42,039 bases of DNA from Candidatus Helarchaeota archaeon (GTDB taxonomy: Archaea > Asgardarchaeota > Lokiarchaeia > Helarchaeales > RDOG01), in contig JALGVI010000047.1 in the NCBI GenBank assembly GCA_029838215.1, positions 1 through 42,039 of the forward strand, given 5' to 3'. Of the stretch, positions 1 through 42,039 are shown piece by piece (positions within the stretch are counted from its first letter, which is position 1; each line of letters opens with the position of its first letter). Under the pieces are notes generated by a model. That model made no database searches. It saw only the letters and a list, made by a program, of their open reading frames with translations, and was not told where the DNA came from. The translations under genes were made by a program, and so were the position numbers.

Positions 1-812
1 TAGTTTATTCCGTAGAGATGCAATTTCTTAGCCACGTCATACCAAATAATCTCTCCCTTCAAAATAAAACCGACTCTTTCCAGAACTTCCGTGAGATCGT
101 GGTTCAATAGGTGGTACTTACCTTTATAATACATGTTACCAATAAACACGGCACAGTATTTTTTTGGTTTTAATAATCGAAAGCATTCATAAAATACGTC
201 CTGTAACAACGATTTCCATTCCTTCTTTGTTTTGGGGGCTTTTTCATCAAAACGACTTAATTTTGAAAGGTCTGAATACACGCCTTTAGCCGGTTCACCC
301 ACTTTCTTGTAAGTTCCTTTTGATTTGGGAGCTTTATCCATTAACCAGAATGGAATATCGGTTAAAACAAAATCAATTTCTTCATTCAACCTTTTTAGAT
401 ATTCTCTTGAATCAGCGTGAAGCATTTTTTGCTTTTTTATACCTTCCACGCCACACACTTCATTGTAAATGTCAATCCACGCTTGATTCTGTTCGATTCC
501 AAGCCCTCTTCTACCGCAGATTGAACATCCAATTAAAGTTCCACCAACGCCACAAAAAGGGTCTAAAACGAGTTGGTCTCTTTTTGTAAAAGTTTCAATC
601 AACTGAGCACAAAGTTCGGGTGGTTTTTGTCCACCGTGTGTATTGCGGAGTTTTTGTTGATAGGAGGGAGGAAATGATTTCGGAATCACGGACTTTGTCG
701 AGAATAGCCATTCTTTACCTGTAAGGTCATTGACTCTATTTCTAATGTCAAAATATCCGCGGGACTTCCCTTCAGAATCAAATAACTCAACTTTATTATT
801 TGAGTTTTTCAA
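1..812 (-). CDS. SAM-dependent N4/N6-type (DNA) methyltransferase, runs off the left edge; absent from ORF track
   Basis: Manual translation from TTG at 812 (in-frame TAA just upstream): ...NDLTGKEWLFSTKS...HGGQKPPELCAQLIETFT...VLDPFCGVGGT (motif I)...VLTDIPFW (DPPY-like motif IV)...CFRLLKPKKYCAVFIGN...GEIIWYD; open to position 1. Confidence 0.8.
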   Translation of the reverse strand, partial: MKNSNNKVELFDSEGKSRGYFDIRNRVNDLTGKEWLFSTKSVIPKSFPPSYQQKLRNTHGGQKPPELCAQLIETFTKRDQLVLDPFCGVGGTLIGCSICGRRGLGIEQNQAWIDIYNEVCGVEGIKKQKMLHADSREYLKRLNEEIDFVLTDIPFWLMDKAPKSKGTYKKVGEPAKGVYSDLSKLSRFDEKAPKTKKEWKSLLQDVFYECFRLLKPKKYCAVFIGNMYYKGKYHLLNHDLTEVLERVGFILKGEIIWYDVAKKLHLYGIN

Positions 813-837
813 GGTCTTACGTCCATTCTTTTATTTT

Positions 838-1521
838 TTAAGATTTTGCAATGATCATTGCATGATCTTCACTATATGGACTTAAATCGATAAGTTGTTC
901 CACATCGAATGAATTTTGTTTCAAAATATCGGTTTGTGCTTGATAAATTACCGAAGGTTTTTGCGTTACATCAACAGATCGTGCTTTCACGCACAAAATG
1001 ATACGGCTTTTTGATTTTAGAAACCATCGAGAATTTAAACTTATAATTTCGGCTTGTTCGGGCTGGGCTACATCAGAATAAATTAAATCGACATTTTCTA
1101 TAAGTGAAGCATAACTCTCAGGGAATCGCACGTCAGCCAAAATAGGGATCATGTTGGAACGAGGCTCACTTATCGTGACTAATTCTCGACAGACACGAGG
1201 AGAAAACTCAATACAATACAATCGTCCTGTTTTTCCGATCATGTCTGAAATGTGACTTGGAGTGGTTCCTGAAGCCGCGCCTAAATAGAGAATCTTCATT
1301 CCCGGCTTGATAAGGTTAGGAATAAGACCCTTTAACAATGCTGCAGCCAATTTCGAGCGTCTTGGCTCCCAAGTCCTATATTCAACACTATCTTGAGTTA
1401 CCAATTTTTCGCCGTAGACTTGTTGACCCGGGACTAATGATCTCGTGGCTATTTTTTCGATGCCCTCCTCGTTTATATAAACAAAGACATCATCGTTATT
1501 TTTATATGGTTTAACCTTCAT
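838..1521 (-). CDS. flpA: Fibrillarin-like rRNA/tRNA 2'-O-methyltransferase
   Basis: VYGEK, YRTWEPRRSKLAAA, LYLGAASGTTPSHISD, DVAQPEQA motifs; directly downstream of nop5. Confidence 0.97.
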   Translation of the reverse strand: MKVKPYKNNDDVFVYINEEGIEKIATRSLVPGQQVYGEKLVTQDSVEYRTWEPRRSKLAAALLKGLIPNLIKPGMKILYLGAASGTTPSHISDMIGKTGRLYCIEFSPRVCRELVTISEPRSNMIPILADVRFPESYASLIENVDLIYSDVAQPEQAEIISLNSRWFLKSKSRIILCVKARSVDVTQKPSVIYQAQTDILKQNSFDVEQLIDLSPYSEDHAMIIAKS

Positions 1522-2765
1522 GCCTTTTCCTCCTTTGGCTTTCTACGTTTTTTTCGTCTTCTTTTCTTCTTTTTCTTGTCTTTTCGTTCTTTTTTAACTG
1601 TCTTTTTCTTTTTTGGAGGCTCGCCATATTTATCTTCCAAGGTCTTAATGTGCGCTTTTATGTCACTTAAAAGATTATCTGCAATATATTCTCCAGAATA
1701 GGCATCAACCCGAGCCGCAATCGTTAATTTTGAAGCCAGAGCTCTTGCAATCTTTCCTCTTAGCCACCATTTTGCAGAATGAACAGGTTCCCACTGAAAA
1801 ATTATGCCGTGTTTAGGAGGTTTTGCTCCAGTTTTTAATGATCGAAATAAGGCACGCTCAGCACCGAGAATCTGCATTGTTGATGATGGTTTAGTGGCCA
1901 AATGATTAAGCCCTCCACCTAAGGCTATTAACCTTGCTCCTAAGAGCGGTCCAACAATGCCATTGATGTTAGGGGCAACAATCTTCATCAATTCTTCCAC
2001 ATACTGTGCCAAGCTGGAACGAAATGAATACAAACCCTGAATCACGCTGGCGAAATCTTGAATCGCACTAAAATCGAAATCACTCATTTCACTCCCCATG
2101 CTTTTTGCAGCCAATTCTGCTGCTTTAATAGCAGTTTGTTCCGAGATACCTATTTCACGGAGATTCTTCTCCGTAAAATTACTCCTTTTTAACCGAGCGA
2201 ATTTTACATATCGCAGGTGATTTGACACTTTTTTATCCAATTCGGGAAAATGTAATCCATACCATTCACGAAGTCGAGATACTAAAATGTTAATCGATTT
2301 ATCTAATTGATCTATCGTTTCTATTGATTGAATGATTAATCGATCCTTCCCTTCGATGCCTTCCGCAGTTATTTTTATCTTCTTTCGGGTCATGACGAAA
2401 TTCAAATTTCGCAAGAAATCTTGAAAATCTTCAACAGGACATTCAACTATCGCTAATAATGCAGGAATATCATCTCTGATTTTTTTCCCAATAGCATTGG
2501 GGCTTTCAAGGATAATTTCAGAACCTGAATCCTTAAAGTTTTTTAAAATTCTTGCATCTTCTACGATTAATCGTGATATTCCCGCCTTCTTTAAATTCTC
2601 TACAAGCTCATCACGGGCAGGAAGCACTCCTTTTTGTTCTATCGCAATGTGTATTTCGGCAATTTCTTCCGCATTTCCAGAATAAAGATGCGAGATGAGA
2701 ATTTTTTCACCAGTTTCATCTAAAACAAAATAACCAACTGAAGTATTGATAAAATATCCTTTCAA
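1518..2765 (-). CDS. nop5: Nop5 (Nop56/58) box C/D RNP protein
   Basis: LREWYGLHFPEL, APN..GIVGPLLGARLI, PSSTMQILGAERALFR, PKHGIIF, GKIARALA; Lys/Arg-rich C-tail. Confidence 0.97.
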   Translation of the reverse strand: MKGYFINTSVGYFVLDETGEKILISHLYSGNAEEIAEIHIAIEQKGVLPARDELVENLKKAGISRLIVEDARILKNFKDSGSEIILESPNAIGKKIRDDIPALLAIVECPVEDFQDFLRNLNFVMTRKKIKITAEGIEGKDRLIIQSIETIDQLDKSINILVSRLREWYGLHFPELDKKVSNHLRYVKFARLKRSNFTEKNLREIGISEQTAIKAAELAAKSMGSEMSDFDFSAIQDFASVIQGLYSFRSSLAQYVEELMKIVAPNINGIVGPLLGARLIALGGGLNHLATKPSSTMQILGAERALFRSLKTGAKPPKHGIIFQWEPVHSAKWWLRGKIARALASKLTIAARVDAYSGEYIADNLLSDIKAHIKTLEDKYGEPPKKKKTVKKERKDKKKKKRRRKKRRKPKEEKA

Positions 2766-2887
2766 TTATATCGTATCTCCACAAATTGCAAATTATTTAG
2801 TAAGAATTCGATCTTGACATAATTAAAATTTCCTCTCAAAATCAAGAGATACAAAATTAATGGAAAATTTTTAAGCAGTTAATTTTG

Positions 2888-4042
2888 TCATTGCAGGTCA
2901 AAGACTTTTTGGATGCGGTCTTCGAAAACATTGAAAGGAATTTCATAAGACATGACATGTTGTTTTATCGAATCCTTGATTTTTGAGTCATTTTTCAATT
3001 CGAAAAGCCCACGTTTTGTCAAGTACTTGATGATCGTGTTAAATTCTTTAAAGTCCATTAATTTCATGCCAAATTCTTCCGAAACAATCTTTAAATCATG
3101 AAATACTTCACGTGGCTTTATCGCAACTCGATTTTTCAAGGACTTTACAATTGAGAAACAAACCAATAATTCAGGTTTTGTGAGCGTCTCTAATTCAAGC
3201 AAATCGATTTCAGGGAACACGTGCATCTTAGACTCCCTAATCAAGTCGAGCGAGATGTGGTGTAATCCTCTTTGTTCCGCCATTTTTCCAGCATGATACA
3301 GCAACTCAATACCGTGTCGAGCATCATTAGTCGCAGCTGCAATGGTTGCAGCCAGCTCAAGTACATCTTCACCAAGATTTGCTTCAAATGCAAGCTCAGC
3401 TCTATACTGGAGAATTTTAAATAGGTCATCTTTTGTATAATCTTTTAACGATATTTCTTCTTGAAATGCACCCAACTTCATGATTTTTAAAATTTCATCT
3501 AGTCCAGACCTCATTATTCCTATGATACTCACGGGATTATCGGGAAATTGCTCACTCAACTCCAAAAATGCCTGCAAATCCGTAATTTCCAAGTATTGAC
3601 ATTCATCCAAAATTAAGATCAAGTTAATTTTTTCATGAATCAGTCGCCTTTTTATCAGGGCGATGGCAGATTCAAATCCCAAGCCTCTCGAGTTGATTTG
3701 AAAAATATTCAATAAGTGAGTGACTAAAGATGTTCTTGACTTGTTCACGAAACAATTGTAATAAAACGACTTTAATTTTCTATTCGATTTATTCATGAAT
3801 TCTTCAAGTCTTGCACAAAAATATTTTGTCAAGCAAGTTTTTCCAGAACCAGGTTTTCCTGTTACCAGAACGTTCAGGGACTTTCCTTTAAGAATTGGAC
3901 GGAAGGTTCGGGCAAGCATTGCCAATTCGGATTCACGGCAAGGTAATTCTTCCGGAATAAAATCTCGGAACAGCGTGGTTTCATCCTTGAAAATTGCGCT
4001 TTTTAATAAAATCGCATCAAAAAGATCGTTTGAAATTTGCAT
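2888..4042 (-). CDS. cdc6: Cdc6/Orc1 family AAA+ replication initiator
   Basis: ELPCRESE, Walker A GKPGSGKT, Walker B ILILDE, DARHGIELL sensor 2, C-terminal winged-helix-length region. Confidence 0.9.
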   Translation of the reverse strand: MQISNDLFDAILLKSAIFKDETTLFRDFIPEELPCRESELAMLARTFRPILKGKSLNVLVTGKPGSGKTCLTKYFCARLEEFMNKSNRKLKSFYYNCFVNKSRTSLVTHLLNIFQINSRGLGFESAIALIKRRLIHEKINLILILDECQYLEITDLQAFLELSEQFPDNPVSIIGIMRSGLDEILKIMKLGAFQEEISLKDYTKDDLFKILQYRAELAFEANLGEDVLELAATIAAATNDARHGIELLYHAGKMAEQRGLHHISLDLIRESKMHVFPEIDLLELETLTKPELLVCFSIVKSLKNRVAIKPREVFHDLKIVSEEFGMKLMDFKEFNTIIKYLTKRGLFELKNDSKIKDSIKQHVMSYEIPFNVFEDRIQKVFDLQ

Positions 4043-4098
4043 GGCAATCCCATTTTTATAAAAATAAGATATTAAGGCAACGGCTTTTTCCGTGCTTT

Positions 4099-5280
4099 TT
4101 AGCCGTCTTTGATGCCATGTTCATATATTTCAATTACGGTTTCACCTTCGGGTAGACAAGGACTATCAACCATTCGCACCACGCGCTTCATTCCCTTTGA
4201 CTTACGAAGGTATAAACGATACGTGCTTGCATGAGCCAAAACGTGTCCACCTACTGGTGTAGTAGGATCCCCGAAAAACAGCCCTGGTGATGCCATTACT
4301 TGGTTGGTAATATATACCGTCAAATTATGCGCCTCGGCGAGTTGCAGGAGTTTATGGATGAATTTATTTAATTTTTGCTGTCGATCAGAGAGAGTACCTC
4401 GTCCAACATATTCTGCCCGGAAATGAGAAATCACGGAATCAACGACGATTAGTTTTATGTTCTTGGATTTAATGAGTGGGGGAATCTTGTCAAGAATTAA
4501 CGTTTGATGATCGGAATTATATGAACGGGCGTAAAGAACATTCTCTAAAACTTGCCCGGGATCCAATTCAGGATATTTTCCTGCAATTTCGAGGATGCGT
4601 TCAGGTCGAAATGTCCCTTCAGCATCAATATAGAGAGCTGATGCATTCAATCCGCCATTTTCTTTAGGAAGCTGAACCGTCACGCAAAGTTGATGCGCAA
4701 TTTGCGTTTTTCCCGTCCTGAATTCGCCATAAACTTCAATAATAACGCGTGTCTCAACGCCTCCACCGAGCAATTGATCAAGTTGCTCTGAACCAGTCGT
4801 GAATCTATCCATTGCCTTACGTTGCTCGAGAAGTTGTGCAGATGTGATAAAACCGATCTTCAATTTCTCACGTGCAGATTGGATGATCTTACTACATGTT
4901 GCCTCTCCAATTGCAGTTTGTGCTGCCAATTGATTTGGCGATGCAACGGCAATCGCCTCAAGAGATTCGATGCCACATTCCGTTAATTTGTCTGCGATCG
5001 CGGGACCCACGCCAGTAAGGTCGGTTAACTTGTATTTGACTTCCTCCTCTTTTTCTTCCAAAACTTCTTTTTTCTCTAAGACTTCCTCTTCCGAGCTTTT
5101 TTCTTTTTCCGAAGCCTTCGTCTTCTTTTTCTTTGCTTTCTTGGTCTTGCTTGTTTTTTTCGTCTTCTTGGCTTTGGGCTTTGCCTCGGCTTCCATTTCC
5201 TCTAACTCTTCTTCAGAAAATAATTCCTTTTCCAAATCAAGAGTTTCTTCAACATTAGTCTTTGCTGATTTTGATGCCAT
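4099..5280 (-). CDS. radA: RadA recombinase with ~80-aa charged N-terminal extension
   Basis: HhH (LTGVGPAIADKL), Walker A GEFRTGKTQ, YIDAEGTFRPER, IVVDSVISHFRAEY.GRG.L..RQQKL, GGHVLAH. Confidence 0.97.
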   Translation of the reverse strand: MASKSAKTNVEETLDLEKELFSEEELEEMEAEAKPKAKKTKKTSKTKKAKKKKTKASEKEKSSEEEVLEKKEVLEEKEEEVKYKLTDLTGVGPAIADKLTECGIESLEAIAVASPNQLAAQTAIGEATCSKIIQSAREKLKIGFITSAQLLEQRKAMDRFTTGSEQLDQLLGGGVETRVIIEVYGEFRTGKTQIAHQLCVTVQLPKENGGLNASALYIDAEGTFRPERILEIAGKYPELDPGQVLENVLYARSYNSDHQTLILDKIPPLIKSKNIKLIVVDSVISHFRAEYVGRGTLSDRQQKLNKFIHKLLQLAEAHNLTVYITNQVMASPGLFFGDPTTPVGGHVLAHASTYRLYLRKSKGMKRVVRMVDSPCLPEGETVIEIYEHGIKDG

Positions 5281-5530
5281 ATCTTTAACCTCAAATCATG
5301 ACATTACTTTTTAAAAAGAAATCATCAAAGATCCTTTTTAAAATAAGAAAAGAGTTGAAGAAATATCTGAAAAATCATAAAAATCAAAAATAAAGAGAGC
5401 GATCGGTAAAAAACATCCGATAAAAATAGCTAAAAATCCAAAATTCTTCAGAAAGGAAAAATCACGTGATTTAAAAATCTTGAACATGAGCCGAGAAAGA
5501 TTTTTCAGATCTCGAGGAGAGATTATTGTA

Positions 5531-6442
5531 ATGCTCGAAATCGATTTATGCGGGATTCAACTAAAAAATCCGACAATCCTCGCATCAGGAGTTCTAGGAA
5601 TTTCGGGATCATTATTGTCTCGAGTATTAACCGAGGGTGGAGCTGGCGCAGTCGTCACGAAGAGTGTTGGTCCTGTGAGAACAGGGTTCCCGAATCCTAC
5701 CGTTGTTGAGGTCGAAGCAGGATTTTTAAATGCAATGGGACTTCCGAATCCGGGAATAGAAGAGTTCATCAAGGAAGATTTAATTCCTTTAGCGAATAAA
5801 GGACCGATATTTGCAAGTATTTTTGGTTCTGATTCTGAAGAATTTGCCAGAAATGCAAGATTGATCGAACCACACGTTCAAGCAATTGAACTAAACGTTT
5901 CCTGTCCCCATGTTCAAGTGGGTCAAATTGGACAGGATGCCTCCTTAACGAAAGAAGTCGTTTCAGCCGTGAAGAAAGCAGTCAAGATTCCTATTTTTTG
6001 TAAATTGACACCAAATGTTGCACCTCAAGACCTTATTAAAATTGCACGGGCGGCACAAGATGAAGGTGCAGACGCAATTACGGCAATAAACACAGTACGA
6101 GCCATGGCTATTGACATTAATATCGAAAAACCCATTTTAGCGAATCGTCATGGAGGACTTAGTGGTCCCGCCATAAAACCAATTGCAATTCGAGCGGTAT
6201 ACGACTTGGCAACAAGTCTAGACATTCCCATAATCGGGGTCGGAGGAATCACGACATGGGAAGATGCTGTTGAGTTCTTTTTAGCGGGAGCCTCTGCCAT
6301 CCAAATAGGGACAGGCATAGCATGGAAAGAAATAACAATATTCAAGTCAGTATGCGAAGGGATAAAACATCATTTAAAAAGAAAAGGTTACGCGAACGTT
6401 TCAGACCTAATAAAACGGGCGCATCGTTCAATAAAAAAGTGA
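5531..6442 (+). CDS. pyrD: Dihydroorotate dehydrogenase family 1B catalytic subunit
   Basis: NPTILASG, LNAMGLPNPG, ELNVSCPH, KLTPNV, GGLSGPAIKP, IGVGGI; GAGGAG RBS before ATG 5531. Confidence 0.95.
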   Translation: MLEIDLCGIQLKNPTILASGVLGISGSLLSRVLTEGGAGAVVTKSVGPVRTGFPNPTVVEVEAGFLNAMGLPNPGIEEFIKEDLIPLANKGPIFASIFGSDSEEFARNARLIEPHVQAIELNVSCPHVQVGQIGQDASLTKEVVSAVKKAVKIPIFCKLTPNVAPQDLIKIARAAQDEGADAITAINTVRAMAIDINIEKPILANRHGGLSGPAIKPIAIRAVYDLATSLDIPIIGVGGITTWEDAVEFFLAGASAIQIGTGIAWKEITIFKSVCEGIKHHLKRKGYANVSDLIKRAHRSIKK

Positions 6443-6449
6443 TTCATTA

Positions 6450-7256
6450 ATGATAAATAAACCAATCATAGTTGAAATCAAACAAGTCCAGAAAGAGGCT
6501 AAAAACACGTTTTCATTGCAGTTCCAGCTCCCAGAAAAAATGGAAATTCCACGACCTGGGCAATTTTTAATGATTTGGGTGCCGGGCACCGACGAAATTC
6601 CCATATCAATTGCGAAAATTGATGAATCTAGAAATACCTTGATGATCATCATACGAAACGTCGGGGAAACCACGGGCATTCTGACTTCAAGTAAAAAAGG
6701 AGATGAAATAGGTATCCGTGGACCAATGGGTAATGGATTTAGACTCGAAGGAACTCGGCCGCTCTTGATTGGAGGCGGCATTGGAGTGGCGCCCTTGATA
6801 GCATTGACAGACAAGTTGTTAAACGCTAAAATGGAAATTCACTTCATTAATGGCGCAAAAACTAAGGATGATTTGGTGTTTCACGATTACCTAAGGAAAA
6901 AAATTCCGAAATACCACGTGACTACGGATGATGGAACCATGGGCTTCAAGGGATTCACTACGGACAAGCTAAAAGAACTCATTAATAATACGAAATTCGA
7001 CCAAATCTACACGTGTGGCCCCGAAATAATGATGAAAACCGTTCTTGATACGGCATTGTCGAAGAACATTCCAATCCAAGCAAATCTTGAACGAATTTTT
7101 AAATGCGGCATGGGACTTTGTGGACATTGCGTTTTGGATCCAACAGGTCTCTTGACTTGCAAGGATGGTCCCGTATTTTCAACGAACCAATTGAAACAAA
7201 TTTCGGATTTTGGAACCCAAAAGCGTGATTTTAATGGAAAAAAAATACCAATTTAG
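6450..7256 (+). CDS. pyrK: Dihydroorotate dehydrogenase electron transfer subunit
   Basis: PGQFLMIW, RGPMGNGF, GGGIGVAP, CGPEIMM, CGMGLCGHC...C 2Fe-2S motif; follows pyrD. Confidence 0.93.
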   Translation: MINKPIIVEIKQVQKEAKNTFSLQFQLPEKMEIPRPGQFLMIWVPGTDEIPISIAKIDESRNTLMIIIRNVGETTGILTSSKKGDEIGIRGPMGNGFRLEGTRPLLIGGGIGVAPLIALTDKLLNAKMEIHFINGAKTKDDLVFHDYLRKKIPKYHVTTDDGTMGFKGFTTDKLKELINNTKFDQIYTCGPEIMMKTVLDTALSKNIPIQANLERIFKCGMGLCGHCVLDPTGLLTCKDGPVFSTNQLKQISDFGTQKRDFNGKKIPI

Positions 7257-7268
7257 GAGAGAAAATGA

Positions 7269-7850
7269 ATGGTAAAGATTTTAGGAGTTGCATGCAGTCC
7301 TAGAAAAAAAGGTAACACGTCGTTTCTCATTCAAACAGCATTAAACACCATTGAGAATGAATGTGAAACAAAATTCATATCATTAGCAGGCAAAAAAATA
7401 AATTTTTGCACTGCCTGTGATTATTGTAAAAATGAACCGAAATGTTCGATCGATGACGACGTCGAAGCGATCTTGAACGAAATGAAAGAAGCAGATGCCA
7501 TTATCCTCGGCACACCAGTATACTTCGGGAATATGTCTGCTCAAGCCAAGGCATTAATCGATCGTTCATTGCCTCTGAGACGTAATGGAATGCTTCTCCG
7601 TGATAAGATCATGGGATTTGTTGCTGTTGGCGGCTCCAGGAATGGCGGTCAGGAACTCGTCCTGCAATCGCTTCATAACGGATTTCTCATCCACGAGTGC
7701 ATCATCGTTAGTGATAAAGAAACCGCCCATTTCGGAGGAACCGTCGTAGGTAGAAATCCGGGTGATGCAGAAAAAGATGATATTGGATTAAAAACCGTGA
7801 AAAACTTGGCAATGAGAGTGCTAGATATTACTAAAAAAATCAAAAAATGA
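7269..7850 (+). CDS. Iron-sulfur flavoprotein / NADPH-dependent FMN reductase family
   Basis: SPRKKGNT FMN loop, CTACDYCKNEPKC 4Fe-4S motif, GTPVYFG, GGSRNGGQE. Confidence 0.85.
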   Translation: MVKILGVACSPRKKGNTSFLIQTALNTIENECETKFISLAGKKINFCTACDYCKNEPKCSIDDDVEAILNEMKEADAIILGTPVYFGNMSAQAKALIDRSLPLRRNGMLLRDKIMGFVAVGGSRNGGQELVLQSLHNGFLIHECIIVSDKETAHFGGTVVGRNPGDAEKDDIGLKTVKNLAMRVLDITKKIKK

Positions 7851-7868
7851 AAAACAGGAGAAAAAATA

Positions 7869-8111
7869 ATGCCAACAGAAAAAGATGAGATAACTGAGCT
7901 TTTAAAGGAGCTCATCTTAATCAATGGAATAATTGCAACGGAAATAATAACATTGGTCGAAAATTCATCAAAAATTGCACGAAAAAGCGATACGATTCCT
8001 CCGAATTGTGCAACTGCACATAAATCATTAAACGAACAGATATTAAAAATCATTGAAAAATATCACGGAGACCAAGCAAGCATTTTAAGAGATCACATAA
8101 CAAAGCATTGA
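7869..8111 (+). CDS. Small helical hypothetical protein
   Basis: 80-aa ORF with AGGAG RBS, co-oriented after the flavoprotein. Confidence 0.7.
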   Translation: MPTEKDEITELLKELILINGIIATEIITLVENSSKIARKSDTIPPNCATAHKSLNEQILKIIEKYHGDQASILRDHITKH

Positions 8112-8416
8112 GACTTTTAAATTAAAAATAAGCAGAAAATCGAGATATCTATCCTGTATCTCATTCAAGGATTCTCTTTTTTTAATTTAGTGGTTTTTAA
8201 AATCAATCTTCTTTGCCAAGATGGTTTGAAAGCAATTTCGCAGATTTACCATCGGAATGTAAAGTTTAAATTTCAAAAATCTTTTAACACCATGATTTAA
8301 ACGTTTCATGCTAGGCATGATAGAAGGCTAGGATTTAGTTCAAAAGATTAAAGCTGAATTTCGATTCATCATTTAGAATTTAAATAAAACAATGATGTCC
8401 TAAAAGACGTGAGCTA

Positions 8417-9091
8417 ATGGTTCTATATGATTTTCACATCCATTCTGAATGGTCCGATGGTGATGATTCCATAATAGACATCATCACGGCAACAAAAGAA
8501 AAAGGATTGGAAATTATAGGAATAAATGATCACTTTTCTGAAATCAAGGCATCAGTACCGCACGAACCAGAAGGTCTTAATGATTATTTACAGGATATAC
8601 ATGAAACTGCGAAGGAAGTCGCAGGCGATTTGATTGTTCTGGTCGGATTAGAATTTGATGCAATTCCTCCAGAAAACCTTGATACGAAAATCCTAGAAAG
8701 ATTCGATTACATACTATTTGAAGAATTTTTTCCTTTACCCAAAATTAAGAAATTATGCAACTGGAAAAAATCACTGAAAAATCCATTAGTGGGCATTTCC
8801 CACACGAATTTTGCTTGGCCACAACAAATTTTTCCAAAAATCTTAACAATGATTGAGGAAGCAGGCATTTTTCTTGAATTCAATGCAAATTATACAAATA
8901 ATTTCGAATCTCTCTTGAAACTGGAAACGGATTCATATCTGGCAAAGTCGAAAGTTCCACTATCCATTGGAAGTGATAGTCATTCCTTTAAAACAATTGG
9001 TAGCTTCGAATATGCCTTAGAATTTGCCAAACGAGTCTGCCCGGATTTTGAAAATAGGCTAGTCTTGTTGAAGCAATATTACAAAAAATAA
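8417..9091 (+). CDS. PHP-domain metallo-phosphoesterase
   Basis: DFHIHSEWSDG, INDH, GLE, SHT, GSDSH. Confidence 0.88.
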   Translation: MVLYDFHIHSEWSDGDDSIIDIITATKEKGLEIIGINDHFSEIKASVPHEPEGLNDYLQDIHETAKEVAGDLIVLVGLEFDAIPPENLDTKILERFDYILFEEFFPLPKIKKLCNWKKSLKNPLVGISHTNFAWPQQIFPKILTMIEEAGIFLEFNANYTNNFESLLKLETDSYLAKSKVPLSIGSDSHSFKTIGSFEYALEFAKRVCPDFENRLVLLKQYYKK

Positions 9092-9104
9092 TGACGAGAT
9101 TACA

Positions 9105-10241
9105 ATGGTTGTTAATAGAGAAAGTAATGGAGAAACGGAAAGCTCGGACAAGATACAAGAAAAACGAAAATTTTCCCAACGCGAACGAAAAAAAAGGCGT
9201 GATCAGGTTTCTGATTTAGAAATGGCAGAACAAACCATTCTAAATGATTTGAATAAGTGGAATGCCGCAATTGAAATCAATAAAAAAATGCAAGTTGAGT
9301 ACCTACAACAAGCGGAACAGGAAAAAACATTAAGGGATGATCTGAAAGAAGAGATAGATGACCTGCGTAAGACGGCACTAGAGGCTAAAGAAAAGCGTGA
9401 CTCTATCAATAAAAAAGTTTCTGAGTTAAAAATTCGCCGTAATGAAATCAATAAAAAAGTCACAGAATTAAAAAAGATGAGAAATTCCTTATACGAACAA
9501 GTTAAAAGCCAAAGAAATGGCTTGAAAGACATCTTAAAAATGAAACGGGATCTCAAGGATCAATTAAAAGGCTCAAATAGAGAACGAAAAGAAGTGCGAG
9601 ATTTAGAACGCAAGATAAATTCCATCGAATGGTACCATCAAACAAACGTAATCTCATGGGAAGAAGAAAAAATGTTGATGGATCGCGTTGCAACATTATA
9701 TCAAGAACTCGCATTGATTCGGGAAGATAGGAAAAATGACGAAATAGAAAAACAACACGATGAAATCACGCAGACGTTGACCGAAAATTTTAATAAAATA
9801 GATACTTGGAAAGAAGAAGCCTCTAAATATCATCAGCAAATGATAGAAAGCGTGGCAGAATCTGAAAAAATTCATAATGAAATCTTGAATCTCGTTCAAG
9901 AATCCGAAAAAAATCACAAGACAATGATCGAGAATTTTGAAAAGGTAAATCAATTAAGGAAAAAGCAGGAGCAGGCACATGAATCCTACATACGAAATCT
10001 CAAGGAGTGGGATTTTCTTAAAAAAGGTATTGAACCTGCACTTCAAGAAATAGACTTTTTAAAGAAAAGACTGGCTCGAGTCCGCTATGGGATGCTGAGA
10101 AGAAGAAGATCAAAAGGAAATAGAGCCATCGATAAAAAAACCGAAAACGCCATTAAAAAATACAAGGTCGGAGAAAAATTAACCTTTGAAGAATTTAAAA
10201 TCTTGTTTGACCGGGGTCTAATCAACAAGAAAGAAGCATGA
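9105..10241 (+). CDS. Archaeal long coiled-coil protein (COG1340-like)
   Basis: Heptad-rich E/K helix over ~330 aa ending in GEKLTFEEF. Confidence 0.7.
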   Translation: MVVNRESNGETESSDKIQEKRKFSQRERKKRRDQVSDLEMAEQTILNDLNKWNAAIEINKKMQVEYLQQAEQEKTLRDDLKEEIDDLRKTALEAKEKRDSINKKVSELKIRRNEINKKVTELKKMRNSLYEQVKSQRNGLKDILKMKRDLKDQLKGSNRERKEVRDLERKINSIEWYHQTNVISWEEEKMLMDRVATLYQELALIREDRKNDEIEKQHDEITQTLTENFNKIDTWKEEASKYHQQMIESVAESEKIHNEILNLVQESEKNHKTMIENFEKVNQLRKKQEQAHESYIRNLKEWDFLKKGIEPALQEIDFLKKRLARVRYGMLRRRRSKGNRAIDKKTENAIKKYKVGEKLTFEEFKILFDRGLINKKEA

Positions 10242-10340
10242 AAATCACTTATTCCAATTATTTTTCTCCTACACGACCAGAATTTAAAAATCACTTCTTG
10301 GTTAAATTCATCATCTAATTGTTAGAAAAGATGAGATAAG

Positions 10341-11942
10341 TTGGAACAGGCATCAAGAGAATTGATCAATAAACTGAAAAAAAAGGAAATTCGAACCAAG
10401 AAAGAGCTGGAAAGATATAAAAAGATAATCAGCAAGAAATATCGCCTAAATTCTTGTCTAAAAAATTCGGAACTATTGGCGTTTTGCACTCAAGAAGAAA
10501 AAGATGATTTAATTTTTATTTTGAGAAAACGACCCGTCCGATCGATCTCGGGCGTTGCCGTGGTCGCCGTCATGACGAAACCCTTCCCTTGTCCACACGC
10601 GAATGCACCTTGTTTTTATTGTCCTGGCGGACCAACTAAAGATGGACAAGGAAGCCCACAAAGTTATACCGGCTTAGAACCGGCAGCATTACGTAGCATC
10701 CAGAATGATTATGATCCTTATAGACAAACCAAAGTCCGACTCGAACAGCTCAAGGCAATTGGACATCCAATTGATAAGATTGACTTGATAATAATGGGTG
10801 GAACATTCTCTGCCACACCCTTTGATTATCAGGAATTCTTCGTGAAAGGTTGTCTTGATGCCATTACTGAAACACGCTCAGAAAATTTAGAAGAAGCCAA
10901 AAAAAACGCAGAAAAATCACGAAATCGCCTGATTGGGCTTACAATTGAAACAAGACCCGATTGTTGCAAGCAAGAACACGTCAACTCATTTTTAAATTTG
11001 AGCGCCACTCGCGTTGAAATCGGGGTTCAAGTAATCAGTGACGAGGTTTACAAACGTGTTAATCGAGGACATACGGTACAAGATGTGGTCGAAGCCTTTC
11101 AAATCTTGCGGGATAATTCATTAAAGGTAACGGCACACATGATGCCATTTCTTCCAGGCGTGGAAACGGTTGAAGAAAACCTTGCCCATTTTAAAACTCT
11201 TTTTTATGATTCACGTTTCATTCCTGATGAAATTAAGATTTATCCGACTCAAGTCATTGAAGGCACGAAACTTCATCAGGCATGGAAAAAGGGCGAGTAT
11301 CACGCTCCATCAAATGAAGAACTCATTCGTCTCTTGGTTGAAGTGAAAAAAATCATACCACCCCACGTTCGCATTAAACGCATCTTGCGCGATATTCCCG
11401 CATATAAAATTATTGCAGGATGCAAGCAAAGTAATATCAGGGAAGTCGTTCAGGAAGAAATGAAAAAACAAGGATTCAAATGTCAATGTCTCCGTTGCAG
11501 AGAAGTTGGACATCTCAGATTAAAGAAAGGAATAATTCCCGACCCAAATAACATCAAATTTGTAATGAGAAAATATGAAGCTTCAAATGGAATCGAGTAT
11601 TTCTTATCTCATGAGGACCCAAATCTTGACGTAATAATCGGTTTTTGTCGATTACGGATTCCCTCACATCAACTCACTCGAGCAGAGTTATCGGGTCAAA
11701 ATGTTGCACTCATTCGAGAACTTCACGTTTACGGACAACTTGCAGAGATTGGCTCGCGCCCGAACAAAGGTTGGCAACATCGTGGATTTGGAAAAAATCT
11801 TCTCAAAGAAGCCGAACGCATTTCTACCGAGCATGAATGCCAAAAATTAGTCGTGATTAGTGGAATCGGAGCTCGTGAATATTATTACAAGTTAGGATTT
11901 CATCTAGATGGACCATTCGTTTCAAAAAATCTGTCACCATGA
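10341..11942 (+). CDS. elp3: Elp3 tRNA uridine(34) acetyltransferase (radical SAM + GNAT)
   Basis: RSISGVAVVAVM, CPH...CFYCPGG, PQSYTGLEPA, TIETRPD, IRELHVYG, QHRGFGK, ISGIGAREYY. Confidence 0.96.
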   Translation: MEQASRELINKLKKKEIRTKKELERYKKIISKKYRLNSCLKNSELLAFCTQEEKDDLIFILRKRPVRSISGVAVVAVMTKPFPCPHANAPCFYCPGGPTKDGQGSPQSYTGLEPAALRSIQNDYDPYRQTKVRLEQLKAIGHPIDKIDLIIMGGTFSATPFDYQEFFVKGCLDAITETRSENLEEAKKNAEKSRNRLIGLTIETRPDCCKQEHVNSFLNLSATRVEIGVQVISDEVYKRVNRGHTVQDVVEAFQILRDNSLKVTAHMMPFLPGVETVEENLAHFKTLFYDSRFIPDEIKIYPTQVIEGTKLHQAWKKGEYHAPSNEELIRLLVEVKKIIPPHVRIKRILRDIPAYKIIAGCKQSNIREVVQEEMKKQGFKCQCLRCREVGHLRLKKGIIPDPNNIKFVMRKYEASNGIEYFLSHEDPNLDVIIGFCRLRIPSHQLTRAELSGQNVALIRELHVYGQLAEIGSRPNKGWQHRGFGKNLLKEAERISTEHECQKLVVISGIGAREYYYKLGFHLDGPFVSKNLSP

Positions 11943-12097
11943 AAATAGACGTCAAGTGCCTTGCCACGTTCTCGTTTATAAATTCATCATTGATCAAGAT
12001 GACTCAATCGCGGTTTAACGGAAATGAAAAACTATATATTTGATTTTTCTAATTTTGATTTAAACTATCGGATGGTCAATCGTTAGGTGAGAAACGC

Positions 12098-12934
12098 ATG
12101 GTTGATATCACGTTAAAACCAAAGAAAAGCGAAGATAAGATTCCACTAGAAGCCGAATCGATCTCTTGTGATGTCTTTGCTGGAAAAACCATCGATGAAA
12201 TCAAGAAATTGCCCATTTTTAAAGGAAATCGTAAGAAATCATTAGGAGATTTCTTTGATGTTTCTGGTAGCAAGGAAGATGACCCGAAAAATATTCGGAT
12301 CATTATTGATGGCGACGTTTCACATGTTAAAAACATTGGGCGCAACATGAAAGCAGGTGAAATTCTAATAAAGGGAAATGCAGGCATGCACACGGCGGAA
12401 TATCTCAATGGAGGTACCGTAGTAGTCGAAGGCGATGTCGGTGACTTCTCTGCAAATGAAGTTAAAAAGGGAAAAGTCCACGTGAAAGGAAACGCAGGGG
12501 CATATTTTGCGTCGGCTTTACGAGGAAGCTGGAGAGGCGTCAAAGGTGGAGAAATCATTTGTGAAGGAAATGTGGGCATTGAATCAGGCACCTTTCTAGC
12601 AGGTAAAAACACCCGGCTTCGAATCAAGGGAAATGCTTCGAGCATGCTCGGTCTACATCTGGCAGGCGGAGTAATTATATTAGATGGAAATGCTTTAGAA
12701 CGCTTGGGCGGTCAAATGGCACGCGGGAAGATCATCGTGAACGGTAAATTATCAGAAATATTGCCGTCATTCTCATACGAAGGAGAAGTAGACGAGATTG
12801 TCTTGAGTGATGAAGAAAAAATCAAAGGAAAATATTTAAGATTCAAAGGCGATTTCGCAGAAATATCTCCAAAATCAAAATTCTTCGGTGAAATGTACTT
12901 AGCAGCACAAAATAACAAGCATCTAATTAAATGA
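12098..12934 (+). CDS. fwdC: Formylmethanofuran dehydrogenase subunit C
   Basis: PLEAESIS.D, LGDFFDVSG N-terminus and Gly-rich GXGXG beta-helix repeats. Confidence 0.85.
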   Translation: MVDITLKPKKSEDKIPLEAESISCDVFAGKTIDEIKKLPIFKGNRKKSLGDFFDVSGSKEDDPKNIRIIIDGDVSHVKNIGRNMKAGEILIKGNAGMHTAEYLNGGTVVVEGDVGDFSANEVKKGKVHVKGNAGAYFASALRGSWRGVKGGEIICEGNVGIESGTFLAGKNTRLRIKGNASSMLGLHLAGGVIILDGNALERLGGQMARGKIIVNGKLSEILPSFSYEGEVDEIVLSDEEKIKGKYLRFKGDFAEISPKSKFFGEMYLAAQNNKHLIK

Positions 12935-13023
12935 TATCTTTGTTTTCACTTATAATTCTCTTATTTTCTAATTTTATTAACAAGATCTTGATTCCTAGAT
13001 AAAAAAAATGGAAGAAAATAAAC

Positions 13024-13860
13024 TCATTCTTCCCAATTTATCGCAGTTTTAAACCATTCCGGCATTGAGAAGGCAATATACATCATCAAAGCATCGACAA
13101 TGAAGAATAATCTAAATACTATGAGAAGACTCAAGGTTATTTGCTGAGGAAGCACCGAAGCCAATGCATTAACGCCGACAAGTTCGAATAAATACGCCGT
13201 TGTCAGAAAGCTTAGAGCAATTGCCATTATCAGAGAACGCTTAGAACGCCCCGATTTACCCTTCCTTATTTTTATCGCAAAATAATAAAACAATGCAGGA
13301 ACTATAACCATTAAAGGCACGAGAATGACAAGAACTCCCATTTGAATGAATACGTGGTGGATTAATTCATAGCCTCCAACGTGCTGGACATAACTATATT
13401 GGAATAATCCAACAATCTCTTGATTATAGATTGGTATGAAATCAGAAAGTAATAAAGCCACGTATATCGAAGCAAAAAGAGCCGTTATCACGGTCAGAGT
13501 CTTTATGGAATTTGGCCAAATGATCTGATATGCAAAGTTTAAAACAGCAATCAACGCCATGGAACTGATTATTATGGCAATATCACCAAAGAGCTTTGCG
13601 AGTGGATATGCAAAAAAAACGCTAGTAGTACCAAAGATGGGAATCAAGACGACTGCAGTTAACTGTTCCAACATTAGAAATAAAAATGCAAAACTGCCAA
13701 ATATAAAGTGAACAACGAGTGCCTTAGTTTCAGAACGACCCTTGCTTTTTCTACCCAATAGGACCCCGACAACAAAGAAAAACGTTATTGCAATTATAAT
13801 TACAGCCATTCCAATAAGATCAAATATACCTACTTGCATCGAAAAAAATCCCCAATTCAT
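13024..13860 (-). CDS. Seven-TM membrane protein of unknown function
   Basis: About 7 hydrophobic 20-25 aa segments, no soluble domain. Confidence 0.75.
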   Translation of the reverse strand: MNWGFFSMQVGIFDLIGMAVIIIAITFFFVVGVLLGRKSKGRSETKALVVHFIFGSFAFLFLMLEQLTAVVLIPIFGTTSVFFAYPLAKLFGDIAIIISSMALIAVLNFAYQIIWPNSIKTLTVITALFASIYVALLLSDFIPIYNQEIVGLFQYSYVQHVGGYELIHHVFIQMGVLVILVPLMVIVPALFYYFAIKIRKGKSGRSKRSLIMAIALSFLTTAYLFELVGVNALASVLPQQITLSLLIVFRLFFIVDALMMYIAFSMPEWFKTAINWEE

Positions 13861-14005
13861 TAATTATTTGTTTCTGTTTAATAAATACGATTTTCACATA
13901 AATATATTTTGCTAAAACAAAGCATACTCATCAAGTAAAAAATACTCATATATTAATATTAAATGGGCTGGTCAAAAATTCTTTAATTCCGACTTAATTC
14001 CCGCT

Positions 14006-14131
14006 GTTCACGACTTAGATCCCTTTCGCCGGGATCGGGTCCCTCCCGTCTTTCAACGTAGGAAGTACCGGACACACCTAATCGCCTCGGGAAACTCATT
14101 GTCAGGCATTTGCCTATCCTCGTCTTCGAAC
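14006..14131 (-). ncRNA. Candidate structured non-coding RNA, family unassigned
   Basis: GC-rich island in AT-rich intergenic DNA; minus-strand closing stem GUUC..GAC/GUC..GAAC and three hairpins, one capped by GAAA. Confidence 0.5.
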
Positions 14132-14294
14132 TACAATAAAATTTCGGGAAATGAAATCCAACTGAATGGATTTATCGGAATTATTCAGGACTAACCAAAA
14201 TCAAGAGAAATTGATTCCTTAAACTAGGATTTCGAGTCGTTTCTGTTCGTGAGTTTTTTTAAAAAAAAGTTAATAAAAAAGAAGATTTTGGTAT

Positions 14295-15167
14295 TTAGAC
14301 CGCTTTTCCGCACACAAAACAGAAGTGAGCACCTTCTGCGAGATCCGAACCACATTGTGCGCATTTTAAACGTTGACCGCACTTTGGACAGAAGAGGATT
14401 TCAGCAGGAGAATCATCCAGATTTGCATCGCAATGAGGACAAGTCCTTTTTGGAGCTTTTTCGAAACGTTCTTTTGGTGGTTCCATCGTTTCATCCACGA
14501 CTTTTTCAGACGATGTTTCGATCTTCGGTTTTTTTGCAACATCAGGTTTGGTACCAGCTTGAACCTTCTTCCCACACCCATGACAAAATCCAGCTCCTGC
14601 CCGGATGTATTCCTTGCATTCGTCACAATATAATTCTTGACCGCAAATATCGCAAAACTTTTTTGCACCATCAATTTGAGCATCACAGGTCGGACAAACG
14701 ATGATTTCACGTTTTTTCTCAACCAGTTCCTGTGGAGTTTTTGTTTCTTTCTCTTCTGTTTTTACTTCTTCGATATCCTTCAAGAAGCGATACTCCGAGA
14801 TTTTTCGCTTCGTCTTGCGGCAATCTAAACAAGTAACATGAATGCCCGTTTGGTTTGGAGGTAGTGTGGTGAAATGTTCAAAGTCCGTACGACCCTGGTC
14901 ATTGACTTTTCTTTCGTCCCTTATTTTGACATTAGCACTCCCACAAAATTCACAAGAATAAAATTGTTTTTGAAAATCCTTTAAATCAATCTCATCAGGG
15001 TGCAGTTGTTTTTTGAATTTTTTTCTACATTCAGGACATATCGTCTTTATCAATGCAAAATCGCGCCTAATTCGTGCATCTGTTATGGATAGTGGTTCGT
15101 TGCATTTTTCACAAAGAAGGATCATGTTTTTCATCTCGCTATAAAACGGAAAATTCGTTAGGTACAA
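14295..15167 (-). CDS. Multi zinc-ribbon protein (12 CxxC pairs, double-zinc-ribbon repeats)
   Basis: CEKC, CPEC, CEFC, CLDC, CPTC, CDIC, CDEC, CHGC, CPHC, CPKC, CAQC, CFVC; true start may be ATG 15134 or 15125. Confidence 0.8.
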   Translation of the reverse strand: MYLTNFPFYSEMKNMILLCEKCNEPLSITDARIRRDFALIKTICPECRKKFKKQLHPDEIDLKDFQKQFYSCEFCGSANVKIRDERKVNDQGRTDFEHFTTLPPNQTGIHVTCLDCRKTKRKISEYRFLKDIEEVKTEEKETKTPQELVEKKREIIVCPTCDAQIDGAKKFCDICGQELYCDECKEYIRAGAGFCHGCGKKVQAGTKPDVAKKPKIETSSEKVVDETMEPPKERFEKAPKRTCPHCDANLDDSPAEILFCPKCGQRLKCAQCGSDLAEGAHFCFVCGKAV

Positions 15168-15492
15168 TTCTACTAATCTTAATATTTAAAACAAACGATT
15201 TTGGTAATTTTGAAGTAGTTTTTTACTTTCTTGATTTTTGATTGAGATCGGAGCTATAATTTTCAAAAAGAAGAATTGAAGCATGTCAAATTCAGGAAAT
15301 ATCCGCTTTCTTGATAGTTCTTCGAGATTAATTCTATTTATCCATATCTTGCATAAAATAAGGGCTCCCAAAGAATATCATAAATAGTACATAAAAGTAT
15401 ATACTTTTATGTTATTAAATCAAAATTGATATTCGTAAAAAAAACATGTTAACATGTCCAATTTACGAATTGATTTTGTGAGGAAAATCAAA

Positions 15493-16893
15493 ATGACAGA
15501 ATATGATGTTATAATTGTTGGTGCAGGTCCTGGTGGATCCGTGGCTGCAAAAGTTGCCGCAGAAGCAGGTCTAAAAACAGTCTTCTTCGAACGTGGTCGC
15601 AAGCCTGGTGAGAAAAACGCATCGGGATGCGGACTTGGACCGCGAATGTGGCGAACATTTCCTGAAATGATGAAAGAATTAACACCTGAAAACGTCCCTT
15701 CCATGCGAATGGCAGGATGTGTCATGAATCATTATTTAGATAAGGATTTAAAAGAACGCGCCATTGAGATGTACTATCCTACAGATTCGGTAACATATGA
15801 GCCTGCAAAACAATTCATTACAATGAATGTCTACCGGTCAGAATTTGATCCGTGGCTTGCAAAATTTGCAACGGATGCAGGAGCTGAATTAAGAGCTTCA
15901 GTCTTAATAAAAAATTTGGTAAAAAACGATGCAGGCAAGGTCATTGGTGTCCAAACTGAAAAAGGCGAGAAGATACTCGGCAAGATAATAATCGGTGCTG
16001 ATGGCGTGCTTTCAGTTGTCAGCAAAATGTCGGGTTTAAACCCGCGATGGCTTCCAAATCAAGTCACGATAGTGCCGCAATATGATTTTTCTGCTGATCG
16101 CGATAAAATCGATAAAATTTACGGTCCTGATGGCGTGCTCGCCGATGCAGCCGATGCTTGCTGGTGGGGCGTGAACTTTCCCTCCGCATATCAAGTCATC
16201 TTTGGCGATGGTTTCCACATCGGCTTGGGCTCCTGGTTAGGTCAATGGACGAAGAATCCGATTAGTCATATAAACAAGTTAGTATCATCAAAACCATTTC
16301 AACGAATGATGAAAGCAATTGATGCAAAGCCGCGAGAGGTTCATTCACACCTATTACCTTGGGCAGCAGAACCCATTAAGACATATACTGATAATGTCTT
16401 ACTCATTGGAGATGCGGGCGGATTTCCCTGTCCACTTGAAGCAGAAGGCGTTTTCCCTGCGATGGAAACGGGCAAGCTTGCCGCTGAAACCGCAATAAAA
16501 ACGATTGCTGATGGAGATACGTCAAAACAGGCATTGAAACTCTATGAAGATAAATGGAAAAAATCATCAGTCGGCGTGGAATTTGAAGCCGGAGAAAGCC
16601 TGCAAACGCTCTGGAGAAATTTGTTCTTCAGCACTCAGGCAGAGAAAAATAACATGGAATGGTTCATCCCTGCATATATTGAGCTCCGCGGCGGCCATTA
16701 TGACTGGAGCGAGCCACACATCGTGAGATTTAGACAGATTTTCAAAAAACTTCGCTCATATTCGCAAGATGTGATTCCATTCCTTCAAAAATACGTGTTA
16801 CCAGTAATGGCAGACGTGATGGAAGAAGACATGGCTACATTACCATTCCTAACGCAAATGATGGAGAACCTAAAACCTAAAAAGAAAAAATGA
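15493..16893 (+). CDS. FixC-like / geranylgeranyl-reductase-family FAD oxidoreductase
   Basis: IVGAGPGG, ERGRKPGEKN, IIGADG, IGDAGG...EGVFPAMETG. Confidence 0.85.
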   Translation: MTEYDVIIVGAGPGGSVAAKVAAEAGLKTVFFERGRKPGEKNASGCGLGPRMWRTFPEMMKELTPENVPSMRMAGCVMNHYLDKDLKERAIEMYYPTDSVTYEPAKQFITMNVYRSEFDPWLAKFATDAGAELRASVLIKNLVKNDAGKVIGVQTEKGEKILGKIIIGADGVLSVVSKMSGLNPRWLPNQVTIVPQYDFSADRDKIDKIYGPDGVLADAADACWWGVNFPSAYQVIFGDGFHIGLGSWLGQWTKNPISHINKLVSSKPFQRMMKAIDAKPREVHSHLLPWAAEPIKTYTDNVLLIGDAGGFPCPLEAEGVFPAMETGKLAAETAIKTIADGDTSKQALKLYEDKWKKSSVGVEFEAGESLQTLWRNLFFSTQAEKNNMEWFIPAYIELRGGHYDWSEPHIVRFRQIFKKLRSYSQDVIPFLQKYVLPVMADVMEEDMATLPFLTQMMENLKPKKKK

Positions 16894-16907
16894 GGAGCGA
16901 TGAAAAC

Positions 16908-17180
16908 ATGAAAATAGAATTAAAAGAAATCAGTCAAAGGGCTCCCGGAGATCCAGGAGACTTCATAAAAGTAGAAACTGAAAAATGCGTTGGATGCGGA
17001 AAATGTGCCATAGTATGCATTGTTAATTTATGGCGAGTACACGCAGGTATTGCCAGCATTATTGATGAATACAAGGAGAAATGTCTCGAATGTGGAGCCT
17101 GTTACTCGGTGTGTGAAGCCGGGGCAATAAATTTCTCGTATCCAGCAGGTGGAACTGGCGTCGTCTATTTGAATGGATGA
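16908..17180 (+). CDS. FixX-like 2x[4Fe-4S] ferredoxin
   Basis: CVGCGKCAIVC, CLECGACYSVC, C-terminal YPAGGTGVVY; GAGGAG RBS before ATG 16908 (alternative start 16890). Confidence 0.85.
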   Translation: MKIELKEISQRAPGDPGDFIKVETEKCVGCGKCAIVCIVNLWRVHAGIASIIDEYKEKCLECGACYSVCEAGAINFSYPAGGTGVVYLNG

Positions 17181-17247
17181 AATGATTTCATTTATTTTTT
17201 TATTCAATATTGAATCTTTTTTATTCCTTCTTGAGAAATTGCTTCAC

Positions 17248-18231
17248 ATGATTCAGAAAATATTCATCACTAGAGAATTGATGCCGGAAAGCATCAAATT
17301 AATTCGCGAGGCTTTCCCCTCAGCTCAAATAAAAATACAGCCTGAATCCGAAATTTTAACACCCGACAAGTTAAGAGAAGAAATCAAAGATACCGATGGA
17401 CTGCTCTGTACGTTGAGAGAGAAAATTTCGGCAGATTTGTTGGAAAATGCACCCAGACTCAAAGTAATCAGTAATTATGCTGTTGGCTTTGATAACATAG
17501 ACATTAAAGCCGCAACCACACGAGGCATCATGGTAACCAACACTCCTGATGTATTAACAGATGCCACTGCGGATTTAACAATGGCACTTTTACTGGTTAC
17601 TGCAAGGAGAATCATCGAAGCCGAAGATTACTTGCGTTCAAGTCAATGGAAACGTTGGTCCCCTTTGCTCCTCTGTGGAACCGAACTTGCAGGAAAAACA
17701 TTGGGAATCATTGGACTTGGAAGAATCGGAAGTGCAGTCGCAAGAAGAGCTCGTGGTTTTAAATTTGATTTAGTATATCATTCACGGACACGAAAGCCTC
17801 ATTTAGAAACAGAATTGAAAATGAAATACCTGTCATTAACCGAATTATTAAAGCAATCTGATTTCATCAGCTTGCACGTGCCCCTAACACCAGAGACAAA
17901 ACATCTTATAGATGAAGATGAGTTTAACTTGATGAAACCAACCTGCATCTTGATAAATACGGCACGTGGAGCAGTCATCAATGAAGCAGCTCTTGTCGAT
18001 GCACTAAAAAAAGGGAAAATACACGCCGCAGGATTGGATGTCTATGAAAAAGAACCAATTTCCACGGACAATCCGATTTTGTCTCTCTCAAACGTGATCG
18101 CATTGCCTCATATCGGTTCTGCAACGATAGAAACTCGAACGATGATGGCAATAATCGCTGCTAAAAACCTCATTTTGGCATTAAAAGGGGAGAAACCAAT
18201 AAGCCTCATCAATGCAGAATTGCTTACTTGA
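17248..18231 (+). CDS. D-2-hydroxyacid dehydrogenase (glyoxylate reductase-like)
   Basis: NYAVGFDNID, NTPDVLTDATAD, GIIGLGRIG, INTARG, LDVYEKEP, PHIGSAT. Confidence 0.92.
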   Translation: MIQKIFITRELMPESIKLIREAFPSAQIKIQPESEILTPDKLREEIKDTDGLLCTLREKISADLLENAPRLKVISNYAVGFDNIDIKAATTRGIMVTNTPDVLTDATADLTMALLLVTARRIIEAEDYLRSSQWKRWSPLLLCGTELAGKTLGIIGLGRIGSAVARRARGFKFDLVYHSRTRKPHLETELKMKYLSLTELLKQSDFISLHVPLTPETKHLIDEDEFNLMKPTCILINTARGAVINEAALVDALKKGKIHAAGLDVYEKEPISTDNPILSLSNVIALPHIGSATIETRTMMAIIAAKNLILALKGEKPISLINAELLT

Positions 18232-18260
18232 AATTAAATGGAAAAAAGAATTTTCCACGG

Positions 18261-19049
18261 TTAAATTCCAATCATTTTTCGTGCTTCAGAAGGCGTGGCG
18301 ACTTCCCTTCCCAGACTCTTGCAAATCTTCACCCAATGCGAAACGATTTCTGCATTATCCCTCGCGGGATTACCTTCCTTGATGTAAGGATAATCTTCGG
18401 TTCCGACACGGATGTGCCCTCCCTCCAAAATCGCAAGCGTGCAGATCTTGACCTGTTCTGGACCCATTATGCTCACGGTGTGAAGAGAATCTTCAGGAAA
18501 ATACTTTTTGCGGAGAAAATACTCATCAGGATCTGCGGGAGACCAAGCTCCACCGGGCCAATTAAAAAAAACAGAAAGAAAATGAGGTCCTTTTATCAGC
18601 CCTTTTTTTATCAATTGGTTCAGATTCCAAATAGCGCCATGATTCCAAACCTCCCACTCAGGTTTTATGCCAGTTTCATTACAAATCTTGCAATATTCCT
18701 CAAGTTCTGCTCGTGGATGCAACCGATTTAGTTCGACATTCGTAAAACATTCATCATGATGCGTGAGAATAATGGAAACCATGTCTGGTTTTGAATCAAA
18801 TAGCGGTTTGCGCTTAGATACCGGATCACTTGACATCCCAGCTTGAATGATGATGTCGCACCGATCTCTTATGCCTTCAACAATTTCTTTTTCTTTACCA
18901 GCAATCAAGTGAACATGAGCAATGCTCGCCCCTGCTTCATATCCTTTTACAACAGTATCAATTAATTCTTTGGTAGAAGTTGGCCAATTCCTGACATCAG
19001 GATATATCCAAGAATTGGCTAAAGTCATTGTTAATATCAATTTATCCAC
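18261..19049 (-). CDS. Beta-keto acid cleavage enzyme (3-keto-5-aminohexanoate cleavage family)
   Basis: GASIAHVH, IKPEWE, GGHIRVGTED, NAEIV, GREVATPSEARKMIG. Confidence 0.88.
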   Translation of the reverse strand: MDKLILTMTLANSWIYPDVRNWPTSTKELIDTVVKGYEAGASIAHVHLIAGKEKEIVEGIRDRCDIIIQAGMSSDPVSKRKPLFDSKPDMVSIILTHHDECFTNVELNRLHPRAELEEYCKICNETGIKPEWEVWNHGAIWNLNQLIKKGLIKGPHFLSVFFNWPGGAWSPADPDEYFLRKKYFPEDSLHTVSIMGPEQVKICTLAILEGGHIRVGTEDYPYIKEGNPARDNAEIVSHWVKICKSLGREVATPSEARKMIGI

Positions 19050-19288
19050 GATAAATTACACCATCCTTTTCAATCATGGAAGTAAAAAACATGAGATTAA
19101 CGTCCAGAAATCCAAACAATTTCATGAATTCTTCCATTCAATAAACCATTCTTTAAAATCATTATTATTTGCTAATTAAATCTCACGGATCTGCTATTTA
19201 TTTTTTTATATAATCGGCGAAATTTAAATTATATATTAAAGGATGGATTTCTTAGAAAAATATTCAGGACTTATCGGTTACAGATCTG

Positions 19289-20455
19289 GTGAAACAAATG
19301 ATTCGCGATGTTTTCATTGTCAAAAAGGGCGGTTTATTGCTATATCATCAAAACATAAATGCAAATAAGAATAAAAATTTCTCGAAAATGAGTAAGGATT
19401 TAATCTCAGGCTTTCTGCACTCTTTATTATCATTCTCGAAAGAAATCGGTTCGAGAAATATTGAATGCATCATCATGTATGACCTCAAATTCGTGTATGG
19501 TGATTTCGACAAGATTGTCGTGATTTTTTGCATTGACAAGCACGATTCCACGGAAAAAGTCCTGAAAAAAATACATCGCGTGGCTGAAGCCTTTCTAATG
19601 AAATATCACGAAATAATTCATCATCCAACAAAGGCCTTACGGGTTTCCCTTTACAGGGATTTCGAAACAGATCTAAATCTTGCCATCAAATCTACGATAA
19701 AAATCATTTTATTGGGTGAGTCGGGTGTCGGCAAGACAACGATGTTCAAGTTACTCAAGGGAGACGAAATACCGATTCAACACCTACCAACAATGGGACC
19801 GACTATTAATGAAATAAAACTCGCAGGGGATGTCCAGATGGTTGTTTGGGACACTCCCGGTCAGAGACTTTATCACAATATTTGGTCGGAGTTTCTCTTG
19901 GGTGCCGACATCATATTCTTAGTTACAGATTCTAAGGCAGATAACGTAAGCGAAACAAAGAACATTTATACCCGATATATTCTGAAGGGAGAAGAAAACA
20001 CGCATTGGTATTGCATTGCAAACAAGCAGGATCTTCCCGATGCCTTGAAACCAGATGAAATCAAAAATTTAGTTGGAGTCCCGACATTTGGAATGATTGC
20101 CATTGATAATTCACCAGATAATCGTAAGAACTTTGAAAACATGCTGAAAAAAGTAATAAGTGAGAAAATAGGGCAAGATATTTTACAAATGGAAGAAAAA
20201 ATTTCGGATGAAAAAAATCTTACATCAATTATCGAGCAAATTGAACGATTGAAAGAACACGGACTACAACACTTCGACTTATCAGATCCTATGCTTTGGT
20301 CAATGAATTTCTGGATTGATAAATTGAAAAATTACGTGTTTCCACAATTAAGCTCGGATGACCTTAAGATTTTAGTTGAAACCAGAAAAGAATGGTTAGA
20401 AAAGATTCGAAGTCGGATTAGTGAAACAGAGAAACCTGATGAAATCTCAGCGTGA
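19289..20455 (+). CDS. Longin-like domain fused to Arf-like small GTPase, plus helical C-terminal extension
   Basis: N-terminal VFIVKKGGLLLY...LISGFLHSLLSFSKEI (longin-like); G1 GESGVGKT, G3 WDTPGQ, G4 ANKQDLPDAL. Confidence 0.85.
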   Translation: MKQMIRDVFIVKKGGLLLYHQNINANKNKNFSKMSKDLISGFLHSLLSFSKEIGSRNIECIIMYDLKFVYGDFDKIVVIFCIDKHDSTEKVLKKIHRVAEAFLMKYHEIIHHPTKALRVSLYRDFETDLNLAIKSTIKIILLGESGVGKTTMFKLLKGDEIPIQHLPTMGPTINEIKLAGDVQMVVWDTPGQRLYHNIWSEFLLGADIIFLVTDSKADNVSETKNIYTRYILKGEENTHWYCIANKQDLPDALKPDEIKNLVGVPTFGMIAIDNSPDNRKNFENMLKKVISEKIGQDILQMEEKISDEKNLTSIIEQIERLKEHGLQHFDLSDPMLWSMNFWIDKLKNYVFPQLSSDDLKILVETRKEWLEKIRSRISETEKPDEISA

Positions 20456-20479
20456 AGATGAAATTAATCTCTTTTTTTA

Positions 20480-21637
20480 TCACCATCCAAGCTGTTCCCA
20501 CGGTACCAACCATGGGAGGTTTCTATCCTTGATCCCTTGAAAAACATCTTTAAACTCAGGGCTAATTGGACGAATCATGTATAGGGATTTGATTGGCGCA
20601 ACGAAATAGCCGCCGGCTTGGAGAAGATTTTTCACGGGTAAGTCATTTTTAAAAAATAACGTCAAGATCCATCCTGTTCTTAAAATATTGATGGCGATTT
20701 GTTCAAGTTTTCTCAAGATGGCTAAGCCAATACCTTGTCTTCGATGGTTCTTATCAACAAAAATTTCGTGAATGGTTGCAAAACGTGTCTTTTTCTTCGG
20801 ATTTAACATGACAATCGATTTTTTACTGATGGTTCCACCACCCACGATTTGCCCATCCAATCTTGCGATGACGCATAGTCCCTTGTAATCAATTGGGCGA
20901 TTCAGACGCAACCACGTGAAATATTTTCGATCATATGGATGAAAAGAAACTCGTTCTGTATAGCAGCGATTTAGACAATCGATGAATTCATCAGATACGG
21001 CATCCACTATTTGAAATTCTAATTTTTTGGATTTTAAACGCAATCTTGAAAGCGATTTTAAGACTTGTAGCGGATATAAACCCGTAAAAATGGGACTTGC
21101 GATCGTGGCTTCCCGAAAAACATGTGGAACGTGAAGGATTTTAAACCCGAATATCAAGACAATCGAGCGTGAATTCACGTATCCCAAACGTTCATAGACT
21201 CTACGTGCATGATAATTAGGGGCCGCCGTTAGAATGCTTAAATCCGCATTAATTTCATCATCCATGTAATTGATGGCGTTTTGCATCAGCGTTGAACCAA
21301 TTCCACGCTTTTCAAGACCTGGGCAAGTCGCCACTTCATCAATTCCGGCTGCCTTGAACGTTGTTCCATTAAATTGCATCAGGCGAGTAGTGCACAACGT
21401 TGACCCCACGATTTTACCATCGTGTAGAGCGAAAAAATAACCGCGTGGATCATAAAACGGTCTTTTCTCACCATATTTATAATCGAACCACTCCCGAGAC
21501 ATAGGGGAGCCCATGTTATTCACGCGAAATGCAAGATTATAGACCTTTTGAAATTCAAATTTATCACGTTCTGTCAAATATGTTCGATATTGAATTTTCA
21601 AGCACTGAACACCATTTATTATCGATTTGCAAGTCAT
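20480..21637 (-). CDS. Tandem GNAT acetyltransferase
   Basis: Two acetyl-CoA motifs: VATCPGLEKRGIG and VDKNHRRQGIG. Confidence 0.85.
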   Translation of the reverse strand: MTCKSIINGVQCLKIQYRTYLTERDKFEFQKVYNLAFRVNNMGSPMSREWFDYKYGEKRPFYDPRGYFFALHDGKIVGSTLCTTRLMQFNGTTFKAAGIDEVATCPGLEKRGIGSTLMQNAINYMDDEINADLSILTAAPNYHARRVYERLGYVNSRSIVLIFGFKILHVPHVFREATIASPIFTGLYPLQVLKSLSRLRLKSKKLEFQIVDAVSDEFIDCLNRCYTERVSFHPYDRKYFTWLRLNRPIDYKGLCVIARLDGQIVGGGTISKKSIVMLNPKKKTRFATIHEIFVDKNHRRQGIGLAILRKLEQIAINILRTGWILTLFFKNDLPVKNLLQAGGYFVAPIKSLYMIRPISPEFKDVFQGIKDRNLPWLVPWEQLGW

Positions 21638-22398
21638 TCATGTTTTTGAAAATCGTTCAACTTGTCTAACACGCGTTCGGCATTTAATCTTGTTGCCTCT
21701 TCATGATTCAATAATCCTTGCAATCTCTTTACGTGATAATCAGTAAAAAAATACACTGTTTGTTCGAGCATTTCTACTGCGGCTTCACTTACAGTGAATT
21801 CGCCTTCGAGGGTTTCGCCAGCATAAGAATGGTCAGAAAGGTCACCGATCCGGGTCGATATTATGGGATCAAGTAAGTTTTTAATTTTTTCTAATTGCTC
21901 AGTGGACAAATTCGAGTGAAATTGACTTAATAGAGAAATGATCTTCCCTTTCACGCGACCCCTTTGTCGAGGAAACTCAGAAATTAAAAAATCAATGATT
22001 TTTTCGGCAGGAAATGTCCCTAATTTGTCAAATAACACGACACGGACTTGCAAGTCATCATCTTGACTCAATTTTTTGAGGCATTCCAGCACTTCATCAG
22101 TCTTGAATTCAGCCAATCCTTGGATGATACCAAGTCTGGTCTCGCTATCAGAGTAAGAACAAGCCTTTATCAATGGTCTTATCGCCTTTTCATCACCCAA
22201 ATGACCCAATGCTATTGCAGCATATTTTCTAACGTGTGAATCGTCATCATCTAATGTTTTTATTAAGACATCTAAGGACCGCTCGCTTTTTATACCCCCT
22301 AATCTTGTAATTGCCTGAATACGTTCGCTGAAATCCTCTGAATTCAATTTCTCTAAGATCTCGTTGATATCAGTCATAAAAATCCCCGAATTCATCAA
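21634..22398 (-). CDS. HEAT-repeat (PBS-lyase-like) protein
   Basis: Repeats such as VRKYAAIALGHLGDEKAIRPLIKA. Confidence 0.82.
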   Translation of the reverse strand: MMNSGIFMTDINEILEKLNSEDFSERIQAITRLGGIKSERSLDVLIKTLDDDDSHVRKYAAIALGHLGDEKAIRPLIKACSYSDSETRLGIIQGLAEFKTDEVLECLKKLSQDDDLQVRVVLFDKLGTFPAEKIIDFLISEFPRQRGRVKGKIISLLSQFHSNLSTEQLEKIKNLLDPIISTRIGDLSDHSYAGETLEGEFTVSEAAVEMLEQTVYFFTDYHVKRLQGLLNHEEATRLNAERVLDKLNDFQKHE

Positions 22399-22543
22399 TA
22401 GATTAGAAAATTAAAGATCCTAGGTAAAATTTGGAACTGACAGCTTAAAAAAGATTTAGTGACATCTTATAATATCTGCTCGAATTTAGCTTGAAAATTC
22501 TTAAATTTCATCATAATAAACTTGCTGAGGAGTTCGACGATTA

Positions 22544-23749
22544 ATGACACGTGCAAAAATAAACTTGCAGGATGCAAAAATTCTGGTTACAGGAGGAACC
22601 GGTTTTATCGGTAGCCGAGTAATTCGCAAGCTGATTGCAGAAGGCGTTCCTGCACGAAGCATTCGTGTTCTCTATTATCCTGGCTCAATGAAGACAGCAA
22701 TTGAAGATCTTGATGTAGAATTTTTTCCTGCAAACATATTAGACCAAGATCGAGTCGAAGAGGCGGTCAAAGGACGAAATTACGTGTGGCATCTGGTAGG
22801 AAATACTTCATTTGATGGAAAAGCAAAGAAATTTCAATGGTTAATAAATGTTGAGGGAACCAGAAACGTGCTCAATGCATGCCTGAAAGAATCCATCGAG
22901 AAATTGGTATATACCAGCACGTGCAACACGCTTGGCTGTCCTTTTCCCATTGGTAGCTTGGGGGACGAGAAAACAAGTCCTTATATCAGCGAACGACCTG
23001 AAATCGGAAAGGAGGTTCCAAAAAGCCACACGTTTGACTCGCCGGAAGAGGCTCTTGAATTTGCAGATGCCATCCACGAAAATCGGGCATCCAAAAAATG
23101 GTGGAAAAAAATCGGAATAGGATATTTTGATTCAAAATTGGCAGCACAAGAAATTGTCAATAGATACTATAAAGACGAAGGACTTCCCGTAGTGAGCGTA
23201 TTGCCTGGAACAAATTTCGGTCCAGGTGACGAATTCATTGGAAGTGGGCTCTATATTTTGCGAATTCGAAACAATGCCTTGCCGGGCTACACGAAAGGAA
23301 GCGGCAGTCCGCTCGTCCATGTCGATGATCAGGCGACGGGACATTACTTGGCAATGATAAATGGCAAGGTCGGCGAGCGATATTGCATTACGGGTTTCGA
23401 TGAAGACAACCGCACCCAAAAAGACATGTTCGAAATCATTGCAGAAGTAATTCGGGAAAAAGAGCCGAATCGAAAGATAAAAACACCGTCATTAGGGATC
23501 GGGAGAACCATGGGACTCTTTGTTGGAACAATTCTCGATTTCTTCTCGGTATTTCGAAAACAACCTTTTCCGATAGGTCGAGATGCGATCCGAGCAGCAT
23601 GTTTTCTGAGTTTTTATTCTTGTGCAAAAGCACGTAAAGAAATTAAATATTCTCCTTCAAAATCGTTCAGGCAAGCCGTTTCGGAAATGTACGACTATTA
23701 TAAAGAAAGGGGGTATTTAGACATCACGGACAGACGTGAACTGGTCTAA
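22544..23749 (+). CDS. Extended SDR, NAD-dependent epimerase/dehydratase (HpnA/3-beta-HSD-like)
   Basis: VTGGTGFIG, NVEGTRNVL, YTST, YFDSK, VHVDD. Confidence 0.88.
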   Translation: MTRAKINLQDAKILVTGGTGFIGSRVIRKLIAEGVPARSIRVLYYPGSMKTAIEDLDVEFFPANILDQDRVEEAVKGRNYVWHLVGNTSFDGKAKKFQWLINVEGTRNVLNACLKESIEKLVYTSTCNTLGCPFPIGSLGDEKTSPYISERPEIGKEVPKSHTFDSPEEALEFADAIHENRASKKWWKKIGIGYFDSKLAAQEIVNRYYKDEGLPVVSVLPGTNFGPGDEFIGSGLYILRIRNNALPGYTKGSGSPLVHVDDQATGHYLAMINGKVGERYCITGFDEDNRTQKDMFEIIAEVIREKEPNRKIKTPSLGIGRTMGLFVGTILDFFSVFRKQPFPIGRDAIRAACFLSFYSCAKARKEIKYSPSKSFRQAVSEMYDYYKERGYLDITDRRELV

Positions 23750-23765
23750 TTCGGTTGGTAATCTC

Positions 23766-24695
23766 ATGACAGGAATAATCGAATACGGAATAGGGATAAC
23801 GTTTGCGATACTAGCGGGAATAGTCAACAATTTCGGTCTGATATTGCAAAAAAGAGTAGTAAATTCAATTTCCGAAGATCAGAAATTCGGAAAGCAGCTC
23901 GTGAAAAGCCCCCTTTGGATTTTTGGCTTGGGGATGGAATTAGTTTTCGGTTCCATATTTTTCTTCATTTCTGAACTCCTAATAGGTCCCGTGCTCCCAC
24001 CGGGATTGATGGCAACAGGCCTCATCGTTCTCGCACTCGGATCTTCACGATTAAATAAAGAACGGTTGAAAAGATCGGAGTGGCTCGGCATGTGTTTGAT
24101 GATTCTTGCGATTTTTCTCTTGGCTTTTACGGGAATGTCCGTTGGAAGTGAAATCATCAGTTCTTTATTACTGACGGATCTCGCATTTCTCCCAAGAGTC
24201 ATCATTTTCACGATAATTCTCGTGATAATCGCATTATCTTGTCATGTTTTAAGTATAAAAAGCAAGAGATTTCGAGGAATGGCATTGGCAGTTTTCTCAG
24301 GTTTGATGTTCGCAATCTCGAATTTTTGGGTTGGGATTTTCACGGCAGTTCTGACGATTCTTCTGACTCCAATCGGAATCATCATGTTCATAACTTGTTG
24401 CATCGTCCTGATAATGACTAATTATTTGGGAATTTTTAAAATTCAACAGGCTTTTCAGCACGGACAAGCAAGCAATCTCATACCGGTTCAACAGGTTTCC
24501 ATACAAGTAATGCCAATCCCGTATTTCACCGTGATTATCTTGTTAAACATGGTGCTCTTGATAAATTTCATTACAAATCCATATACCCCAATATCAATAC
24601 TTCTACTCGTTTCAGGAATCGCTCTAATAATTGCCGGCTCATTTTTACTTGGAAGGATACAAGCGAAGATGGAGAAGGAAGCAGAAAAGAAATGA
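23766..24695 (+). CDS. DMT-superfamily (NIPA-like) membrane transporter
   Basis: About 9 TM segments; N-terminal GITFAILAGIVNNFGLILQKR. Confidence 0.65.
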   Translation: MTGIIEYGIGITFAILAGIVNNFGLILQKRVVNSISEDQKFGKQLVKSPLWIFGLGMELVFGSIFFFISELLIGPVLPPGLMATGLIVLALGSSRLNKERLKRSEWLGMCLMILAIFLLAFTGMSVGSEIISSLLLTDLAFLPRVIIFTIILVIIALSCHVLSIKSKRFRGMALAVFSGLMFAISNFWVGIFTAVLTILLTPIGIIMFITCCIVLIMTNYLGIFKIQQAFQHGQASNLIPVQQVSIQVMPIPYFTVIILLNMVLLINFITNPYTPISILLLVSGIALIIAGSFLLGRIQAKMEKEAEKK

Positions 24696-24919
24696 TGCCT
24701 TTGGGATGAGCCATCCTTTCGCTAATTTTCCATTGAACTTTCCAATTTTTTCCTAATTATTGGGATTAAATGAAAAATAAGCATTTTGTCGGCTAAGATT
24801 TCCGATTTTTTGAGAATTCGTTTTTAAATTCGAAATCTTTAAATAGTTGCGGCTGTGCTATAGTAATACAGTAACACGAAGAATGTGTTCAAAATTGAAA
24901 AAATGAAGGTGTTTCAAAA

Positions 24920-25288
24920 ATGGAAGATTTCGATAATGATTTGGACATGGATTTTGATGATGAAGCCCCCATCGTTTCCAAAACGCCAAAAGGTCCCGCG
25001 GCAAATGCAAAAAAGCCACATGAAGCCGAACTTGGAGACCCCTTAAACATTTACTTTAAAACCACAGTTGGTCCAGGCGAAAAAACTCAAAAATTAGTCG
25101 TAAATGAGAAAGCCCCGATATCAGAAGTGAAATACACCTGCGGACAAATCTTTTCACTTGATCCTCAGGATTTTCATTTTTCTGCCGGCGGCATTACGAT
25201 GGAAGAAACAAAAAACTTTGCTGATTATGGCGTAAAGAACGATGAAACCATCTTATTGATCCCCACCAGTACTGCCGGGGGTTTCTAA
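24920..25288 (+). CDS. Ubiquitin-like modifier with acidic/flexible N-terminal extension, C-terminus GG-F
   Basis: NIYFKT...ISEVK...GITMEETKNFADYGVKNDETILLI aligns with ubiquitin QIFVKT...IENVK...[24 protein letters not shown]; ends TAGGF; first gene of the E1/E2/JAMM/RING cluster. Confidence 0.88.
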   Translation: MEDFDNDLDMDFDDEAPIVSKTPKGPAANAKKPHEAELGDPLNIYFKTTVGPGEKTQKLVVNEKAPISEVKYTCGQIFSLDPQDFHFSAGGITMEETKNFADYGVKNDETILLIPTSTAGGF

Positions 25289-25314
25289 TTCCACTTTTTT
25301 TTTGAGGTGAAATC

Positions 25315-25488
25315 ATGGCAGTTAATACCGAACTCCCAAAGTTTGAAGATATCTGGACTCCCATCCACCCAACGGATGAATACAATAGCTTAAAAGAAGA
25401 ATGGGAAGAAGCTCAGAACTGGGTTCGGGATCTAATTGCCAAATGTGAAAAAAAATGTTTAAAAAATTCAGATATTCAAGCATCATGA
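25315..25488 (+). CDS. 57-aa orphan protein within the Ubl operon (below ORF-track cutoff)
   Basis: GAGGTGA RBS at 25304-25310; MAVNTELPKFEDIWTPIHPTDEYNSLKEEWEEAQNWVRDLIAKCEKKCLKNSDIQAS; fills the Ubl-E1 gap. Confidence 0.72.
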   Translation: MAVNTELPKFEDIWTPIHPTDEYNSLKEEWEEAQNWVRDLIAKCEKKCLKNSDIQAS

Positions 25489-25515
25489 TCATTAAAAATT
25501 CAGGCGTGAGTCAAG

Positions 25516-26718
25516 ATGAAGACAAAATCTAATTTCTTTTCCAAGTCCTTGAATAAAAAAGAACGGATTCTTTATGATCGACAATTCCGTTTGACCAATT
25601 GGGATCAAGAATTCATAAAAAAATCCAAAGTGCTCATCGTGGGCGTTGGTGGACTTGGTTGTGAGATTGCGAAGAATTTGGCCATGCTTGGAGTTAACAT
25701 GTATCTTTTAGATTTAGACACGATCGAACATACAAATCTAAATCGACAAGTTTTATTCTCACGTGCGTCGGTTGGACAACCAAAAGCACGGGTAGCAGCA
25801 AAATTCATCAAGAAACACATTAATCCAAACGTGCACGTGCGAGGCATTTACGATTCTCTTGAAAAAGTCAATCCCGTATTGTACGAAAAAGTCGATTTGG
25901 TCGTTTCAGGCTTGGATTCCATGAATGCTCGCCTCATCTTGAATAATATTTGCATTCAAAATGGTAAAATCCTTGTAGACGGTGGCACGAAAAATTACCA
26001 CGGACACGTTTATTCAGTCTTTCCAGGAAAAAACGCTTGCCTTGAATGTTATCCCGTTACTGTTCAAGATGACAATGACATGGATGCATGTACCGTTGTA
26101 GGCGAACCTCGTAAGCGAAATCATTGTGCCTTAAAAGCCATGATGAAATTCAAGGAACTCACGAATCGAGATCCAAATGTTGAAAAAATGCGAGAACTTC
26201 AATGGATATTGAAACAAGCCAATGCTTGGTGCAAGCAGTATAACTGGGAATTCTTTACATTAGATGAGATAATTCATTTAATTGATGTTCACGAACCAGC
26301 TATCATTACGATTAATAGCGTCATTGCAGCAATTCAAAGTCATGAAGTAGTCAAAATACTGCATTGGTTAAACGAACCAAACAATGAAAGAAATTTGGGT
26401 CCTCCATTAATGCAATATTTAATCTATAATGGAATGACGGGTAGTTTCTATGCACTGGAAAAGAAGAGAAATCCAGAATGCATGGTTTGTGGCCCCAACG
26501 CAAAGCGCATTCAATTGAAAATGTCCACGCATGAACCCATCCAAAATATCGTTAAAAAATTACAGAAGAAAGGTCTTCCCGTATCCGAATATTCAAGCGT
26601 TGCCAATACATCCCTTGAAATTCTTGATCTGCGGCAACGACTCGCGGATGCGGGAATCATGAATAATTCCCTATTATTTGTTGATGATATTAATGTTTTA
26701 ATAAAAATTAGAGGTTGA
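25516..26718 (+). CDS. E1 ubiquitin-like activating enzyme (UBA3/UBA2-like)
   Basis: YDRQ, GVGGLG, NLNRQ, GLDS..AR, DGGT, Zn CLEC/CMVC, catalytic ACTVVGEPRKRNHC with helical insert, PAIITINSVIAA, ~75-aa C-terminal domain. Confidence 0.93.
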   Translation: MKTKSNFFSKSLNKKERILYDRQFRLTNWDQEFIKKSKVLIVGVGGLGCEIAKNLAMLGVNMYLLDLDTIEHTNLNRQVLFSRASVGQPKARVAAKFIKKHINPNVHVRGIYDSLEKVNPVLYEKVDLVVSGLDSMNARLILNNICIQNGKILVDGGTKNYHGHVYSVFPGKNACLECYPVTVQDDNDMDACTVVGEPRKRNHCALKAMMKFKELTNRDPNVEKMRELQWILKQANAWCKQYNWEFFTLDEIIHLIDVHEPAIITINSVIAAIQSHEVVKILHWLNEPNNERNLGPPLMQYLIYNGMTGSFYALEKKRNPECMVCGPNAKRIQLKMSTHEPIQNIVKKLQKKGLPVSEYSSVANTSLEILDLRQRLADAGIMNNSLLFVDDINVLIKIRG

Positions 26719-26723
26719 TTAGC

Positions 26724-27002
26724 ATGGTTTATAAAAATAAGAGAAAAGTTTTGAACGAAATAGAACGCGCAGTTAAACTATTGTATGTAAATGGTCACAA
26801 GACGAAAGATTGGAAAAAGAACAGGAAAAACATCCAAGAATTCGTTGGAAATTACCTGCAACGTCATGACTTCAAACCGGAGAAAATCATCACGGAAATT
26901 CGAAAAGACGGCGTTGAAATTCACATCCACGATCTCAAGCGTGTTTCGCGACCCACTTTATTCAATCAATTGACTAAAGCAATTTTTGCTTCAACAACAT
27001 GA
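26724..27002 (+). CDS. Basic ~92-aa orphan protein within the Ubl operon
   Basis: GAGGT RBS overlapping the E1 stop; ATG 26724 (alternative TTG 26715). Confidence 0.72.
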   Translation: MVYKNKRKVLNEIERAVKLLYVNGHKTKDWKKNRKNIQEFVGNYLQRHDFKPEKIITEIRKDGVEIHIHDLKRVSRPTLFNQLTKAIFASTT

Positions 27003-27017
27003 AAGGAGTTGGTTTGA

Positions 27018-27548
27018 GTGAGCCTGAGAAGTAAACGAATCATTCAAGAATTTAACATGTTAAAAGAAATGTATCGAGCAAAAAAAATTCGACAGCTTAA
27101 ATCGGCAAATGGCAATAAAAAAAATATTGAACACTTGAAAATCCTCTTGGTCGGTCCAAAAAACACACCTTATCAAGGTGGTTTGTTTAAATTAGAAGTC
27201 CGCTTCCCCAAAAGCTATCCAATGGAGCCTCCATTCGTAAGATTACATACGCCAATTTGGCATCCAAATTTTTGGCCAGACCCAAAAGAATTTCCAGGAA
27301 GAAGGAACATTTGCTTGGACCTCGTAAATCCATCGAAAAAAGGAAATGGAGGAGGATGGACTCCCAGTAAATCCATTTCGACAGTAATCAACAGCATCTA
27401 TATGATGCTGGATACTAGAGGTGCATTCGTTAATCCCACGGACGTGTATAACAAAAAAGCAGGACTAGAACTCATGAAAAATCGTAAGGCTTTCGAAAAG
27501 AAAGCACGAACCATCACGAAAAAATACGCTCGGGAAAAGTGGAACTGA
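27018..27548 (+). CDS. E2 ubiquitin-conjugating enzyme
   Basis: KRIIQEF, GPKNTPYQGGLF, FPKSYPMEPP, WHPN, catalytic ICLD, WTPS. Confidence 0.96.
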   Translation: MSLRSKRIIQEFNMLKEMYRAKKIRQLKSANGNKKNIEHLKILLVGPKNTPYQGGLFKLEVRFPKSYPMEPPFVRLHTPIWHPNFWPDPKEFPGRRNICLDLVNPSKKGNGGGWTPSKSISTVINSIYMMLDTRGAFVNPTDVYNKKAGLELMKNRKAFEKKARTITKKYAREKWN

Positions 27549-27558
27549 GGTCATTTTA

Positions 27559-28278
27559 GTGACTAATAGCTCTTCAAATCCCACTGAAAGGAATACGGAA
27601 TTTATCAGCATTTCAAAAAAAGTCCTTAATGACATTTGTGCTTTTATTAGCTTCTTGGAAGAAGAACATCAAGTAAGAACCACGCCAAAGATACCCCAGA
27701 CGACAAAAAAAACGGAAATCCAAACCAGAGAAGTGAGTGATGTTTTCATTTCTTCTAAAGCATTGTTGAAACTTGCAACGCACGCCATCAAATATGCAAA
27801 TTATAAAAGAAACGTATGGGTTGAAGTTATTGGGTTATTGGCAGGAAACGAAAAGAATGGCAAGATGTTCATTAATGATGCATACCCAATGGGATCTGGT
27901 AACGCAATCTCCGTGAAAATTAAGAATCCCAGCAACTATTTAAAGGTATGGAACAAGATCCGAAAAAAAGGCGATTATATCGTGGGATGGTACCATTCTC
28001 ATCCTGGATACGATCTTTTCATGAGCATGGAAGACGTGAACACGCAACGTCGCTATCAAGCATTTTATGAAAAAAGCATTGCATTAGTATTTGACCCCAC
28101 ATTAGTGAATGGCAAGTCTTGGGGATTTAAAATCTTTAGATTGAAAAGCATAAACAAGACAGTATGGCATGAAGTATCGTGCACGGTCGAAGATGGATGG
28201 ACTCCAAAAATATTTCCAAATTTGCTCCGATTCATCGATTCCAATTCATTAAACGATTTTGTCGAACATGACAGGTGA
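27559..28278 (+). CDS. JAMM/MPN+ metalloprotease (Rpn11/CSN5-like)
   Basis: ALLKLATHA, EVIGLL, GWYHSHPGYDLFMSMEDV (H-x-H-x7-S-x2-D), LVFDP. Confidence 0.95.
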   Translation: MTNSSSNPTERNTEFISISKKVLNDICAFISFLEEEHQVRTTPKIPQTTKKTEIQTREVSDVFISSKALLKLATHAIKYANYKRNVWVEVIGLLAGNEKNGKMFINDAYPMGSGNAISVKIKNPSNYLKVWNKIRKKGDYIVGWYHSHPGYDLFMSMEDVNTQRRYQAFYEKSIALVFDPTLVNGKSWGFKIFRLKSINKTVWHEVSCTVEDGWTPKIFPNLLRFIDSNSLNDFVEHDR

Positions 28279-28304
28279 AAAATGCGCGTGAATGAAAATG
28301 AGAG

Positions 28305-29474
28305 GTGGAAATTATAAAGAGAATTCAGCTCAGCTATTTGATAATTTTGGGCATCGGAGTGGGCATTGGAATAGTCGACTCCATTTTACGCCTCTCAATC
28401 TTTCCATTTTTTTCTTGGTCGTTCATCGCCAGTTGGATTATCGGAACTATCTATTATATTCAAAAAATCAGGTTTAATCAACGTTTTAACGTTCGACTAA
28501 ATCAGGTATTTTTCATTTTTTGGCCAAACATGATGGGTACAGCCACGCTGGCATTTGGAAGCATTTCTGTTATCTTGAATGAGAGCATTTTAGGCGTGGT
28601 TCATTTCTCAATTTTCACGTTAATATTAGCATTACCATACCAGATAATTGGTTATATATTCATCTGGAAATCATTGGGACAATATCGCTTCGTTTTTTTT
28701 CAAGGTAAAGAAAAAAATGCTAAAGCCGTGGGTTTTTTCTTCTTGACATTTTTCATGATTATTTATTTCTCTATCGTGGCATTTGTAAGTCTTCTAGATC
28801 TTCTAGCTCTGATATTCGGTTTAGCAATGTTAATTTTATTTATTGAAAGAATCGTGTATCATTCAACTCATAGAGCCATTCTTGTCAATTCCTCTCCTAG
28901 ACGAGCACGTTCAAGAAATACGGCACGAGGTCTGGATATCCCTGCTCCAGCATTAAGCATTGCTGCAGAAGTCCCACCTGTAACATCTCGGACGCGACCC
29001 ACTCAAAGACAGAATACAAGAACTCCCAGGCGAGTCTCAACACGATCGAGACAAACAACACCTCGAAGGAATGAACACGGACATGCACGCAGACCTAGCG
29101 TGAATTCGCCTCTATCATCCAATAATAAAAATAAAAAAGACAAAAAAATCTTAGATCTTCTTCCAACAGGAATGAATATTGATATTAATGACTTCAAATG
29201 TCTATTCTGCTTCGAGATTCCCAATACGAACAATAGAAATCGTAAGATCGTTATTTGTCCCAAATGCAAGAGACCTGCACATCTGGACGAATGGAATGCT
29301 TGGAAAACAACCTCCCCAAGCTGTCCCCGTTGTAATGCAAAAATTAACGGTTCCCAAAAAATCGTGTCATCGCAAACATACGTAAAAGTTGTAAAGTATT
29401 TTTCGAAAAACAAAGAAAAATTCAAGAAATTGACCCGAATGGCAGTACTTCAATCAGTACAAAGAAGAAATTAA
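28305..29474 (+). CDS. Multi-pass membrane protein with C-terminal variant RING finger (putative E3 ligase)
   Basis: About 6 TM helices in the first ~185 aa, R/S/T/P-rich linker, then CLFC-x14-CPKC-x3-H-LD-E-WNAW-x6-CPRC at 29199-29333. Confidence 0.75.
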   Translation: MEIIKRIQLSYLIILGIGVGIGIVDSILRLSIFPFFSWSFIASWIIGTIYYIQKIRFNQRFNVRLNQVFFIFWPNMMGTATLAFGSISVILNESILGVVHFSIFTLILALPYQIIGYIFIWKSLGQYRFVFFQGKEKNAKAVGFFFLTFFMIIYFSIVAFVSLLDLLALIFGLAMLILFIERIVYHSTHRAILVNSSPRRARSRNTARGLDIPAPALSIAAEVPPVTSRTRPTQRQNTRTPRRVSTRSRQTTPRRNEHGHARRPSVNSPLSSNNKNKKDKKILDLLPTGMNIDINDFKCLFCFEIPNTNNRNRKIVICPKCKRPAHLDEWNAWKTTSPSCPRCNAKINGSQKIVSSQTYVKVVKYFSKNKEKFKKLTRMAVLQSVQRRN

Positions 29475-29499
29475 TACGAAGGAATTTAACCAAGCTTTC

Positions 29500-30036
29500 T
29501 TAAACTTCAATTTCATCGTACTTTTTCTTAAAAGTTTCGTAAGCCTCTTGATCATAAAGAACAAAAACTACTTTTTTCAAATGTGTCTTTTCATCTTGAA
29601 GAAACTTCACGGTTGAAGTCAGCATTATCTCAGCACAACGATCCAGCGGGAACCCAAAAATTCCTGTTGAAATAGCAGGGAATGCCAACGTTTTAATTCC
29701 ATTTTCCTCTGCACAAATTAGCGTGTTTATTGTTGCATTTTTGAGCTTAGCGTCTTCGTCACCCTCGCCCATTCGAGGTCCAACCGTATGAATCACGTAT
29801 TTTGCAGGTAAGTCACCAGCAGTTGTAATGACTGCGGACCCAACAGAAGTCCCTCGAGGATACTTGATCTTGCATTCTTCTTGAATTCGGGGACCACCCT
29901 TGCGACGTATGGCACCGGCCACACCTGCACCCAAAACTAAACGAGAATTCGCTGCATTCACGATAGCATCTAATTTCTGATCGGTAATGTCTCCTTTCTC
30001 GATTATGATTTCTGTCTGCCCAACTTGCAAAACCAT
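29500..30036 (-). CDS. Macrodomain ADP-ribose-binding / hydrolase protein
   Basis: GDIT, AIVNAAN, GAGVAGAI, VIHTVGP, AFPAISTGIFGFP; ATG 30036 is the likely start. Confidence 0.93.
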   Translation of the reverse strand: MVLQVGQTEIIIEKGDITDQKLDAIVNAANSRLVLGAGVAGAIRRKGGPRIQEECKIKYPRGTSVGSAVITTAGDLPAKYVIHTVGPRMGEGDEDAKLKNATINTLICAEENGIKTLAFPAISTGIFGFPLDRCAEIMLTSTVKFLQDEKTHLKKVVFVLYDQEAYETFKKKYDEIEV

Positions 30037-30233
30037 TGATAAAGACCTTCCTTCAAATGCATGTTTCAGGACGTGCGCCTTATGATTAAGAAATTCTGTC
30101 CTTATTACAATTAAGCATCGAGTTATAAAAATCGTACTGAATAGAAACAAATGAAAATTTATAATTCACGACTCGATAAAGTGAGAAGAATTCGTTCACG
30201 AAATGAGAAACAAGGAGCATCTCACGTAAAATT

Positions 30234-31679
30234 TCAGGATGACCTAGATTTTAAATATTCAGCATGTCTTGAAATCAATTTCATGGTGAGAGCCGCCTGC
30301 GTGATGCTCGAAAAAAAAGGAACGTGGTAACTGAAAAGAGCATTTCGATATCTAATGGCAAATCGAGTCGTATCGTCAGATTCTCGATCGATGAGACCGA
30401 GATAAATGAATGGATTTGTTAAAGTCTGGTTCAACTCGCCCAAATACTTGGCAAGGATTTGTCCGAGCTTTTTTCCTTCCATTTTTTGCAATCTCGCCAA
30501 GCGATCAAGATTATACGACGTGCAAACCAAATCGATTTGGGGATCACTTGATACAACTTGGATGCATTTCATGAAGACATCCACCAAGATCCCCATCGCA
30601 CCCAAATCAACGGGATTTTTGACAGAAACATTGACATCGGGTAATATTTCTTTCAATTTTTCTTGAGTTTCACGCTCGAGCGTGGGGACACGAAATCCTT
30701 GCTGAGAAAACGTATCGGTGATTTCGACACCAGCACCCCCACCTGCAACGATGATTGCCACGCGATCCATCTTTTTCAATCGTTCTCGGGGTAATATGGA
30801 TAACACGTGTAAAACATCCATGAACTCCGCGCGGTTACGGACAGGAATCACACCAACCTGCAGCATTGCTTCTTCCCACAATTGTAGATCAGATCGAATG
30901 GCTGCAGTATGTGACTGTGCGGCTTTTAATCCATCTTCCGTCTGTCCTCCCTTCCATATCACGACTGGCTTTGACTTCGTGGTTTCTTTCAGGGCTTGCA
31001 AGAACTCCAAACCATTTGCAGAACCAAACGATTCAAGATACATGCCGATAACGTCAGTATCAGGATCGCGTGCATAATATTCTAGAAAATCCAAGCAATT
31101 CAAGTCTGCTTGATTTCCAAAACTGACGCCCTTCGAGAAATAAACGCCGCGTGTTGGTCCAATTCTCAGAAAGGTCGTAGCCAAGCCACCAGATTGGGAA
31201 CAAAAAGCAACATTTCCTGTCGTCTTAAAAGAAGCGCGCGGAAAAAAAGACACCCGAGACTTGGCACAGAAACCACCCATGCAATTGGGTCCGATTATCC
31301 GCGTTCGTGTTCCGCGCGTGATTTTTAGAAGTTCGTCTTGCAAATCGACGCGCCCAATTTCGGCAAAACCAGAAGTGAATATGGACACGAATTTCACGCC
31401 AATCTTCACGCAATCCTTAATCAGGTGCGGGACAAGGTCGGCACGAATGCAGGAAATTACAACATCCGGAACCGTTGGAGTAGCCAAGACGGAAGGAAAA
31501 CATTTCTTCCCATCGATCATCTCATACTTTGGATTGACATAATAGACTTTTCCTTTATAACCAACTTTCAAGGAATTCATGAAAAAAGTCGAGCCGAAAT
31601 TTCGCTTCTCAGAAGCACCAACGATCGCGATACTTTCAGGAAAGAAAAATCGTGTCAAATCCCATTGATTTCGAACCAT
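30234..31679 (-). CDS. ADP-forming acyl-CoA synthetase alpha subunit (CoA-binding)
   Basis: IAIVGAS, IIGPNCMG, SQSGG, SFGNQADL, phospho-His SHTAA, KNPVDL. Confidence 0.9.
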   Translation of the reverse strand: MVRNQWDLTRFFFPESIAIVGASEKRNFGSTFFMNSLKVGYKGKVYYVNPKYEMIDGKKCFPSVLATPTVPDVVISCIRADLVPHLIKDCVKIGVKFVSIFTSGFAEIGRVDLQDELLKITRGTRTRIIGPNCMGGFCAKSRVSFFPRASFKTTGNVAFCSQSGGLATTFLRIGPTRGVYFSKGVSFGNQADLNCLDFLEYYARDPDTDVIGMYLESFGSANGLEFLQALKETTKSKPVVIWKGGQTEDGLKAAQSHTAAIRSDLQLWEEAMLQVGVIPVRNRAEFMDVLHVLSILPRERLKKMDRVAIIVAGGGAGVEITDTFSQQGFRVPTLERETQEKLKEILPDVNVSVKNPVDLGAMGILVDVFMKCIQVVSSDPQIDLVCTSYNLDRLARLQKMEGKKLGQILAKYLGELNQTLTNPFIYLGLIDRESDDTTRFAIRYRNALFSYHVPFFSSITQAALTMKLISRHAEYLKSRSS

Positions 31680-31846
31680 TGATGTCGCCCTTATCCAATT
31701 CTTAAAATAATTAATGCACGTAAGACAGATCAGGGAAAATCTTGAACATGATAATTATCGTCTTTTCAGTTATAATTTTTGGCTTGAAGAAATAGCCCTT
31801 CATTCAACATGGATCGAAAATAAATACGAAAGCCGTGTAATTAATA

Positions 31847-31936
31847 TTGAAGATTTGCAGTGATGATACTGACCTGGAATGAGAAACATGTCAATTTCAG
31901 ATGATTTTCCTCAAAAATATCTGAACAAATCTTCAA
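31847..31936 (+). ncRNA. Candidate box C/D (K-turn) small RNA
   Basis: C box GTGATGA 31860-31866, D box CTGA 31921-31924, enclosed by a perfect 11-bp inverted repeat TTGAAGATTTG (31847-57) / CAAATCTTCAA (31926-36) in K-turn register. Confidence 0.65.
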
Positions 31937-31997
31937 AAACCTGTTTTTTTTTGGAAAGAATGAAATAAAAAAAAGAGAAAGTAAAAAATGAAGAAAT

Positions 31998-32192
31998 CTA
32001 AAAATCTTTTGCCATTAAGGTTTTTCTTTTTGCGCCTTTAGCATGTTCAATTGCGTCATCAAGCACTTTTTTAATCGATTTGTTCAACACGTTGCCACCA
32101 AGCACTTCCTTGGAAATATTACACCCCTTCGAGTTAACATATTTTCGGACTGCAGCTTTCACGAACAAATTTGGTTCCTTTTCTGCCGGCAT
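31998..32192 (-). CDS. Short histone-fold protein (face-to-face / Bd0055-like type)
   Basis: 64 aa; LFVKAAVRKYVNSKG...NIS...VLDDAIEHAKGAKRKTLMAKDF with the RxTxxxxD clamp. Confidence 0.82.
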   Translation of the reverse strand: MPAEKEPNLFVKAAVRKYVNSKGCNISKEVLGGNVLNKSIKKVLDDAIEHAKGAKRKTLMAKDF

Positions 32193-32258
32193 TAAAACCC
32201 ACCCGTTAATTATTTGCTCAAATAAACGAAATTGAGTTTATCCAAGATCTATTTAAAG

Positions 32259-32609
32259 TTATCCAGTTCGCTTGATAACATGATAGCCGTGCACCGTTTT
32301 TACCGGGCTCGAAACTTCACCAATTTTTAATTTCATCACTGCGGTTTCAAATTCTTTCACCATGTCTCCCCGCTTAAATTCACCAAGGTCTCCGCCACGC
32401 TTTTTGGATGGACATTCCGAATATTGCCTCGCCAATTTCGCGAAATCTGCTCCAGAATCGATATCTTCTTTAATTTCCTCAGCAATGCTTAGTTTCTTAA
32501 CGAGAATGTGAGAAGCTCGCATGTGACCTGCCTTGACCTTTTTTCCTTTTTTACCAGTAGAAGGAGACGAGTTTTTTGGCTTTCCTTTCTGTTTTGGTTT
32601 TTTGCCCAA
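32259..32609 (-). CDS. Parvulin-type peptidyl-prolyl isomerase with Lys-rich N-tail
   Basis: [45 protein letters not shown]; GAGGTG RBS before TTG 32609. Confidence 0.93.
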
Positions 32610-32714
32610 AAATAACACCTCAGGCAATAAAATTGAATTTATAATTAAAGATTTTAAGCAATAAAGTGGAAGTTTCAAAGGGATATATATATGTGTACAC
32701 GTACATATATCGTA

Positions 32715-32954
32715 ATGACTTCAAAAACCATTAGCATTACTGAAGATGTATACAACGAATTGATAAAGATTAAAGCACGAGATGAAAGCTTTTCTCAGTT
32801 ATTTTTACGAATGTTAAAAAATTATAAACAAAATATAGAGGATTCCTTTGGATCTTGGAATTTATCCGATGAAGAAAAGACAGAAATCTGGAAAGATCTT
32901 TCAACACATCCAGGAAGGCGGTGGAATAAGCAAAAATTGGGTGTATCGAAATGA
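32715..32954 (+). CDS. vapB: VapB-type antitoxin (DUF217-like)
   Basis: [20 protein letters not shown]...[11 protein letters not shown]; overlaps the PIN gene start. Confidence 0.85.
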
Positions 32955-33358
32955 TAATGCTTGATACCGCGGCATGCATTGATTATTTGAATGGAGTCAA
33001 GGGCATTAAAAACATTCTTTCAAGAAAAGAAAAGATGTTATGCACGACAACGATTTCAGTCTATGAGGTAAATATAGGGCTGGAACGAACCAAACGAAAA
33101 AAATCCGAGCAAAGATATCTTGAATTATTTAAAAAATGGATGGGATTTTTAAGCGGTTTGCAAATTTTTTCGTTTAAAATGAAAGAAGCAGAAAAAGCTG
33201 CTAAAATTCATGATATTTTAGAATCCAAAGGCAAGATGATTGTTGATAATGATATTTTGATAGCGGGCATCATGAGTGCGAATGGAATTGTCGAAATAAT
33301 AACGCGAAACATCCAGCATTTTGAAAACATACCCGATATTGAAATCATTTCATATTAA
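32951..33358 (+). CDS. vapC: VapC PIN-domain toxin
   Basis: MLDT, SVYEV, DNDILIAG, ITRNIQHF acidic PIN residues. Confidence 0.9.
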   Translation: MIMLDTAACIDYLNGVKGIKNILSRKEKMLCTTTISVYEVNIGLERTKRKKSEQRYLELFKKWMGFLSGLQIFSFKMKEAEKAAKIHDILESKGKMIVDNDILIAGIMSANGIVEIITRNIQHFENIPDIEIISY

Positions 33359-33409
33359 AATAATTCTAAATAAGAGATGTCCGAGAAGAAATTTCGAAAT
33401 ATCCTGTTT

Positions 33410-33499
33410 TTTAATTTCTTCGGCAATGCCCAGTTTTTTAACAAGAATGTGAGAAGCTCGCACGTTGCCTGCCCTGACCTTTTTTCCTTTTTTACCGGT
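33410..33499 (-). pseudogene. Parvulin gene fragment
   Basis: Encodes [30 protein letters not shown]; lacks the parvulin start/RBS and the rest of the catalytic domain. Confidence 0.8.
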
Positions 33500-33504
33500 T
33501 TGAT

Positions 33505-34326
33505 TTAAATAATTGGCGAAGCATAACAATAAATGCATCCATGACGACATAATTGTTCTCGATAGTCGCCAACATCACGATTTTTCGTGCATCCACATTG
33601 TTCACGTGTCGGAGCCTTTGCAATGCTGCATTTTTCCATGAAGAGCAATGATAAAAACTCGCCATCGATACAATGCCCTTTATAAACGTTTGGAACGTCA
33701 AGAAGAACGTCATTACAACACGAATACATTCGAATGCCTTTTTCCTTGCATTTACTCGCCAGTTTCGTGGACACTTCGATCATTTTTCTGCGTGAGGGAA
33801 TGATGTACTTAATGTCGTGTTTTCGAGCCCGCCGTATACTCTTTTCATACCACGTGACAAAGCTGAAATAACAACGTCTCAGACCAACGCGTGCTACCAC
33901 TTCAAGTATTTTTTCAAAACTTCCGAGATTATTGACCACTCGATCACCAACACGCCAGAAAGCAATTGGATCGAATCGCCAAATAATCGTGGCGGGATTA
34001 AATTCAGCCGCCAACTTTTCCAATTGTCGCAAACGATAATGCAGGGGAATGACATTCGGTTCCAATAATTTACAATCATTGATAGTGAAATGGAAAAATA
34101 GGTTATAATCCGAAAATTCACTTGCCTGCTCTAGAAATGGTCCAAAATCCTTGCTCCAGAAAACAATCGAATGCACGTCTTCTTTTTTTAGAGAAATTCG
34201 ACTTACTTGTTGAGGATAAAATGGGTTCTTGACACGGACTTCGCCCTTCCTCATTTTATCAATGAACCAATCAAGATAAAATGCAGGGATGTCCGTTCTC
34301 CTGGAAGCACTAATGACCGATTTCAT
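33505..34326 (-). CDS. DUF1848 family protein (spore-photoproduct-lyase-like)
   Basis: VISASRRTDIPAFY, IVFWSKD, IIWRFDPI, C-terminal CRHGCIYCYA. Confidence 0.88.
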   Translation of the reverse strand: MKSVISASRRTDIPAFYLDWFIDKMRKGEVRVKNPFYPQQVSRISLKKEDVHSIVFWSKDFGPFLEQASEFSDYNLFFHFTINDCKLLEPNVIPLHYRLRQLEKLAAEFNPATIIWRFDPIAFWRVGDRVVNNLGSFEKILEVVARVGLRRCYFSFVTWYEKSIRRARKHDIKYIIPSRRKMIEVSTKLASKCKEKGIRMYSCCNDVLLDVPNVYKGHCIDGEFLSLLFMEKCSIAKAPTREQCGCTKNRDVGDYREQLCRHGCIYCYASPII

Positions 34327-34344
34327 GTCTTTTCCTTACTAATC

Positions 34345-34812
34345 TCACTCAAATAATCGCGGAAACTTCGACTTTATGTCGGGGAAATTTTCGTTAAGAT
34401 ATTCGAGCCAAAGATCGCCTTGATTCATTTTCGTATAACCCATCGGAGTCATTATTGAAGATAAACGGTCAAGAAACTGATCCCAAGTCTCCTTTGTTGG
34501 AATGTAAATCTCGGCCTTGATTTTTTCATTCTCCAAGATAACTTCGCATCTCTCTCGCGTGTAAAGTCGTGGAACTCCTTCATAATGATCCAGGGCAGGC
34601 AAGCTATCAACATCAACTTCGAATAATAAAGCTTTAAAACGGGAGCCCACGCGCCTTATGGCAAACGGATAGGGAAATGGTTGAAAATTATCGAAAAAAG
34701 GATGATACATCCGCTTGTGATCGATGACTTCGCATACAGATTTTACGTGAAACGTCTTATCTCCACGAACATGACTAATGATGAATGTACCATAACCAAC
34801 AATATCCGGCAT
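34345..34812 (-). CDS. Gamma-glutamylcyclotransferase (AIG2-like) family
   Basis: VGYGT, LDHYEGVPRLYTR, AEIY. Confidence 0.75.
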   Translation of the reverse strand: MPDIVGYGTFIISHVRGDKTFHVKSVCEVIDHKRMYHPFFDNFQPFPYPFAIRRVGSRFKALLFEVDVDSLPALDHYEGVPRLYTRERCEVILENEKIKAEIYIPTKETWDQFLDRLSSIMTPMGYTKMNQGDLWLEYLNENFPDIKSKFPRLFE

Positions 34813-34848
34813 TTTTTCACCCGAATTTAAAGGACAAAATTACATTCA

Positions 34849-35748
34849 TTACATGTGGAGGAGACCTTTATGTCTCAGACGTTTTGTTGCAGGATCCCGA
34901 AGTCTCGCTTCCAAATAACGAATGATGAATTCACGTTCATCAGGCAATTTGGCTTCAAAACTATCATAATTCGAAACGTGGTCGTTAAAAACATACGATG
35001 TAACGGAATCATTCAAATGCTTGAAAATCGTTAATTGTTCCTTGAGAATTCCATATGGGGAAACGATTTCGAACTTACCCTCTTGAATGTCCTTCCATAA
35101 TTCACTTGTAGGCATTATATTTAACGTTCGAAAGCGGAAAATGGTCGGATTCATCTGATTCAAGACATTTGCGGTTTCTATGGCGTGTTCTTCAGAATAC
35201 TCCACGCCACCCAACCCAAGAATGATGTAAACAGATAATTGTATTCCCGCCTTCATTAGCTTCTTACCAGCTTTGATCATGTTCTCGGGCGTGGTACCTT
35301 TTTTCATCATTTTTAAAATGCGACGACTCCCAGATTCTAATCCCATGTAGCAAATTGTGAGACCTGCTTCGTGAAGCTGACGCAACTCTTCATCAGATTT
35401 TCGTAAAATGTCTAAATTTTTAGCATAACATGAAATTCTCTTCAGATGCGGGAAGAGTTCATTAATCTTGTGCAGGATCTTGAGAAGATGATCCGTCGGA
35501 GCACTTAACGCCTCACCTCCAGCCATGAATAGCGTAGAAATAAAATCGCCATAACGCTGCTTTAAAATCTCTAATTCCTTAAAAACTCGCTCTATCGGAC
35601 GAATACGATACTTTTGAATGATTTCACCGGTTAATTGATTGATGTATACGCCACAAAAACGACACTGGTTCCACCAGCATCCTTCTGTAACACCAACCAA
35701 TAACGAGTTGGCTTCTACCGGAGGTCGAATTATGATCATATCTTCCAT
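34849..35748 (-). CDS. Radical SAM protein
   Basis: IIRPPVEA, GCWWNQCRFC, AGGEAL, MGLESG, IILGLGG. Confidence 0.88.
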   Translation of the reverse strand: MEDMIIIRPPVEANSLLVGVTEGCWWNQCRFCGVYINQLTGEIIQKYRIRPIERVFKELEILKQRYGDFISTLFMAGGEALSAPTDHLLKILHKINELFPHLKRISCYAKNLDILRKSDEELRQLHEAGLTICYMGLESGSRRILKMMKKGTTPENMIKAGKKLMKAGIQLSVYIILGLGGVEYSEEHAIETANVLNQMNPTIFRFRTLNIMPTSELWKDIQEGKFEIVSPYGILKEQLTIFKHLNDSVTSYVFNDHVSNYDSFEAKLPDEREFIIRYLEARLRDPATKRLRHKGLLHM

Positions 35749-36068
35749 TTACACATCCTCAAGTAGAACTCAATGAGTGATGAGAATTAAGTTTTATGGT
35801 TTTTTAGTTCTATCTCGGTTTTTCTTTCATTTCGTCTCAATAAGCAACAAATAGGGGAGCAATCCAAAGCTAGACAAATCTATTATCAAATGATAAGATT
35901 TAAAATCGATAACGTGAAAATTCAAAAATTATAGAAGATTGTAAAGCGGCATTTGTATGAATTCAGATAGAATTACAATAAAAAGAATTCATAAAATTGC
36001 CCAAATTGATACCGTTCGCTAGTATTGCACTGACATATTGGTGCATAACAGGAGGCTTTTGCTTTAAA

Positions 36069-39000
36069 ATGTCCCGATTTTTGTTTAAAATTACGAAAGA
36101 AAAAAGATCATTTTTAATCTGCTTTTTTTTAATAACATTCTCCAGTTTTATTCCGATTTTAAGTTTAATGAACAATAAACTTCCACATTTTTATTCTAAA
36201 CCAATTGATTTACCGATAACGACATTAGAAATACCCCCGCTTTGGAGTTATCAAACTGGAGGTGATCTTCATTCCGTGGCGATCTCAAGTGATGGAGAAT
36301 TCATCGTGGCAGGGAGTGCTGATTCGGATGTATATTTGTTTAAAAAAGACAGCTCCGTGCCTCTATGGCATTATTCCACGGGAGCCAGTGCTTTTTCTGT
36401 CGCGATTTCAGATAATGGCATGTACTTGGTTGCAGGTAGCTATGACGATCGCGTCTATTTGTTTAACAGAACCAGTTCAACTCCAATGTGGAGTTATAAT
36501 ACAGGAGGCGATATCCGAAGCGTTGCCATCTCCGGGGATGGACAATATATCGTCGCTGGGAGTACTAACAACAAGGTCTACCTATTTAATCAGACAAGCT
36601 CTTCACCCATGTGGAGTTATACCACAGGGGACGATGTATATAGGGTCGACATATCTAAAAACGGTGATTATATCGTTGCAGGGAGTTGGGATTATAGACT
36701 TTACCTGTTTAATAGGACGAGTTCAACTCCAGAGTGGAGTTATTATACAAATGGTCGCGTCTATGCGGTCGCAATCTCTGCAGACAGCCAATACGTTGTT
36801 GGTGCAAGCATGGATTCAAACGACAGAACGTTCTTGTTCAATAGATCTTCTTCAATTCCACTTTGGATTTACTCTGGAACATCCGGCACCATTGACATTG
36901 ATATTTCTGACAATGGAGAATATATTTTTGCAGGCAATGGAGGTGGAGTTGTTTTACATCATCGTAATAGTTCAACTCCGTTGTGGACTTACCATTCCGG
37001 CTACGAAGTTGATTCTGTTGGAATTTCTGCAAATGGGCAATACATGTCTGCCGGTTATTTTAACGACCATATTCATATATTTGAAAAATCAAGCTCAACA
37101 CCAATTCGAGATTATGTAGCAGGGGATTTTGTTCGGGCTACGGACATTTCGGCAGATGGACTATATACAGTTGCAGGTAGCTACGATAATCGTGTTTATC
37201 TCCTTAGCCGCTGTGCAAAACCAGAATCAAATAATCCTAATGATTTTACTTCAAAGACAATCGGAAATGAAACGATCGATTGGATCCTCACCGATGAGTT
37301 TGGACCGGGCATGTATCGAGTATGGGGAGAAGATTCTTATGGAAATTCTTATGTCTGGAGAGATTGGACAAGTTGGGAAAATAATACCGTCCTACACGTT
37401 CCAATTAATCGAACATATTGGGGAACTCTAAATTTTACGATAGAATATAATAACTCCGTGGGTTTAATGGGTATCCCGGATTCAGTCTTTGTTACATTAG
37501 TTCCTACTGATCATGCACCAATTTGGCAATCTACGATAAGTGGAAATATTGAATCAGTTGATATTTCGGCAGATGGTTTTTACATTACGACCGGAGACAC
37601 AGACGGTGGTATAAAATTATTTAATAAAACAAGTTCGACAAACATGTGGTCCCATGTCGTAGCTTATGATGCAAAGTCGGTTGCAATTTCCTCCGATGGA
37701 GAATATATTATAGCGGGTCGTGATGATGACAAAGTATACCTGTATGATAAAGATAGCAAAACACCTGTTTGGTCATATACAACAGGAAGTGATGTTCGTG
37801 CTGTAGATATTTCATCAAATGGTGATTACATGGTTGCAGGTAGTTACGATCATTATGTCTATTTGTTTAATAAAACCAGTTCGACACCCATGTGGAGTTA
37901 TGATACAGGTTATAGCATAAGATATGAAGTCTCAATATCTGCAGATGGGCAATATATTGCAGCAGGCGGACTTAGTAATGATGTGATAGTATTCGAGAAA
38001 TCAAGTTCGACACCATTATGGAGTAAAGATGTAGGTCATGAAATCACAACAATAGCGATTTCTCAAGATGGAGAATATATTGCCGCTGGGGACAGTGCTG
38101 GTTACATATATTTGTTTAATAGAACTAATTCCACTCCGATTTGGAGTCGAGATATGGGACAATTCGTCAAATCTGTTGCAATATCGAAAAACGGAACCTT
38201 TATTGCCGCAGTTGCAGATGTTCCGCATTCATTATGTTTATTTCATAGAGATAATTCAACTCCGATTTGGAATCAAAGTTTAAGTTTGCAAGCGACATCA
38301 GTGTCAATTTCATCGGATGGAAAATACATCATTGCTTCTTGCACGGACAAATTCATATATCTATGTAATCAAAGCATGTGTCTATGGAGGTCTTATTTTG
38401 ATGGTTTTGATGAATACGTAAAAATTTCAGCCGATGGACAATATATTGCAGCAGGAGGAGACGATAATAAAATTAAATTATTTGATCTCTTTAGCAGACC
38501 GGAATCTAATTCACCGACAGATATGACAACGCATGAAATCGGTAATGAAACAATAAATTGGAATCTAATAGATGAACTGGAACCAGGACAGTATAGAGTC
38601 TGGGCAGAATATAATGGTGAAACGCCTTACATCTGGCAGGATTGGACATATTGGGAAAATAATACGGATCTCAGGGTTCCGATCAATCGCTCTATAACAG
38701 GAGTTTTCAATTATACAATAGAATACAACAACAGTCGTGGGATTCTTGGAACTCCTGATTCAGTTTTAGTAACCGTGATTCATGCACCAATTTGGAACCA
38801 TACAGTAGATGATGATGTTCTTCAAGTAAAGATATCAGGTGACGGACAATATGTAGTCGCCGGAACTGAATCTCCCGGAGGAGAAAAACTTCATTTATTT
38901 AAATCATTCAATTCAACACCATTATGGAGCAATGCAACGGGAAATACGGTAAGAAGTGTTTCTATTTCAGATGATGGAGAATATATTGCAGCCACTAACG

Positions 39001-42000
39001 ACGATGGAAACCTTTATCTCTTCCAGAAGGATAACCCAAATTATATTTGGCGTTATTCCATGGGAACCACGGGTAGATCTGTCGCAATTTCGTCCGATGG
39101 GTTCTACATTACCGTTGGTACAGACTCGCCGGGAGACATCTATCTTTTTAATAGGACAAATTCAAACCCGATGTGGAAATATTCGGGCATATCCACGGTC
39201 TTTCAGGTTGCTATTTCAGAAGATGGAGAATACATTGCGGCAGGGAGCACGGATAATAAAATTTATTTGTTTAATAAATCGAGTTCTACTCCAATGTGGG
39301 AATTCGATACTGGTAACGATGTAAGATCAGTCGCAGTAACGTCAACAGGTCAATACATCGTGGGAGGTGGTTCAAACCATATCTTGTATTTTTTTAATAG
39401 GACAAGTTCAACACCAGAATGGAGTTCAAATACAGGAGATATCATTAGATCCGTGAGCATTTCCGACCAAGGAAATAAAATTGCCGTAGGAAGTGGGTCA
39501 AAAGTTTATTTGTATAATCGGACAAGTTCCATTTCCGAGTGGAATCGTGAAACTGCAGGTCTCGTAGATTCAGTTGATATTACAGGTGATGGTGACTTCA
39601 TCGCTGCGGCTGGTGGAGACGATGTATATCATTTTAATGTATCAAATTCCACCCCTAATTGGGCATATTCAACAAATGGAAAAGTATATTCTGTCTCAAT
39701 ATCCTCGGACGGAAAATTAATTGCCGCAGGAAGTCTTGATAACAATGTATATGTCTTTCACAGGGATAGAGGTCCTGTTTCAAATAGTCCTTGTGATATC
39801 ACTTCAAATCTGACAGATACCGATAAGATTGGATGGATTTTGGCGGATCCTATTGGTCCGGGTCAATTTAGAGTCTGGGCAAATGATACAAATAACGTCT
39901 CTTATGTGTGGTCAGATTGGCAATCCTGGGATAATCTTACTTCATTAAACGTGAATATTAATCGAACTCATTGCGGCACGTTTAATTATACAATCGAATT
40001 CAACGATAGTAACGGATATCAAGGCATTCCTGATACAGTAATTGTGACTTTAGTTACTCCGCCTCCTTCTTCAAATCACCCAATGGACTTTACAGCCTCA
40101 ACCATTCTTTCGTATACTTTAAACTGGACTCTTTCTGACATGTTTGGAACAGGTTTCTACCGTGTATGGTGTAATGTTTCTAATGATGAATATTACATTT
40201 GGCAAGATTGGGATACTTGGCAAAATAATACGAATCTGATGATACCGTTGAACAATAGTGTCGAAGGAACTTTTAATTACACCATAGAATATAACAATAG
40301 CGTTGGACTCTTTGGAGCTCCTGACACGATCATTGTCAGAGTTGTATTACAAGATCATCATCCTTTATGGACTTATCAAGCCGGTAATGACATCAGATCA
40401 ATTGCTATTTCGAAGGACAGTAATTATATCGTGGCTGGGAGTAAGGATTGCAAGGTATATTTATTCCAACGAGCCCGACCAGAACCTTTATGGTCTTTCG
40501 AAACGGGTGGTACAGTCCAAGCAGTTGCCATTTCATCCGACGGTCAATATATTGTGGCAGGAGGAGTCGATTATAAGATCCGTGTTTTTAACAGGAGTTC
40601 ATCAATGCCTTTGTGGAATTATACCGCAGGAGATGTCATAAATTCGATAGCAATTTCAGATGATGGATTTTATTTCGTCGTTGGGAGCGACGATAACAAG
40701 GTTTATCTCTTCAACAGGACTAATTCGAATCCAATGTGGACTTTCAACCCGTCAGGAGACATTAAATCTGTTGCAATATCTGCAAATGGAGAATATTTTG
40801 CTGCAGGATGCACTAATGACAGGGTATATTTATTTAATAGAACAAAAATGTCATTAATTTGGCAATACGATACATCAAATGACGTGACTTCTGTCTCAAT
40901 GTCATCTGATGGGGAATATATTACAGCTTGGAGTGGCGGTGACATATATTTATTCAATAAGTCAAGTTCGACGCCAGAATGGATTTATTATAGTGGTTAT
41001 TTTTCAGGGTCAACTAAGATTTCAGGAGACGGACAATATATTGCCGCAAGCGTGACACCATATTTGCTTTTGTTTAATAGAAATAGTTCAACCCCTATTT
41101 GGAGTTATAGGCGATCCGGCGATGGAGGAACTGTAAATTCGATTGCGATCTCGCAGACGGGTCAGTATATAGCTGCTGCAAGATCATCCGATAAACTCCA
41201 TTTCCACAACAGGACAAACATCGGTCCACGTTGGAGGTATTTAACAGTAGACGAATTTGAAGTTGTTTCAATTTCTGCTGATGGTCAATACATCGCTGCA
41301 GGAAGTTATGATGATAAGATCTATCTCTTTCATAGAACTAAACAAGCCCCTTTTTCAAATCATCCGAATGATATCTTCATCAGGACAGATAGCACGGAAA
41401 AAATACATTGGATTTTAACTGAACACGAAGATAGTCCGGACATGTTCCGTGTTTGGCTAAATGATACGGGTGATAATTATTACGTCTGGAAAAATTGGAC
41501 TAATTGGCAGAATAACACGGATCTTAACATCGATATCAACATGACGGCGGTTGGAGTTTTCAATTATACGATAGAATACAATAATAGTGAAGGCGTATTT
41601 GGAATTCCTGATACAGTATTTGTCACCATTGATGATACAGAGCCCTCCATTGTTTTGGATGGTCCCATCAATAACACCGTGCTTCAGAAACCCGCACTCA
41701 TCGAACTGACAATCACGGACGATAATCTCAACCCTTCAACTGTAGAGTGGCGGGCAAACGTAACCCAAACAAGCTGGACCACGTCCTTTACGGGCTCACA
41801 TGACATCGACCTGTCAAGCTTTGCCAGCGACCAGACCGTTCAATTCTGGATTCAAGCCGATGATACGGTTGGCAACCACCAAATTATAACCGTAATCTTC
41901 ACGTTCGATGATACGGATCCCTCCATTGTTTTGGACGGTCCCGTCAATAACACCGTGCTTCAGAAACCCGCACTCATCGAACTGACAATCTCTGACGCCA

Positions 42001-42039
42001 ATCTCAACTCTTCGGCTCTAGAGTGGCGGGCAAATGTCA
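36069..42039 (+). CDS. Giant secreted/anchored protein: four beta-propellers plus Ig-like repeats, runs off the right edge; absent from ORF track
   Basis: Read codon by codon: no stop from ATG 36069 to 42039 (1990 codons); N-terminal basic + hydrophobic signal; 32 WD40-like repeats (PxWxYxTGxxVxxVAISxDGxYIxAGSxDxxVYLF); AGGAGG at 36050. Confidence 0.92.
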   Translation, partial: MSRFLFKITKEKRSFLICFFLITFSSFIPILSLMNNKLPHFYSKPIDLPITTLEIPPLWSYQTGGDLHSVAISSDGEFIVAGSADSDVYLFKKDSSVPLWHYSTGASAFSVAISDNGMYLVAGSYDDRVYLFNRTSSTPMWSYNTGGDIRSVAISGDGQYIVAGSTNNKVYLFNQTSSSPMWSYTTGDDVYRVDISKNGDYIVAGSWDYRLYLFNRTSSTPEWSYYTNGRVYAVAISADSQYVVGASMDSNDRTFLFNRSSSIPLWIYSGTSGTIDIDISDNGEYIFAGNGGGVVLHHRNSSTPLWTYHSGYEVDSVGISANGQYMSAGYFNDHIHIFEKSSSTPIRDYVAGDFVRATDISADGLYTVAGSYDNRVYLLSRCAKPESNNPNDFTSKTIGNETIDWILTDEFGPGMYRVWGEDSYGNSYVWRDWTSWENNTVLHVPINRTYWGTLNFTIEYNNSVGLMGIPDSVFVTLVPTDHAPIWQSTISGNIESVDISADGFYITTGDTDGGIKLFNKTSSTNMWSHVVAYDAKSVAISSDGEYIIAGRDDDKVYLYDKDSKTPVWSYTTGSDVRAVDISSNGDYMVAGSYDHYVYLFNKTSSTPMWSYDTGYSIRYEVSISADGQYIAAGGLSNDVIVFEKSSSTPLWSKDVGHEITTIAISQDGEYIAAGDSAGYIYLFNRTNSTPIWSRDMGQFVKSVAISKNGTFIAAVADVPHSLCLFHRDNSTPIWNQSLSLQATSVSISSDGKYIIASCTDKFIYLCNQSMCLWRSYFDGFDEYVKISADGQYIAAGGDDNKIKLFDLFSRPESNSPTDMTTHEIGNETINWNLIDELEPGQYRVWAEYNGETPYIWQDWTYWENNTDLRVPINRSITGVFNYTIEYNNSRGILGTPDSVLVTVIHAPIWNHTVDDDVLQVKISGDGQYVVAGTESPGGEKLHLFKSFNSTPLWSNATGNTVRSVSISDDGEYIAATNDDGNLYLFQKDNPNYIWRYSMGTTGRSVAISSDGFYITVGTDSPGDIYLFNRTNSNPMWKYSGISTVFQVAISEDGEYIAAGSTDNKIYLFNKSSSTPMWEFDTGNDVRSVAVTSTGQYIVGGGSNHILYFFNRTSSTPEWSSNTGDIIRSVSISDQGNKIAVGSGSKVYLYNRTSSISEWNRETAGLVDSVDITGDGDFIAAAGGDDVYHFNVSNSTPNWAYSTNGKVYSVSISSDGKLIAAGSLDNNVYVFHRDRGPVSNSPCDITSNLTDTDKIGWILADPIGPGQFRVWANDTNNVSYVWSDWQSWDNLTSLNVNINRTHCGTFNYTIEFNDSNGYQGIPDTVIVTLVTPPPSSNHPMDFTASTILSYTLNWTLSDMFGTGFYRVWCNVSNDEYYIWQDWDTWQNNTNLMIPLNNSVEGTFNYTIEYNNSVGLFGAPDTIIVRVVLQDHHPLWTYQAGNDIRSIAISKDSNYIVAGSKDCKVYLFQRARPEPLWSFETGGTVQAVAISSDGQYIVAGGVDYKIRVFNRSSSMPLWNYTAGDVINSIAISDDGFYFVVGSDDNKVYLFNRTNSNPMWTFNPSGDIKSVAISANGEYFAAGCTNDRVYLFNRTKMSLIWQYDTSNDVTSVSMSSDGEYITAWSGGDIYLFNKSSSTPEWIYYSGYFSGSTKISGDGQYIAASVTPYLLLFNRNSSTPIWSYRRSGDGGTVNSIAISQTGQYIAAARSSDKLHFHNRTNIGPRWRYLTVDEFEVVSISADGQYIAAGSYDDKIYLFHRTKQAPFSNHPNDIFIRTDSTEKIHWILTEHEDSPDMFRVWLNDTGDNYYVWKNWTNWQNNTDLNIDINMTAVGVFNYTIEYNNSEGVFGIPDTVFVTIDDTEPSIVLDGPINNTVLQKPALIELTITDDNLNPSTVEWRANVTQTSWTTSFTGSHDIDLSSFASDQTVQFWIQADDTVGNHQIITVIFTFDDTDPSIVLDGPVNNTVLQKPALIELTISDANLNSSALEWRANV
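41631..42039 (+). repeat. Intragenic tandem repeat, period 276 nt (92-aa Ig-like module)
   Basis: Units start at 41631 and 41907; first 84 nt differ at 4 positions. Confidence 0.88.

Follow-up and report, generated by a model that had tools for sequence, protein, structure and literature searches.

A conserved five-gene ubiquitin-like conjugation operon with a probable membrane-embedded RING ligase in a Helarchaeota archaeon

The window analysed here, i.e. the whole stretch of 42,039 nucleotides (contig JALGVI010000047.1, Candidatus Helarchaeota archaeon), contains at positions 24920-29474 seven open reading frames, all co-oriented on the + strand, whose presence and coordinates agree with those given in an earlier sequence-only reading of this DNA. 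The features referred to in this work are as follows.

24823-24845, + strand: candidate archaeal promoter of the operon, consisting of two TATA-like boxes (TTTAAATT and TTTAAATA) found by a pattern scan 75-97 nt 5' of the Ubl start
24920-25288, + strand: Ubl, ubiquitin-like modifier, 122 aa (PF00240, family profile)
25315-25488, + strand: orf57, small protein of 57 aa (SD motif, codon usage, homologues)
25516-26718, + strand: E1 activating enzyme, 400 aa (ThiF, UBA3 match)
26715/26724-27002, + strand: orf95, 95 aa from the TTG at 26715 or 92 aa from the ATG at 26724
27018-27548, + strand: E2 conjugating enzyme, 176 aa (UQ_con, HPN and Cys99)
27559-28278, + strand: Rpn11-like JAMM/MPN+ metalloprotease, 239 aa (JAB, PSMD14/Rpn11 match)
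28305-29474, + strand: TM-RING gene, 389 aa (AF2 model, fold searches, hhalign)
28305-28865, + strand: TM domain of the TM-RING protein, residues 1-187 (AF2 helices, loop charge)
28866-29159, + strand: disordered basic linker, residues 188-285 (pLDDT, composition)
29187-29348, + strand: divergent RING finger, residues 295-348 (hhalign, fold matches)
29349-29474, + strand: C-terminal helices (residues 349-389) and stop codon (AF2)

SD-like GGTG/GAGG motifs, which had been claimed for most of the genes, are found 5-14 nt 5' of six of the seven, that of the RING gene being weak at best. Pfam searches identify the E1 (ThiF, 2.5e-54), the E2 (UQ_con, 1e-27) and the JAMM protein (JAB, 6e-14), while the matches of the Ubl to ubiquitin (1.3e-3) and of the TM-RING protein to Prok-RING_1 (3e-3) lie under the curated cut-offs. 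The E1 contains a Rossmann GxGxxG motif (residues 43-49) and Zn CxxC pairs at residues 175-178 and 322-325; among solved structures it is most closely related to UBA3 (3e-41 over residues 33-343), and its catalytic-Cys loop A-C-T-V-V-G-E-P-R (residues 191-199, nt 26086-26112) aligns with P-M-C-T-I-A-S-M-P-R of UBA3. Its C-terminal region may form a ubiquitin-fold domain. In the E2, the best solved relatives of which are UBE2T (8e-23) and Ubc13, the H-P-N motif (residues 82-84) and the catalytic Cys99 (N-I-C-L-D) are invariant across 17 orthologs. The JAMM motif is likewise intact (Glu89 and H-S-H-x7-S-x2-D, residues 146-159) in a protein matching both PSMD14/Rpn11 (3e-17) and the Caldiarchaeum Rpn11-like protein 6fjv (3.5e-17). 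Thus, the catalytic residues of the cascade enzymes are all present.

The tag itself consists of an acidic disordered N-tail, in which the motif K-T-P is invariant (I-V-S-K-T-P, nt 24971-24988), and a beta-grasp domain. Its family profile matches archaeal Ubls and, best of all, ubiquitin; this profile alignment ends at LLI (ubiquitin residue 70), and it is by an ungapped extension of it that the last six residues P-A-S-T-A-G come to stand opposite L-R-L-R-G-G. The encoded protein ends in S-T-A-G and then G-F (nt 25268-25285). The earlier proposal that the JAMM protease trims GG-F is probably incorrect in detail, because the Ubl family ends in STAG, with 40 of 66 orthologs stopping exactly at this Ala-Gly, and due to this the tail here should probably be read as an Ala-Gly end followed by a two-residue GF tail, the terminal glycine of the family being in all probability the G of STAG. 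Cleavage after the second Gly instead is possible in this organism. Judged from its sequence, the JAMM protein would act as a deconjugase and, in this organism, also as the maturase that trims the Ubl tail.

The order Ubl-E1-E2-JAMM-TM-RING is kept in all 18 of the relatives' loci that were fetched, and it is intact in 73 of 80 further Asgard loci; of the seven that deviate, five are truncated by contig ends and two (L081 and L111) lack the upstream genes. These five genes are a strictly syntenic, lineage-wide core and, because their order is kept in the relatives, the arrangement observed here is far beyond chance. The conserved order includes the TM-RING gene, for which a lack of conservation was named in the sequence-only reading as an argument against its proposal. 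A relative of the TM-RING protein was detected in 34 of 41 relatives, and 78 of 301 Asgard genomes, belonging mainly to one class, have the TM domain. In a set of 1.84 billion proteins the family forms 55 representative clusters, none of them eukaryote-sized or eukaryote-like, and 35 of its 37 full-length representatives carry the RING motif. Most genomes yield one match, i.e. the operon is usually single-copy, and it occurs class-wide at a conserved locus. Our literature search found no paper describing a membrane-RING Ubl operon.

The TM-RING protein has six TM helices in its AF2 model (residues 2-29, 33-60, 68-87, 103-125, 139-161 and 166-186). The loop charges (K/R counts of +2, +4, +5 and many inside; +1, 0 and 0 outside) together with this model place both termini of the TM domain inside, and the RING is thus predicted to be cytosolic. 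The cytosolic loops TM2/3 and TM4/5, located at the membrane interface, are conserved, and no recognisable relative of the TM domain was seen in fold and sequence searches, the former giving only generic helical-bundle matches. The linker (pLDDT below 50; R18, S11, T10 and P10 among 98 residues), which in the model tethers the RING to the membrane domain, is conserved across the family in length and composition but not in sequence. The finger is of the type C4-H-E-C2 (C299, C302, C318, C321, H326, E329, C340 and C343), and its fold matches are of the RING/U-box kind (3lrq, Z 8.7; RING1B, Rad18, TRIM). It is homologous to a small soluble RING protein of the same genome (hhalign 97%, E 9e-11), which belongs to a separate ESCRT-linked Gly-Gly ubiquitin cluster and has a His at the position of E329. 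Because of the Glu at this sixth ligand position, zinc site I may be altered. Residues of E2-contact type are kept at the position following C299, which is Leu in this protein and Ile in most orthologs, and at W333. Two AF2 helices 3' of the RING (356-368 and 370-388) may, by analogy with the RNF8, Rad18 and TRIM RINGs and from the fold matches only, mediate dimerisation. The E2-RING model scored 0.49 (controls at best 0.00; one of three runs 0.00), a mark that 58 of 80 solved complexes but also 2 of 110 mismatched pairs attain, passes up to 0.60 being weak, with partner pLDDT of at least 68 and contact agreement of at least 16%. It weakly supports an E2-RING pairing; E2-RING complexes are common among solved structures, and likeness to these may account for the pass.

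The TM-RING protein is probably a ligase and is the sole ligase candidate of the operon. One could instead suppose that it is a non-catalytic anchor, receptor, regulator or preferred substrate and that the E2 tags its targets alone, as some Ubl systems are E3-independent. Consistent with this are the substituted zinc ligand, the residue after the last RING Cys (the usual linchpin), which is neither Arg nor Lys, the scores of every family member under the Pfam RING thresholds, the weak E2-RING prediction with one of its runs at 0.00, and the Lys/Arg-rich cytosolic loops and linker. However, the finger is homologous to srfp-type RINGs, a type that is active as an E3 in Caldiarchaeum (PMC5654768), its E2-contact positions vary little or not at all within the family, and the TM-RING gene and the E2 are inherited together with no exception in the loci compared. 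We therefore consider the non-catalytic alternative improbable.

The two small genes are most likely not components of the pathway, although they are probably real. orf57 has a strong GAGGTGA SD motif and coding-like codon usage (LLR 0.157, matched by 0.02% of spurious ORFs), a paralog in the same genome (G000:C62:10643-10822, 43% identity) and homologues in another genome (G005). For orf95, an open frame of such length has a chance of about 0.001 and the codon LLR of 0.086 is typical of real genes; it has a paralog (G000:C164:37090-37359, pairwise E 9e-8) and a homologue (G001:C2:134343, E 4e-16), no match besides itself among 5.8 billion proteins, and a family restricted to the host's taxonomic family. 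Its AF2 model (pLDDT 72.6), a small alpha-alpha-beta-beta protein, gave no clear fold match. Both genes are missing from about 100 related operons, including that of the closest relative (L033), and their only homologues adjoin thiolase, MFS transporter, methyltransferase and wHTH genes, i.e. unrelated contexts. Hence the conserved unit is one of five genes, not seven. We regard orf57, whose small family is scattered over such contexts, and orf95, at the E1-E2 junction, as lineage-specific insertions; orf57 is probably a co-transcribed passenger, and both are most likely passengers rather than subunits. Because they lie within the operon with good SD motifs, a lineage-specific role in the pathway is possible.

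The sequence-only reading proposed a seven-component pathway with two dedicated small subunits, potentially a prokaryotic precursor, or an analogue, of membrane quality control of the ERAD type. Consistent with this are the co-orientation of the seven ORFs, the SD motifs and coding features of the small genes, and the likeness to Hrd1, gp78, TRC8/RNF139 and RNF145, in which an N-terminal multi-span membrane domain is followed by a cytosolic RING recruiting a UBC-type E2. By this analogy, the archaeal protein would work like the polytopic ER RING ligases, and one Hrd1 chain is present among its helical matches (9uav_B, Z 8.0, rmsd 4.1, 118 aligned). However, this match is within helical-bundle noise, the membrane domain shows no detectable sequence homology or convincing structural homology to these ligases, it has six helices rather than eight, the finger differs from RING-H2, and genes for Derlin, Sel1L, Usa1 or Cdc48 are not linked to the operon. 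With its orphan part largely refuted, this proposal is in our view about as improbable as the non-catalytic one, while the cascade, the JAMM protein, the membrane RING and the core order that it recognised all stand. A role in anti-virus defence, in which the operon would tag invader proteins in the manner of the bacterial Bil/CBASS-Cap2/Cap3 modules, is very unlikely: four enzyme types (Ubl, E1, E2, JAB) are shared and PADLOC E1-E2 and BilD models match the E1 adenylation domain (best 1.8e-14), with weak JAB matches, but these are confined to the generic adenylation core and far weaker than that of UBA3, the E2, Ubl and RING match no defence model, and the fixed, class-wide locus differs from patchy defence islands. 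Equally hard to credit is Atg8-like attachment of the Ala-Gly tag to a lipid headgroup presented by the membrane RING protein, which the single conserved terminal Gly and an integral membrane ligase candidate with conserved interface loops might suggest, but the E1 is of the UBA3 type rather than an Atg7 and the E2 of the UBC/HPN type rather than an Atg3, RING E3s direct transfer to lysines, and nothing in the analysis points to a lipid.

Among known systems, that of Candidatus Caldiarchaeum subterraneum, a ubiquitylation operon encoding Ub, an E1-like and an E2-like protein, the small RING finger protein srfp and Rpn11 (PMC5654768, PMC6043591), has all five component types in common with that described here, both in operon arrangement, and shares with it the E1 catalytic-Cys insert, the E2 HPN motif, and an Rpn11-like JAMM, which there can trim a C-terminal propeptide and deconjugate and here is predicted to do so. 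However, the RING here is carried at the C-terminus of a six-TM protein by a long disordered tether and has Glu as its sixth zinc ligand, whereas srfp is small and soluble; the tag ends in Ala-Gly, not Gly-Gly, with an acidic N-tail and K-T-P, and the JAMM gene is within the operon and co-oriented. The Asgard ESCRT-linked cluster, in which Gly-Gly ubiquitin, E1, E2 and a soluble RING E3, the system used in the published reconstitution, lie beside Vps4/ESCRT-III (PMC9192718; bioRxiv 10.1101/2023.07.25.550441), shares enzyme families and phylum with this operon. The same genome has such a cluster (GG-ubiquitin/E1/E2/small RING/Vps4, adjoining ESCRT-III) on another contig (G000:C112), to which the operon is paralogous (E1s 29% and E2s 33% identical) but separate, not being beside ESCRT genes and having its own JAMM and membrane RING. 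The nearest relative of the E1 is UBA3, a subunit of the NEDD8 E1, but the protein here consists of one chain and lacks an APPBP1-like partner gene. In UFM1 maturation two residues are removed, leaving a single terminal Gly, and ligation occurs at a membrane, as would be the case here. However, the E2 has its nearest relatives in UBE2T and Ubc13 rather than in UBC12 or UFC1, the best match of the Ubl profile is ubiquitin itself, and these likenesses are resemblance, not membership.

It is fairly likely, in our assessment, that this locus represents one copy of a five-gene Ubl conjugation operon conserved among Asgard archaea, separate from the Gly-Gly ubiquitin/ESCRT cluster, and that orf57 and orf95 were inserted into two intergenic gaps in this lineage only. 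By homology at every step, the Rpn11-like JAMM would clip the GF tail and expose the Ala-Gly C-terminus, the UBA3-like E1 would adenylate the tag and form a thioester at Cys192, and the tag would be handed to Cys99 of the E2, which would then be recruited by the cytosolic RING on its flexible basic tether of about 100 residues. Tagging would take place on lysines lying at the cytoplasmic membrane face, candidate targets being membrane proteins, the ligase itself or, in chain formation, the invariant K-T-P lysine of the tag, and the JAMM would reverse the modification. The operon would thus constitute, as proposed from the sequence, a self-contained, membrane-directed Ubl pathway with a matched JAMM, i.e. 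a eukaryote-like cascade having a membrane RING protein as its sole ligase candidate.

The sequence-only reading had described seven co-oriented ORFs on the plus strand in this region; this observation is confirmed, and the interpretation placed upon it is partly supported. The features concerned are the following:

24920-29474, plus strand: the operon, encoding in order a ubiquitin-like protein (Ubl), orf57, E1, orf95, E2, a JAMM protease and a membrane-embedded RING (TM-RING) protein
25315-25488, plus strand: orf57, 57 aa
26724-27002, plus strand: orf95, 92 aa (95 aa from a TTG)
29500-30150, minus strand: a macro-domain gene (PF01661, 6e-39), convergent with the end of the RING gene across a gap of 25 nt
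35997-42038, plus strand: a very long ORF (>2014 aa), continuing past the end of the window

The same seven genes are called by JGI gene callers on two metagenome contigs with 99.9% identity to the window, and the strain variants L031 and L032, which are 99.9% identical to it, show zero SNPs in orf57 or orf95. Motifs resembling Shine-Dalgarno sequences (GGTG/GAGG) precede six of the seven operon genes, the motif of the RING gene being weak at best, and a pattern scan finds two TATA-like boxes 75-97 nt 5' of the first gene. Bacterial-type promoter and terminator sites, which are inapplicable to an archaeon, occur at the level of shuffled sequence. The macro-domain neighbour is also seen in a close relative (L034) and was not found at the remaining loci.

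The conserved unit is one of five genes. A relative of the TM-RING protein is present in 34 of 41 relatives. When each species was represented by a single genome, scanning gave 137 loci, and 80 of these were kept. The expectation of a conserved gene order holds for the five-gene core inclusive of the TM-RING gene, as the order Ubl-E1-E2-JAMM-TM-RING is unvaried in all 18 fetched loci and 73 of the 80 kept loci contain at least E1-E2-JAMM-TM-RING in this order, but it fails for both of the small ORFs (viz. orf57 and orf95). The other 7 loci consist of five truncated by contig ends and two (L081 and L111) without the upstream genes. All of the loci come from Asgard MAGs (Promethearchaeota/-ia and other Asgard names) except for one contig. 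This contig (DATKTW010000176.1, locus L061), filed under a 'Candidatus Nanopelagicaceae bacterium' MAG, carries a complete Asgard operon and is probably a misbinned Asgard contig. The TM domain is detected in 78 of 301 genomes of the phylum, the majority of them from the class of the window, with weaker matches in a few other families. When 1.84 billion representatives were searched exhaustively with the profile, only 55 clusters resulted, the TM domain being N-terminal in the full-length members, and no long or otherwise different TM-RING architectures were found among these representatives; the RING motif is present in 35 of the 37 family representatives of at least 330 aa. A word-indexed protein search with the TM-RING alignment (A1) was dominated by the low-complexity linker and gave 13 matches among 8000 scored candidates.

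Many relatives carry additional genes 5' of the operon, all of which are missing from the window, in a layout (exemplified by L014:408-3676) that is common to 44 of the 80 loci. They include a second Ubl of the Ala-Gly kind, whose acidic tail is longer, a 262-aa protein on the opposite strand that has two TM helices at its N-terminus and a Ubl domain, not Gly-ended, at its C-terminus, a wHTH protein and, in L014, a coiled-coil protein of 367 aa bearing K-T-P motifs at its two termini. In one relative (L027:4140-4696) the E2 gene is broken into two ORFs (85 and 94 aa), due to either a frameshift or an assembly error.

The TM-RING protein (389 aa) is labelled hypothetical in the source databases. 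Its AF2 model (pLDDT 72.6) contains six helices (2-29, 33-60, 68-87, 103-125, 139-161 and 166-186), disorder at about 188-285 that is rich in R/S/T/P and, at about 290-348, a compact domain with two helices after it. The Lys/Arg counts of the loops are +2, +4, +5 and many for one face of the membrane, against +1, 0 and 0 for the opposite face, a distribution that gives a predicted N-in/C-in topology, by which the RING would be cytosolic. In fold searches the C-terminal domain matches E3 domains of the RING or U-box type exclusively (3lrq with Z 8.7, RING1B, Rad18, TRIM, RNF8 and CHIP), and the family profile aligns with a 79-aa soluble RING protein from the same genome (hhalign 97%, E 9e-11), which identifies it as a RING of the srfp kind. 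The ligand set is C299, C302, C318, C321, H326, E329, C340 and C343, with Glu329 opposite the second His of the 79-aa protein in the hhalign alignment, and the pattern C-x2-C ... C-x2-C-x4-H-x2-E ... C-x2-C is family-wide. Further, Trp333 never varies and C299 is followed almost invariably by Ile (by Leu in the window); in known RINGs, these two positions contact E2s. The Prok-RING_1 model (PF14446) scores the window protein at 17.9 bits (3e-3), below its gathering threshold of 29.1 bits, and reaches an E-value as good as 0.01 in just one of 18 family members. No PDB sequence is matched by the family profile in the TM domain, besides low-complexity linker matches; in structure searches, Foldseek against the PDB matched the RING only and VIA-align gave only generic helical bundles.

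A complex prediction for the operon's E2 and the RING scored 0.49, compared with 0.00 for the best control, with one of three runs at 0.00, a partner pLDDT of at least 68 and a contact agreement among runs of at least 16%. In the calibration, 58 of 80 solved complexes attain the mark applied, as do 2 of 110 mismatched pairs, and a pass of 0.60 or less counts as weak; as solved E2-RING complexes are common, this pass may reflect likeness to them. The prediction lends weak support to binding of the operon's E2 by the RING, and the membrane RING protein is the probable E3 of the operon.

The remaining enzymes of the core carry complete catalytic features. The E1 (ThiF in Pfam, 2.5e-54) has an adenylation domain with an inserted catalytic-cysteine loop and two CxxC zinc pairs; its nearest solved structure is the NEDD8 E1 subunit UBA3 (3e-41, residues 33-343), with whose catalytic-cysteine loop (C-T-x4-P-R) the loop A-C-T-V-V-G-E-P-R aligns, placing Cys192 at the catalytic position. 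The E2 (UQ_con, 1e-27) has UBE2T (8e-23) and Ubc13 as its nearest solved relatives, and the H82-P83-N84 motif and Cys99 of its UBC fold are unvaried across 17 orthologs. The JAMM protein (JAB, 6e-14) is nearest to PSMD14/Rpn11 (3e-17) and the Caldiarchaeum Rpn11-like protein 6fjv (3.5e-17), and its E...HxHx7Sx2D site is complete, consisting of Glu89 and H-S-H-x7-S-x2-D at residues 146-159.

The tag encoded by the operon is a beta-grasp modifier of the ubiquitin family. As a single protein it matches ubiquitin (PF00240) at 1.3e-3, under the curated Pfam cut-off, and the profile of its family matches ubiquitin, the Caldiarchaeum Ubl 6fnn and, at about 1e-6, three structures designated putative archaeal ubiquitins (8hm1-3). 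In the ortholog alignment (A4), the beta-grasp domain is preceded by a conserved acidic N-terminal extension with an invariant K21-T22-P23; when the window's genome was screened for a partner whose termini carry K-T-P motifs, only spurious-looking ORFs came up. The family consensus ends in ...L-L-I-P-A-S-T-A-G, and as the alignment of the profile with ubiquitin stops at L-L-I (ubiquitin residues 68-70), in an ungapped extension P-A-S-T-A-G would sit opposite the L-R-L-R-G-G of ubiquitin. S-T-A-G is the exact C-terminus in 40 of 66 orthologs, all of which adjoin an E1, and the remaining 26 have 1-4 unrelated residues beyond it. A Gly-Gly end is present in none of the 66, which makes the earlier proposal that the JAMM protease trims a GG-F end unlikely. 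The A-G-G-F of the window Ubl is an exception in the family and aligns as AG followed by a GF tail. Based upon these endings and that of the closest relative (S-T-A-G-V-I), the S-T-A-G-G-F of the window is most plausibly Ala-Gly with a GF tail of two residues rather than Gly-Gly plus Phe. Since most of the orthologs need no trimming, yet all retain the JAMM gene, we infer that the conserved role of the JAMM protein is deconjugation.

The two small ORFs had been proposed as extra components of the pathway. Both look, from their coding statistics, like real genes: such an open frame would arise by chance with a probability of about 0.015 (orf57) or 0.001 (orf95), and their codon-usage scores (0.157 and 0.086), typical of real genes, are reached by 0.02% and 0.7%, respectively, of spurious overlapping ORFs. 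Neither has a family match in Pfam, NCBIfam, PADLOC or PHROGs, the last two also yielding nothing meaningful for their paralogs, or a usable match in an ESM Atlas feature search; no fold is assigned to orf95, as its best fold match (2ia7; Z 6.9, rmsd 3.9, 85 aligned) is within noise. There are zero matches to either in roughly 100 related operons, where the usual gaps are about 80 nt for Ubl-E1 and 50-110 nt for E1-E2. In the closest relative (RING protein 45% identical) these gaps are 98 nt and 312 nt, the latter ORF-free, and show no DNA similarity to the window. Homologues are present in unrelated contexts, viz. an orf57 paralog (43% identical) 3' of a thiolase gene on contig C62 of the window's genome and two more homologues in a genome of the same order, and an orf95 paralog after a methyltransferase gene on contig C164 and a homologue in a genome of the same family, 18 kb from its own operon and flanked by an MFS transporter and an unrelated gene. 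Due to this distribution, orf57 and orf95 are assigned to small lineage-restricted families, with insertion at the operon, and are most likely passengers. In practice, reconstitution requires five proteins, not seven. The E1-E2 junction is tolerant of insertions: in L092 a leucine-rich-repeat gene encoding 259 aa lies there in opposite orientation (L092:4279-5058). On C164 (G000:C164:35018-37362; L116:2019-4363), the 90-aa orf95 paralog begins 15 nt past a 685-aa N-P-P-Y protein, judged by eye to be a type IIG-like N6-adenine methyltransferase, a position which hints at a possible association of the orf95 family with mobile or defence genes.

The genome also contains other loci for ubiquitin-like proteins and their enzymes:

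G000:C112:18155-22919 (L119:3155-7919): canonical cluster of an 86-aa ubiquitin (Gly-Gly plus a six-residue propeptide), E2 (158 aa), E1 (358 aa), the 79-aa soluble RING, Vps4 and a coiled-coil protein
C112:25694-26769: two ESCRT-III (Snf7-family) genes, a few kb away
G000:C161:8729-10619 (L117:3730-5620): a third E2, of 172 aa and with 44% identity to the operon E2, and immediately after it a JAMM protein of 482 aa whose C-terminal part is a long coiled coil
G000:C62:3845-10822 (L115): sulfur-carrier/SAMP-type locus, named by eye from translations, with a 272-aa ThiF/MoeB-like E1, an aldehyde:ferredoxin oxidoreductase-like protein, a 106-aa beta-grasp-like protein with a Gly-Gly-Gly end and a PP-loop protein that by eye resembles a tRNA-thiolation enzyme; the orf57 paralog on C62 (60 aa) lies about 1 kb beyond

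The E1 and E2 of the window are 29% and 33% identical to those of the C112 cluster. As this ubiquitin/ESCRT cluster is separate, the window operon is a second, paralogous cascade that is unlinked to ESCRT. With the operonic systems of the Caldiarchaeum/Asgard type it shares the Ubl, E1, E2, srfp-kind RING and Rpn11-like JAMM. However, its tag family lacks the Gly-Gly end and its probable E3 is a protein of 389 aa with six predicted TM helices, instead of a small soluble protein.

The operon had also been proposed as a precursor or analogue of ERAD-type quality control. The window protein does resemble Hrd1/gp78 in that, according to the AF2 model and loop charges, an N-terminal polytopic domain is followed by a cytosolic RING. 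However, Hrd1 is not matched by the TM-RING family profile among all PDB sequences, the finger has Glu as its sixth ligand and differs in this from the RING-H2 (C3H2C3) of Hrd1/gp78, and no Derlin, Sel1L/Hrd3 or Cdc48 genes are in or adjoining the operon (operon and neighbours searched). The structural match of the TM domain to the Hrd1 chain 9uav_B (Z 8.0, rmsd 4.1, 118 aligned) is within the stated noise, many unrelated helical proteins having equal Z. The resemblance to ERAD appears to be architectural only. A defence operon of the Bil or CBASS Cap2-Cap3 kind is also unlikely: PADLOC touches only the generic E1 adenylation core (1.8e-14) and, weakly, JAB, its defence models do not match the Ubl, E2 or RING, and in contrast to the patchy, island-like distribution of defence systems the operon is class-wide and syntenic. 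A RING-CH finger of the MARCH/Doa10 type is ruled out by the C-terminal position of the finger, its C-x2-C third and fourth Cys and its Glu as sixth ligand.

Asgard ubiquitin genes are cited as an argument that ubiquitylation predates the eukaryotic cell. To our knowledge, membrane-embedded ubiquitin-type ligases have so far been regarded as a eukaryotic speciality. The archaeal systems in the publications consulted have small soluble RING ligases and Gly-Gly ubiquitins (PMC5654768, PMC9192718, bioRxiv 10.1101/2023.07.25.550441), and a literature search that covered part of the key papers found no account of an archaeal ubiquitin operon with a membrane-embedded RING. The cascade described here is distinguished by a sole ligase candidate that is an integral membrane protein, by the Ala-Gly end of its tag, and by being annotated only as 'hypothetical' and lying below threshold in Pfam. 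As a second, lineage-wide system with these features, it would offer the origin of ubiquitin tagging at membranes a concrete candidate that can be tested. A tentative reading, to which we assign a rather low likelihood, is that the Ala-Gly operon might be a dedicated membrane-surface tagging pathway predating eukaryotes, in which the polytopic RING ligase would select membrane proteins within the bilayer and mark them for extraction and degradation or for sorting. If this is true, membrane-embedded ubiquitin-type ligases arose in Asgard archaea, as part of a second system beside the ESCRT-linked Gly-Gly pathway.

Follow-up and report, generated by a model that had tools for sequence, protein, structure and literature searches.

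Gene content of the locus

The window analysed here is a 42,039-nucleotide stretch of a Candidatus Helarchaeota genome. It carries a gene for a ubiquitin-like activating enzyme (E1) within a ubiquitin-type operon. GC content is even over the window, at 0.34–0.42. The genes of the operon are as follows:

24920..25288, + strand: ubiquitin-like modifier (Ubl), presumed substrate of the E1, ending ...IPTSTAGGF (Pfam ubiquitin 0.0013, a weak match)
25315..25488, + strand: orphan ORF of 57 aa in the gap between modifier and E1 (no Pfam match)
25516..26718, + strand: E1 (ubiquitin-like activating enzyme), 400 aa, open ORF with an ATG start (Pfam ThiF)
26724..27002, + strand: orphan ORF of 92 aa, or 95 aa from a TTG at 26715, in the gap between E1 and E2 (no Pfam match)
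27018..27548, + strand: E2 (UQ_con), presumed thioester acceptor (Pfam 9.9e-28)
27559..28278, + strand: JAB1/MPN (JAMM) peptidase (Pfam JAB 6e-14)
28305..29474, + strand: membrane protein with a C-terminal RING-like finger, candidate E3 (weak Prok-RING_1 match, 0.003)

The order Ubl, E1, E2, JAMM is kept in all 11 orthologous loci, and each of these loci, like the window operon, has one ThiF gene. The modifier orthologues end in ...IPASTAG, six of them exactly and five with 2–3 extra residues, and the spacing between E1 and E2 is about 60–170 nt in 10 of the 11 loci. For both the 57-aa and the 92-aa ORF, a search for relatives returned only the ORF itself, and no BLASTP match was found in the 11 orthologous loci.

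A lone E1 gene accompanied by a Ubl, an E2 and a JAMM peptidase in an Asgard archaeon is the arrangement of the archaeal operon-encoded E1-like enzymes. Such archaeal ubiquitin operons were reportedly first described by Nunoura in 2011, Spang in 2015 and Zaremba-Niedzwiedzka in 2017. As far as operon and description allow a comparison, the locus resembles the ubiquitin operons of Caldiarchaeum subterraneum and Asgard archaea, which also combine a single ThiF-family gene with a Ubl, an E2, a JAMM/Rpn11 peptidase and a RING protein. It differs from them in the shortened C-terminal domain of the E1 in the window lineage and in the two orphan ORFs that flank this gene.

A relative search with the E1 returned 547 proteins at E <= 1e-5. 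The named ones among the 120 matches listed were all from Asgard archaea (Promethearchaeota, Loki-, Thor-, Odin-, Hod-, Hermod- and Heimdallarchaeota), and the two closest relatives, P0002 and P0003, were 74% and 72% identical. Of the 121 Asgard genomes sampled, 29 had a full-length orthologue. The window E1 belongs to the known Asgard/Aigarchaeota E1-like family, and its novelty had been overstated earlier.

Motifs of the E1 and similarity to UBA3

The ThiF domain (PF00899) spans residues 20–323 of the E1 (2.5e-54; bit score 184.4, cut-off 28.1), and the GxGxxG, NxxRQ, lysine and Mg-binding aspartate signatures of the ThiF/MoeB/E1 superfamily are all there. The features within the gene are the following:

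25570..25602, + strand: LYDRQFRLTNW motif, residues 19–29, with the candidate arginine finger R22 (Y20, R22, F24, L26, W29 and Q31 invariant in 38 of 38 family sequences)
25642..25920, + strand: adenylation (ATP/Mg) site with GVGGLG (43–48), D66/D68, NLNRQ (74–78), K90 and D134, family-invariant
26038..26049, + strand: first zinc CxxC, C175 and C178, invariant in the 38- and 68-sequence alignments
26068..26295, + strand: catalytic-Cys domain within the crossover loop, about residues 185–260, collinear with the UBA3 Cys domain (boundaries approximate, from alignments)
26086..26127, + strand: ACTVVGEPRKRNHC, residues 191–204, holding the predicted catalytic C192
26197..26244, + strand: LQWILKQANAWCKQYN, residues 228–243, a string of the helical insert
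26296..26331, + strand: PAIITINSVIAA, residues 261–272, the return into the adenylation fold, aligned with the UBA3 consensus I-P-A-V-A-S-T-N-A-I-I-A-A
26479..26490, + strand: second zinc CxxC, C322 and C325, invariant in the 38- and 68-sequence alignments
26494..26715, + strand: C-terminal domain of 74 aa, short and divergent in this lineage; a candidate E2-docking domain with a ubiquitin fold

Every string quoted in a preliminary description of this gene (arginine motif, active site, helical insert and return strand) was located in the ORF, and GLDS occupies residues 132–135. The ATP-site, zinc and catalytic-Cys residues, together with R22, are unchanged across all 38 family members; around the predicted catalytic cysteine, C192, T193, P198, K200, R201, H203 and C204 are invariant in the 38-sequence family alignment.

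The close parallel with human UBA3 proposed in that description is far above chance. In a phmmer search of the PDB, the top eight matches were all UBA3 chains (3.3e-41 to 5.8e-40), aligned in one collinear stretch over query residues 33–343. UBA3 was followed by the UBA1 active domain, SAE2 and UBA6, and then by MoeB (1.2e-24), SAE1 (6.4e-16) and ThiF (2e-15). When the 38-sequence family alignment was compared with 20 UBA3-type proteins by hhalign, the probability was 100 and the E-value 6.4e-62 over 315 columns. The homology extends to the Cys insert itself, which when cut out alone still matched UBA3 (E 7.3e-10, 62 columns), as did its helices after removal of the CT..P..HC motif (E 1.6e-5, 34 columns). 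At the profile level, the insert is thus homologous to a UBA3-like Cys domain, as had been proposed.

The E1 also carries the motif of eukaryotic-type catalytic-Cys inserts, C-T-x4-P-x4-H-C/T, at the sequence and profile level. The form of this motif with R199, CT..PR...HC, was found in 16/16 UBA3, 0/11 UBA2 and 0/8 UBA1 rows, the UBA3, UBA2 and UBA1 labels having been set from length and motif and checked by Pfam for seven proteins. With UBA3 (PDB 1TT5, 1YOV, 3GZN, 2NVU), the window E1 shares the adenylation domain and the zinc site, as well as a compact Cys domain, presumably helical in the window E1, that carries C-T-x4-P-R-x3-H-C. Both have the return strand P-A-x-x-x-x-N-x-x-I-A-A, and both have a C-terminal domain in the same place, roughly 80 aa long in UBA3 against about 74 aa here. 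UBA3 requires NAE1 as its partner. It lacks the Y-x-R-Q arginine motif (0 of 16 rows), whereas the window E1 has the motif and no partner gene.

An arginine motif and a complete ATP site in one domain

In eukaryotic E1 heterodimers, the arginine finger is on the non-catalytic half. We compared the column of R22 and the ATP-site residues across the classes, with the class labels as above. Arginine occupies the R22 column in all seven sequences of the window clade, in all eight UBA1 inactive domains and in all six MoeB-like rows; it was found there in 0/16 UBA3-type rows, 1/11 UBA2-type rows and 0/8 UBA1 active domains. The ATP-site residues are common to every UBA3 (16/16), UBA2 (11/11) and UBA1 active-domain (8/8) row, and D68, N74, R77, K90 and D134 are each absent from all eight UBA1 inactive domains. 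The window E1 carries both sets, the R22 arginine and the complete ATP site, in one domain. A single chain does, then, join a UBA3/UBA2-type catalytic-Cys module with the arginine-finger motif of the non-catalytic subunits, as the preliminary description had it. The canonical eukaryotic asymmetry of one inactive and one active adenylation domain is not seen; there is a single complete domain.

The single-chain pseudo-dimers BilD, from bacteria, and UBA1, from eukaryotes, unite an inactive and an active adenylation domain with a Cys domain. Like the window E1, they have about 80 aa of Cys domain inserted in the crossover loop, but they are asymmetric, with one active site, in contrast to the single complete domain found here. 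In BilD, Arg9 from the inactive domain is reported to supply the key arginine (10.1101/2023.09.26.559546). By analogy with MoeB and with BilD/NAE1 as described there, we infer that R22 would act in trans.

A further comparison was provided by a sister Asgard clade with a tandem-fused E1 of 800 aa (P0126), a form present in 4 of 4 genomes of one family and not in this genome. In the first domain of this fusion, Y-x-R-Q is retained but D68, N74, R77, Q78, D134 and the zinc cysteines are gone; the second has all of those residues and the Cys domain and lacks Y-x-R-Q. Such a split between the domains would be expected of an arginine that reaches across a dimer.

Since the window E1 is a single chain with its own arginine and no inactive partner (see below), a symmetric, self-pairing E1 is probably the best reading, the dimer being suggested by motifs. 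We put the probability at about 0.7 that the Asgard operon E1 is a symmetric homodimer of UBA3-like chains in which R22 acts in trans and the thioester forms on C192.

Search for a partner subunit

The absence of a second E1 subunit from the operon, noted in the preliminary description, was borne out. The 57-aa and 92/95-aa ORFs are the sole other ORFs between Ubl and E2, and with neither a Pfam match nor relatives they were ruled out as a hidden subunit. No inactive ThiF partner was found in the operon, in the 11 orthologous loci or among the eight ThiF-family places of the genome. Of the other seven places, two are MoeB-like genes and two are further E1s; the remaining three hold a JAB-linked form, a TcdA-like protein and a ThiF protein of 275 aa whose motifs are intact. 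The degenerate ThiF-like protein on contig C4, weakly TcdA-like (0.0028) and unlinked, was likewise rejected as a partner.

One of the two further E1s adjoins its own E2; the other, a full-length protein of 412 aa on contig C155, adjoins an RWD/E2-like protein with a RING-like C-terminus. That a single genome has two UBA3-like E1 paralogues, with 40% identity across 340 residues, raises the alternative that the window E1 forms a heterodimer with the C155 protein, as an early step to the eukaryotic two-subunit design; the altered arginine motif of the latter (YQRH) would fit such a pairing. However, both paralogues retain R22, the entire ATP site, the zinc cysteines and the catalytic Cys, and therefore neither resembles an inactive half. 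They are on different contigs, each with a downstream partner of its own (a UQ_con E2 for the window E1, the RWD/E2-like RING-like protein for its paralogue), and they fall in different, well-supported clades. Several related genomes have just one of the two E1 types; in four genomes of the same order, the paralogue type alone was found at E <= 1e-60. We consider this heterodimer unlikely.

The C-terminal domain

That the E1 ends in a ubiquitin-fold E2-binding domain had also been suggested, and the signals for it are weak. No match to Pfam E2_bind, UAE_UbL or E1_UFD was found in the C-terminus at E <= 0.01, and a domain-only hhalign comparison of its profile with the UBA3 C-terminus was not significant (E 0.046, probability 1.2). 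On the other side, the full-length hhalign alignment with UBA3 extends about 25 residues into the C-terminal domain, to residue 356. The best PDB match of the C-terminal profile was a UBX beta-grasp domain, at borderline E-values of 0.012 and 0.028. A language-model feature search with the C-terminus of the orthologue P0022 ranked E2_bind/UAE_UbL clusters first, at 0.86–0.84, under the trust line of 0.9. These weak signals lend slight support to a ubiquitin fold, and the domain is a candidate site of E2 docking. The window C-terminus is 18–33% identical to the 11 orthologous C-termini and has two deletions. Because the domain is shortened and this divergent, E2 docking may differ in this lineage.

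Phylogenetic position

The tree included 92 of 181 segments, fragments under 250 aa and redundant class members having been left out beforehand. With alignment columns taken from an Asgard-family HMM, a choice that may favour this family, the window E1 was split from the MoeB-like rows, including the genome's own three, with support of 97/95.

This result bears on the idea that the protein is a sulfur-carrier activator of the MoeB/UbaA type, or a SAMP-type activator, that needs no E2 and resembles UBA3 only superficially. MoeB, ThiF and UbaA are homodimeric adenylyltransferases without a hand-over to E2. They have an N-terminal arginine motif, an ATP site and zinc CxxC pairs in one gene, as does the window E1, which by our reading would share the homodimer as well. 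The arginine motif and zinc site of the window E1 are indeed MoeB-like, and its relatives are annotated publicly as 'ThiF family adenylyltransferase' or 'molybdopterin/thiamine biosynthesis adenylyltransferase'. However, MoeB and ThiF have neither a Cys domain (the insert columns are empty in the MoeB-like rows) nor a C-terminal ubiquitin-fold domain, whereas the window E1 has a UBA3-homologous Cys insert of roughly 75 aa. Its gene stands between Ubl and E2 in 11 of 11 loci, and two MoeB-like genes are present elsewhere in the genome. With a Cys domain and a place in the tree apart from MoeB-like proteins, the window E1 does not correspond to the minimal MoeB/ThiF/UbaA type, and a function of this kind is very unlikely.

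All 35 eukaryotic rows fell within one clade (100/99), with the window E1 outside it. The window E1 also lies outside the UBA3 clade (100/96) and has no Pfam E2_bind domain, which was seen in all three UBA3-type proteins checked by Pfam; it is thus not a UBA3 orthologue. The same observations weigh against a eukaryotic UBA3 gained by horizontal transfer or introduced by contamination. UBA3 is the best solved relative, and the R199-type Cys motif is common to 16 of 16 UBA3 rows. Yet, besides its position outside the eukaryotic clade and the missing E2_bind domain, the window E1 keeps the N-terminal arginine motif that is missing from all 16 UBA3-type rows, its full-length orthologues are spread over 29 of the 121 Asgard genomes sampled, with a conserved operon, and GC is even over the window. 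We regard such an origin as extremely improbable.

Nearest to the eukaryotic E1s was a different Asgard E1, of the P0137 type (100/99). In the free careful tree, the window clade was placed outside all other E1s (91/95, a split not flagged as well supported). When it was forced together with the eukaryotic clade, lnL was 0.40 better and p-AU was 0.496. The constraint costs nothing, and therefore neither sisterhood nor an outside placement is rejected. The preliminary description had likened the enzyme to the pre-duplication ancestor of eukaryotic E1s; this likeness applies to the whole archaeal family, but not to this gene in particular. A stronger version holds that the symmetric homodimer with two E2-docking domains represents a clade sister to all eukaryotic catalytic subunits and can stand in for the pre-duplication enzyme, the Asgard tandem fusion being a second, independent split. 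We consider this possible but rather doubtful.

Proposed mechanism and relation to known enzymes

In the mechanism that we favour from the motifs, two identical chains would join via their ThiF/MoeB-type adenylation folds, and each chain would bind ATP-Mg along with the processed modifier by its C-terminal glycine. R22 of each chain would complete the ATP site of the other. The modifier would be adenylated and then passed as a thioester to C192 on the helical Cys domain of the crossover loop. Active sites, both of them complete, Cys domains and putative E2-docking domains would each occur twice in such an enzyme, making it a symmetric counterpart of the active and inactive halves of eukaryotic E1s.

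The E1-like enzyme of C. subterraneum is biochemically active (Hennell James et al. 2017, PMC5654768). That article uses NAE1-UBA3 as the basis for a model of it that has a UBL domain and an 'active cysteine-containing domain', and the E1-like phylogeny presented there takes in Asgard homologues. The words 'dimer', 'homodimer' and 'arginine finger' have no occurrence in its main text. In the open-access literature that we searched, neither a homodimeric state nor an arginine finger was stated for an E1 of Asgard archaea or Aigarchaeota.

The family and its resemblance to UBA3 in build have been known since 2017, and for this reason the gene alone leaves the picture unchanged. It adds a divergent family member with a shortened C-terminal domain, from a genome with three E1-E2 systems. 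Accounts of how the asymmetric eukaryotic E1 arose from symmetric dimers of the MoeB kind still depend largely on inference, and an archaeal single-chain E1 with a eukaryotic Cys domain, probably an E2-docking domain, and its own arginine finger is a natural object on which to test them.

Operon organization and genomic context

The host genome comprises 3.62 Mb in 170 contigs (94.3% complete, 6.2% contaminated), and its ubiquitin-like operon spans positions 24920-29474 on the + strand.

Genes of the ubiquitin-like operon
24920-25288, +, ubiquitin-like gene (Pfam ubiquitin, 0.0013)
25315-25488, +, 57-aa ORF between the ubiquitin-like (Ubl) gene and E1
25516-26718, +, E1, 400 aa (ThiF family 2.5e-54, residues 20-323)
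26724-27002, +, 92/95-aa ORF between E1 and E2
27018-27548, +, E2 (UQ_con, 9.9e-28)
27559-28278, +, JAB/MPN peptidase (6e-14)
28305-29474, +, membrane protein (weak RING-like match)

The window E1 is a real, well-conserved E1 of a known Asgard ubiquitin-like operon. Named relatives of the window proteins, among the matches listed, belong to Asgard archaea (Promethearchaeota, Loki-, Thor-, Odin-, Hod-, Hermod- and Heimdallarchaeota). Of 121 genomes sampled from the phylum, 117 gave a match to some E1 at E ≤ 1e-20 when the window E1 was the query, 29 carried a full-length orthologue (E ≤ 1e-90) and two more a partial one. Among the matches listed, two stand close to the window E1 (74% and 72%), the rest being near 50%. 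The sole other genome of the same family encodes a 407-aa orthologue (53% identical), and four genomes of the same order carry, at E ≤ 1e-60, only a paralogue of the type found on host contig C155.

The window modifier ends in ...LLIPTSTAGGF. Among its orthologues (Ubl genes of loci L010-L020), ...LLIPASTAG is the exact end in 6 of 11 and is followed by two to three further residues in 5. From these ends, the mature modifier could terminate in Ala-Gly after loss of a two-residue propeptide instead of in Gly-Gly after loss of one residue. Directly downstream of the operon lies a convergent macro-domain gene (29500-30150, - strand; 6e-39). Elsewhere in the window, a 388-aa protein (19289-20455) has a region with a weak Sybindin/longin-like match (0.00035) followed by a small GTPase domain of the Arf/Ras type (Arf, 1.7e-19).

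Similarity to UBA3

The preliminary description placed a UBA3-like catalytic module and a YDRQ arginine finger in one chain. Every motif it quoted was found in position, and its anatomy of the protein was right. In a sequence search against all PDB entries, the eight best rows were UBA3 chains (3.3e-41 to 5.8e-40), each matching in one collinear stretch from query residue 33 to 343. UBA1 active domains (~1e-30), SAE2 (1.5e-29), UBA6 and UBA7 ranked next; lower down, MoeB reached only 1.2e-24 and SAE1 6.4e-16. We also compared by hhalign a 38-sequence family alignment (the window E1, 36 of 119 other listed matches and the genome's own paralogue) with 20 UBA3-type proteins, which paired residues 30-356 with UBA3 59-386 (probability 100, E 6.4e-62, 315 columns). 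The Cys insert alone (185-260) matched UBA3 at E 7.3e-10 over 62 columns, and its helices without the CT..P..HC motif at 1.6e-5 over 34 columns. These two matches indicate that the insert, described earlier as UBA3-like, is homologous to the UBA3 Cys domain at the sequence level.

All 38 sequences share the N-terminal residues Y20, R22 (the candidate arginine finger), F24, L26, W29 and Q31; the ATP-site residues G43, G45, G48, D66, D68, N74, R77, Q78, K90 and D134; the zinc cysteines C175, C178, C322 and C325; and the catalytic motif C192 (the candidate catalytic cysteine), T193, P198, K200, R201, H203 and C204. Adding UBA3-type proteins and further archaeal E1s with a Cys domain brought the set to 68 sequences; in it the ATP-site residues and the zinc and catalytic cysteines were still invariant, and R22 varied. 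In one aligned protein, P0011 (534 aa), a Ubl-like N-terminus runs on into the E1 across an apparent translated spacer; an artefact of gene calling or assembly is more likely than a true Ubl-E1 fusion.

Residues 327-400 follow the second CxxC, at the position of UBA3's E2-binding ubiquitin-fold domain, and the full-length hhalign match runs ~25 residues into them. For a 12-sequence profile of this domain, the top-scoring PDB match was the UBXD7 UBX beta-grasp domain (0.012 and 0.028, one protein twice). A feature search with residues 326-407 of the orthologue P0022 ranked E2_bind (0.86), UAE_UbL/E2_bind (0.85) and E2_bind (0.84) clusters highest, scores below the 0.9 trust line of a calibration covering whole proteins, not parts. 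Pfam gave no match for the C-terminal domain of the window E1, and the domain alone was not significantly similar to the UBA3 C-terminus (E 0.046, probability 1.2). In the window's lineage it has 74 residues versus 83, carries two deletions and is 18-33% identical to its counterparts in orthologues.

Distribution of the arginine motif

At E ≤ 1e-3 a search returned 23,231 proteins, of which 102 reached ≤ 1e-30. An HMM of residues 12-330 served to align 181 segments, drawn from the 150 best representatives of that search, a number of closer relatives and the ThiF proteins of the host genome. Groups were labelled from length and Cys motif, with a Pfam check on seven proteins only (three E2_bind, two UAE_UbL, two with the UBA1 domain set).

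Arginine at the R22 column
Window's clade: 7/7
Other archaeal Cys-domain E1s: 18/19 (the odd one begins downstream of the motif)
Short archaeal E1s: 11/11
470-aa type: 4/4
MoeB-like: 6/6
UBA1 inactive domains: 8/8
UBA3-type: 0/16
UBA2-type: 1/11
UBA1 active domains: 0/8

The D68, N74, R77, K90 and D134 set was complete in all active lineages and present in 0/8 UBA1 inactive domains. The window E1 carries both R22 and this full set. In MoeB, the arginine acts in trans. By analogy, we infer that R22 of the window E1 would do so as well. In BilD, Arg9 comes from the inactive domain and acts in trans, as described for that system (10.1101/2023.09.26.559546).

Search for a partner subunit

Eight ThiF-family places were found in the host genome.

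ThiF-family places in the host genome
Contig C122: window E1
Two MoeB-like genes: 279 and 256 aa
Contig C155 (locus L003, 1213-3778, - strand): second full-length E1, 412 aa, 40% identical to the window E1
Contig C112 (locus L004, 1219-2747, - strand): 358-aa E1 adjoining its own E2
ThiF protein with intact motifs: 275 aa
Form adjoining a JAB protein: 436 aa
Degenerate protein, weakly TcdA-like (0.0028)

No inactive E1 half was recognisable among these eight. The operon likewise holds no second E1 subunit, in line with the preliminary description: the 57-aa and 92/95-aa ORFs had no Pfam match and found only themselves in sequence searches, and the orthologous loci of other Asgard genomes read Ubl-E1-E2-JAMM with nothing else between in 11/11, the intergenic gaps being too short for extra genes in 10/11. 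A putative homodimer is therefore the best-supported mechanism for the window E1. Gaps matching the two orphan ORFs are missing from 10 of the 11 orthologous operons; the 26724-27002 ORF starts just past the E1 stop, with AGAGGT 7 nt upstream of its ATG.

The C155 E1 is UBA3-like and keeps all catalytic residues, with YQRH in place of YDRQ. Immediately upstream of it is the gene of a 423-aa protein with weak RWD/E2-like matches and a Cys/His-rich C-terminus, RING-like by eye, and the two may form a second conjugation system; no Ubl was obvious in the 3.9 kb examined. Contig C112 holds a third pair of E1 and E2 genes, in which the 158-aa UQ_con E2 (5.2e-32) overlaps the start of the E1; this E1 has its Cys on a short crossover loop, carries a C-terminal extension and lacks a Cys domain.

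Phylogeny

The tree was built from 92 rows and 308 columns with IQ-TREE (LG+C20+F+G4 by PMSF).

Splits and their support
Four MoeB-like rows against all other rows: 97/95
Window's clade: 94/88
Asgard P0137 together with all 35 eukaryotic catalytic rows: 100/99
P0137 outside eukaryotes: 97/63
UBA3: 100/96
UBA2: 100/99
UBA1 active domains: 100/100
UBA1 inactive domains: 100/100

The window E1 did not cluster with MoeB/UbaA, the MoeB-like rows splitting off at 97/95, an outcome in favour of the preliminary description. Its clade branched outside all the others at 91/95 (not starred). A tree constrained to unite it with the eukaryotic clade was 0.40 log-likelihood units better (p-AU 0.496), so the deep branching order is not settled by the tree. 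The proposed resemblance to a pre-duplication ancestor is plausible at the level of the whole family, and a special closeness of the window's clade to the eukaryotic ancestor is not established. P0137, a 410-aa Asgard single-chain E1 (N-terminal RYERQTRIWG; cluster mate named from Helarchaeota), is provisionally placed nearer the eukaryotic catalytic rows than the window's clade is, on a long end branch (1.1).

Relation to known E1 enzymes and a tandem-fused Asgard E1

The window E1 adds a member to an already known Asgard E1 family with an already known operon type. Hennell James et al. 2017 (PMC5654768) used NAE1-UBA3 as the template for a model of the C. subterraneum E1-like protein, with Cys and UBL domains; the paper includes Asgard homologues in an E1 tree and reports a reconstituted archaeal cascade with E1-E2 binding shown by gel filtration, and its main text makes no mention of dimers or an arginine finger. 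A 2024 review (PMC11354881) likewise describes a distinct ~60-aa Cys domain in these archaeal E1s, mirroring Uba3. In the open-access literature searched, no paper was found that explicitly describes an Asgard E1 as a homodimer.

P0126, an 800-aa Asgard protein, carries a pair of ThiF domains. In the first domain Y-x-R-Q is retained, D68, N74, R77, Q78 and D134 are replaced by L, M, S, S and N, and zinc cysteines and a Cys domain are absent; the second is without Y-x-R-Q and keeps all else, including the Cys domain. The second nests within the C155-paralogue clade (100/94), and the first joins the UBA1 inactive domains at 88/86, flagged as a possible long-branch artefact. Among 400 genomes searched, full-length copies occurred in 4/4 genomes of one Asgard family of the same class (loci L021-L024, G327-G330). 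P0126 is an archaeal parallel to UBA1 and BilD, with the same division of labour between two domains, arising within the archaeal radiation. Such a split is what would be expected of descendants of dimeric enzymes whose arginine worked in trans.
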